Shown here piece after piece: positions 1-64,000 of a DNA stretch of 64,000 bases. This DNA comes from Anaeromyxobacter sp. (GTDB lineage Bacteria; Myxococcota; Myxococcia; Myxococcales; Anaeromyxobacteraceae), in the NCBI GenBank assembly GCA_049840735.1, contig JASGJN010000013.1, positions 640,001 to 704,000 on the forward strand, written 5' to 3'. The position numbers were made by a program, and so were the translations under genes. The notes beneath the pieces were generated by a model that saw only the letters and a list, made by a program, of their open reading frames with translations, had not been told where the DNA came from and made no database searches. Numbering within the stretch: position 1 is the first letter of the stretch; each line of letters begins with the position of its first letter.

Positions 1-78
1 GAGGAGATCGTGAAGCTCTCCGGGAGCGGCCTGGAGCAGCAGCTGGCGGAGCGGATGGTGGCGCTGAGGAACAAGTAG
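1..78 (+). CDS. 3' end of an unidentified gene truncated by the window edge
   Basis: Frame 1 reads EEIVKLSGSGLEQQLAERMVALRNK then TAG, with GC3-rich codons; converges on the next gene. Confidence 0.5.
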   Translation, partial: EEIVKLSGSGLEQQLAERMVALRNK

Positions 79-91
79 CGGGCCGGGGCCG

Positions 92-769
92 CTACCGCTT
101 CGCCGCCCCCGCCCGCTCGTCCCGCGTGTTGACCACCACCGAGAGGTGGCTGTCCCGCACCAGGCTGGCCGGCGTGACGAGCTCCAGCTCGCGCGGCACG
201 CGGCCGTAGCGGGCGGTCAGCTCCGGCTCGAGACCGCGGATGTTCAGGTCGCCCAGCTTCTCCAGGCGGCCCAGCTCCAGCCCGGCGCCGCGCTGGAAGG
301 CCTTCACCACCAGCTCGGAGCAGTAGACGCGGTCGTCGCCCCAGCCGAAGAGCGGGTCGTACGGCGTCCCCAGGTGCCGGGTGGCCTCGGCGATGACCTT
401 GATGCGCGCCGCCTCGTCCAGCCGCGCGCGCATCACCAGCACCCGCCGCCCCACGCCGCGGTTGCGGAAGGTGGCCCACGGGGTGCGGACCACGGTGGCC
501 TCGGCCTCCAGCACGTAGATCCCGTCCGCCGCCACCTCCACCAGCCCCACGTGCGACCAGGGGCTGCCGGTGGCGCGCTGGATGGGGATCGACTGCGCCG
601 AGCCCGACGTCTGGAAGACCAGGTCGCCGGAGCGCAGCGCCGGGGCGACCGGGCGCGGCCGCAGGGGCGCGGCGGGAGGCGTGGCGTGACCGCCCTCGGC
701 CGCCCGTGTCGGGGCGGCCACGGTCAGGGTGAGGGCGAGGAGAGACACGGTGAGCGAACGTGGCGTCAT
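92..769 (-). CDS. YiiX/YebB-like permuted papain-like (NlpC/P60) amidase, secreted
   Basis: Signal peptide; GDLVFQ, SPWSHVGLV (His before Cys), PYD and YCSELV motifs of the permuted family. Confidence 0.85.
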   Translation of the reverse strand: MTPRSLTVSLLALTLTVAAPTRAAEGGHATPPAAPLRPRPVAPALRSGDLVFQTSGSAQSIPIQRATGSPWSHVGLVEVAADGIYVLEAEATVVRTPWATFRNRGVGRRVLVMRARLDEAARIKVIAEATRHLGTPYDPLFGWGDDRVYCSELVVKAFQRGAGLELGRLEKLGDLNIRGLEPELTARYGRVPRELELVTPASLVRDSHLSVVVNTRDERAGAAKR

Positions 770-842
770 GACGGAGGTCCCTGGAAGGCGCAGGGTACAT
801 CAGCAACCTGCGTGCCTCCCGTCCCGGTGTTAGGGTTCGCGG

Positions 843-1469
843 GTGATCCTCTACCTGCACGGCTTCGGCTCCGGCCCTTCCTCCACCAAGGCGCGCTTCC
901 TGACCCAGCGGTTCGCTGCCGCAGGGGTCCAGGTGGTGGCACCCGACCTGACCCCCGGCCCGGACGGCTTCGAGCGCTCCTCGCCCTCCTCCATGCTGGC
1001 CGTGGCGGAGCGGCTGCTGGCGGACGCCCCGCCTCCGCACGCCATCATCGGCTCGTCGCTGGGCGGCTACCTGGCCGCCGTGGCGGCCTCGCGCGACCCG
1101 TCCATCGAGAAGCTGGTGCTGATGGCGCCGGCCTTCCGGCTCTTCGAGCGCTGGAGCGCGAAGCTCACCGCCGCGGAGCGCGAGACCTGGCGCACCCAGG
1201 GGCGCGAGACCTGGCACTTCGCCACGAACCGCAACCGCCGGCTGGGCTGGCAGTTCCACGAGGACGCCGCCGCGTACCCGGCCTTCCCCGAGGTGCGGGT
1301 GCCCACGCTCTGCATCGCCGGGAAGCGCGACGACACCATCCCGCTGGCCGACGTGGCCGCCTTCGTGGCCCGCACCCCCACCGCCCGGCTCATCGAGGTG
1401 GACGACGGCCACGAGCTGGGCGACTCGCTCGAGCTGATCTTCGAGCAGGCGCGCCGCTTCCTGGCGTGA
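843..1469 (+). CDS. YqiA/UPF0227-family alpha/beta hydrolase (esterase)
   Basis: LYLHGFGSGPSSTK start, GSSLGG nucleophile elbow, DDTI Asp, DDGH His. Confidence 0.88.
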   Translation: MILYLHGFGSGPSSTKARFLTQRFAAAGVQVVAPDLTPGPDGFERSSPSSMLAVAERLLADAPPPHAIIGSSLGGYLAAVAASRDPSIEKLVLMAPAFRLFERWSAKLTAAERETWRTQGRETWHFATNRNRRLGWQFHEDAAAYPAFPEVRVPTLCIAGKRDDTIPLADVAAFVARTPTARLIEVDDGHELGDSLELIFEQARRFLA

Positions 1470-2379
1470 GCCGCGCGCCCCGCGCAGCGTCCACCGGCTG
1501 CGGTCGCGGCGCGCTCGCCGCGGCCAGCTGCGCCCACAGGCGCATCACCGCGTAGGCCCGCCACGGCCGCCAGCGCTCCGCGGCCGCCTCGGCCTGCGCC
1601 GGGCTGAGCCCGCCCAGCGCCTTGCGCACGCCCAGGTCGCCGGCCGGGAACGCGTCGGCGTGTCCCAGGCCGCGCATGGCCAGGTAGCTGGCCGTCCACG
1701 GCCCCACGCCGTCCAGCGCCAGCAGCGCCGTCGTCGCGGCCTCCGGCTCGGCCCGGGGCGCCAGCGCCACCGCCCCCGACGCCAGCGCCTGCGCCAGCCC
1801 CTGCAGCGTGCGCGCCCGGGCCGACGGCAGCCCCAGCGCGCGCAAGGCCTCCAGCGGCAGCGCGGCCACCTCGGCGGCCGTGGGCGGGACGTGCGTGAGC
1901 GCCGGGTGCGGCCCGGGCGCGGCCAGCGGCCGGCCGTGCGCCGCCACCAGCCGCCCCGCCAGCGTGGTGGCGGCGGCCACGCTCACCTGCTGCCCCAGCA
2001 CCGCCCGCGCCGCGCCCTCGAAGCCGTCGAAGAACCCGGGCACGCGCAGGCCGGGGCGGGCCGCCACCGCCGCGCGCAGCCGCGGGTCGCGGGCCAGGTG
2101 CGCGTCGATCAGGGCCGGGTCGGCGTCGAGGCCGAAGAGCCAGCGCACGCGGGCCGCCAGCGGCCGCGCCAGGTCGCGGAGCGCCGGGGCGAGGGCCAGG
2201 TGCACCCGCGCGCGGGCCGGGTCGGGCGTGGCGGTGAGCCAGCCCTCCCGCCCCTCCAGCCGCACCGTCCGGTGGTAGGCGCCCCCCTCCACGCGCTCCA
2301 CGCCAGGGATGGCCCGGGCCCCCAGGAAGCCCAGCAGGTGGTCCCAGTCGAGCGGCGGGCGGTAGTCGAGCCAGGGCAT
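1390..2379 (-). CDS. alkA: DNA-3-methyladenine glycosylase II (AlkA N-terminal + HhH-GPD)
   Basis: YRPPLDW...RAIPGVE N-domain, RAVLGQQVS, GVGPWTA HhH, FPAGDLGV, WRPWRAYA; tail overlaps the convergent esterase by 80 bp. Confidence 0.88.
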   Translation of the reverse strand: MPWLDYRPPLDWDHLLGFLGARAIPGVERVEGGAYHRTVRLEGREGWLTATPDPARARVHLALAPALRDLARPLAARVRWLFGLDADPALIDAHLARDPRLRAAVAARPGLRVPGFFDGFEGAARAVLGQQVSVAAATTLAGRLVAAHGRPLAAPGPHPALTHVPPTAAEVAALPLEALRALGLPSARARTLQGLAQALASGAVALAPRAEPEAATTALLALDGVGPWTASYLAMRGLGHADAFPAGDLGVRKALGGLSPAQAEAAAERWRPWRAYAVMRLWAQLAAASAPRPQPVDAARGARLTPGSGAPARRSARASRPARGRRPPR

Positions 2380-2431
2380 CCTGGCCGGTGTAGCGCCGGC
2401 GGTGGGTCCTCGCTGCTACAATCCACCTCCC

Positions 2432-4639
2432 GTGCTCGTCGAGGTCGCCGTCGCCGCCGCCGTCCGCGGCACCTTCACCTACCGCGTGCCCACCGCGCTG
2501 GCGCCCGACGTGGTGCTGGGCCAGCGGGTGGCGGTGCCGTTCGGCAAGAGCCGGCGCGCCACCGGCTACGTGGTCGGGTTCCCCACCGCGCCGCCGGAGG
2601 GGTTCGAGCTGCGCGACGTGGTCGAGGTGCTGGATCGGGTGCCGCCCTTCACGCCCAGGCTGGTCGAGCTGATCCGCTGGGCCGAGGACTACTACCTGGT
2701 CCCGCCCGGCGAGCTGCTCCGCGCCGCCCTGCCGCCCGGCCTCAACTCGCGCAAGGGCGAGGCGGCGCCGGTGCGGCGCGAGGTCGAGTTCGCCGCCCCG
2801 GGGCCGGGCGCGGCCGAGGCGCTGCCCGGCCTCAGGCGCTCGCCGGCCCAGCGCGCCGTGCTGGACTACCTGGTGGCCCGCGGCCGCATCCCGGTGGAGG
2901 AGCTCAAGGCCGCCTTCCCGCGCGGCCGCGCGGCGCTGACCGCCCTCTCGAAGCGCGGGCTGGTGCTGCTCACCAGCGAGACGCCGGTGGCGCGCGGCGG
3001 GCTGCTGGCGGCCAGCGCGCCGCCCCCGGCCCTCACCCCCGCGCAGGCGGAGGCGCTGGCGCAGCTGGAGGCCGCGCTCGGCACCTTCCAACCCTACCTG
3101 CTCCACGGCGTGACCGGCTCGGGCAAGACCGAGGTCTACCTGCAGCTCATCGCGCGGGCCCGGGCCCGCGGGCGGGGCGCGCTGGTGCTGGTGCCGGAGA
3201 TCGCGCTCACCCCGCAGCTGGCCGGCCGCTTCCGCGCCCGCTTCGGCGACGACGTGGCGCTGCTCCACTCGGGCCTCTCCGAGGCCGAGCGCCACGCCGA
3301 GTGGCGCCGGCTGCGCTCGGGCGAGGCGCACATCTGCGTGGGGGTGCGGAGCGCCATCTTCGCGCCGGTGCAGGACCTGGCGGTGCTGGTGGTGGACGAG
3401 GAGCACGACGGCTCGTTCAAGCAGGACGACGGCCCCGCCTATCACGCCCGCGACCTGGCGGTGGTGCGCGCCCGCGGCGAGGAGGCGGTGCTGGTGCTGG
3501 GCTCGGCCACGCCGTCGCTGGAGACGCTGGAGAACGTCCGACGCGGCCGCTACCGGAGCCTCTCCCTGCCGACCCGCGTGGACGACCGGCCCATGCCGGC
3601 GGTGGAGCTGGTGGACCTGGTGAAGCTGCGCCGCCACGGCGTGGGCGAGCTGCCCGGCCTGCTCTCCCCGGCGCTGCTCTCGGCGGTGGAGGACACGCTG
3701 GCGGCCGGGCAGCAGGCCATCCTCTTCCTCAACCGGCGCGGCTACCAGACGCTGATCGTCTGCGAGGCCTGCGGGGCCGAGGCGCGCTGCACCGAGTGCG
3801 CCGTCTCGCTCACCCACCACGCCCGCCGCGGCGTGCTGCTCTGCCACTACTGCGGCCGGAGCGAGCCGGTCAGCGGCCGCTGCCCGGCCTGCAACGGCGT
3901 GCGCATGGGCGTGGGCGTCGGCACCGAGCAGGTGGAGGAGGCGGTGCGGCAGGCCTTCCCGCAGGCGCGGGTGGGGCGGCTCGACCGCGACGTGGTGACC
4001 ACCGCCGACGACACCGCGGCGGTGCTGGCCCGCTTCGCCAACCGCGAGCTGGACGTGCTGGTGGGCACGCAGATGGTGACCAAGGGGCACGACTTCCCGG
4101 GCGTCACGCTGGTGGGCGTGGTGCTGGCCGACACCGCGCTGGCCCTGCCCGACTTCCGCGCCGCGGAGCGGACCTTCCAGCTCCTGACGCAGGTGGCGGG
4201 CCGGGCCGGCCGCGGCGCCGAGGGCGGGCGGGTGCTGGTGCAGACCTTCAACCCGCGCTCGCCGGCCGTCTCCTGCGCCGCCCGCCACGACTTCCAGGCC
4301 TTCGCCGAGGGGGAGCTGGAGCGGCGCAAGGCGCTCGGCTACCCGCCGTTCGGGCGCATGATGGCGGCCCGCGTGGAGGGGCCGGAGGGCGGCGCCCGCC
4401 GGGCCGCCGAGGCGCTGGCGGCGGCGGCGCGCCCGACGCTGGGCAACGAGGTGGCCATGCTCGGGCCGGCCCCGGCGGCGCTCGAGCGGCTGCGCGGCCG
4501 CTGGCGCTGGCACCTGCTCTTCCGCGCCGACACGCCCCGCGCCCTCTTCCGCGTCCACGCCGCCCTGGCCCGGGTGGCCCAGCGCCCGCCCGGCGGCGCC
4601 AGCATCCGCTTCGACATGGACCCGTACGCCATGCTGTAG
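2432..4639 (+). CDS. priA: Primosomal protein N' (replication restart helicase)
   Basis: GVTGSGKTEVY, VPEIALTPQ, DEEHD, LNRRG, Cys-rich zinc region, GTQMVTKGHDFP; GTG at 2432 chosen after a TGnTACAAT box. Confidence 0.96.
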   Translation: MLVEVAVAAAVRGTFTYRVPTALAPDVVLGQRVAVPFGKSRRATGYVVGFPTAPPEGFELRDVVEVLDRVPPFTPRLVELIRWAEDYYLVPPGELLRAALPPGLNSRKGEAAPVRREVEFAAPGPGAAEALPGLRRSPAQRAVLDYLVARGRIPVEELKAAFPRGRAALTALSKRGLVLLTSETPVARGGLLAASAPPPALTPAQAEALAQLEAALGTFQPYLLHGVTGSGKTEVYLQLIARARARGRGALVLVPEIALTPQLAGRFRARFGDDVALLHSGLSEAERHAEWRRLRSGEAHICVGVRSAIFAPVQDLAVLVVDEEHDGSFKQDDGPAYHARDLAVVRARGEEAVLVLGSATPSLETLENVRRGRYRSLSLPTRVDDRPMPAVELVDLVKLRRHGVGELPGLLSPALLSAVEDTLAAGQQAILFLNRRGYQTLIVCEACGAEARCTECAVSLTHHARRGVLLCHYCGRSEPVSGRCPACNGVRMGVGVGTEQVEEAVRQAFPQARVGRLDRDVVTTADDTAAVLARFANRELDVLVGTQMVTKGHDFPGVTLVGVVLADTALALPDFRAAERTFQLLTQVAGRAGRGAEGGRVLVQTFNPRSPAVSCAARHDFQAFAEGELERRKALGYPPFGRMMAARVEGPEGGARRAAEALAAAARPTLGNEVAMLGPAPAALERLRGRWRWHLLFRADTPRALFRVHAALARVAQRPPGGASIRFDMDPYAML

Positions 4640-4835
4640 CCGCCGACGGTGGGGCGGGGGCCGGCGGAGGCGCTGCCCCGTGGTAAGTGCTGGTGGGTGC
4701 CGCGGCGCACGGCACGCCCGGGCGCGCGGCGCGCGCAGATACCGGGCGAAAGCGGCGGGATGACCGGGCATTTCCCGCGCCGAGGGGGACCCGTCCGCTT
4801 GGTCCTCCAGGCGGCGCGATCCATAATCGCGGCGC

Positions 4836-7800
4836 GTGGCTGGCATCCTCCTGGTGGACGACGACATCGCCGAGATCTCGGCCGTGAAGCGCGTGCTCGC
4901 GCGCGCCGGCCACGCGGCCACGCTCGCCACCAACGCGTCCGACGCCGCCCGCATGCTGGCGGAGGCCCGTCCCACCCTGCTGGTGGTCTCGGCCGCCTGC
5001 GACGGCGGCGAGGCGCTGGCGCTCGCGGCCCGCCTCGCCTCGGGAGGCGACGCGCCGCCCGTGCTGGTGCTGGGCGAGGCCGGCCCGCTGCCGCCCGGCG
5101 CCCGCAGCGTCCCGCGCCCGGTCGATCCGGAGCAGCTCCAGGCCGAGGTCCGCGCGCTGCTGGGCGGCGAGTGCGCGCTCGAGCTGGAGGGGCCGCCCCC
5201 GGCCGCGGCGCAGGCGCCCCGGCCCGCGCCCGCCCGGCCCGCCACCACGCCCGCGCCCGGCCGTCCGCCACCCGCGGCCCGCCCGCCGGCGCAGGGGCGC
5301 CCGGCGGCCAGGACGGTCCGCCCCGCCACCCTGGTCGCCCCCACGCCGCCGCCCCCGGCCCAGCCGCCCGAGGACGGCGCCGCCGCGCTGGCCGACGCCA
5401 TCCGCGCCGCCACCAACCGCCCGCCTCCCCAGCCCGCGGGCCGCGCCCGCCCCACCGCGCCGCCCCCGCCGGCCGCGCCCGCCGACGCCGCGCCGGCCTC
5501 CGCCCCCGGCCTCTCCCTCTCGCTGGAGGGCGACGACGACGCCCCCGCCCTCACGCCGCCCCCGGCCGCCCCGCCGTCGGAGGAGGCCGCCGCCGCCCGC
5601 CGCGCCGCCGCCGAGGCGCTGCGCGCCCGCGCCGCCGAGCTGCGCCGCAGCCTGGCCGCGCCGCCGCCGGAGGGAGCGCCGCCCGCACCCGCCGCCGCGC
5701 CCGACGAGCTGGCCGACCTGCCGCTCCTCACGCCCACCCCCATCGTCACGCCCGCGCCATTGGGCGGCCTGGCGCTGGAGGCGCTGGCCGCGCCCGCCCC
5801 CATCCTGACGCCGCCCCCGCCGGACGCCTTCGACGCGGTCCGCACGCCGCTCGAGGACGCGCGCCGCGCCGCCGCGGAGGAGGCGCTGCGGGCGCTGGAG
5901 GAGGAGGCCAGCGCCCACGCCGTCCAGGCCGCCCGCCGCGCCCGCGAGCAGCAGCGCCGGGCCTCGGCCGAGCGCGAGCAGCAGGAGGCCGCCGAGGCCC
6001 GGGCCCGCGAGGAGGCGCTGGAGGCCGCCCGGAGCGAGGCCGAGGCCCGCGGCCGGCGCGAGGCGGAGGAGGCCGCCCGCCGCGCCGAGGCGGAGCGCCG
6101 GCAGCGCGAGGAGGAGCGCCAGGCGCGCGAGGAGCGCGAGCGGGCCGAGCAGGAGGCCCACCGGGCCGCCGACCTGCGCGCGCGCGAGGAGGCCCTGGGC
6201 GCCGCGCGGCGCGAGGCCGAGGAGCGGGCGCGCCGCGAGGCGGAGGAGGCCCGCCGGGCCGAGGAGGCCGAGCAGAAGGCGGCCGCCGAGGCCGAGGCGC
6301 GCCGTCGCGCCGAGGAGGAGCTGGCCAGCCTGCGCGAGCAGCTGGAGCGCGAGCGGAAGAGCGCCGAGCAGCGCATCGCCACGGTGATGCAGCGGGCCCA
6401 GGCCGAGGAGGAGGCCGCCGAGGAGCTGCGGCGCATGGCCGAGGACGAGGCCCGCCAGCGCGCCGAGGAGGACGCCCGCGACCGCGAGCAGGAGGAGGAC
6501 AAGCTCCGCGCCGCCATCACCAGCGCCCGCGCCGAGATGGAGGCCCTGCGCCGCCGCGGCGAGGAGGAGGCCCGCCGGCGCGCCGAGGCCGAGGCGGCGC
6601 TGAAGCGCGTCACCGAGGGCGCGCGGCCGCCGCCCAGCCTGTTCGACGACGACGAGCAGACCGAGATCACCGCGCTCCCGGCGCCGCTCCCCGAGCCGGC
6701 CGCCCCGCCGCTCCCGCCCGCGCCGCCCCCGTCGCCCGCCGAGGAGGCCGCCCGGCGCCGCGTGGCCGCGCTGCGCGGCGCGCCGGCCGAGCCGCCGCAG
6801 CCGCAGGCCGCGCCCGCCTGGACCGCCCCGCCGGCGGTGGTGCCGGCGCCGCCCGCGCGCCAGGCCACCCCGGACCCCTGGGCCGCCGCCGCGGCCGCGC
6901 CGCCGCCGCCGGAGCCGCCCGCCCCGCCGCTCGCGCCCCCGGCGCCGGAGCTGCGCGAGGGGAGCCTGGACCAGCTCCCGGCCCCGCGCCTGCTGGCGCT
7001 GGCCGCCCGCCACCGGCTCGCCGGCCGGCTGGAGTTCCAGGGCGACGCGGCGCGCGCGCTCTGGTTCGAGGACGGGCGCGTGGTGGGCGCCTCCAGCGCC
7101 GATCCCTCCGAGCGGATCGAGGAGCTGGCGCTGCGGCTGGGATTGCTCACCCGCGACCAGCACCGGCAGATCGCCCAGGCCGCCGCCGCGCTCCCCACCC
7201 GCCGCGCCGCGCTGCTGCTGCTGGAGCGCGGCTTCCTCAAGCCCACCGAGCTGACCGGCCTGGTCCGCCGCCGGGCCGAGGAGGTGGCCTTCGGCGTCTT
7301 CGCCGACCCGGCCGCCCACTTCCGCTGGAGCGGCAGCGAGGTGCCGCCGGAGGAGCGGACCGCGCTGGAGCGGACCACCCTGGCGCTGGCGGTGGAGGGC
7401 GTCCGGCGCCGCTGGCTGGCGCCGCGCCTGGACGCGCTGCTGGGCGGGCCGGCCACGCTGCTCACGCCGGCGCACGGCGGCCCGCCGCTGCACGAGCTGG
7501 GGCTCTCGCCGGAGGAGCGGCGGGTGCTGGCCCTGGCTGACGGCCTGCGGGCGCTGGACGAGATCCTGGAGGCGAGCCCGCTCGACGCGCTCACCACGCG
7601 GCAGGTGCTGGCGGCGCTGGTGCTGGTGGGCGGGCTGACCGTCCGGCTGGTCCAGGCCGGCCGGCCGCAGGCGGCCGCCGCCTCCGCCATCGACCTGGCC
7701 CGGGTGCGCGAGAAGCTGGAGCAGGTGCGCCGGGCCGACTACTTCACCGTGCTGGGCGTGGGGCGGCTCTGCACGCCGCACGAGGTGCGCGAGTCGGCCG

Positions 7801-7970
7801 AGCGGCTGGGGGCCGAGTTCTCGCCCGTCCGCTTCGGCGAGGTGACGGAGGACGGGCTGGAGGCCAAGCTCGCGGAGATCCTGCAGGTGGTCCAGGACGC
7901 CCGGGAGGTGCTGGCCGACGACCGGCTGCGCCAGGAGTACCTGCGCGGGCTGGGGGATCAACCGGGCTGA
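4836..7970 (+). CDS. Multidomain protein: atypical receiver + Pro/Ala-rich linker + coiled coil + DUF4388-like + degenerate DnaJ-like domain
   Basis: ILLVDDD receiver start; E/R/A coiled coil; [25 protein letters not shown] (DUF4388-like); [21 protein letters not shown] (J-like). Confidence 0.75.
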
Positions 7971-8142
7971 GGGGGAGACGGCCCCCGGGCCCCGGCCGCC
8001 TGGCCGCGGGCGGGCGCCGCGGGGCCGTGAACACCTGCTGACCGGTCCGCACCGCGGCCATCTGTCCCCTCCCCAGGGCCGGCCGTGCGCGCGGCAGCCC
8101 CACCGGTTAGAATACCCACGGATTTTTCCAAGGGATGACGCA

Positions 8143-8701
8143 ATGGTTCGCGAGATCGTGATCTGGCCTGACCCCGTGCTGAAGGAGAACGCCGTCCCCG
8201 TCGAGCGGGTGGACGACGAGATCCGCACGCTCCTCGACGACATGGCCGAGACCATGTACGCCGCCGACGGCGTCGGCCTGGCCGCGCCGCAGGTCGCGGT
8301 GCTCAAGCGCTGCATCGTCATCGACACCTCGCCGCGGGAGGAGGGGCAGAAGCTCATCCACCTGGTGAACCCGGAGATCGTGAAGACCGAGGGCAAGACC
8401 CGGTACACCGAGGGCTGCCTGTCGAATCCCGGGCGAGGCCGAGGACGTCGAGCGGGCCGCCAAGGTCTGGGTGCGCGCGCTCGATCGCGACGGCAAGCCC
8501 TTCGAGCTCGAGGCGGAGGGGCTCCTGGCCATCGCCATCCAGCACGAGACCGACCACCTCAACGGCACGCTCTTCGTGGACCACCTCTCCAGCCTCAAGC
8601 GCGAGCTGATCAAGAAGCGCATGAAGCGGCTCAAGCAGGAGCGCGCGGCGGAGCAGGCGGCGGAGATCAAGGCCGCCGCCCGGCACGAGTCGGCGCTGTA
8701 G
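8143..8701 (+). CDS. def: Peptide deformylase (one apparent +1 frameshift at about 8425)
   Basis: GVGLAAPQV and EGCLS in one frame, QHETDHLNG in the next; removing one A from GAATC (8424-8428) gives CLSIPG and a 185-aa protein. Confidence 0.93.
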
Positions 8702-8832
8702 CGACTGCCACCCAGCCTCGCGAGCGGGCCCGCGTCCTGGTGGCGCGTGCCCTCCCCGCATTGGCCCCGGGGGGTTGCGCCGCGGCCCAGGCCCACCCAG
8801 GGTTCTCCCGGACCTTCACCGGGAGGCGAGGG

Positions 8833-10374
8833 ATGCGACGGAGCGTGGTGCTGGCGGTGGCGGCGGCTTGCGCCGCCTGCGGCGGGGCGGACGAGCAGGA
8901 GTCCATCGAGGGCCAGGGCGCGGGGCCGGTGCTCGCCAGCGTGGGCACGGCCCGCCACGTCGACGCCGCCGCCGGCAACGACGCGAACGCCGGCACCTCC
9001 GCCGCGCCCTGGAAGACCATCTCCAAGGCCGCCCGCACCGCGCAGCCCGGCGACGTGGTCAACATCCGGAGCGGCACCTACCGCGAGCGCGTGACGGTGA
9101 CCGTCTCCGGCACGGCCGGCGCCCCCATCACCTTCCAGCCCGCCGCCGGCGCCACCGTGGCCATCGTGGGCGACCCGGCCTTCGCCGGCAACCCGCTCCT
9201 CTACGTCAACGGCCAGCACGACCTGCGCTTCGTGGGGCTGCAGGTGCGCGACTACGCCACCACGCGGGTCACCTACGGCGTCCGCATCCAGGACTCCTCC
9301 AGCGTCGAGCTGGACGGCCTCAAGGTCTCCGGCATCAGCTCCGGCGCGGCCGGCATGGCGGCGCTGCCGGTGATCGTCTTCGGCACGAAGGCGGCCAGCC
9401 CCACCCGCAACATCGTGGTCCGGCGCAGCGAGATCGCGAGCAGCAACACCAACCCCGGGCAGGCGCTGACGGTGCTGGGCAACGTGGACGGCTTCCGGCT
9501 GGAGGGCAACTTCATCCACGACGTGAACGGGATCGGGATCGACGTGGCCGGGAACACCGGCGCCACCGTGCCGGCCTCGCCGCCCGCCGGCTACGTCTAC
9601 GACCCGGCCACCGATCGGGCCCGCAACGGCAGCGTGAACGGGAACACCGTGCTGCGCTGCGGGACCATCGGCATCTACCTGCAGGGCGCCTGGAACGACC
9701 TGGTGGAGCGGAACACCGTGCGGTCCTGCGGCGCCGCCGGCATCGAGATCGCCGCCGAGATCCGGGCCCGCACCCCCGGCCCCAGCGCCGCCACCACCTC
9801 GGCCTCCGGCAACACCGTGCGCGACAACGTCGTGTTCGACATCACCAACGCGGCCAACGCCGCCGCCGACGCCCCGGCCTTCGCGCTGGGGGCCTGGTCC
9901 TCGACCTACGGCCCGGTCCGCAGCTCCACCGTCACCAACAACCTCTTCCGCTCCTCGCGCGGGACGGTGATCGTGAACCCGCAGGTCTCCGGGCTGGTCT
10001 TCGAGAACAACCTGGTGGTCACCACCGCCACCGGGACCACCGGCAGCATCGGCATCGTCTCGGACCACACCGGCGTCACCAGCGCCAACCGCTTCGACCA
10101 CAACCTGTACTGGTGGGCCAGCCCGCCGCACTGGGACGTGGGCTCGGGCTACTACACCAGCCTGGCCGCGCTCCGCTCCGGCACCGGACGCGAGGCCCAC
10201 GGCCGCACCGGCGACCCGCTCTTCGTGAACGGGGCCGGGGGCGACTTCCACGTCCAGCCCGGCTCCCCGGCCGTCGGCGCCGGCGATGCGGCGGTGGTCT
10301 CGCCGGGCGAGCTGGACCGCGCCGGCGGGCCGCGGGTGGTGGGCGTGGTGGACATCGGCCCCTACGAGCGCTGA
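8833..10374 (+). CDS. Secreted, probably lipid-anchored, right-handed parallel beta-helix protein (DUF1565/pectin-lyase-like fold)
   Basis: ATG after GGGAGG; signal ending AACAAC; GNDANAGTSAAPWKTISKA..PGDVVNIRSGTYRE; Asn ladders; GDFHVQPGSPAVGAG..DIGPYE tail. Confidence 0.8.
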   Translation: MRRSVVLAVAAACAACGGADEQESIEGQGAGPVLASVGTARHVDAAAGNDANAGTSAAPWKTISKAARTAQPGDVVNIRSGTYRERVTVTVSGTAGAPITFQPAAGATVAIVGDPAFAGNPLLYVNGQHDLRFVGLQVRDYATTRVTYGVRIQDSSSVELDGLKVSGISSGAAGMAALPVIVFGTKAASPTRNIVVRRSEIASSNTNPGQALTVLGNVDGFRLEGNFIHDVNGIGIDVAGNTGATVPASPPAGYVYDPATDRARNGSVNGNTVLRCGTIGIYLQGAWNDLVERNTVRSCGAAGIEIAAEIRARTPGPSAATTSASGNTVRDNVVFDITNAANAAADAPAFALGAWSSTYGPVRSSTVTNNLFRSSRGTVIVNPQVSGLVFENNLVVTTATGTTGSIGIVSDHTGVTSANRFDHNLYWWASPPHWDVGSGYYTSLAALRSGTGREAHGRTGDPLFVNGAGGDFHVQPGSPAVGAGDAAVVSPGELDRAGGPRVVGVVDIGPYER

Positions 10375-10443
10375 CCCGCACACCCTCGGGCCGCTGCGGC
10401 CCGGCCGCAGGGCGTGCTAGCGTGACGGCGGGGGAACACCGCC

Positions 10444-11025
10444 TTGGACCGCGCCCGCACCCGCGCCAGCAACACCCTCGACTTCCTCGCCTTCATGGAC
10501 GAGGTGGTCCGGCCCGGCACGCGCGCCCACCTCAGGTCCGCCCTGCCACCGGAGGTGGTGAAGGGGCTCCTGGACTGCCTCCCCACCGACTGGCAGGACG
10601 TGGAGACGGTGCACGGGCCCTACGTCACCGAGCTGGTGCGCTGGCTCGGGCCCGAGGCGGCCGCGGGCGCCTGGAAGCGCTACTCGATGGAGCGGCTGGA
10701 GTCGCGCCCTGCCTACCGCGCGCTGGTGCAGGGCGCGGTGCGCCTCTTCGGCCTCTCCCTCGGCTCATTCGTCCACCTCATGCCGCGCATCTTCCTGCAG
10801 GGCTTCCGCGACTGCTTCGAGGAGGCCCGCCCGATCCAGGTGGACGCCCGCCACGCCATCCTGGACCTCCGGCTGGCGCCTGCCGTGGCCCGCTACCCGG
10901 CCTACGCGACGCTCTTCCACGGGCTCCTGCAGGCGCTGCCGGAGATGGCGCAGGCGAAGGGCGCGACGCTGGACTGGCACGCCGACCTGCCGGCCCGCCG
11001 CCTGCGCGCCACCTTCCGCTGGTGA
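10444..11025 (+). CDS. Hypothetical protein, resembles myxobacterial DUF2378-like proteins
   Basis: GC3-biased ORF with globular composition ending RATFRW; family resemblance is weak and the start is uncertain. Confidence 0.55.
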   Translation: MDRARTRASNTLDFLAFMDEVVRPGTRAHLRSALPPEVVKGLLDCLPTDWQDVETVHGPYVTELVRWLGPEAAAGAWKRYSMERLESRPAYRALVQGAVRLFGLSLGSFVHLMPRIFLQGFRDCFEEARPIQVDARHAILDLRLAPAVARYPAYATLFHGLLQALPEMAQAKGATLDWHADLPARRLRATFRW

Positions 11026-11037
11026 TCCCGCCGGGCC

Positions 11038-24200: not shown

Positions 24201-24805
24201 TAGAGCAGCCCCTTGGTCGAGGGCAGCGCGTCGCCCTCGCGCGCGGTGGCGGCCCGCAGCGCCCGGGCGGTGGCCTTGAAGATGGCCTCCACCACGTGGT
24301 GCAGGTTGCGGCCGTAGCGCACGTTGACGTGCAGGCAGATGCGGGCGTGGTTGACCAGGGCCTGCAGGAAGTCCTGCGTCAGGTCCACGTCGAAGGTGCC
24401 GATGAACCGCTTGCCGCTGGGCAGGCCGGCGTTGAAGGTGAGGTGCGGCCGGCCGGAGAGGTCCACCACCACCTCCACCAGCGCCTCGTCCAGCGGCACC
24501 ACCGCGTGGCCGTAGCGGGCCAGGCCGGTCTTGTCCGCCACCGCCTGGCGCAGCGCCTCGCCCAGGCCGATGCCCACGTCCTCGACGGTGTGGTGCGCGT
24601 CCACGTGCAGGTCGCCGTCGGCCTTCACCCTCAGCGTCAGGCCGCCGTGGCGCCCGAGCTGGTCCAGCATGTGGTCGAAGAAGGGGACGCCGGTGGCGAT
24701 CTCCGAGGCGCCGGGCGCGAGCGCGAGCTCCACCGCGACGTCGGTCTCCTTGGTCTTCCGCGCGATCTTCCCGGCCCGCACCGCGGCCGCCCTGGGCTTC
24801 CTCAT
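24200..24805 (-). CDS. hisB: Imidazoleglycerol-phosphate dehydratase
   Basis: [41 protein letters not shown] overlaps the hisD stop. Confidence 0.96.
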
Positions 24806-26163
24806 GCCTTCGCTCCCCGCCGGCGCACCCGGCGCGCGGCGCGGCCCGCCGGCCGCCCGCCCTTGGCTACCCGCACCTCCACCGCCCGCCAGTGCGCCTC
24901 CAGCCCCTCGGCCCGCGCCAGCTGCTCCACCGCCGGCGCCACCGCCGCCAGCGCCCGCGGCGAGAGCTCCAGCACGCTCATCCGCCGCCGGAAGGTGGCC
25001 ACCGAGAGCGGCGACGCGAAGCGGGCCGTCCCGGCGGTGGGGAGCACGTGGCTGGGGCCGGCGAGGTAGTCGCCCACCGCCTCGGGCGTGGACGACCCCA
25101 CGAACACGGCCCCCGCCCGCGCCAGGCGCGGCACCAGCCTGGCCGCGTCCTTCACGTGCAGCGCCAGGTGCTCGGGCGCGTAGGCGTCCGCCAGGCGGAC
25201 CGCCTCGGGCAGCCCGGCCGTCACCACCGTCGCGGCCCGCTCGGCGATGGACCGCGCCGCGATCTCGCGCCGGGGCAGGAGCGCCAGCTGCCGCTCCACC
25301 TCGGCCGCCACCGCGTCGGCCAGCCGCGCCGAGGGCGTGACCAGCACCGCCACCGCGCGCACGTCGTGCTCGGCCTGGGCCAGCAGGTCGCTGGCCACCT
25401 CGGCCGGATCGGCCGCGCCGTCGGCGACCACCAGGATCTCGCTGGGGCCGGCGATCATGTCGATGTCGACCTGGCCGAACACCAGCCGCTTGGCCGCCGC
25501 CACGTAGGCGTTGCCGGGGCCGCCGATCTTGTCCACCGCCGGCACCGTCGCCGTGCCGTAGGCCAGCGCCGCCACGGCCTGCGCGCCGCCCACGCGGAAG
25601 AGCCGGGAGACGCCGGCCACGTGGCAGGCGGCCAGCGTCCATGCGTCCATCTGGCCCGTGCCGCGCACGCCCGGCGACGTGACCACCACCTCCGGGACGC
25701 CCGCCACGCGGGCCGGGATGGCGGTCATGAGGACCGAGGACGGGTAGCGGGCGGTGCCACCCGGCACGTACAGCCCGACCCGCGCCAGCGGCCGGACCAC
25801 CTGCGCCAGCTTCGCGCCGGCGGCGTCCTTGAACGGCCGGACCTCGGCGTCGCGCTCGCGCGCGTGGAAGGCCTCCACCCGCTTCGCCGCCAGCGTCAGC
25901 GACCGGCGGCCTTCGGCGGGCAGGCCCTTGAAGGCCTTCCGGAAATCGTCCGGCCCGAGGGCCAGCCCGGCCGCGGTGCCCGGGTCCCAGCCGTCCAGCC
26001 GGCGGGTGTGCTCCAGCAGGGCCAGGTCGCCGCGTCTGCGCACGTCGGCGACGATGGCGGCGGCCGCCTCACGGACGCTGGCCTCGTCATCGTCGCTGCC
26101 GCGGGCGCACACCTTGGCCCACGCGGCGGGGAAGTCCGGCTGTCGGGTCTCTAGCCTGAGCAC
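24802..26163 (-). CDS. hisD: Histidinol dehydrogenase
   Basis: [54 protein letters not shown]; start approximate. Confidence 0.96.
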
Positions 26164-26330
26164 GCGAAGTCCTCGAAAGCGCGAAGTTATAAGGGATTCC
26201 ACAGCCTTTGGCGAGCGATGGGGCGCCGCGCGCCCGTCCGCGCCCTGCGCGATCTGGGGTTTCCCCGGATACCGCGCGTCGGTCGAACGAGTACTCTCCC
26301 CACCACACTCGCACGGGGGGGGCCCGGCGT

Positions 26331-26891
26331 ATGGACAGGAATGCCACGCGCGCAAATAGCGCGCGGGATGAGTCGGTGAGCGACGGCCGTGACAGGTACC
26401 TGGACGGACCAGCGGATCCCGAGGCGCTGGCCCGCATCGCGCCCGCGGCGCTGACCGCTGCGCTGGAGGCCATCCCGGCTCCGGCGTTCCTGGTGCGCAA
26501 GCCGGACGTGGTGCTCTACGCCAACCGGCGCGGGCGGGCGCTGCTCGCGTCCGATCCCGACCGCGTGCAGGCGGCGCTGACGGGCGCCCCCGGCGCGCGC
26601 GGCCCGGCGGTGTTCCAGGTCGATCGCCCGGATCACCACCTGGTGGTGCTGCCCGACCTCGAGTCGAACGCGGCCTCCAAGGTGGCGGTGGTGGCGCAGC
26701 GCTGGGGGCTCACCCCGCGCCAGACCGCGGTGCTGGAGCTGGTGGCCCAGGGCGAGTCCAACCGCACCGTGGCCGCCCGGCTCGGCTGCTCCGAGAAGAC
26801 GGTGGAGCTCCACGTCTCCGCGCTGCTGGCCAAGACCCACTGCACCAGCCGCTCGCAGCTGGTGGCCAGCTTCTGGACCGATCCGGGCTGA
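26331..26891 (+). CDS. LuxR-type HTH regulator with short PAS-like N-terminus
   Basis: ALEAIPAPAFLV..YANRRG; GLTPRQTAVLELVAQGESNRTVAARLGCSEKTVELHV. Confidence 0.85.
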   Translation: MDRNATRANSARDESVSDGRDRYLDGPADPEALARIAPAALTAALEAIPAPAFLVRKPDVVLYANRRGRALLASDPDRVQAALTGAPGARGPAVFQVDRPDHHLVVLPDLESNAASKVAVVAQRWGLTPRQTAVLELVAQGESNRTVAARLGCSEKTVELHVSALLAKTHCTSRSQLVASFWTDPG

Positions 26892-27005
26892 GCCGCCGGC
26901 AGCCGCGCGCCGATCGAGGGATACCCCTGGATGGGTGTACCGGTGTCCGGGCTCCTGCTACCATGACGCAACGGGAGGCAGGGGCTCGGACACAGGGTCG
27001 AAACC

Positions 27006-28037
27006 GTGGCGCGACGCAGGCGGAACGACAAGCTGGAGACGCTCCGGGAGCGCGTGGCCGCGCTCGAGCCGGGCGTGTCACCGCTCCCCATCGCGGCCGC
27101 GGGCCTGGTCGAGATCTTCGACGCAGCGCGCGGCGGCGCCTACATGGTCGAGCGGGCCAGCCAGGGCTCGCGGATGTCGTACTTCGTGGACGCGCTCGGC
27201 AACTGCGGCTCCTTCTTCGCGGACTTCGCGGCGTTGATCGCCAACCACCCGGGCGGCTGGGGCACCTTCGACTACGAGCACGTGCCGCAGGAGGCCCGGG
27301 ACCGCGCGCTGCGCGTGGCGCCGGACATCATCGAGGGGCTGGGCGCGCGGTCGCCGGCCGCCGCGGGCGTGCTCTCGCGCCACCCCTGGCTCGTGCGCGA
27401 GCACCAGCTGCGCGCGCTGATCTGCGACGGCGAGGAGCTGGTCGCGTGGCTGGGCGTACTGCGGGACCGGCCGTTCACGCAGGCCGAGGAGCGGGCCATG
27501 CAGCCGGTGGTGGACGCGCTGCGGGAGCGGCTGGTGCCGCACCGCCGGCTGGTGCGGAGCGGCGTGGCGGCCGGCGCGCTGGAGGCGGCGCTGGAGGCGG
27601 TGGGCGGGCCGGCCTTCCTGATGCGCGGCGAGGTGGTGGTCCACGCCAACCACGCCGGGCAGGCGCTGCTGGCGCGGGCCCCGCGGGCGCTGGAGCAGCT
27701 GCTCCGGGCCGGGCTGTCGGGCAGCGGCGGCGGAGACCTGAAGATCACCCGCGTCCCGGGCGCCGGTGGACCGGACCATCACCTGATCGTCGCGCACCCG
27801 CGGCCGCTGGACCTGGACCAGCGGCTGGAAGGGTTCGCGCAGCGGCACGGGCTCTCGCCCCGCCAGCGCGACGTGCTGCGGCTGGTGGTGCGGGGCGAGG
27901 CCAACAAGACCATCGCCGCCCAGCTCGAGTGCGCCGAGAGCACGGTGGAGCTGCACGTCACCGGCATCCTGGCCCGCACCGCGTGCGCCGGGCGCGCGGC
28001 GCTGGTGGCCCGCTTCTGGAGCGAGCGCGCGGCGTGA
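27006..28037 (+). CDS. LuxR-type HTH regulator with GAF-like and PAS-like sensor regions
   Basis: GLSPRQRDVLRLVVRGEANKTIAAQLECAESTVELHV; paralogous to the upstream gene. Confidence 0.85.
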   Translation: MARRRRNDKLETLRERVAALEPGVSPLPIAAAGLVEIFDAARGGAYMVERASQGSRMSYFVDALGNCGSFFADFAALIANHPGGWGTFDYEHVPQEARDRALRVAPDIIEGLGARSPAAAGVLSRHPWLVREHQLRALICDGEELVAWLGVLRDRPFTQAEERAMQPVVDALRERLVPHRRLVRSGVAAGALEAALEAVGGPAFLMRGEVVVHANHAGQALLARAPRALEQLLRAGLSGSGGGDLKITRVPGAGGPDHHLIVAHPRPLDLDQRLEGFAQRHGLSPRQRDVLRLVVRGEANKTIAAQLECAESTVELHVTGILARTACAGRAALVARFWSERAA

Positions 28038-28097
28038 GCGCGCGCCCTGCGCGGGCGCCCTGCGGCCGCCACCGCGGCCTGCTAGATTCGCCCCCGC

Positions 28098-29224
28098 ATG
28101 GACCCCCGCCCCGACCGCACCGACCTCTGGCTCCAGAACCTGGTGGACGAGCGCGACGGCGCCGCGCTGTACGAGGGGCTGGCGCGCCACGAGCGCGAGC
28201 CCGAGAAGGCGCGGGCCTTCCGCGAGCTGGCCGAGGCCGAGCGCCGCCACGCCGCCATCTGGGAGCGCAAGCTGGTGAAGGCCGGCGTGACCCTGCCGCC
28301 GGACCGGGCCAGCTCGCGGGTGCGGGCGCTGGTCTGGCTGGCGCGCCGCCTGGGCAGCGCGGCGGTGGTGCCCATGGTCCTCGAGACCGAGGCCGGCGAC
28401 GCCGACAAGTACGACGCGCAGGGCGGCGAGGCCACCGAGATCGCCGAGGAGGAGCGCGCGCACCGGCGGGTGCTGGACGGCCTGCGCCGCGGCGATCCGG
28501 AGGGCGCGCGGCCGCTCATCGCGCAGCGCGAGCGGTGGCACCGCGGCGGCGGCCGGGCCGGCGCGGTCCGCGCCGCCATCTTCGGCATGAACGACGGCCT
28601 GGTCTCCAACCTGCTGCTGATCCTGGGCGTGGCCGGCGCCGGGGTGGAGCCGCACGGCGTGGTGGTGACCGGGATGGCCGGCCTGCTGGCCGGCGCCTTC
28701 TCCATGGCCGCGGGCGAGTACACCTCGGTGGCCAGCCAGCGCGACCTGCTCACCCGCCAATCGCGCTCGAGAAGCGCGAGATCGAGGAGGCGCCGGAGGA
28801 GGAGGCCGCCGAGCTGGCGCTGATCTTCAAGCAGAAGGGGCTCTCGACGGAGCAGGCCAGCCGGACCGCCGCCGAGATCCTGAAGAACCCGGACAGCGCG
28901 CTCGACACGCTGGTGCGCGAGGAGCTGGGGCTCGACCCGGAGGACCTGGGCTCGCCCTGGGCCGCCGCCTACTCCTCCTTCCTGATGTTCGCGGTCGGGG
29001 CGGCGGTGCCGCTCCTCCCCTTCCTCTTCACCCGCGGCCCCTCCGCGGCCGGCTGGAGCGCCGGGCTGGCCGGGCTGGTGCTGGCCACGGTGGGCGGGCT
29101 GGTGGGCTTCCTCTCCGGCACCGGCGTGGTCCGCGCCGGCGGGCGCATGCTGGGGCTGGCGGGGCTGGCCGCCGGCGTCACCTACCTGGTGGGCCGGCTG
29201 TTCGGGACGGCAATCGGAGGGTAG
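28098..29224 (+). CDS. Ferritin-like (rubrerythrin-type) + VIT1/CCC1 iron transporter (one apparent -1 frameshift at about 28759)
   Basis: E..LY..E.ERRHA and EERAH ExxH motifs; RAAIFGMNDGLVSN, AGAFSMAAGEY; restoring G in CAGATC joins RQIALEKREIEE..REELGLDP (375 aa). Confidence 0.9.
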
Positions 29225-29231
29225 CCCCCCG

Positions 29232-29456
29232 TCAGCTGCCGGTCGCCAGCAGCCTCGCCACCTGCTCGGCGAACCCCTCCGCCTCGGCCCGCAGCCGCGG
29301 GTCCGCGCCGTACCCGGAGAGCTCAGCCGCGCGCTCGGCGATGAGCTGCCCCCGCCGCAGCAGGAGCAGCAGCTCCTCGCGCTCGGCCTTCGTTCCCCGG
29401 TGGTCCCCGCGGCTGCGCCCGGCCCAGGCCGTGGCCGCCGGCTCCTCGCACCGCAC
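29232..29456 (-). CDS. Possible small hypothetical protein
   Basis: C-terminal half (EELLLLLRRGQLIAERAAEL..FAEQVARLL) looks helical and GC3-biased; start uncertain. Confidence 0.35.
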   Translation of the reverse strand: MRCEEPAATAWAGRSRGDHRGTKAEREELLLLLRRGQLIAERAAELSGYGADPRLRAEAEGFAEQVARLLATGS

Positions 29457-29687
29457 CGCGCTGCCGTCCGTGTCGCGCAGAAGTCACCTCCAGCTGCCGG
29501 CGAGCGCTGCGTGGGCCCCGAACCCGCGCCAAGCACCCGCCTGCGACCCCCGCCATGGCGGGGTCGCCCGAGGTGCACGCTAGCGGAGCGCGGCGAGCCC
29601 CGGGGGGCAGGGTTTGCACCGGGGAGAGCAGGCCGGGCGCGAGGTCCCACCACCGCGGCGGGCCTCCCCGGCGCCCCGCGGGCGGCG

Positions 29688-30737
29688 TCAGGCGGGGCCG
29701 GGCTCCTCGCCCGCGCAGCGCTCCCGGAAGGCGGCCGGACCGACCCCGGCGCCCTGCCGGAAGAAGCGGGAGAACGCGGTGGGCGTGCTGAACCCCAGCC
29801 GCGCCCCCACCTCGCCCAGGGGGAGCGGGGTGTCCTCCAGCAGGCGCCGGGCCTCCTCCAGCTTCACCCGGGCCCAGAGCGCCTTGAAGGTGACCTGCTC
29901 CTCCTCCTGCAGCCGGCGCCGCAGCGTCCAGCGGGTCATCCCCAGCTCCGCGCAGAGCCGCTCCAGCAGCCGCTCCGGCGCGCCCCCGCGGTGCTGCTCC
30001 GCCGGGACCGCCCGCCGCAGCGCCCGCTCCACGCGCAGGGAGAGGCACTCCCTGCGCTCGAGCTCGGCCAGCTCCAGCGAGAGGCGCCGGGCCAGCACCG
30101 CCGCGGCGGCGGCGTTGTAGTGCGGGAACGGAACCTCGAGTCGCGCCCGCGGCAGCTCCAGGACGCTGGCCGGCGCACCGCCGGTGACCCGCCCCGGGTG
30201 ACGCGCCGCCAGCCACCGCGGCGGCTCTCCCTGGAGCTCCATCCGGCACTGCTCCGGCGCGGCCCCGTCGTAGGCGCGGGCCACCGACACCAGCTCGGAG
30301 AAGGTCCAGGCGGCCTGGTCGGCCGCGCACGCCAGCGGCCCCTCGGCCACGTGCTCGACGCGGATCCGCCGAGCGCCCACGTGGAGCCGGACGGACCCCG
30401 TCTCGTCCACCAGCGGGCGGAACTTCAGGAAGGCGGCCAGCGCCGCGCGCAGCGTGGGCGCGTTCAGCCAGTGCCCCACCAGCAAGGGCATGGCGTCCTC
30501 CAGCCGCGCGCCCGCCGGCGGCTCCGCCGCGCCCGCGCCGGCGGCGCGGAGCTGCGCCAGCGATTCCAGGTATCTGGCCTGGCCGATCCGGGCCGCGGGA
30601 TCGTCCACCTCCGCCGCGGTGAGCCCGGCGGCCTGCAGGAACGCCTCCGGCGCCAGCCCGGCCTGCTCGGCCAGGCGCAGGGCGCGGCGGACCAGGAAGC
30701 TCGCGACGGTCTTGGAGCGGTGGGCCGCGCCCGGCAT
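29688..30737 (-). CDS. AraC-family regulator (OruR/ArgR-like N-terminal ligand domain)
   Basis: NAPTLRAAL N-domain; ELGMTRWTLRRRL..ARRLL..LGFSTPTAFSRFFR. Confidence 0.88.
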   Translation of the reverse strand: MPGAAHRSKTVASFLVRRALRLAEQAGLAPEAFLQAAGLTAAEVDDPAARIGQARYLESLAQLRAAGAGAAEPPAGARLEDAMPLLVGHWLNAPTLRAALAAFLKFRPLVDETGSVRLHVGARRIRVEHVAEGPLACAADQAAWTFSELVSVARAYDGAAPEQCRMELQGEPPRWLAARHPGRVTGGAPASVLELPRARLEVPFPHYNAAAAAVLARRLSLELAELERRECLSLRVERALRRAVPAEQHRGGAPERLLERLCAELGMTRWTLRRRLQEEEQVTFKALWARVKLEEARRLLEDTPLPLGEVGARLGFSTPTAFSRFFRQGAGVGPAAFRERCAGEEPGPA

Positions 30738-30747
30738 CGCGGCCCGC

Positions 30748-31809
30748 TCAGCGCTGCCCGCGCCGGCCCGGCGCGAGGCGCCCGGCGCGGTAGCTGCCGG
30801 GGGCGACCCCCGCCTCGGCGCGGAAGAAGCGGGTGAAGGAGCTCTGGGAGGCGAAGCCCAGCCGGTCGCTCACCTCGGCCAGCGAGAGGCCGGACCCGTC
30901 CAGCAGCCGCTTCGCCTCCGCCACCCGCACCGCGGTGAGCAGGTCCTTGAAGCAGACCCCCTCCCCGGCCAGCCGGCGCCCCAGCGTCCAGCGCGACACG
31001 CCCAGCTCGTTGCAGAGCGCCTCCAGCACCGCCTCGGGGCCGCCGCCCGCGGCCGGCGCGGCCACCGAGCGTTGCAGGGCGCGCTCCGCCTTCGCCGCGA
31101 AGGAGGGCGCGCGGGCCAGGTCCCGCAGCTCGCGCGCCAGCTGGCCCAGCACCAGCCCCTGCAGCGCCTGGTTGTGGCCGGAGAAGGGCACGTCCAGGAG
31201 CTGGCGGGGGATGTCGAGGAAGTTGGTCTGCTGCTCGTAGGCCACCGGCCCGGAGAGGAGGCGCTCCCGGCCGGCCCGCAGGGCGCGAGGCGGCGGCGGC
31301 CCCACCAGCCCGGCGGAGAGCCGCGCCGGCGTCCCCTGCTCGTAGGCGCGGACCACGTGCGCCACCACGCAGAGGTTCCCGGCCGCCTGCCACGGCGCGT
31401 ACCGCTGCGGCCCCTCGGCCGCGTACTCGACCCTGAGCGTCGCGCCGGCCTCGCGGGCGGTCACGACGTCGAACTCGCCGAGGATGGGCCGGTAGGCGAT
31501 GAAGGTGTCGATGGCGGCGCGCAGCGTGGGCGCGTTGAGCCAGGCGGCCACCAGCGCCGGGAAGTGGACCTCGGACCAGGACAGCCCGGTCTCGTCGCCG
31601 GGCGGCACGGCGGGCGGCTGGAGCAGGTCCATCACGCCCAGGACGCGCTCGTAGCGGCTCCGCCCGGTGCGGCCCGCCGGGTCCTCGGCCTCCGCCGGCG
31701 TCACCCCGGTCCGCCGCGCGAACTCGGCGCCAGACATGCCGGCCCGCTCGGCGGCGAGCATCATGCTCCGCACGAGCGGGTTGGCGACTGACCTGGCCCC
31801 TGACGGCAT
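30748..31809 (-). CDS. AraC-family regulator, paralog of the adjacent gene
   Basis: WLNAPTLRAAI; ELGVSRWTLGRRL..LGFASQSSFTRFFR. Confidence 0.88.
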   Translation of the reverse strand: MPSGARSVANPLVRSMMLAAERAGMSGAEFARRTGVTPAEAEDPAGRTGRSRYERVLGVMDLLQPPAVPPGDETGLSWSEVHFPALVAAWLNAPTLRAAIDTFIAYRPILGEFDVVTAREAGATLRVEYAAEGPQRYAPWQAAGNLCVVAHVVRAYEQGTPARLSAGLVGPPPPRALRAGRERLLSGPVAYEQQTNFLDIPRQLLDVPFSGHNQALQGLVLGQLARELRDLARAPSFAAKAERALQRSVAAPAAGGGPEAVLEALCNELGVSRWTLGRRLAGEGVCFKDLLTAVRVAEAKRLLDGSGLSLAEVSDRLGFASQSSFTRFFRAEAGVAPGSYRAGRLAPGRRGQR

Positions 31810-32047
31810 CTGTCCTCCGGACGCGGCCGCGAAGCGCGCACCGGCCCCCCGGCCGGTGCGGCCAGCCTACCGCAGCCGGGGCCGGGTGGCACGCGGCGGC
31901 GCAGGCCGAGCTGCCCCGCGGCCGGCCCAGCCCTGCACCGCCGCCCGCCGCTCGACCCGCACCGGCAGGCCGCCGCGCACCAGCTCGGGAGCGGCCAGGA
32001 GCGCGTCGGGGTTGCGCCGCCGCCCGGTCCCGGGCAAGAGCCAGGGG

Positions 32048-32713
32048 ATGCGACTGGTCGTGGAGCCTGGGGCCGGGCAGCTGGGGATCGACGCCTGCAT
32101 GGCCGTCTTCGAGGGGGTGCGCATCTCCAACCGGAGCAACCCGCTGGAGCGCCGGAAGAAGGAGGCGCTCGAGCCGCTGCGGGCGGTGGACGCCGCGACC
32201 GACCCGGTCCTGTCGGGCTACCGGGCGCTGCACGCGCGGCTCGGCGTGGGCGGCGTGGTCCCGCCGGCGCAGCGGCTCCTCGAGCAGGTGCAGGCCAGCG
32301 GGCGGCTGCCCAACATCAACACCGTGGTGGACGCCTACAACCTCGTCTCGGCGCTGACCCGGCTCTCGGTGGGCGCGCACGACCTGGCGCAGGTCCGGGG
32401 AGACGTCCGCCTCGGCCTGATCCGCGGGGACGAGCGGTACTGGCCGCTGGGAGCGCCCGGCCCCGAGCCCATCGCCGCCGGCGAGTACGCGGCGCTCGAC
32501 GCGGAGAAGGTCCTCTGCCGGCTCGATGTCCGGCAGTGCCAGGAGACCCGGATCACCAAGGACACGCAGGCCTTCGCCGTCTACGTGCAGGGCAGCCCGG
32601 CCACGCCCCGGGCCCTGCTGGAGGAGGGGCTCCGCCGGATCGGTGAGCTGGTGGTGGAGATCGGCGGCGGCCGGTACACGCCGGTGGCCGTGGTGCGAGG
32701 GGGCGCGCCCTGA
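32048..32713 (+). CDS. Stand-alone B3/B4 (PheRS beta editing-like) domain protein
   Basis: YRALH..PPAQRLL..LPNINTVVDAYNLVS..SVGAHDL..GEYAALD..LCRLDVRQCQETRIT. Confidence 0.85.
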   Translation: MRLVVEPGAGQLGIDACMAVFEGVRISNRSNPLERRKKEALEPLRAVDAATDPVLSGYRALHARLGVGGVVPPAQRLLEQVQASGRLPNINTVVDAYNLVSALTRLSVGAHDLAQVRGDVRLGLIRGDERYWPLGAPGPEPIAAGEYAALDAEKVLCRLDVRQCQETRITKDTQAFAVYVQGSPATPRALLEEGLRRIGELVVEIGGGRYTPVAVVRGGAP

Positions 32714-32741
32714 GGCGCGGGGGCCGGCGGCCCGGCCCCGC

Positions 32742-34052
32742 TCACTCGTCCCTGTCGCCCTCGTCCCCGCCCGGCGGCACGAGCTGATCCTCGTCCTGCT
32801 CGCGCAGGCGGCCCACCAGCTCACCGGCCTGCTTCCCGGTCCGGCGGCGCGCGTAGTAGCGGGTCACCGAGGGGAGGCTGAACCGGTTCATGGTCACGCT
32901 GTGCGTGCAGATGGCGTTGAGCCGGTCCACGTCGATGAACCACTCCGGCAGGAAGACCGGCCCCACGCACAGGCCGTCGTCGATCAGGTCGCGCACCAGC
33001 TCGGCGTCGTCCACGCTCATCTTGCCGGCCAGGAAGGCGCGGACCAGGTCCAGGTCGCGCTGCTCCAGCGCCGCGCGCAGGAAGTTGAAGAACCGGCAGT
33101 AGCCGCGCTGGTAGGCGGCGTCCTTGGTGAACGGCGCGCCCCCCTCCAGCAGCCCGCCGCGGAAGACCCGCTCGCTCATGAGCGCCGCCTTCTCGGGCGG
33201 GTAGCGGGCCAGCAGGTAGCGGTAGACCTCGAGGAAGTCGGCGCCGCGCGCGGCCATGTCGATGGCGATGGTCCGCTCGCCCAGCTCGATGTAGCGCTCG
33301 TCGGTGATGTGGCCGGTGAGGAACTCGGTGACGATGCCGCCGCCCTCCTGCGACTCGGTGTGGCGGGGCAGCCCCACGCCCAGCACCGGCAGCACCGGCT
33401 GGCGGTAGCCGTTCATGGAGGTGAGGACGTGCCAGAGCCCCTCGTGGTGGGCCAGCGCGTTCACCTGCCGCTCGCTGAAGCGGGCCCCGGCGCGCAGCGT
33501 GATCCAGGTGGCGCCGGCGGCCGCGTTGGCGGTGAGCCGCTTCCGGACCTGGACCTTCACGTGCCCGCCCAGCAGCGGGTTGCAGATCTCCGCCACCCGG
33601 GCCGCCGCCTCCTCGGCCGTGTAGCTGGCCTCCTCGTCCCGCGCCCGCGGGCGCGAGGCCCACATGCGCGCGATGGCCAGGTTGTCGGCGTTGTGATCGG
33701 GGAAGCGGTCGCGCGGGTCGCCGTAGATGCGCCGCGAGAGCTCGTAGAAGCGCCGCGTGCCGCGGGCCGCCAGCAGCTGCGTGACCAGGACGAACTCGTC
33801 GCACTTGCGGCGGAGCAGCTCCTCCACCGGGTTGCGGCCGCGGATCTGCCGGCGGAGGGTCCGCAGCTCCTTGATCTTGGCCTCCGGCTCGAACCCCAGC
33901 GGCGGGTACTCCGGGCGCGGCAGCTCGCGCGCGCCGGCCTTGAAGAAGCGGGCGTGGACCTGCGGCCCCCAGTTGATGGCGCGCAGCACGCGGATGGGCT
34001 TCTGCGCGTGCAGGATCGCGTCGCTGAGGGTGCGGAGGTAGGCGCGGGGCAC
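32742..34052 (-). CDS. DUF1704 / QEGLA-motif metallopeptidase-like protein
   Basis: HHEGLWH (HExxxH), NGYRQP, TESQEGGG, RVFRGG..FTKDAAY. Confidence 0.82.
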   Translation of the reverse strand: MPRAYLRTLSDAILHAQKPIRVLRAINWGPQVHARFFKAGARELPRPEYPPLGFEPEAKIKELRTLRRQIRGRNPVEELLRRKCDEFVLVTQLLAARGTRRFYELSRRIYGDPRDRFPDHNADNLAIARMWASRPRARDEEASYTAEEAAARVAEICNPLLGGHVKVQVRKRLTANAAAGATWITLRAGARFSERQVNALAHHEGLWHVLTSMNGYRQPVLPVLGVGLPRHTESQEGGGIVTEFLTGHITDERYIELGERTIAIDMAARGADFLEVYRYLLARYPPEKAALMSERVFRGGLLEGGAPFTKDAAYQRGYCRFFNFLRAALEQRDLDLVRAFLAGKMSVDDAELVRDLIDDGLCVGPVFLPEWFIDVDRLNAICTHSVTMNRFSLPSVTRYYARRRTGKQAGELVGRLREQDEDQLVPPGGDEGDRDE

Positions 34053-34161
34053 GGGCCAGTTCTAGCACGCGCCCGGGGGCGCGGGCGGGCCTGGCCAGGC
34101 CTCGGGCGCCAGGCGCCGGGCCTCGTCCTCGCGCCGCGGCCTCTCCCGAGCCCCGAGGCCC

Positions 34162-35004
34162 TCAGTACTTCTCGGGCACGTACTTGAACGGATAGCTCGG
34201 CGACCGGTACTTCGAGTGCGCCTTCCGCTTCGGCAGCTCCACCTTCTTCATCTTCCTGGTCACGTCCTTGTACGGGACGCTGGCGAGGAGGTGGCTGATG
34301 CAGTTGAGCCGGGCGCGCCGCTTGTCGTCGGAGCGGATCACGCGCCAGGGCGCGAAGTCGGTGTCGGTGGCGGCGAACATCTCGTCCCGGGCGCGGGTGT
34401 ACTCGTGCCACCTGCCGTAGGAGGCGAGGTCCATGGGGGAGAGCTTCCAGAGCTTCCGCCCGTCCTCGATGCGCCCCTGCAGCCGGCGCGTCTGCTCGTC
34501 CATCGAGACCTCCAGCCAGTACTTGAGCAGGATGATCCCGGAGTTGATCATGGCCTTCTCCACCAGCGGGACGCCCTTCAGGAAGGCCCGCGACTGCTCC
34601 TCGGTGCAGAAGCCCATCACCCGCTCGACGCCGGCGCGGTTGTACCAGCTGCGATTGAAGATCACGATCTCGCCCGCCGCCGGCAGGTGCGCCAGGTAGC
34701 GCTGCGCGTACATCTGCGACTTCTCGCGCTCGCTCGGCGCCGGCAGCGCCACCACGCGGAAGACGCGCGGGCTGACGCGCTCGGTCAGCGCCTTGATCAC
34801 GCCGCCCTTGCCGGCGCCGTCGCGCCCCTCGAACACCACCACCACCTTGAGCCCGGAGTGCTTGGCCCACTCCTGGAGCTTCACCAGCTCGACGTGGAGC
34901 TTCTTGAGCTCCTTCAGGTAGGCCTTGTTCTTGAGCGGCCTGGCGGCGTCCTTGGTCTTCCCGCCGTCCTTGCCCTGCTTCCCGTGCTTGCCGTCCTTGC
35001 TCAT
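34162..35004 (-). CDS. ppk2: Polyphosphate kinase 2
   Basis: FEGRDGAGKGG, QRY..LPAAGEIVIF(N)RSWYNRAGVERVMGFC, WKLSPMD, DDKRRARLN. Confidence 0.94.
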   Translation of the reverse strand: MSKDGKHGKQGKDGGKTKDAARPLKNKAYLKELKKLHVELVKLQEWAKHSGLKVVVVFEGRDGAGKGGVIKALTERVSPRVFRVVALPAPSEREKSQMYAQRYLAHLPAAGEIVIFNRSWYNRAGVERVMGFCTEEQSRAFLKGVPLVEKAMINSGIILLKYWLEVSMDEQTRRLQGRIEDGRKLWKLSPMDLASYGRWHEYTRARDEMFAATDTDFAPWRVIRSDDKRRARLNCISHLLASVPYKDVTRKMKKVELPKRKAHSKYRSPSYPFKYVPEKY

Positions 35005-35150
35005 GGTCGCGGTCCCCTCTGGTGGAGAACGACTCCGGTGGCGACCCGACCATAGCGCCGGCGGAGAGATGGGGCCCTGGGGCGAAGGTCGTATTACGGC
35101 GCCGTGCTCGAGGGGGCTAGCGTGGCGGTTGACCCGAACGGAGGTCGCCC

Positions 35151-36848
35151 ATGACCACCCCACGCACGGCCCTCGTGCCAGCGCTGGACTGGCTCCGCAG
35201 CTACGAGCGCCCCTGGCTCCGGGCCGACGTGGTGGCGGGGCTGACCGCCGCCGCCATCGTCATCCCCAAGGCGATGGCCTACGCCACCATCGCCGGCCTG
35301 CCGCCGCAGGTGGGCCTCTACACCGCCTTCCTGCCCATGGTGGTCTACGCGCTGCTCGGCACCTCGCGCGTCCTCTCCACCTCCTCCACCACCACCCTGG
35401 CCATCCTCTCCGCCGCGGCGCTGGGCGACGCCGTCGCCGCCCAGCCCGGGCTCCCGCTGGCCACCGCGACGGCCACGCTGGCGGCGCTGGTGGGCGCCAT
35501 CCTGCTCGCGGCCCGGCTGCTCCGGCTGGGCTTCGTGGCCAACTTCATCTCCGACCCGGTGTTGACCGGCTTCAAGGCCGGCATCGGGCTGGTGATCGTG
35601 GTGGACCAGGTGCCCAAGCTGCTCGGGCTCCACCTGCACAAGGCCGGGTTCTTCCGCGACCTGCTCTCGCTGGGCCTGCACCTCCCCGAGACGCACCTGG
35701 CCACGCTGCTGGTCGCCGCCGGCACCTTCGCGGTGATCATCGCGCTGGAGAGGCTGGTGCCCCGGGCGCCGGCGCCGCTGGCGGCGGTGGCGGCCGGGAT
35801 CGTGGCCTCGGCCGCGCTGGGGCTCGCGGCCCGCGGCGTGGGCGTGGTGGGCGAGATCCCCGGCGGCCTCCCGCGCCTCTCCCTGCCCGACCTCCCGCTG
35901 GTGCTGCGCCTCTGGCCCGCCGCGGCCGGCATCGCGCTCATGAGCTTCACCGAGACCATCGCCGCGGCGCGCGCCTTCGCCGCGCGCGAGGACCCGCGCC
36001 CGGACGCCAACCAGGAGCTGGTGGCCATCGGCGCCGCCAACCTGGTGGGCGGGCTGTTCGGCGCCATGCCCGGCGGCGGCGGCACCTCGCAGACCGCCGT
36101 CAACGCCAGCGCCGGCGCGCGCACGCAGGCGGCGCAGCTGGTCACCGCCGCCACCTCGCTGGCCACCCTGCTCTTCCTGGCGCCGGTGATGGGCGCGCTC
36201 CCCAGCGCCACGCTGGCGGCGGTGGTGATCGCCTACTCGGTGGGGCTCGTCCAGCCGGGCGACTTCGCCGCCATCCGGCGCATCCGCACCATGGAGTTCC
36301 GCTGGGCGCTGGCCGCCTGCGCCGGCGTGGTGCTGCTGGGCACGCTGCAGGGCATCCTGGCCGCGGTGGTGCTCTCCATGGGCAGCCTGCTCTACCTGGC
36401 CTCCAACCCGTCGGTGCGGCGGCTGGTGCGCAAGCCCGGCACCGCCGTCTTCCGCCCGGAGAGCACCGAGCACCCCGAGGACGAGCGCTTCCCCGGGCTG
36501 CTCCTGGCCCGGCCCGAGGGGCGGCTCTACTTCGGCAACGCCGCCGCCGTCTCGGAGCGGCTGCGCGAGCTGGTCGGCCCCGCGCTGCCCCGGGTGCTGC
36601 TGCTCGACTGCAGCGCCGTCCCGGGCCTGGAGTACACCGCGCTGCAGATGCTGGTGGCGGCGGAGCAGCGGCTCTCCGAGCAGGGCTGCCAGCTCTGGCT
36701 GGCGGCGCTCAACCCGGAGGCCTTGAAGCTGGTCCGGCGCACGCCGCTGGGCGAGCGGCTGGGCCGGGAGCGGATGTTCTTCACCGTGCAGGACGCCGTG
36801 GTCGCCTACCAGGCGCGCGGCCTCGAACAGGATCGGAGCAACGCATGA
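35151..36848 (+). CDS. SulP-family anion transporter with STAS domain
   Basis: DVVAGLT..IPKAMAYA..GLY, NQELVAIGAAN, LYFGNA, LLLDCSAV. Confidence 0.93.
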   Translation: MTTPRTALVPALDWLRSYERPWLRADVVAGLTAAAIVIPKAMAYATIAGLPPQVGLYTAFLPMVVYALLGTSRVLSTSSTTTLAILSAAALGDAVAAQPGLPLATATATLAALVGAILLAARLLRLGFVANFISDPVLTGFKAGIGLVIVVDQVPKLLGLHLHKAGFFRDLLSLGLHLPETHLATLLVAAGTFAVIIALERLVPRAPAPLAAVAAGIVASAALGLAARGVGVVGEIPGGLPRLSLPDLPLVLRLWPAAAGIALMSFTETIAAARAFAAREDPRPDANQELVAIGAANLVGGLFGAMPGGGGTSQTAVNASAGARTQAAQLVTAATSLATLLFLAPVMGALPSATLAAVVIAYSVGLVQPGDFAAIRRIRTMEFRWALAACAGVVLLGTLQGILAAVVLSMGSLLYLASNPSVRRLVRKPGTAVFRPESTEHPEDERFPGLLLARPEGRLYFGNAAAVSERLRELVGPALPRVLLLDCSAVPGLEYTALQMLVAAEQRLSEQGCQLWLAALNPEALKLVRRTPLGERLGRERMFFTVQDAVVAYQARGLEQDRSNA

Positions 36849-37537
36849 GCCCGCAGCCAGCCCAGGTCCGGCAGCCCATCTCCATGGAGGCGCTCGACGC
36901 CGCCGAGCCGGTGCTCGATCCGGTCGAGCGGGTCTCCGAGACCTGCTTCGGCCTCATCATGGCGCTCACCTTCGTCGGCTCGATCGTGGCCGCGGAGGGC
37001 GAGGACGCCAGCCCGCACACCATCTTCGTGGCCGCGCTGGGGTGCAACCTGGCCTGGGGGCTTGTGGACGGGGTGATGTACCTGGTCCACACCCTGGCCC
37101 GCCGCGGCGCCCGCCACGCGCTGGCCCGCGCCGTCCACGCCGACCCCGGGCCGGCCGCCCTGCCGCTGCTCCGCGCCGCGCTCCCGGCCGGCCTCTCCCC
37201 GGCCGTCGGCGACGACGCGCTGGCCGCCATCGCCGCGCGCATGGCGGCCTCGCCGGACGTGGTGCGCCGGCCGGTGCTGCGCGGGAAGGACTGGCTGGCC
37301 TCGCTCCTCATCCTGGCGGTGGTGACGGTGGCCACCTTCCCGGTGGTGCTCCCCTTCGTGCTCTTCCAGGACCTGCAGCTGGGGCTCCTGGTGTCGCGCG
37401 TGCTCACGCTGGCCATGCTGCTGGCCGGCGGCGCGGTGATCGGCCGGCAGTCCGGCTTCGGCGCCTGGCGCGCCGGGTTCCTGATGGTGGCGGTGGGGGT
37501 GGCGCTGACGGCCATCGTGGTGGCGCTGGGCGGCTGA
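36845..37537 (+). CDS. Membrane protein, VIT-like
   Basis: VLDPVERVSETCFGLIMALT..GCNLAWGLVDGVMY, about five TM segments; ATGA overlap with sulP. Confidence 0.7.
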   Translation: MSPQPAQVRQPISMEALDAAEPVLDPVERVSETCFGLIMALTFVGSIVAAEGEDASPHTIFVAALGCNLAWGLVDGVMYLVHTLARRGARHALARAVHADPGPAALPLLRAALPAGLSPAVGDDALAAIAARMAASPDVVRRPVLRGKDWLASLLILAVVTVATFPVVLPFVLFQDLQLGLLVSRVLTLAMLLAGGAVIGRQSGFGAWRAGFLMVAVGVALTAIVVALGG

Positions 37538-37559
37538 GCGGGTCGAGCGGTGGGGGGAA

Positions 37560-37597
37560 GGTCCGCGGCGCGGACCCCACCGGTCGCGGCGCGGACC
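37560..37597. promoter_or_regulatory. Tandem palindromic sites, putative enhancer-binding-protein UAS of T3SS operon 1
   Basis: GGTCCGC-GGC-GCGGACC (37560-37576) and cGgtCGC-GGC-GCGGACC (37581-37597); same motif and spacing at 47219-47256. Confidence 0.75.
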
Positions 37598-37649
37598 ATG
37601 GGCGGGGGGACGCGGCGCGCAAGTGCGCGTCCGGACGCGAGCTGCTGCG

Positions 37650-37665
37650 CGGCACGCCGGTTGCT
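37650..37665 (+). promoter_or_regulatory. Sigma54 (-24/-12) promoter of T3SS operon 1
   Basis: CGGCACG-CCGG-TTGCT matches TGGCACG-N4-TTGCW with correct GG-N10-GC spacing. Confidence 0.8.
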
Positions 37666-37677
37666 CAACCGGCCGCC

Positions 37678-38133
37678 ATGACCACTCCCCTCACCGCCCT
37701 CCCCTCCGTCCATGTCTCCCCCACCAGCGAGCAGCGCGCCCAGCCGGGCCGCTTCGAGGAGGCCCTGCGCGGCGCCGCCTCCGGGTTCGTCTCCGGCGCG
37801 GCGGCCGGCCTGCAGCTGGCGGCCCCCTACGTCCCCGGCGGCACGGTGCTCTCGGCGGCCGTCCGGGGCGCCACCTCGGCGGCCAGCTCGGCCGCAGCGG
37901 CCGCGGCCTCCGGGGCCGCGTCCGGCGCCGCCGCCGGCGCGGCCAGCTCCGGCAGCGAGGGCGACCTGCTCGAGGCCACGCGCGCGCTGCAGCAGCAGTC
38001 GCAGTCCTTCAACCTGCAGTACCTGCAGCTGCAGGAGGGCATGCAGCGGGAGAGCCGGGAGTTCGCGGCGCTCTCCAACGTCATGAAGGTGAAGCACGAC
38101 ACCGCCCGGTCCACCATCCAGAACATCCACTGA
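37678..38133 (+). CDS. T3SS-associated protein with needle-subunit (SctF)-like C-terminus
   Basis: [37 protein letters not shown] resembles SctF C-terminal helices; first gene before rod-like and sctJ genes. Confidence 0.6.
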
Positions 38134-38149
38134 GCCGGCCGAGACGGAG

Positions 38150-38497
38150 GTGACCGTGACGCCCATCCTTCCTGCCGGCGCCTCGCCGGCGCTCGCCCCA
38201 ACCCCGGCCCCCACCGCGCGCGGCCGGTTCGCCGCCCTGCTGGAGGGGACGCTCCCCGCCGTCGCCCCGCGCACCGTCCAGCCCCCCGGCAAGGCGCTGC
38301 TGCACGCCGTGGAGCGGGCCCAGGCCCGGCTCGACGGCGTGCTCGCGGCCTCCCGCGCCGGCCGCACCTTCACCGCGCAGGAGCTGCTGGGCCTGCAGTC
38401 CGAGGCCTACCGCGCCGCGCAGACCGTCGACCTGGCCGCGCGGCTGGTGGAGCAGGGCGCCCAGTCGGTGAAGCAGGCGCTCAACACGCAGGTGTGA
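38150..38497 (+). CDS. T3SS inner-rod (SctI)-like protein
   Basis: QELLGLQSEAYRAAQTVDLAARLVEQGAQSVKQALNTQV resembles the SctI/PrgJ C-terminus; directly upstream of sctJ. Confidence 0.65.
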   Translation: MTVTPILPAGASPALAPTPAPTARGRFAALLEGTLPAVAPRTVQPPGKALLHAVERAQARLDGVLAASRAGRTFTAQELLGLQSEAYRAAQTVDLAARLVEQGAQSVKQALNTQV

Positions 38498-38505
38498 GGG
38501 TGCGC

Positions 38506-39234
38506 ATGCCCACCGTCTCGCGCGCGGGCGGCCTGGCGCTGGCGCTGGCCGGCCTGGCCGGCTGCGGCCGCTCCGAGCTCTTGCACGGCCTCGACGAGCG
38601 CCAGGCCAACGAGGTGCTGGTGGCGCTGGGCGAGGCGGGAGTCGCCGGCGAGAAGGTCCGCGACGCCGGCGCGGAGGGGACCTGGCAGATTGAGGTCCCG
38701 GCCGGCCAGGCGGCGCCGGCGCAGCGGCTCCTCTCCGAGCGCGCCCTGCCGCGCCCGCGCCCGCCCGGGCTGGGCGAGGTCTTCGGCGCCGGCTCGCTGG
38801 TCCCCACCGCGGTGGAGGAGCAGGCCCGCTACGCCCACGCGCTCTCCGGCGAGCTGGCCCGCTCGCTGGAGGGGCTGGACGGCGTGGTCGGGGCGCGGGT
38901 CCACCTGGCGCTGCCCGGGCCCGACCGGCTGGGGCTCGCGGACCGCCCGCGCGCCCGCGCCGCGGTCCTGCTCCGCTGCCGCCCCGGCGCCTGCGCTGCG
39001 CTGCGCGGGCTCGACCCCGGGCTGCGGGCGCTGGTCGCGGGCGCCGCGCAGGGGCTGGACCCGGCGGACGTGGCGGTGGTGCTGGCGCCGGCCGCCGAGG
39101 CGCCCGCGCCTCCGGTCCAGGGCTCCACCCCGGCGGCGCGCTACCTGGCGCTGGCCGCTGCGGCTGCGCTGGGGGCCGCCGCAGCGCTGGGCGCGGGGTT
39201 CGCGGCGCGGCTGCGGCGCAGGCCGCGCGCGTGA
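38506..39234 (+). CDS. sctJ: T3SS inner-membrane ring lipoprotein
   Basis: LAGC lipobox, LLHGLDERQANEVLVAL, SLVPTAVEEQARY..GELARSL..GVVGARVHLALP, C-terminal TM and basic tail. Confidence 0.9.
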   Translation: MPTVSRAGGLALALAGLAGCGRSELLHGLDERQANEVLVALGEAGVAGEKVRDAGAEGTWQIEVPAGQAAPAQRLLSERALPRPRPPGLGEVFGAGSLVPTAVEEQARYAHALSGELARSLEGLDGVVGARVHLALPGPDRLGLADRPRARAAVLLRCRPGACAALRGLDPGLRALVAGAAQGLDPADVAVVLAPAAEAPAPPVQGSTPAARYLALAAAAALGAAAALGAGFAARLRRRPRA

Positions 39235-39536
39235 GCCCGGAGGACCGGCGCCTGGCCGCGCTGCTGGCGGCGCTGCTCCCCGCGCGCGCCGCGGCCGTGC
39301 TCGCCCGCGGCCCCGGCGCGGCCGCGCAGGAGGCGGCGCGGCTGGCCGGGCTCCCGCGCCAGGACCGGCTCGCGGCGCTGGAGCGCGCGCTGGAGCGGGA
39401 GGGCGCCGCCGATCCCGCCGCGACCGCGGCGCTGGAGCGCCCGCGGATGGCCGCCGCGCTGGCGGAGCTGGCGCGCGGCGGCGGGGCGGAGCTGCCTCCG
39501 GTGCTGGTGCGGCTGCTGCGCGAGCGGCTGGGGTGA
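39231..39536 (+). CDS. Small T3SS-associated protein at the SctK position
   Basis: GTGA overlap with sctJ; helical 101 aa; assigned by position only. Confidence 0.5.
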   Translation: MSPEDRRLAALLAALLPARAAAVLARGPGAAAQEAARLAGLPRQDRLAALERALEREGAADPAATAALERPRMAAALAELARGGGAELPPVLVRLLRERLG

Positions 39537-39697
39537 CGGGACGCGGGCGGGCCGGGTCCCGGGCCACGCCGTTCAAGGCGCCGCACCCGCCGGCCCTCCC
39601 CGCGCGCGCGGGTCTGCGCGGTTCCGCGCAACCACTTCACTCGCCGCGCGACCTGGCCGGTGAGGTAGTCTGCCCCCGCACCGCCCCGGGGCCCGCC

Positions 39698-41985
39698 ATG
39701 ATCCGCCAGTTTGCTCTCCACTCCGATGCCCTCCCCCCCCAGGCACGCGTTCGCGCCCTGAGAGGCCGGGAGCGGCTCTCCCAACCGTACGCCTTCGACG
39801 TGTTCCTCGAGCTGGACTCGGCCGCCGCCGACCTGGGCGCCGCGGTCGGGCAGCCAGCGACGCTGCGCCTCAACGGTCCGCTCGGGGAGCCCCGGGACGC
39901 CATCCACGGGATTCCTCTCGTCCATCGAGCTGCTGGACACCCGGTCCGACCACGAGCTGTGCCGCGCCGTCCTCGTGCCCCGGCTCTGGTGGCTCGCCCA
40001 GAACCGGCACAGCCGCGTCTTCGTGGGGGACTCCGTCCCGGCGATCATCAATCAGGTGCTGCGCAAGGCTGGCTGGACCCCCGACGACTACCGGCTGGCC
40101 CTGGCCGGTCGACCGGGAAAGGGTTACTGCCCGCTCGAGCACGTGTGCCAGTACCGCGAGAGCGACCTCGACTTCCTCTCGAGGTGGATGGAGCGGGAGG
40201 GCATCTACTACTACTTCGAGCAGGCCGACGCCCACGAGAAGCTGGTGATCGTGGACGCGGCGGAGGACCACCGCGAGCGGACGGCGGGCGCCCACCGCTT
40301 CGTCCCCCGCACCAGCGGCGAGGCCAACCGCGTCGAAGGCTTCCGCACCTTCCGCTTCGCCGCCCAGGCGCAGCCCGCCGGCGTGCGGCTGGCCGACTAC
40401 AACTACCTCAACCCTGACCTGCCCGTGCGCCACGAGGAGCGGCGCGGCGAGGGACCGCTGGTGTCGCTCTTCGGCGAGAACATCCCCTCGCCCGACGAGG
40501 CCCAGTGGCTCACCCAGATCCGGACCCAGGAGCTCCGGGCACGGCAGGTGCTCTATCGCGGGACGGGCTGCGTCCACGGCATCCATCCGGCCAGCAGCTT
40601 CTCGCTGGAGGAGCACCCGCGCTTCGACAAGGAGCTGCTCGCCGTCGAGGTGCTCCACCGCGGCACCGATCTCCGAGGGGGCGGCGTGGGGGCGGGAGGC
40701 CATCGAGGAGGCGGCGGGCGAGCCGCTGCCGGATGGCTACGAGGCGGAGGTGGTGGCCATCCCCGCCACCGTCCAGTACCGGCCTCCCCGGCTGGCCCCG
40801 ACGCCGCGCATCACCGGCCTCGAGACGGCGGTGATCGACGGGGAGGCCGACGAGCGCTACGCGCAGCTCGACGAGCACGGGCGGTACGCCGTCCGGATCC
40901 GCTTCGACGAGAGCGATCTCGGCCCCGGCCAGGCCTCCACCCGCGTCCGCATGCTGCAGCCGCACGGGGGCAGCCAGGAAGGCTTCCACTTCCCGCTGCG
41001 CAAGGGGACCGAGGTGATGCTCGCCTTCGTGGGCGGAGACCCGGACCGCCCGGTCATCGTGGGCGTGGGCCCGAACGCCCACAAGCCCAGCCCGGTCACC
41101 CGCAAGAACGCCACGCAGAACGTGATCGTGACGGGCGGCCTCAACGCCCTGGTGATGGAGGACACCCAGGGCGCAGAGTACGTGCGCAGCGAGTCGCCCG
41201 CCAGCCGGAGCTTCCTGCACCTGGGCGCGCCCGAGAAGGCCCTGGGCAAGAACCTGGTGCTCTCGACCGACGGGACGGGGCTGGTGCACACCGGCAGCGA
41301 CCTCACCGTCGAGACCCTCGGCGCCCGCGCCGACGACGTGACCGGCGACCTGACCGAGACCTACCGCGCCGCGCAGCAGACGACCGTGCACGGCGCGCGC
41401 GAGGACACGGTCAAGGGGAAGGTGACCGAGCGCTTCGAGGCCGGACACGAGCACAAGGTCCTGGGCGGCGGCGTGGTCCGCGAGGTCACCGGGGGCGAGA
41501 CCGAGAAGGTGGTCGGTGCGCGCACCCAGACCATCGAGGGCGCCGTCGACCAGACCATCAAGGGTGCGCAGACGCTCACGCACGATGGCCCGATCACCCA
41601 GACCGTGAAGGGCGGGGTCACCCAGACCGTCAACCCCGGGAACGTGGCCATCAACGTGCCCGCCGGGACCTTCAAGGTCGACGCCAGCGGCGAGGTGCTG
41701 CTCACCTCCAAGACCAGCGCCCAGTTCTCCGCGCCAGAGGCGAAGCACATCTGGCCGAAGCTGGTGAGCCTGACCTGGACCAAGTACGCGGTGACGGCGC
41801 ACGCGGCCACCGTCGCGAGCCTCGTCACGAACCTCCACGGCACCAAGATGGACTTCAACCTCCTCAAGGTCGACCAGTCGGCGGGCGTGGTCCAGAACAC
41901 GCCGGCCAAGTTCGAGAACGTGGGCCAGGCGCTCGGCTTCGGAGCCTTCGCCATCAAGTACTACGCGCTCACCATCCTGGGCTGA
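39698..41985 (+). CDS. vgrG: Type VI secretion spike protein VgrG (two apparent +1 frameshifts at about 39912 and 40667)
   Basis: GRERLSQPYAF, LVPRLWWL..SRVF, QYRESDLDFLSRWMEREGIYYYF, DYNY..P, DEHGRYAVR, GFHFPLRKGTEV..FVGGDPDRPVI, beta-repeat spike; 761 aa reconstructed. Confidence 0.92.
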
Positions 41986-42007
41986 TCTCCCCACCGCCGG
42001 AGCCCCC

Positions 42008-42475
42008 ATGCTGATGCCAGAGCTCATCCGCTTCCTCTGGGCGTTCATCCTCGCCTGCGTTGCGCTCATGATCTTCCCCTTCTCGGACACCGGCATCCTG
42101 GCGGGCTTCCCCCGCCTGCTCCGCGTGGCCCAGTCGCTGCGCTGGGTGTTCCCGATCCTCTCGGTGATCCTCTTCGTGGTGGCGGGGCGCCTGGATGGGC
42201 GGCGCACGGACCGCCTGCTGGCGAGCGGGCGCAGCGCGCCGGCCACCGTGCTCGAGGTTCGCGATCGCGGCATCTCGATCGGCGAGAGCCCGGTGCTGAC
42301 GGTGAAGCTGCGGGTGATGCCGGAGGGCGCGGCGCCGTTCGAGGCGGAGGTCGCCTTCGTCCCCTCCCGCGTCACCATGGGGATTGTCCAGGCCGGCGCC
42401 GCGGCGACGGTGCGCTATGACCCCGCCGACCCCGGCACCATCGCCGTGGAGAGCGTGATGGTGTCGTCCCACTGA
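42008..42475 (+). CDS. Two-TM membrane protein with C-terminal beta domain (DUF3592-like)
   Basis: Two hydrophobic helices, then LLASGRSAPATVLEV..VRYDPADP. Confidence 0.65.
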   Translation: MLMPELIRFLWAFILACVALMIFPFSDTGILAGFPRLLRVAQSLRWVFPILSVILFVVAGRLDGRRTDRLLASGRSAPATVLEVRDRGISIGESPVLTVKLRVMPEGAAPFEAEVAFVPSRVTMGIVQAGAAATVRYDPADPGTIAVESVMVSSH

Positions 42476-42485
42476 CCGCCCGGCC

Positions 42486-45081
42486 ATGAAGATCGTCAAG
42501 CCGCAGCGGCTCTCGCTCCTCTCCCGCACCTTCGAGCATCGGAGGACCATCCGCCTCTCGGTGGCGGCGCTGGTGCTCTTCGATCTGGAGGACCCGCGCC
42601 GCATCCTCACCGAGGCCAGCCTCTGGAAGACGCTCCCGCCCGAGCTGGGCCGCGACGCGGCCCTGGACGCGGCCATGCCCAAGGCGCGGGCCGAGTTCCT
42701 GGTCACCGGGTTCGCCTTCCCGCCAGGCGGCGCGCCCGCCATCGCATGCGCGCCGTGCGCGGCGATCGGACCGCTGGAGAAGACGCTCCGCGCCATCGGC
42801 GACCGCACCTGGGTGGACGGCGTCGCCTCCTCGCCCGTCCCCTTCACGCGCCTCCGGCTCGGCTGGGAGCATGGGTTCGGCGGGCCGAAGTTCCCCCAGA
42901 ACCCGCTCGGCAAGGGGGCCGCGCCCATGCCCGGCCCAGACGGCCAGGGGAAGGTCCACCCGCTCCCCAACCTCGAGGATCCCCGCCAGCCCATCCGCTC
43001 CCTGCGCGACCGGCCGGCGCCGGCCGGCTTCGGGCCCATCGACCTCACCTGGCCGCAGCGCGCGCGCAAGGCCGGCACCTACGATTGCCGCTGGCAGGAG
43101 ACCACCTACCCTGGCCTGCCGGACGACCTGGACTGGACGTTCTTCAACGTCGCCGCCGAGGACCAGCAGCGGGACGCCCCGTTCCAGCCGGGCGAGCCGT
43201 TCCGCCTGGAGCACCTGCACCCGGAGCGCCGCTGCATCGAGGGTCGGCTGCCTGGCGCGGTGGCGCGCTGCTTCGCCACCATCCGCACGCCGCAGGGAGA
43301 GGCGTTCCGCGAGATCCCGACCCGGCTCGACACGGTCTGGTTCTTCCCGCACCTGCTGCGCGGCGTGCTCGTCTTCCACGGCTCGACCGCGGTCGCCGAG
43401 GACGACGCCGACGACGTGCTGCACCTGGTCGCGGCGCTGGAGGAGGCTGGACGGCCCCGCCCCGCGGACCACTACCGGGAGGTGCTGGCGCTGCGGCTCG
43501 ACCGCCAGCGTGGCGCGCTGGCCATGCTGGACGAGGCGGCGCTGGTGCCGCCCTGGCCCGGCCTCGCCGAGCCGTTCGACCCCGGCGACGCGCCGGAGCC
43601 GGAGGTGGACCTGCTGGCCGAGAACCAGCGCCGCGCCGCCGATCGGGCCCTGGCGGAGCTCCGCGAGACCCTGGCCGCAGAGGGCTACGCCATCCCCGAG
43701 CCCCCGGGCCCGCCGCCGGCGGGAGGCGGCGCCGGCGCCGGCGCCGAGCGCTCGATGGCGGAGATGGTGGCGCAGGCGCAGGCGGTGCAGGCCTGGGCCG
43801 AGCAGGGGCAGGCAGAGGCCAGGGAGGAGCTGCGCGCAGCGCTGGCCGCGCAGGGGCTCGATCCCGACGCGCCGCCGCCGGGCGGCCCCCCGACCTTCAG
43901 CGCAGACGAGGAGCTGGCCGGGCTCCGGGCCGCGGCCGCGGAGGCGCCGGACGGCGCGTTCGCGCGGATGGCCTCGGGATCCGTCCACCGAGCCACGGCT
44001 GCGCGAGGCCGAGAACGCCATGCGTGAAGGGTACCGGCTCACCGCGCACCACGGCGCGCCCGCCGCCCCCCGCGACGCGGCCGCCGCCCGGGCACTCCGG
44101 GAGGCCCTGCTGGCCGGCCTCGCGGCCGGCGAGAGCATGGACGGCCGCGACCTGACCGGCGCGGACCTGGCCGGCGCTGCGCTCGCAGGCGCGAACCTGG
44201 CCGGCGCGTTCCTGGAGGGGGCGAAGCTGGCCGGGGCCGACCTCCGCGGCGCCGATCTCTCGCGGGCCGTGCTGGCCCGGGCCGACCTCTCGGGCGCGGA
44301 CCTGGGCGGCGCGCGGCTGGCCGGCGCGAACCTGGGCGGCGCCGCGCTGCGCGACGCTCGGCTGGCCGAGGCGGACCTCACGGCGGCCATCCTGAACCGG
44401 GCCGAACTCCGCGGGGCCTCGCTGGCCGGGGCCCGCGCCGAGAAGGCAGAGCTGGGCGAGGCGCGGCTGGCCGGCGCCGACCTCTCCGGCCTGCGCGCTC
44501 CCGGGATCGTCCTGCAGAAGGTCGATCTCACCGGGCTCCGGCTGTCCGGAGCCGACCTGTCGCAGGCGACGCTCATCGAGTGCCGCCTCGACCGGGCCGA
44601 CCTGTCCGGCGCGATCATGGAAGGCGCGACGCTGCTCTCCTCCCAGGCGTGCGGCGCCGACCTGCGGAAGGCCCGGCTCGCGCGCATCCGGGTGGTGGGT
44701 GAGAGCAGCCTGGCGGAGGCGGACCTGCGCGAGGCCGACCTCGACGGCGCCAACCTGCGCGGCGCGAAGCTGTCGGGGGCGCGCCTGGAGGGGGCGCGCC
44801 TGGGCGCCGCCGACCTGTCCGGCGCCGACCTGCGCGGCGCCCGGCTCGCCGGCGCCACCGCCCGCGACTCACGGTGGGTCCGGGCCGATCTGACGGGCGC
44901 CGTCGCCGACGGGGCCGATTTGATGGGGGCCATCCTCCAGAAGGCCACGCTCTCCGGCGCACGGTTCCACGGCGCGAGCCTGTACGGCGCGGACCTCTCG
45001 CGCGTGGTCGTCCAGACGCCGCTCGCGCTGGAGTCCGCGAACGTGAAGAAGGTGCGCTTTCGCCCGGTGAGGGTGCGGTGA
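42486..45081 (+). CDS. DUF2169 adaptor fused to pentapeptide repeats, TagAB-like (one apparent +1 frameshift at about 43977)
   Basis: MKIVKPQRLS, LDAAMPK, NPLGKG, PAGFGPID..WPQR..GTYD, FFNVA..DQ, LDTVWFFP, then A(D/N)LxG repeats; 864 aa reconstructed. Confidence 0.9.
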
Positions 45082-46137
45082 CCGCCGACGAGCTCCGCGC
45101 GCTGGCCCGCTCTGGCCAGCCCATCACCGCGCTCGATCTCGCCGGCAGCGACCTGCAGGGCGCCGACCTGTCCGGCGCGGTGTTCGAGCGCGTCTCGTTC
45201 CGCGGCGCCCGGCTGGAGGGGGCCACGCTGCGCGGGTCGCTCCTGGGCGAGTGCGAGCTGGGCCAGGCCGCGCTCGACGGCGCCGACCTGCGGCAGGTGG
45301 TGCTCGACCGCTGCCGGGCCGAGGGCGCCCGCCTCGGCGAGGCCCGGCTCGGCTCCGCCCGCCTGCTCCGGTGCAATCTCTCCGGCTGCGATCTCGTCCG
45401 GGGCGGAGCTCCTCCGGACCGCCTTCTCCTCCTGCCGCCTCGCCGGCGCGCGCCTCACCCGTGCTCGGGCTACCGAGAGCTCGCTCCTCGACTGTGACAC
45501 CGCGGGGATCGACCTCTCCGGCGCCCGCCTGGAGCGGGCCGTGCTGGGCGGGGCCGACCTGACCACCGCCAAGCTCGACGGGGCGACGTTCGAGCTGACC
45601 GTGCTCGCCGCGACCCGGCTCGCCGGCGCGTCGCTCGGCGGCGCCGCCTTCCCGCGCTGTCAGCTGGTGGAGGCGGACCTGACCGCCTGCGACCTCCGGG
45701 GCGCGGACCTCACCGGCGCGAACTTCAAGGGGGCCACCCTCGAGCGCGCCCGCCTCGACGAGGTGCGCGCGGAGAACGCCCTCTTCCCGGGAGCGCGGCT
45801 GGCCGGCGCCTCCCTGGTGGGCGCCAGGCTCCGCCAGGCCATCCTGGCCGACGCGGATCTCACCGGCGCCGATGCGTCGGGCGCCGACCTGCAGCAGGCC
45901 ATCCTGCAGCGCGCGCGCTGCAGCGCCGCCCGGCTTGCGGGCGCCGACCTCACCTACGCCGACCTGTCGCACGCCAATCTCACCGGGGCCGATCTGACCG
46001 GCGCGAAGGTCTTCCGCGCCCGGCTGCACCTGGCGCGGACCGCCCGCGCCCTGATCCCCGGACGCAGCCTGGCCCTGGGCGACGACGCCGAGCTGGCCGA
46101 GGCCGAGCGGTACCGGCCCTCTCTCCCCCCGAGGTGA
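45078..46137 (+). CDS. Pentapeptide-repeat protein, TagB-like (one apparent +1 frameshift at about 45395)
   Basis: Continuous pentapeptide repeats across two frames; GTGA overlap with the upstream gene; 352 aa reconstructed. Confidence 0.88.
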
Positions 46138-46140
46138 ACG

Positions 46141-46791
46141 ATGATCCACGCACTCAAGCCCTCGCTGCCCGCCGCCCCCTGCCTCGAGATCGGGACGGTG
46201 GTGAGCTGCCTGGACGGCCGCATCACCGTCGTGAACGCCCAGGGCGAGTGGCGGGCACGCCGCGCCGTGAGCTGCCTGGTGGCGCCCGAGCCCGGCGACC
46301 TGGTGCTCCTCCTCGATGGTCTGGCGGGCGAGGCCTTCGTCACGGCGGTGCTGGCCCGCGAGGCCGGGGTGCCGCTCCGGCTCGAGGCGGCCGGCGACGT
46401 GGCGTGGCACCTGCCCGAGGGGCGGTTCTCGGTCGCGGCCGGCGGCGGGCTCGACCTCGCCACCACGGCGCGCGCCAGCGTCGAGGCCGCGGAGCTGCGC
46501 CTCACCGCGGGCGAGGCGGGGTTGCAGGTGCAGCGGCTCTCCTTCCTGGGACGGATCGTCCAGGCGCAGGTCGAGTCGCTGAAGCTGGTGGCCGGTGCGC
46601 TCGACCAGACCCTGGAGCGGCTCTGGCAGCGCGTGCGCCGCTCCTACCGCTTCGTCCAGGAGGACGACCACGTGCGCGCCGGGAACCTGGACTACGCCGC
46701 CCAGGAGAGCGCCCATGTCCGCGGCAGGAACGCCCTGGTCACCGCCGACCAGCTCGTGAAGGTCGACGGCGGCCAGGTCCACATCGGCTGA
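46141..46791 (+). CDS. DUF3540 protein, TagC-like
   Basis: ARRAVSCLVAPEPGDLVL..AFVTAVLAR..SYRFV..VKVDGGQVHIG. Confidence 0.88.
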   Translation: MIHALKPSLPAAPCLEIGTVVSCLDGRITVVNAQGEWRARRAVSCLVAPEPGDLVLLLDGLAGEAFVTAVLAREAGVPLRLEAAGDVAWHLPEGRFSVAAGGGLDLATTARASVEAAELRLTAGEAGLQVQRLSFLGRIVQAQVESLKLVAGALDQTLERLWQRVRRSYRFVQEDDHVRAGNLDYAAQESAHVRGRNALVTADQLVKVDGGQVHIG

Positions 46792-46801
46792 GGGAGCCCC
46801 C

Positions 46802-47197
46802 ATGTTCGCCAACACCCAGCTTTCCGGCCTCGACGTCGGCTTCCCGGACGTCTGCCTCACGCCCGCGGCCCCCTCCCCCATCCCCATCCCCTACCCCAAC
46901 CTCGCCGCCGGCCCCATGGGCGTGCCGGCGGCCTACCACGTGCTCCTGGGGATGGCGCCCGCCCACAACCTGGGCACGGTGGTGCCCCTGACCAACGGTG
47001 ACAATGCCGGCGTGCTCACCGGCGTCGCGTCCGGCACGGTCATGGGACCGGGCCGCCACCTCACCGGCGCCTTCACGGTGCTGGTGGGCGGGATGCCGGC
47101 CACGCGCCTCACCAGCGTGGCCCTCCAGAACTCGACCAACTGCCCCGGGGTCCGGCTGGTCCCGAGCCAGGTCAAGGTACTGCTGCTCGCCCCCTGA
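46802..47197 (+). CDS. DUF4150 PAAR-like spike-tip protein, TagD-like, no toxin extension
   Basis: FPDVCLTP..PIPYPN, GDNAG..GVASGTVMG, QNSTN, PSQVKV; 131 aa. Confidence 0.92.
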   Translation: MFANTQLSGLDVGFPDVCLTPAAPSPIPIPYPNLAAGPMGVPAAYHVLLGMAPAHNLGTVVPLTNGDNAGVLTGVASGTVMGPGRHLTGAFTVLVGGMPATRLTSVALQNSTNCPGVRLVPSQVKVLLLAP

Positions 47198-47218
47198 AGC
47201 GGCGCGCCCGCGCCGCAC

Positions 47219-47256
47219 GGTCCGCCACGCGGACCCCGTGGTCCGCGCCGCGGACC
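47219..47256. promoter_or_regulatory. Tandem palindromic sites, putative enhancer-binding-protein UAS of T3SS operon 2
   Basis: GGTCCGC-CAC-GCGGACC (47219-47235) and GGTCCGC-GCC-GCGGACC (47240-47256). Confidence 0.75.
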
Positions 47257-47308
47257 GTCCTCCGCGGGCCCGCCCGTGCAAGCCCGCGGATCCAGGCGTC
47301 CCGCCCCC

Positions 47309-47324
47309 TGGCACGCGCCGTGAA
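47309..47324 (+). promoter_or_regulatory. Probable sigma54 promoter of T3SS operon 2 (deviant -12)
   Basis: TGGCACG-CGCC-GTGAA; perfect -24 box, with the same offsets to UAS and start codon as the 37650 promoter. Confidence 0.62.
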
Positions 47325-47336
47325 GTGCCGGCCAGC

Positions 47337-48305
47337 GTGCTCTTCCTCGACCTGCCCCGCCTGTCGCGCGGGTTCGCCGCCCTCGCTCCAGAGGCCCGCC
47401 GCCTGGGCGACGAGGCCGCGGCTGGCGCCGGCGCCGCGCTGGGGGCGCTGCTCGGCTGCGAGGTGGGCGTCCGCGGCCGGGCCACGCCGGGGCCGGGCGG
47501 GCCGCTGCTGGGCGCGGCACGCCTCCCGCTGGCGCTGCAGGCGGTCCCGGCCGCCGGCGCCCTGGAGGTGGAGGCGGCGCTGGTGGCAGCGGTGGCGGAC
47601 CGGCTCGCGGGCGGCGACGGGGCGGTCGCCGGCGCCACCGCGCTCACGCCGGTGGAGGGCAGCCTGCTGGAGCTGCTCGCGCTGACCGCGCTGGACGGTG
47701 CCTGCCGCGTTCCCCAGCTGGAGGCGGCGCTGGGGCCGCGCCTGGCACGCACCGGCCCTTCGCCGGCTTCGCCGCTCTGCATCGAGCTGGAGCTGGCCGC
47801 CGGTCCGCTGCGCGGCCGCGGGCGGCTGCTGCTCGAGGCGGGGGCGGTGCGGGCGCTGGCGGGCGCGCCTCCGCTGCCGGGCGGGAGCCTGGCCCTGCCG
47901 GTCTCGTATCGGCAAGGCCGGGCGGAGCTGCTGCCTGAGGAGCTGGAGGCGCTCTTCCCGGGCGACGTGGTGCTGCTCGAGGCGGAGCGCGGCGAGGTGC
48001 TGGTGCTGCCCGGCGGCGCGCGGGCCAGCGGGTTCCTGGACGAGGAGGGCTTCCACGTGGACGAGACGGGGCGCACCAGCCGGACGGCGCAGCTGCCGGT
48101 GGTGCTGGAGGTGGAGCTGGCGCGGGTGGAGCTGACGCTCTCGGAGCTCTCGGCGCTGGCGCCGGGCGGGGTGGTGCCGCTGGCGGTGGACCGCCGCGGC
48201 CGCGTGACCCTGCGGGCCGGGGAGCGGGCCGTGGCGCAGGGCGAGCTGGTCGAGATCGAGGGGGCGCTGGGCGTGCGGATCACCGCGCTGGAGGTGGGGC
48301 CGTGA
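47337..48305 (+). CDS. sctQ: T3SS cytoplasmic ring / sorting platform protein (SpoA, FliM/FliN C-terminal domains)
   Basis: LEALFPGDVVLL and LPVVLEVELARVELTLSELSALAPGGVV..GELVEIEGALGVRI. Confidence 0.85.
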   Translation: MLFLDLPRLSRGFAALAPEARRLGDEAAAGAGAALGALLGCEVGVRGRATPGPGGPLLGAARLPLALQAVPAAGALEVEAALVAAVADRLAGGDGAVAGATALTPVEGSLLELLALTALDGACRVPQLEAALGPRLARTGPSPASPLCIELELAAGPLRGRGRLLLEAGAVRALAGAPPLPGGSLALPVSYRQGRAELLPEELEALFPGDVVLLEAERGEVLVLPGGARASGFLDEEGFHVDETGRTSRTAQLPVVLEVELARVELTLSELSALAPGGVVPLAVDRRGRVTLRAGERAVAQGELVEIEGALGVRITALEVGP

Positions 48306-48667
48306 TCGCCGCCCGCCTCCACGCCGCGGGCCCCTGGGCCCGGCGCCTGCTGCCCGTCCTCGGCGGCGCGCTCGCGCTGGGGTTCCTGGCCCTGCTGGCG
48401 GCCGCGCCCGGGGGCTCCGGCGCCGCCGCCGCGCGCATCTCGCTGCTCGCCGGGGCCCTGACGGCGTTGGCGGTGCTGGCCCGGCGCCTGCGCGTCCGCG
48501 CCGGCGCGCCCGCGCCGCTCCGCGTCCTGGCCCGCGCCGCCCTCTCGCGCGAGGCGGGGGTGGCGCTGCTGGAGGTGCACGGGCGCCCGCAGCTCGTCGG
48601 GTACGGCCCGGGCGGCGTGCGGGTCCTGGGGGAGGTGCCGCCCCCGCCCGCGGAGGACGCGCCGTGA
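48302..48667 (+). CDS. FliO-like membrane protein
   Basis: TM segments, then LRVLARAALSREAGVALLEVHGRPQLVGYGPGGVRVL; immediately before the sctR/fliP homolog. Confidence 0.7.
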   Translation: MIAARLHAAGPWARRLLPVLGGALALGFLALLAAAPGGSGAAAARISLLAGALTALAVLARRLRVRAGAPAPLRVLARAALSREAGVALLEVHGRPQLVGYGPGGVRVLGEVPPPPAEDAP

Positions 48668-49338
48668 TCGCCGCCCTCCTCGTCCCGGACGCGGGGCCGG
48701 TGGCGGCGCGGCCGGCCGAGCTGCTGGTGCTCCTGGCCGCCCTGGCCGTGGTGCCGGCGGCGCTGGTGATGCTCACCTCCTTCCTCAAGATCTCGGTGGT
48801 CCTCTCCATCGCGCGGTCGGCGCTGGGCGCGCCGCAGGTGCCGCCGTCCTCGGTGGTCACCGGGCTCTCGCTGGTCCTGTCGCTCCTGGTGATGACGCCG
48901 GTGGCGGAGCAGTGCCTGGCCGCGGCCGGGCGCGAGGACGGCGCCGGCGCGGAGGCCGCGCTGGCGCGCCTGGAGCGCGCCTCCGGCCCGCTGCGCGGCT
49001 TCCTGCAGCGGTTCGCCAGCCCGGACGACCGGGCCGCCTTCGCCGAGGTGGCCACGCGCCTCAGGCCGGTCGGCGCGGCGCCGCCGGGCGAGTCCGACCT
49101 GGCGGTGCTGGCGCCGGCCTTCGTGGTCTCGGAGCTGCGCCGCGCCTTCACCATCGGCTTCCTGGTCTTCCTCCCCTTCCTGGTGGTGGACCTGGTGGTC
49201 GCGAACGTCCTGCTGGCGCTGGGGCTCACCCAGCTCTCGCCCACCTCGGTCTCGCTGCCCTTCAAGCTGCTCCTCTTCGTCGCCGTGGACGGCTGGCGCG
49301 TGCTGGCCCGGGCGCTGGCGCTCTCCTACCTGGGGTGA
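48664..49338 (+). CDS. sctR: T3SS export gate subunit SctR (FliP family)
   Basis: TSFLKISVVLSIARSALG..QVPP, PAFVVSELRRAFTIGF..PFLVVDLVVANVL..SLPFKLLLFVAVDGW. Confidence 0.93.
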   Translation: MIAALLVPDAGPVAARPAELLVLLAALAVVPAALVMLTSFLKISVVLSIARSALGAPQVPPSSVVTGLSLVLSLLVMTPVAEQCLAAAGREDGAGAEAALARLERASGPLRGFLQRFASPDDRAAFAEVATRLRPVGAAPPGESDLAVLAPAFVVSELRRAFTIGFLVFLPFLVVDLVVANVLLALGLTQLSPTSVSLPFKLLLFVAVDGWRVLARALALSYLG

Positions 49339-49340
49339 CC

Positions 49341-49607
49341 GTGGATCCGGCCCTGCTGCAGCTCGCCCGCGAGGCGCTGGTGGCCGCCTCGCTGGCCTCG
49401 GCGCCGCCGCTCGCCGCCGCGCTGGCGGTCGGGCTCCTCACCGGCGTGCTCCAGGCGGCCACCACGGTGCAGGAGCCTTCGCTGGCGGTGGTGCCGCGGC
49501 TGGCGGCGGTGCTCGGGGCGCTGCTGGTGGCCGCCCCCTGGATCGCCGCGCAGGTGGTCCGCTTCGCGGTGGCCTGCCTCGAGGCGGCCGCCTGGAGGTG
49601 GCCGTGA
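49341..49607 (+). CDS. sctS: T3SS export gate subunit SctS (FliQ family)
   Basis: 88 aa; SAPPL..VGLLTGVLQAATTVQEPSLAVVPRL..APW. Confidence 0.88.
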   Translation: MDPALLQLAREALVAASLASAPPLAAALAVGLLTGVLQAATTVQEPSLAVVPRLAAVLGALLVAAPWIAAQVVRFAVACLEAAAWRWP

Positions 49608-50368
49608 CCGCGCCGGGGCTGGAGGGCTTCTGGCCGCTGGCCGGGGCGGCCCTGCTGCACGCGCTGCGGCTGCTCCCGCTGGCGCTCACCTCGCCGCTGC
49701 TGGGCGGCCCGCTCCTGCCGCCGGCCGGCCGGCTGGGGCTGGCCTTCGGGCTGGGCGGGGTCGCGGCCTGGCTCGCCGCGCCGCCGCCCCCGGCCAGCTG
49801 GCCGGCCGCGTGCGCCACCGAGGCGGCGCTGGGGCTGGGGCTGGCGGTGCTGGCGGCCGCGCCGCTGGAGGCGGCCCGCGGCGCGGGGCGGCTGGTGGAC
49901 ACCTTCCGCGGCGCCACGCTGGCCGAGCTGCACGTGGCCCCGCTGCGCCAGCGCGAGAGCGCCGCCGGCGACCTGCTGGCGCAGCTGGTGCTGGTGCTGG
50001 CCGGGTGGGCCGGCGGGGAGCGGCTGCTGGTCGGCGGCCTGCTCGGCTCCTTCGCGACGCTGCCCGCCGGCGCGCCGTTCGCGGGCGCGGGGCTGCGCGA
50101 GGCGGTGCTGGCCTCCAGCGCCGCGCTGCTCTCCAGCGCGGTGGCGCTCTCGCTGCCGGCCGCCGCCGGCGTGCTCTGCGCCGACCTGGCCCTGGCCGGC
50201 GCCTCCCGCGTGGCCCCGCAGCTCGGCGCCGTCAACGCGGCCCAGCCGCTGCGCGCCACGCTGGGGCTCCTGGCCCTGGCCGGCGTGGCGGCCACCGCCG
50301 GAGGCCGGCTGGCGGGGCTCCTGCTGGCGCCGCTGCAGCTGCCGCTCCCGGCGGGAGGGCTGCCGTGA
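49604..50368 (+). CDS. sctT: T3SS export gate subunit SctT (FliR family)
   Basis: Hydrophobic; EAALGLGL..AGRLVDTFRG, SFATLP, LSLP..DLALA..RVAPQL. Confidence 0.85.
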   Translation: MTAPGLEGFWPLAGAALLHALRLLPLALTSPLLGGPLLPPAGRLGLAFGLGGVAAWLAAPPPPASWPAACATEAALGLGLAVLAAAPLEAARGAGRLVDTFRGATLAELHVAPLRQRESAAGDLLAQLVLVLAGWAGGERLLVGGLLGSFATLPAGAPFAGAGLREAVLASSAALLSSAVALSLPAAAGVLCADLALAGASRVAPQLGAVNAAQPLRATLGLLALAGVAATAGGRLAGLLLAPLQLPLPAGGLP

Positions 50369-51393
50369 CGTCCCGCACCGAGGAGCCCACCCCGCGCCGG
50401 CTGCGCGAGGCCCGGCGCCGCGGCCAGGTGGCCGCCAGCCGCGAGCTGACCGCGGCGGCGGCGCTGGCCGGCGGCCTGCTGGCCCTGGCCGCGACCGCGC
50501 CGTGGGTGGGCGCTGCGCTGCTGGCGCAGCTGCGCGAGGGGCTGGCCCGCGCGGTGCTGGCGCCGACGGCGCCCGGGCCGGCGCTGACCGGCGCGGCCGC
50601 GGCGGTGATGCGGCTGGTGCTGGCGCCTTGCCTGGGGGCGCTGGTGGCGGGCGCGCTGGCCGGCGCGGCGCAGTCCGGGTTCCTGTTCAGCCCCGGGGCG
50701 CTGCGGCCGCGCCTCTCGCGGCTGTCGCCCGCGGCGGGGCTGCGCCGGCTGGTGACCCCGGCCCAGCTCGCCGGGGTGGCGCTGGGGCTCCTCAAGGCGG
50801 CGCTGCTCCTGGCGGTGGCGTGGCGCTGGGCGCGCGCGGAGGCCCCCGGCGTGCTCGCGCTTGCGCGGCTCGAGCCGGACGCCGCCTGGCGCTGGCTGCC
50901 GGCGCTGGCCGGCCTCCTGGCGCGGCTGGCGGCGGCGCTGGTGGCCCTGGGGCTTTTGGACCTGCTCCTGGCGCGGCGGCGGCACCGGCGCGGGCTGCGC
51001 ATGACCAGGGACGAGGTCCGGCGGGAGCACCGGGAGGACGAGGGTGACCCGGCGCTCCGCGCCGAGCGCCGCCGGCTGGGCCGGGCGCTGGTGGAGGCCG
51101 GCCCGGTGGCGCGCGCCACCGTGCTGGTGGTGAACCCGACGCGGCTCGCGGTGGCGCTCCGGCACCGGCGCGGCGGGGACGAGGCGCCGCGGGTGGTGGC
51201 CAAGGGCGCGGGGCGCGACGCCGCCCGGCTCCGCTCGGCGGCGCGGCGCGCCGGCGTGCCCATCGTGGAGAACGTGCCGCTGGCGCGGGCGCTCCACCGG
51301 CTGGTGGAGCTGGGCGACGAGATCCCCGAGGAGCTCTACGAGGGCGCGGCCGCGGTGCTGGCCCACCTCTACGGGCGGGAGGCCTCCCCGTGA
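50365..51393 (+). CDS. sctU: T3SS substrate-switch protein SctU (FlhB family)
   Basis: RTEEPTPRRLREARRRGQVAASREL, MTRDEVRREHREDEGDP, VVNPTRLAVAL, AKG, VPIVENVPLARAL, IPEELY. Confidence 0.92.
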   Translation: MTSRTEEPTPRRLREARRRGQVAASRELTAAAALAGGLLALAATAPWVGAALLAQLREGLARAVLAPTAPGPALTGAAAAVMRLVLAPCLGALVAGALAGAAQSGFLFSPGALRPRLSRLSPAAGLRRLVTPAQLAGVALGLLKAALLLAVAWRWARAEAPGVLALARLEPDAAWRWLPALAGLLARLAAALVALGLLDLLLARRRHRRGLRMTRDEVRREHREDEGDPALRAERRRLGRALVEAGPVARATVLVVNPTRLAVALRHRRGGDEAPRVVAKGAGRDAARLRSAARRAGVPIVENVPLARALHRLVELGDEIPEELYEGAAAVLAHLYGREASP

Positions 51394-53444
51394 CCGCGCC
51401 CCTTCACCGGGCGCTGTCACGCCTGCGCGGCACCGGCGACGCGCTCTTCGCGCTGGCGGTGGTGGGGGTGGTGCTGCTCCTGGTCACCCCGCTGCCGCCG
51501 GCGGCGCTGGACGCGCTGCTGGCGGTCAACCTGGCCCTGGCGACGGCCATCCTGGTGGTCACGCTGCTGGCGCGCGACGCGCTGGGGCTGGCCAGCTTCC
51601 CCTCGCTCCTGCTGCTCACCACGCTCTTCCGGCTGGCGCTCAACGTCTCCTCCACCCGGCTGGTGCTGGCCCACGGCCAGGCGGGCCGCGTCATCGAGGC
51701 CTTCGGGCGGGTGGTGGTGCAGGGCGACCACGTGGTGGGCGCGGTGGTCTACGCGGTCATCACGCTGGTGCAGCTGCTGGTGGTGGCGCGCGGCGCCGAG
51801 CGGGTGGCGGAGGTGGCCGCCCGGTTCACGCTGGACGCGCTGCCGGGGAAGCAGCTCTCCATCGACGCGGACCTGCGGGCCGGGGCCATCGACGCGGCCG
51901 AGGCCCGCCGCCGGCGGCGGGCGCTGGAGCGCGAGGGGCAGCTGCACGGCGCCATGGACGGCGCGCTCAAGTTCGTGAAGGGGGACGCCCTGGCAGGCGT
52001 GGCCATCGTCCTCGTCAACGTGGTGGGCGGGCTGGTGGCCGGGGCGGTGCGCGGGCTGCCCCTGGCCGAGGCGGCGCGCCGCTACACGCTGCTGGCCATC
52101 GGCGACGGGCTGGTCTCGCAGCTCCCGGCGCTGCTCATCTCGGTGGCGGCGGGCGTGGCGGTGACGCGGGTGGCGGGCGAGGAGGAGGGCGCGACCCTGG
52201 GGCGCGAGCTGGCCCGGCAGCTGGCCGCGGCCCCGGTCGCGCTGGCGGTGGTGGCCGGGCTCTTGGCGGCGCTGGCGCTGGCGCCGGGGCTGCCGGCCTT
52301 GCCCTTCCTGCTGCTGGCCGGCGCGCTCGGCGCCGCCGCGCACCGGCTGGCCCGGCGCGCGGGGGCGCCGGCGCGCGCCCGCGAGCTCCCGCCGGCCGCC
52401 GGGGCCGAGGAGCCGCTGGGCCCGCCCGCGCCGGTGGTGATCGCGCTCGCCCCCGACCTGCACGCCCGGGCCGCGGCCGGCCCGTTCACCACCGAGGGGC
52501 TGGCGGCGCTGCGGCGCGAGCTGTGGAGCGCGCTGGGGGTGCGGCTGCCGGCGGTGGCGGTGCGGGCGGTGGAGGCGCCGCCGGGCGCCTTCACGGTGCT
52601 GCTGGACGAGGTGCCGGCGGGTGGCGGCCAGGCGCCGGCCTCGGAGGTGGTGGTGCTGGCCCCGCCGGACGAGCTGGCCCTCCTCGCCATCCCGGCCGCG
52701 CCGGAGGCGGACCCGCTCTCCGGCCGCACCGTCTCGGTGGTCCCGGCCGGCGCGGCCGCGCGCGCCGCGGCGCTGGCGCCGGTGCGCGACCCGCTGGAGC
52801 GCGTGCTGGCCACCACCGCCGGCATCCTGCGCCGCCAGGCGCGCCACCTGGTGGGCGTCCAGGAGGTGCAGGCGCTGCTGGACGGGCTCGAGCCCGCCGC
52901 GCCGGCCCTGGTGCGCGAGATCTCCCGGCAGGTGCCGGCGCCGGTGCTGGCCGAGGTGCTCCGGCGTCTGCTGGAGGAGGGCGTCTCGATCCGCCCGCTG
53001 GCGCTGATCCTCGAGGCGGTGCTGGAGGCGGGGCCGGGCCGCGGTCCGGCCGCGCTGGCCGAGGCCTGCCGACGGGCGCTGCGGCGCCACCTGGCCCACG
53101 CGCACGCCTCCGGCGGCGTGCTCGCGGTGCTGCTGCTCGATCCGGCGGTGGAGCAGGAGCTGCGCGACGCGCTGGCGGGCGACCTCCTCGCGCTCGACCC
53201 GCGCGCGGCGGTCCGGATCCTCGACGCGCTGGCGGCCGAGCTATCGGCCGGCGGCGCACCGGCGGCGCTGCTCACCAGCCCCGACGTGCGGAGGCCGCTG
53301 CGCGGCCTGGTGGCGCCGCGCTTCCCGGCGCTGCCGGTGCTGGCCTACGACGAGCTGCCGCCCGAGCTGCCGGTCCGTCCACTGGGGCGGGTCGCGGCGA
53401 GCGGGCGGCTGGACGGCGCGGTGGAGGGAGGCTTGACGGTGTAG
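51390..53444 (+). CDS. sctV: T3SS major export apparatus protein SctV (FlhA/FHIPEP family)
   Basis: FPSLLLLTTLFRLALNVSSTRLVL, GAERVAEVAARFTLDALPGKQ, GAMDGALKFVKGD, IGDGLVSQLP, LLEEGVSIR. Confidence 0.95.
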   Translation: MTAPLHRALSRLRGTGDALFALAVVGVVLLLVTPLPPAALDALLAVNLALATAILVVTLLARDALGLASFPSLLLLTTLFRLALNVSSTRLVLAHGQAGRVIEAFGRVVVQGDHVVGAVVYAVITLVQLLVVARGAERVAEVAARFTLDALPGKQLSIDADLRAGAIDAAEARRRRRALEREGQLHGAMDGALKFVKGDALAGVAIVLVNVVGGLVAGAVRGLPLAEAARRYTLLAIGDGLVSQLPALLISVAAGVAVTRVAGEEEGATLGRELARQLAAAPVALAVVAGLLAALALAPGLPALPFLLLAGALGAAAHRLARRAGAPARARELPPAAGAEEPLGPPAPVVIALAPDLHARAAAGPFTTEGLAALRRELWSALGVRLPAVAVRAVEAPPGAFTVLLDEVPAGGGQAPASEVVVLAPPDELALLAIPAAPEADPLSGRTVSVVPAGAAARAAALAPVRDPLERVLATTAGILRRQARHLVGVQEVQALLDGLEPAAPALVREISRQVPAPVLAEVLRRLLEEGVSIRPLALILEAVLEAGPGRGPAALAEACRRALRRHLAHAHASGGVLAVLLLDPAVEQELRDALAGDLLALDPRAAVRILDALAAELSAGGAPAALLTSPDVRRPLRGLVAPRFPALPVLAYDELPPELPVRPLGRVAASGRLDGAVEGGLTV

Positions 53445-53489
53445 CCGCCCGGGACCTGTCGGAACCGAACGGTCGGCGTGAGGCCGTCC

Positions 53490-53534
53490 GCCCTGAGCGT
53501 AGCGAGCCCGCCCGGGCTCGCGGAGCCGAAGGGC
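53490..53534. repeat. REP-like nested hairpin between convergent genes
   Basis: GCCCTGAGCGTA-GCGAGCCCG-CC-CGGGCTCGC-GGAGCCGAAGGGC; 9-bp inner stem, outer GCCCT/AGGGC arms; single copy in the window. Confidence 0.45.
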
Positions 53535-53587
53535 AGGTGCAGTCTGGGCCGAGCGGAAAGCTCGAACGATTCCGGCAGCTCAGCGAC

Positions 53588-53968
53588 TCAGACGCCGGCG
53601 GCCACGGGCGGCGTGCCCTGGCCCTCGCCGTCGTCACCGTCGTCGGTGTCGTCGTGGTCGTCTGGATCGTTGTCCGGAGGCAGCGCGCCCTCGATCCGGT
53701 TCACGCGGTCGCGCAGCTCCTTGCCGGTCCGGAACAGGATGCCGCGCTTGGGCCGGACCGGGATGACCTCACCGGTCTTGGGATTGCGGCCCTGGTAGCC
53801 GTCGTAGTGCTTGACGTGGAACGCGCCAAGCCCGCGAATCTCGATGTTTTCTCCCTTGCACAGGGCGTCCTTCATCGAGTCGAAGATCGTCTCGATGGTG
53901 GCCTCGGCCTGCTTCTGGGTCACACCGCGCTTCACGACGAGGATGTTGATGAGATCCGACTTCAGCAT
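53588..53968 (-). CDS. Integration host factor / HU family protein (IHF-beta-like) with acidic tail
   Basis: MLKSDLI, IEIRGLGAF, GRNPKTGE, FRTGKELRDRVN. Confidence 0.9.
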   Translation of the reverse strand: MLKSDLINILVVKRGVTQKQAEATIETIFDSMKDALCKGENIEIRGLGAFHVKHYDGYQGRNPKTGEVIPVRPKRGILFRTGKELRDRVNRIEGALPPDNDPDDHDDTDDGDDGEGQGTPPVAAGV

Positions 53969-54106
53969 CGGCGCTCCAGATGTCGCAGGCAGGCCCGACC
54001 CCTGATCGGTGAGCCGCACGGATTGGGCAAGCCTAGCCCAAGCCTCTGAAATCAGCAAGGGTTCCACAGGTATGCGCACCGGGGTGGCGGGCGTCTGGAC
54101 CGGGAG

Positions 54107-55417
54107 TCAGGCTCCGGCCGCCTTCGACGGCGCCGGATTCCCCTCAGAAGCGGGGGAAATTGGCGCCACAGCCCGCTCAGGACTGTCCGGCAGCTCCCGG
54201 TCGATGAGCTCGCGGAAGGTCACCTCATCCAGCCGCTCGGCGGCCTGGTCGTCCACCTGCTTGAGGATCGAGGCCACCAGCACGTTCTCGTGCCCGGCGG
54301 GGGGCTCCTTGCCCAGCGCGGCCCGGCGGACGTCGAGGAGCGTGAGCTTCTCGAGCGGCCGCGCCGGCACCGCGCCGTTGTCGGCCAGCGACGCCACCAG
54401 CCCTGCGCCCCGCAGCCGCGAGAGCGCGTCGATCACCTCGTCGCCGTGCAGGCCGAGCTGGGTGGAGATCGCCAGCGCGTCGGGGGCGGGCTGCCCGGCG
54501 TCGAAGGCGCGGGCCACGGCCAGCAGCACGCGGTTGGCCAGCACCTCGCGCTCGAACTCCGACCGCTCCGCCGGCTTGCCGTTGATGACCACCGCCGCGT
54601 ACTGGATCACGTAGGCCAGCCGCGCGCCGAAGAGCACGATCGACCACGAGACGAACAGCCAGAGGATGAAGACCGGCACCGCCGCCACCGAGCCGTAGAC
54701 CGCGTTGTAGCGGATGGCCGTGCCGATGAGCAGCGCGTAGGCCCACTTGGCCGCCTCCCACACCACCGCGGCGGCGAAGCCGGCCGAGGCGGCGGGGCCG
54801 AGGCGGACCTTGGTGTTGGGGACGAGCAGGTACAGCGTGCCGAAGAAGAGCGTGGTGAGCAGGACCGCCGCGCCGTTGGCCAGCACCTTGAGGCCGGCGC
54901 TGGCCAGGTAGGCCTTGGCGGCGGCGCTGACCGAGACCGAGGCCGCCAGCAGGATGGGACCCAGCGTGAGCCCCACCCAGTAGAGCACCGCGGCCTGCCG
55001 CAGCGTGCGGCGCTTCCTGATGCCCCACACGTCGTTGATGGCCCCCTCGACGTGGCGGAAGAGCGAGACCGACGACCAGACCAGCAGCACCGCGCCGACC
55101 AGCCCGGCGCTGGTGGCCTGGGCGTTCTGGATGAACTTCTCCAGATAGGGCTGGATGGTGGCCTGGGCGCCGACGGCCAGGTTCTCGAACACGAAGTCGT
55201 GGACCCGGACGGCGATGCGGGCCATGCCGGTGAAGGCCTGGACCACCGAGAAGGCCACCACCAGCCCCGGCACCATGGCGAAGAGCGAGATGTAGGTGAG
55301 GGCCATGGCCCTCACCTGCACCGACTCGCCCTCGACCGCGCGCGCGGCAATCTCCAGCAGCCGCGCCCCGCGCGACACCCGCTGCAGCGAAGACCGGACC
55401 TGCGACTGCGTGGTCAT
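54107..55417 (-). CDS. YihY/BrkB-family membrane protein with C-terminal Rrf2-like winged helix
   Basis: RAMALTYISLFAMVP, EGAINDVW, LVPNTKV, YNAVYGSVAAVP..LFGA; ARPLEKLTLLDV. Confidence 0.9.
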   Translation of the reverse strand: MTTQSQVRSSLQRVSRGARLLEIAARAVEGESVQVRAMALTYISLFAMVPGLVVAFSVVQAFTGMARIAVRVHDFVFENLAVGAQATIQPYLEKFIQNAQATSAGLVGAVLLVWSSVSLFRHVEGAINDVWGIRKRRTLRQAAVLYWVGLTLGPILLAASVSVSAAAKAYLASAGLKVLANGAAVLLTTLFFGTLYLLVPNTKVRLGPAASAGFAAAVVWEAAKWAYALLIGTAIRYNAVYGSVAAVPVFILWLFVSWSIVLFGARLAYVIQYAAVVINGKPAERSEFEREVLANRVLLAVARAFDAGQPAPDALAISTQLGLHGDEVIDALSRLRGAGLVASLADNGAVPARPLEKLTLLDVRRAALGKEPPAGHENVLVASILKQVDDQAAERLDEVTFRELIDRELPDSPERAVAPISPASEGNPAPSKAAGA

Positions 55418-55479
55418 GGCCTGCCTCGCTCGCCTGTCCTGATCCGCCCGGAGGCCCGGGCGGATCCACGCCTCGCCGT

Positions 55480-58239
55480 TCAGCGCTTCTCCTCCACCGG
55501 GCCGGCGCTGGCCGGAGCCTCGGCCGCCGGCTGCTCGCCACGCCGCTCGTTCCGGTCGTTCCGGTCGCCGCGGTCGTTCCGGTCGCCGCGGTCGTTCCGG
55601 TCACCGCCGCGATCGCCGCGGTCGCTTCGCTCGCCGCGCTCGCCACCGCGCTCGCCACCGCGCTCGTTCCGCTCGCCGCCGCGGTCGCCGCGCTCACCGC
55701 CGCCGCGCTCACCGCCGCCGCGCTCACCGCCGCCGCGCTCACCGCCGCCGCGTTCACCGCCGCCGCGCTCGCCGCGATCGTTCCGGTCGCCGCGCCCGCC
55801 GCGATCGTTGCGGTTGCCGCGGTCGCGGTCGCGCCCGCCGCCGCGGTTCCGGTCGCGATCGCGATCCCGTCCGCCGCCGCCACCACCCTCGCGCCCACCA
55901 CCCTCGCGGCCGCCACCCTCGCGGCCTTCACGCCCGCCGCCCTCGCGCCCGCCGCCCTGGCCGCCGTTGGGCAGGTCGAGCCGCTCCTGGCGGCCGTAGA
56001 TGTCGAACTGCTCCTGGTGGTACCCGGACTGCACCTTCACCTGGATGGTCTTGTTGAACCGATCCATCAGGTAGCGCAGCTCCTCGCGCTCGGCGCCCTG
56101 GAGGATGCGCGCCACCTCGGGGTGGCAGTTCACCACCAGCACCGGCTCGTGGAAGTGCACCGCCTCGCGCCGGATCTCGCGGAAGACCTCGTAGGCGACG
56201 GTGATCTTCGACTTGATGTGCCCCTTGCCGTCGCAGTAGCCGCAGGGCTCGTTCATCACGCGCGTGACCGACTCGCGCACGCGCTTGCGCGTCATCTCCA
56301 CCAGGCCCAGCTCGGAGATCTTGAGGACGTTGGTCTTGGCCTTGTCCCGCCCCAGCGCGTCCTGCAAGGCCTTGAAGACCTTGTCGCGGTTCTGGGGTTT
56401 GTCCATGTCGATGAAGTCGATGATGATGATGCCGCCGATGTTGCGCAGCCGGAGCTGGTAGACGATCTCCTTGGCCGCCTCGACGTTGATCTTGGTGATC
56501 GTCTCCTCGAGGCTCTTCTTGCCGACGTAGCGGCCCGAGTTGACGTCGATGGCGGTGAGCGCCTCCGCCTGGTCGATGATGATGTAGCCGCCGGACTTGA
56601 GCCACACCTTGCGCTGCGAGGCGCGCTTGAGCTCCTGCTCGATGCCGTAGGCGTCGAGGATGGGCTCCTTCTCGGCGTAGCACTCGATCTGGCTCTCGAG
56701 GTGCGGCGCCTGCTCGCGCACGAAGCGCAGGATCCGCTCGTACTCGTCGCGGTCGTCGATGACCAGCTTGTGGACGTCGGCGGTGAAGAGGTCGCGGGTG
56801 GCGCGCAGGATCAGGTCGAGGTCGCCGTGCAGCAGCGCCGGCGCGGAGACCTTGTCCTTGGTCCGGATGATCTCGTTCCAGACCTGGATCAGGAAGCGGA
56901 TGTCGGCCTCGAGCTTGGAGGCCTCGACGCTCTCGGCCACGGTGCGGACGATGAAGCCGGTGCCCTCCGGGCGCATCCGGTCCACGATCTCGCGGAGCCG
57001 GCGACGCTCGCCGTCCTTCTCGATGCGGCGCGAGATGCCGATGTGATCGACGGTCGGCATGAAGACCATGTGCCGGCCGGGCAGGGAGATGTGGCTGGTG
57101 ATGCGGGCGCCCTTGGTGCCGATGGGATCCTTGGCGACCTGGACGATGACCTCCTGGCCCTCCTTGAGGAGGTCCTGGATGTTCTTGCCCTCCTTGCGCT
57201 TCTCGTCACGGTGGCCGTTCCGGCCGCCGTTGCGGTCGCGGTGGCCGTCGCGGCCGCCGTCGCGCCCCTTGCGATCGCCGCGCTCCTCGCGGCGGCGGTC
57301 ACCCCGCCCCTCGCGATCGCCGCGGGCCTCGCGGGCGGCGTCGCCACCCTTGGCCTGGATGCGGGCGCGCTCGGGCACGCCCTCGCCACCCTCGGCCACC
57401 GGCGCGGCCGCGGCGGAGCCGGTCTCGACCACCGGCGGAGCGGCCGGCGCGGCGACCTCGGCGACCTCGGCGACCTCGGCGACCTCGGCGACCTCGGCCG
57501 CCTCGGCGGGCGCGGGCGCGGCCGGCTCGTCGGCCAGCGGCGGCACCGGCAGGCCGGGGAGCGCCGGGACCGGCGCCATGGCCACGCCGCCCTGCGACAG
57601 CGAGATGGGCGAGAGCGGCAGCGGCGGCGGCTCGGCCAGCAGCGGCGCGTCCACCTCGGCCCCGGCCGCCTGGGCCTCCGCGGCGGCGCCGTCGGCGTCG
57701 GGCCCGGGCGCGGGCGCGTGGTCCAGCGGGACGTCCTCGAACGCGACCGGCGCGTCGGCCGGCCCCTCGCGCGGCACCGCCGCGGCGGGCTCGGACGGCG
57801 CCAGCGTCTCGGCGGTGTGGCCCGCCTCGGGCGAGGCCGCGGCCAGCTCGGCGTCCGCCGGGACCGCGGCGGCCACCGTCGCCGGCGCCTCGGCGGCCGC
57901 CTGCGCGCGCGCCTCGGCCTCCTCCGCCTCCTGCTCGGTCGGGACCTCGGGCACCTCGGCCCGGTGCTCGCCCTCGGTGAGCTCGAACTCCTCGGAGAAG
58001 TCCGGGTCGCCGTAGACGTCGCCGACGTACAGGAACGCGGCCTTCTCCAGGCCGATGTCCACGAACGCGGCCTGCATGCCGGGGAGCACCCGGACCACGC
58101 GGCCCTTGTAGATGTTGCCGACGATCCCCTTCTCGCGCTTCCGCTCGAGGTAGTACTCGTGGATCGTACCGCTCTCGACCAGCGCGACGCGCGTCTCCGC
58201 GCCAGCCGCGTTGATCACCAGGATGCTGTTGCCCGCCAT
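55480..58239 (-). CDS. Rne/Rng-family ribonuclease with large low-complexity insertion and Arg/Gly-rich tail
   Basis: GNIYKGRVVRVLPGMQAAFVDIG, VQVAKDPIGTKGAR, IDVNSG, LRNIGGIIIIDFIDM, EMTRKR, CGYCDGKG. Confidence 0.95.
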   Translation of the reverse strand: MAGNSILVINAAGAETRVALVESGTIHEYYLERKREKGIVGNIYKGRVVRVLPGMQAAFVDIGLEKAAFLYVGDVYGDPDFSEEFELTEGEHRAEVPEVPTEQEAEEAEARAQAAAEAPATVAAAVPADAELAAASPEAGHTAETLAPSEPAAAVPREGPADAPVAFEDVPLDHAPAPGPDADGAAAEAQAAGAEVDAPLLAEPPPLPLSPISLSQGGVAMAPVPALPGLPVPPLADEPAAPAPAEAAEVAEVAEVAEVAEVAAPAAPPVVETGSAAAAPVAEGGEGVPERARIQAKGGDAAREARGDREGRGDRRREERGDRKGRDGGRDGHRDRNGGRNGHRDEKRKEGKNIQDLLKEGQEVIVQVAKDPIGTKGARITSHISLPGRHMVFMPTVDHIGISRRIEKDGERRRLREIVDRMRPEGTGFIVRTVAESVEASKLEADIRFLIQVWNEIIRTKDKVSAPALLHGDLDLILRATRDLFTADVHKLVIDDRDEYERILRFVREQAPHLESQIECYAEKEPILDAYGIEQELKRASQRKVWLKSGGYIIIDQAEALTAIDVNSGRYVGKKSLEETITKINVEAAKEIVYQLRLRNIGGIIIIDFIDMDKPQNRDKVFKALQDALGRDKAKTNVLKISELGLVEMTRKRVRESVTRVMNEPCGYCDGKGHIKSKITVAYEVFREIRREAVHFHEPVLVVNCHPEVARILQGAEREELRYLMDRFNKTIQVKVQSGYHQEQFDIYGRQERLDLPNGGQGGGREGGGREGREGGGREGGGREGGGGGGRDRDRDRNRGGGRDRDRGNRNDRGGRGDRNDRGERGGGERGGGERGGGERGGGERGGGERGDRGGERNERGGERGGERGERSDRGDRGGDRNDRGDRNDRGDRNDRNERRGEQPAAEAPASAGPVEEKR
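55687..55770. repeat. 15-bp coding tandem repeat (GGGER units) in the ribonuclease tail
   Basis: GCCGCGCTCACCGCC about 5.5 copies, inside a larger degenerate RGDRND/RGGER array (about 55545-55960). Confidence 0.85.
57451..57495. repeat. 9-bp coding tandem repeat (EVA units) in the ribonuclease insertion
   Basis: GGCGACCTC x5 perfect. Confidence 0.9.
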
Positions 58240-58425
58240 GGTTTTCCTCCCTCACCCCGGCCTGGCACGGGGAGAGAGAGGCCCCATGAAGCGGGCCACG
58301 ATCGCAGCTCACCCGGTGGTGCCGGGCGTCGCGGATCGGCTGTCGAGCTCGCGCTCAAAGCTTCGTCTCTCCTCGCGCCGGGCGGCCGCGACGGAGCGCG
58401 GCAACGGCGGGGCGCGTGTGTGTCC

Positions 58426-61116
58426 TCAGGCGTCCAGGTACCGAGGTGCGCGGGGCTGGCCGTCTCGCCGGCTCTGCCCGTTTCGCTCGAAGCTGACGCC
58501 CTCCTTCAAGACCTTCACTCCCTGCGGCGGCGAGCCGTCCCCGAAGATGGCCGCCAGCACCTCGGCTGGCTTGGCGCTCCCGGACGGATCCGCCTTCAGA
58601 CTGAACGCGACCACCCCCGGACCCTCGACCGCGAGGTGGGTCACGATGTCCTTCAAGTCTATCTCCCTTTGCTTGCGCGTCGCGACCTTCTGGTTGCGTC
58701 CCCGGCCCCTGTTCTTGGGGGGCGCCACCCGCGTCACCACGGCCTCGCCGGCCTCCTGGAAGGCCTCGACGCACCCCGTCAGATCGCCCTCGGCCCAGCT
58801 ATCCACTGGAAATTCCGCGCGATAATGAACGGCGCGCTGGGCCTCGCTGATGGACGCGGCCTTCGGGTCGAGGCCCTCGGCCTCCAGGACCTCCAGTCCG
58901 GGCGGCAGCTCCTGGGCAAGACGACGCATCACGTCAGCCGGGTCGGACGGCCCGATCAGCTCGAGATCCATGTGCTCGCACAGGCTCTCGATGCCCACGG
59001 GCAGCGCCGGCCCGAAGGAGACCCGGGGCTTGGGGTGGTAGCCCTGCGAGTAGGCGACCGGGAGGCCGGCGCGCCGGATGACCCGCAGCAGCGTGTGCAT
59101 GGTCTCGAGGTGCGAGAGCGCCACCAGCCGGCCGCGCTTGGCGTAGCGGACGCGGACGTGGGTGTGGAACGGCGGATCGGGTGGGCGCGGCGCCGGGGCC
59201 GGCTCCGGGACGTAGTCCTTCGCCTCGTAGGTCCGGTTCTTCACCACGTCGTAGTCGCAGGCGCCGCAGACGGTGCAGGGCTCGAGCACGCAGTCCGGCA
59301 CCTCGGCCAGGTTGCGCGCCGCCGCCAGCTGCTTCTGGAGGTAGGCCTTGGTGACGCCGCAGTCGATCCGGTCCCAGGGCAGGACCTCGTCCAGCCGGCG
59401 CCGGCGGTGGGCGTACCAGTCCAGCCCCACGCCGTGGACCTGCTCGCACTCCTCGAAGGCCAAGAGCCAGTTGCCCTCGTCGAACCACTCGCTCCAGCCG
59501 TCGAGCCGCTGCCCGCGCCGGTAGGCCGCCAGCACCGCGGTGCCGACGCGCCGGTCGCCCAGCGCCAGCGCGCCCTCGATCGACGACTGCCGCGAGTCGT
59601 GCGGCTTGAACTGGATGGCGCCGTTGCGGCCGCCCAGCGCGGCGGTGATGAGCCCCTGCCGGCGGCGGGTCTCGGCCGGCGCGATCATGGGCTCCCACTG
59701 GAAGGGCGTGAACGGCTTGGGCACGAAGGTGGAGGCGCCCAGGTGGATGGCGGCGGAGCCCTGCCCCTTGGGCAGCGTGCGGCGCGCCGTGGAGAGGCAG
59801 CGCTGGGCCAGCTCGGCGATGGCCACCACGTCCTCGTCCCGCTCCTCCGGCAGGCCGATCATGAAGTAGAGCTTGAGCAGCGACCAGCCGTTCTGGAACA
59901 CCGACTCCACCGCGCGGAGCAGGTCCGCCTCGCGGTTGCCCTTGTTGATCACCGCGCGCATGCGCTCGGTGGCCGCCTCCGGCGCCAGCGTGAACCCGGT
60001 CTTGCGGATTCGCGCGATCTTCTGCGCCAGCGCGTCGTTCATGGTCTCGGTGCGGAGCGAGGGCAGGCTCATGCCGATCTTCTCGCCCTCCCACCGCGCC
60101 AGGAAGTCGTCCAGGAGCCCGTTGAGCGGGGCGTAGTCGCCGGAGGAGAGCGAGAGCAGCCCCACCTCCTCGTAGCCGGAGGCCTTGAGCCCCACCTCCG
60201 CCAGCCGCAGGACCTCCTTCGGATCCCGCTGGCGCGTGGGGCGGGTGATCATGCCCACCTGGCAGAAGCGGCAGCCGCGCGTGCAGCCGCGCTGGATCTC
60301 GATGGGCAGCCGGTCGTGGATGGTCTGCATGAACGGCACCAGCGGCCGCGTGTAGGCGGTCGTCGGCAGCGCGTTCAGGTCGGGCATCACCCGCCGCTCC
60401 ACCTTCTCGTAGCCGGGGCGGAGCGGCTCCATGGCCGTCAGCACCCGCGAGACCGGGTCGTAGCGGGGGGCGAAGAAGGACGGGACGTAGACGCCGGGGA
60501 TGCGCGCCAGCCGCGTGAGCAGCTCGCGCCGCGTGGCGCCGCCGCGCCGGAAGCCGCTCTCGGCCACCGCCCGGGCGATCTCCAGCGCCACCTCCTCGCC
60601 CTCCCCCACCGCGAAGGCGTCGAAGAAGTCGGCCGCCGGCTCGGGGTTGAAGGCGCAGGGGCCGCCGCCCAGCACCAGCGGATCCTGGTCGCCGCGATCC
60701 GCCGCCAGGAGCGGGATGCCGGCCAGGTCGAGCATGGCCAGCGCGCTGGTGTAGGCCAGCTCGAACTGCAGCGTCATGCCCAGGACGTCGAAGTCCTTCA
60801 CCGGCACCCGCGACTCGAGCGTGAAGAGCGGCAGGCCGCGGCTCTTGAGCATCCCCTCCATGTCCGGCCAGGGCAGGAACACCCGCTCGCAGGCCACGTC
60901 CGGCTGGTCGTTGAGCAGGTGGTAGAGGAGGCGGAAGCCCAGGTTGGACATCCCCACCTCGTAGGTGTCCGGGAACGCCAGCGCGAAGCGCGTGCGGACG
61001 GCGCCGAGGTCCTTCACCACCGCGCCGAACTCGGCGCCGACGTAACGGGAGGGCTTCTGCGCGGCGAGCACGAGCTCGTCGAGCGCGGAGGAGTTGAGCG
61101 CGAGGGGAGTCGTCAT
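58426..61116 (-). CDS. B12-binding radical SAM protein fused to a DUF2344 radical-SAM-linked domain
   Basis: KPSRYVGAE, FPDTYEVGMSNLG, RGCTRGCRFC; C-terminal LSHLE..YSQGYHPKPRVSFGPALPVG; usual neighbour of rne/rng. Confidence 0.9.
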   Translation of the reverse strand: MTTPLALNSSALDELVLAAQKPSRYVGAEFGAVVKDLGAVRTRFALAFPDTYEVGMSNLGFRLLYHLLNDQPDVACERVFLPWPDMEGMLKSRGLPLFTLESRVPVKDFDVLGMTLQFELAYTSALAMLDLAGIPLLAADRGDQDPLVLGGGPCAFNPEPAADFFDAFAVGEGEEVALEIARAVAESGFRRGGATRRELLTRLARIPGVYVPSFFAPRYDPVSRVLTAMEPLRPGYEKVERRVMPDLNALPTTAYTRPLVPFMQTIHDRLPIEIQRGCTRGCRFCQVGMITRPTRQRDPKEVLRLAEVGLKASGYEEVGLLSLSSGDYAPLNGLLDDFLARWEGEKIGMSLPSLRTETMNDALAQKIARIRKTGFTLAPEAATERMRAVINKGNREADLLRAVESVFQNGWSLLKLYFMIGLPEERDEDVVAIAELAQRCLSTARRTLPKGQGSAAIHLGASTFVPKPFTPFQWEPMIAPAETRRRQGLITAALGGRNGAIQFKPHDSRQSSIEGALALGDRRVGTAVLAAYRRGQRLDGWSEWFDEGNWLLAFEECEQVHGVGLDWYAHRRRRLDEVLPWDRIDCGVTKAYLQKQLAAARNLAEVPDCVLEPCTVCGACDYDVVKNRTYEAKDYVPEPAPAPRPPDPPFHTHVRVRYAKRGRLVALSHLETMHTLLRVIRRAGLPVAYSQGYHPKPRVSFGPALPVGIESLCEHMDLELIGPSDPADVMRRLAQELPPGLEVLEAEGLDPKAASISEAQRAVHYRAEFPVDSWAEGDLTGCVEAFQEAGEAVVTRVAPPKNRGRGRNQKVATRKQREIDLKDIVTHLAVEGPGVVAFSLKADPSGSAKPAEVLAAIFGDGSPPQGVKVLKEGVSFERNGQSRRDGQPRAPRYLDA

Positions 61117-61272
61117 CGGGTCGCCGGGCCGCGGGTTCGAGCCGCGTGTTGCCCGCCGTGGGAGGGAGCGGGGCGCGCCTCGGGCGGGCTCCGCGGGTGC
61201 TTCTAGGGAAGCGCGAGATACCACACCGCGCACGTCCGCCACAACCGCGCCCCGGAGCGGGGCGGGCGGCGC

Positions 61273-61554
61273 TCACCGCCGGGTGGTGAAGGGGCCCAGG
61301 GCCCCGGCCGGCGCGCCCCAGCGCACCTCCACGTCGTCCACCCGCGCCCCCGGCGGCCCGCGTTGCAGGAAGCGGAGCAGCGCCTCGACCGCCGGGCGCT
61401 CCCCCTCCGCCTCGGCCTCCACCCGCCCGTCGGGGAGGTTCCGCACCCAGCCGTCGAGCCCCAGCCGCCGGGCCTCGTCCACCGTGCTCCAGCGGAACCC
61501 GACGCCCTGCACGCGGCCGCTGACGATCACCTCGACCCGCACGCGCTCGCCCAT
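61273..61554 (-). CDS. acyP: Acylphosphatase
   Basis: VSGRVQGVGFR, GWVRNLPDGRVE, GPPGARV. Confidence 0.95.
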   Translation of the reverse strand: MGERVRVEVIVSGRVQGVGFRWSTVDEARRLGLDGWVRNLPDGRVEAEAEGERPAVEALLRFLQRGPPGARVDDVEVRWGAPAGALGPFTTRR

Positions 61555-61558
61555 GCGC

Positions 61559-63676
<2,118 letters not shown>

Positions 63677-63708
63677 TCAGGCGCCGCCTGACGCGGGGGG
63701 CAGCCCCG

Positions 63709-64000
63709 TCAGAACGTGGTCAGGTCCTCCTCGCCGCGGGCGGGGGTCTCCCCGACGAGCGAGAAGGTGTAGCCCACGCCGGCGTACGCCATGTGCTTGC
63801 CCGAGGTGACGTTGTCGCCGTCGAGGTCGCCGACGCTGAACACGTCCAGCGTCAGGTTGGCGCCGTTGCCGCCCGGGTCTTGGGCGATGAAGTTGTACGA
63901 GTAGTACGAGCCGCCCATCACCACCATGGGCAGGCGGTTCCAGCCCGCCAGCGTCCAGTTGAACGCGCGCATCGTGGTGCCGACGGGAGCTGGGGGGTTC
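63709..64000 (-). CDS. 3' part of a gene truncated by the window edge, possibly a type IV pilin-like protein
   Basis: YYSYNF..SVGDLDGDNVTS resembles C-termini of deltaproteobacterial pilin-like proteins; the diagnostic N-terminus is outside the window. Confidence 0.4.
   Translation of the reverse strand, partial: NPPAPVGTTMRAFNWTLAGWNRLPMVVMGGSYYSYNFIAQDPGGNGANLTLDVFSVGDLDGDNVTSGKHMAYAGVGYTFSLVGETPARGEEDLTTF

Follow-up and report, generated by a model that had tools for sequence, protein, structure and literature searches.

A spike cassette of the class III Tvp type separates two operons in a short type III secretion locus of Anaeromyxobacter sp.

Gene content of the locus

The window is a 64,000-nucleotide stretch of an Anaeromyxobacter sp. 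contig. Within it, two type III secretion system (T3SS) operons with a spike cassette between them, all on the + strand, had been proposed in a sequence-only reading of this DNA, and Pfam/NCBIfam searches confirmed the identities and order of the genes. T3SS matches were obtained for SctJ, SctQ, a FliO-like gene and SctR/S/T/U/V, and cassette matches for VgrG (Phage_GPD, Phage_base_V), DUF2169, pentapeptide repeats, DUF3540 and Tox-PAAR-like (DUF4150).

A σ54-like (−24/−12) motif (37650..37665) lies ahead of operon 1, which starts with a conserved gene (37678..38133). This is followed by a sctI-like inner rod gene (38156..38497), whose PF17001 match is below the cut-off (E = 0.013) and whose position is conserved in relatives, and by sctJ, coding for the inner-membrane ring lipoprotein (38494..39234; PF01514, E = 9e-22; TIGR02544 best match). 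The small conserved gene that closes the operon (39231..39536) had been termed ‘sctK-like’. Its homologues do directly precede sctQ in relatives, but family profile searches returned no match for it, and the name is a positional label. Operon 2 follows its native upstream region (47219..47324), which carries two GGTCC-N7-GGACC palindromes and a σ54-like motif (47309-47324), and consists of sctQ (47337..48305; TIGR02551 best match, PF01052), the fliO-like gene (48302..48667; PF04347), sctR (48664..49338; NF009438 above cut-off), sctS (49341..49607; PF01313, E = 1e-20), sctT (49604..50368) and sctU (50365..51393), both assigned with Pfam/NCBIfam, and sctV (51390..53444; TIGR01399 score above FlhA).

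Judged from gene content, order and distribution, the host appears to be a vertically inherited short Myxo non-flagellar T3SS in two separately promoted operons. With this class, described by Abby and Rocha 2012 (PMC3459982), it shares the SctI-like protein, SctJ, Q, R, S, T, U and V, the lack of secretin and SctD, and an order conserved family-wide; the export apparatus, SctJ, a weak SctI and the ATPase are all present. It differs in that cargo interrupts the locus and that sctL-sctN are unlinked, on contig C17 (the ATPase module is also unlinked in the four relatives checked). Of the sct genes missing from the window, sctL and sctN were found elsewhere in the genome, whereas SctC and SctD gave only sub-cut-off matches in this 94% complete genome.

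The insert (39698-47197) starts with vgrG (39698..41985; PF05954 and PF04717), which lies in three frame pieces according to Pfam matches and a tblastn search with an intact homologue. Next come a gene for a DUF3592-like membrane protein (42008..42475; weak PF12158 match, Atlas neighbours) and tvpAB (42486..45081), in which DUF2169 is followed by pentapeptide repeats, i.e., a TvpA with a C-terminal pentapeptide extension. A separate pentapeptide repeat protein, TvpB, is encoded at 45078..46137 (domain matches, homologue mapping), followed by tvpC (46141..46791; DUF3540, PF12059, E = 5e-59, 199.9 bits) and a paar gene of the DUF4150/Tox-PAAR-like type (46802..47197; PF13665, E = 3e-38), whose 131-aa product has no toxin extension. 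In TvpC scans of genome contigs, a single-protein query gave no confirmed match, whereas an alignment query did; the TvpA tree was a quick version, used only to name the nearest row.

Its gene set places the insert among the auxiliary cassettes of class III Tvp, as a further orphan example of a type already known (PMC13373197). In the class III system of Serratia marcescens Db10, vgrG1-vai1-x-tvpAB-tvpB-tvpC-paar1 (PMC13373197), which corresponds to DUF2169 synteny type C (PMC11883445), the same gene order is found, with a DUF3540 TvpC, pentapeptide repeats both fused to DUF2169 and free, a short DUF4150 PAAR protein without toxin domain, and a gene for a small membrane protein immediately following vgrG. 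Unlike that system, the cassette described here is an orphan outside the main T6SS cluster, is known from its genes, and has frame breaks in three of them; its membrane gene is DUF3592-like, whereas that of Db10 is DUF3192 (Vai1). DUF3592-like homologues directly follow vgrG or paar in 12 of the 12 loci that carry one, and in a related genome (G009) five of them stand in tandem after vgrG. The membrane protein probably gives immunity.

The insertion site and the distribution of the cassette

The distance between sctJ and sctQ was compared among family relatives with both genes on one contig, which are not independent samples. It was below 1 kb in 55 of the 59, with a median of 463 bp, versus 8106 bp here. 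The other four sites were filled with unrelated cargo: a GH12 glycoside hydrolase (G030), DUF222/HNH (G037), and Sel1 plus M16-like genes (G026, G027). A Tvp cassette was found at none of the 59. The synteny check that the sequence-only reading had called for thus favours insertion. It also identifies the boundary between the operons, ahead of sctQ in the short Myxo T3SS, as a tolerated landing place, where five genomes carry cargo of at least four kinds.

Synteny indicates that the cassette was inserted just 3′ of the last gene of operon 1, an event that left the promoter of operon 2 untouched. The upstream region of operon 2 is intact 3′ of the insert, and its σ54-like motif was present in 19/19 relatives scored, in agreement with the earlier view that the insertion separates two independently promoted operons. 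The absence of mobility functions at the junctions also held: every ORF between the sctK-like gene and sctQ could be assigned, and none codes for an integrase or transposase. Likewise, no target duplication was seen among the 20 largest families of direct repeats (of at least 60, dominated by pentapeptide repeats); not one of these 20 connects the two junctions.

Could the cassette have been joined into the T3SS locus from elsewhere during assembly? The assembly contains many indel-type breaks, and contig C19, which has a probable chimeric join, starts with 25 kb of foreign composition (GC 62-64%, above the 97th percentile). An artefact, however, would need two joins, neither of which damaged the operons or the promoter of operon 2, the cassette is typical of the genome in composition (50th percentile), and other inserts occupy the same site in four relatives. 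We consider such a misjoin very unlikely.

Strong tvpC matches were found in 2 of 92 family genomes, this one and G009. In G009 the cassette follows a ferritin-like gene; this genome has tssB, no sctQ match, only weak sctJ matches at the level of FliF, and ATPase matches of only 51-53%. In five further genomes, all with tssB, the cassette neighbours secA, glycogen phosphorylase, ppk, ribonucleotide reductase or isocitrate dehydrogenase, and no T3SS genes. A strong tvpC match was accordingly accompanied by tssB in 7/7 genomes, one of them without a short T3SS. No T3SS gene was detected near any of 160 other cassette loci (107 with enough flank; controls were detected in 27/27). Recurrent linkage in genomes devoid of T6SS core genes, which had been put forward as a sign of a coupled system, was not borne out at these loci or at the 59 sites.

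The spike and the T6SS encoded elsewhere

As noted before, the window lacks the T6SS core. All core families were found on other contigs (C15, C19, C21), some in pieces: tssJKLM, A, B, C, hcp, E, F, G, clpV and fha, together with two further vgrG genes. Parts of tssC lie on two different contigs, and its profile positions 124-243 were not recovered; tssM and tssF each occupy two frames. An extracellular contractile injection system (eCIS) had been suggested for checking; this user of the spike was rejected, as the genome has no match to the phage-type sheath PF04984.

On the basis of homology to the Serratia system, TvpAB, TvpB and TvpC would chaperone the DUF4150 PAAR protein onto the cassette VgrG, and the loaded spike would then be fired by the T6SS of this genome (C15/C19). 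We assume that the cassette VgrG fits the baseplate of this T6SS; it is distant from the other VgrGs of the genome, its homologues showing about 27-30% identity to the C21 VgrG. Spike modules placed at variable loci outside the core cluster are also known as the scattered T6SS vgrG/effector-immunity islands of myxobacteria (PMC10433427), an account that reports no evidence of the T6SS acting in predation on bacteria, and as the vgrG islands of P. aeruginosa (PMC8855297). The present copy differs from these islands in that no prophage or mobility gene adjoins it.

The sequence-only reading had left two explanations side by side, an orphan spike island served by a T6SS elsewhere and a composite or co-regulated weapon. 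Every genomic test run favoured the former. In the composite, a secretin-less T3SS base would export the VgrG-PAAR spike or carry it as a tip. Physical nesting and co-orientation suit such a machine, as does the lack of above-cut-off matches for SctC and SctD, and a needleless myxobacterial T3SS partnered with another machine has a precedent in the long T3SS* and Kil pilus (PMC12075869). The M. xanthus T3SS*, which works with the Kil/Tad pilus (PMC12075869, PMC10433427), is likewise a secretin-less T3SS in a myxobacterium, but its locus is long (SctD, SctN, SctL) and its partner is a Tad pilus. Against the composite, the arrangement does not recur at the loci and sites surveyed, 64 relatives keep the T3SS without the cassette, seven relatives with tssB and the short T3SS on one contig all have an empty site, and a T6SS core is present in the genome. 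Moreover, the substrates of a T3SS pass its narrow gate as unfolded chains, but VgrG-PAAR-Tvp forms a trimeric, folded assembly whose docking partners are Hcp and a baseplate. We regard the composite machine as hardly credible. A true hybrid would have mattered as an explanation of the way in which the secretin-less T3SSs of myxobacteria get to a target. In the literature searched, mostly without subscription papers, no description of a T3SS-nested vgrG cassette was found.

Very probably, then, two unrelated systems were juxtaposed by an ordinary, lineage-specific insertion, and the locus holds an orphan cassette served by the genome's own T6SS and not a hybrid weapon. As it stands, this matters little and adds another orphan to the known class III Tvp cassettes.

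Transcription and integrity of the cassette

The σ54-like motif upstream of the first gene of operon 1 was present in 19 of the 20 relatives scored, with a chance rate of about 0.009 per 96 nt, and GGTCC-N7-GGACC palindromes also precede this operon, at 37560. We take these −24/−12 motifs to be of the σ54 type from their consensus. No σ54-like motif precedes vgrG. A scan for terminator-like sites gave 0 in the whole 16.7 kb, with little power at 75% GC, and a σ70 scan of the region, also of low power at this GC, gave no match. Since the cassette is co-oriented and neither a terminator-like site nor a σ54-like motif was found before vgrG, transcription from the T3SS promoter upstream may run on passively into vgrG.

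Such read-through could amount to regulatory capture, in which the T6SS fires the cassette while the operon 1 promoter transcribes it, so that spike production follows T3SS induction. The shared strand, the 161-bp gap and the lack of terminator-like sites and of a σ54-like motif of its own agree with this, but the terminator scan had little power, the arrangement was seen once, and other genomes carry the cassette by itself at unrelated loci, so that it presumably brings its own promoter; we judge capture unlikely. Far less probable still, to the point of being exceedingly doubtful, is the extension in which one lineage captured the cassette under σ54-type T3SS control, with both systems acting together at contact sites and, in its boldest form, a T3SS base with an HrpA/SctF-like filament presenting or exporting the spike, as an incipient T3SS/T6SS hybrid of too recent an origin to have recurred.

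The frame breaks were located by homology. A tblastn search with a homologue of 768 aa whose frame is intact (50-64% identity) placed vgrG in three pieces, with breaks near 39910 and 40674; tvpAB is colinear with an intact 879-aa homologue in two frames, with a break near 43975; and tvpB is in two pieces, broken near 45400. At the genome background of 0.166 breaks per kb, 1.24 would be expected in these 7.46 kb, where four are seen (Poisson P(≥4) = 0.037, a post hoc test whose background may be underestimated); the flanking T3SS genes have none. They may reflect decay or be assembly errors. A cassette inserted as proposed that then lost selection and is now a pseudogenised relic without present function is possible, although doubtful: the excess and the lack of breaks in the flanking T3SS genes fit decay, but breaks are common across the assembly (19/110 sampled conserved genes, plus flhA, tssM and tssF), the excess carries the limits given above, and the pieces retain 50-68% identity to their G009 homologues, with no internal stops in the translations of the aligned pieces.

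Finally, the first T3SS gene is weakly HrpA/SctF-like, though the system is described as needleless, with SctF reported absent (PMC3459982). A description of a myxobacterial SctF was not found in the literature searched, mostly without subscription papers, and neither PDB sequence searches nor Foldseek (model pTM 0.31) gave a filament match for this protein. Its C-terminal helix carries the likeness: the C-terminus is conserved across 23 family members, and the family shows weak matches to HrpA pilin, HrpF and T3SS_needle_F. This conserved gene bears more than the cassette does on how secretin-less myxobacterial T3SSs reach their target.

Gene content of the inserted cassette

The genes lie where the sequence-only reading had placed them, and their Pfam and NCBIfam identities agree with it. 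The sctJ gene (38494-39234) and a block comprising sctQ, a FliO-like gene, sctR, sctS, sctT, sctU and sctV (47337-53444) are both on the + strand, and the genes located between the two (39698-47197), in the same orientation, encode VgrG, DUF2169, pentapeptide-repeat, DUF3540 and Tox-PAAR-like DUF4150 proteins. A GC content of ∼74% and this type of T3SS point to an Anaeromyxobacter-like myxobacterium as the probable source. In operon 1 (37678-39536), the SctI-like assignment is weak (E 0.013, family profile search), and the gene at 39231-39536 was without any family match. An IHF/HU gene is found 3′ of sctV in the window and in several relatives.

The inserted gene set is that of a class III Tvp system, in which, according to PMC13373197, TvpAB, TvpB and a DUF3540-type TvpC chaperone a DUF4150 PAAR protein onto VgrG; it also corresponds to synteny type C of PMC11883445. 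By homology, TvpAB, TvpB and TvpC would most likely chaperone the DUF4150 PAAR protein onto the cassette VgrG, and the spike would be fired by the T6SS encoded elsewhere in this genome (contigs C15 and C19). In Serratia, the membrane gene that follows vgrG1 is described in PMC13373197 as an immunity gene, with VgrG1 itself the suspected toxin. In the window cassette this slot holds a DUF3592-like membrane protein. A DUF3592-like gene lay beside vgrG or paar in 12 of the 12 loci where it was detected, and in the relative G009 five tandem, diverged copies follow vgrG (L031:4394-6846), resembling an immunity array. Judged from sequence, the DUF3592-like protein fits the role of a candidate immunity protein.

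The insertion site and the distribution of the cassette

A match to sctQ was obtained in 64 of the 91 other family genomes. In 59 of these, sctJ and sctQ were on one contig (the other five, split across contigs, were not scored), and the gap between them was <1 kb in 55 of the 59, with a median of 463 bp versus 8106 bp in the window. The site between the sctJ operon and sctQ is therefore normally empty. The four larger gaps carry unrelated cargo at the same operon boundary (L021:5406-6929, L022:7300-13200, L023:3900-9600 and L024:4377-5509), namely a GH12 hydrolase in one genome, a DUF222/HNH pair in another, and Sel1 together with M16-like genes in the remaining two. In another locus, L087, ∼4.8 kb separates sctQ from sctR.

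A sigma54-like motif (chance rate ∼0.009 per 96 nt) precedes operon 1 (37650-37665) and operon 2 (47309-47324), and is conserved in 19/20 and 19/19 of the relatives scored, respectively. GGTCC-N7-GGACC palindromes, candidate activator sites, are also present upstream of both operons (37560-37576 and 47219-47256). Since in the window the motif and the palindromes still stand before sctQ, the insert landed harmlessly for both operons. The upstream scan of the window revealed no sigma54-like motif before vgrG.

DUF3540 was found in 2 of 92 family genomes and in 12 of 332 class genomes, being full-length in seven of those 12. All seven carry tssB, which was above cut-off in just 13 of the 92 family genomes. 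The closest cassette by identity, that of G009, adjoins an upstream ferritin-like gene in a genome without an sctQ match. The remaining five genomes together have six copies; the flanks retrieved for these contained no T3SS or T6SS core gene, and those copies whose flanks were scanned adjoin assorted housekeeping genes. A wider scan covered 160 loci, the 80 best of 139 from genomes and the 80 best of 135 from metagenomes (152 distinct sequences). A T3SS or flagellar export match was found in 0/160, with flanks long enough to reveal the window-type layout in 107 of them and control loci detected in 27/27; at least two T6SS core genes were present in 15. The cassette associates with T6SSs, not with T3SSs.

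The sequence-only reading had weighed a composite T3SS/T6SS weapon against an orphan spike island at a harmless operon boundary. The first is disfavored by the lack of recurrent T3SS linkage in those 160 loci and by seven relatives that have tssB and this T3SS (sctJ and sctQ on one contig) and an empty site; the second is supported by the site's vacancy in most relatives and by a T6SS core outside the window. We conclude that: i) the insert is a T6SS auxiliary cassette of an already known sort at an incidental position, and ii) its arrangement within a T3SS is unique rather than selected. No description of a T3SS-nested vgrG cassette was found in the literature searched.

T6SS genes elsewhere and the state of the assembly

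The assembly (26 contigs, 94% complete) was searched for the T6SS core. Profile matches to tssJ, K, L, M, A, B and the start of tssC were found at the end of C15; the end of tssC, hcp, tssE, F, G, clpV, fha and a second DUF2169/DUF6484 (class II) set on C19; and two further vgrG genes on C21, all in stretches of host-like composition. The class II Tvp set lies within the core T6SS locus (L014:1685-5625, or C19:29685-33625), so that sets of class II and class III coexist in one genome. The core is present, but its fragments do not demonstrate intact core genes: tssC is split between C15 and C19, with profile positions 124-243 not recovered, and tssM and tssF each occupy two frames. No phage-type sheath was matched in the genome by profile search, which disfavors an eCIS.

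When intact homologues were mapped on the window, two breaks, near 39910 and 40674, divided vgrG among three frames, and single breaks put tvpAB (near 43975) and tvpB (near 45400) in two frames each. With a relative's proteins as queries, 19 of 110 conserved genes sampled across the assembly also had frame breaks, a background of 0.166 per kb after removal of duplicates. The cassette has 4 breaks versus 1.24 expected (P = 0.037, post hoc), and the T3SS genes 0 versus 1.3. The breaks in the cassette may reflect either decay or sequencing error.

The first 25 kb of C19 (1-25360) is foreign in composition (GC 62-64%) and joined straight into tssC; C19 is probably a chimeric contig, and the assembly therefore carries a risk of chimeras. 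A misjoin as the cause of the cassette's position would need two joins that leave both T3SS operons preserved, and the composition of the cassette equals the genome median.

The T3SS type and its first gene

The sct genes missing from the window were only partly recovered. An sctL-sctN pair was located on C17 (171972-174061, or L099:9972-12061), separate from both flagellar clusters, whereas SctC and SctD gave no match above the family cut-off in the profile search of the genome. The C17 ATPase shares 70-78% identity with those of 4/4 T3SS-bearing relatives tested, and its matches in G009 reach just 51-53%. The pair is unlinked to the T3SS locus and lies 3′ of apparent rpoB, rpoC and sigma factor genes. 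The two flagellar clusters on C17 (320000-335000 and 489000-521000) each have FlhA- and FliI-like genes, and L017, the first of the two, may have a separate origin.

The window T3SS corresponds to the short Myxo locus of PMC3459982, a paper that reports SctF to be absent from it ("needleless"); according to PMC12075869 and PMC10433427, it is the long locus that encodes the T3SS* acting with the Kil pilus. The first T3SS gene (37678-38133) encodes a protein whose C-terminal helix is highly conserved and whose family comprises 1874 clusters. Among 106 aligned members, weak matches were obtained to the NCBIfam HrpA pilin (14 members, best E 5e-5), Pfam HrpA (10), HrpF (10) and T3SS_needle_F (6), and unrelated helical families scored as well (Arg_decarb_HB in 11/106). 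The window's own protein matched none of these profiles, and PDB and fold searches returned no filament-subunit match. That the "needleless" short Myxo T3SS might have a filament subunit, the 37678-38133 product, is a lead and not a result, although possibly a more interesting one than the cassette finding.
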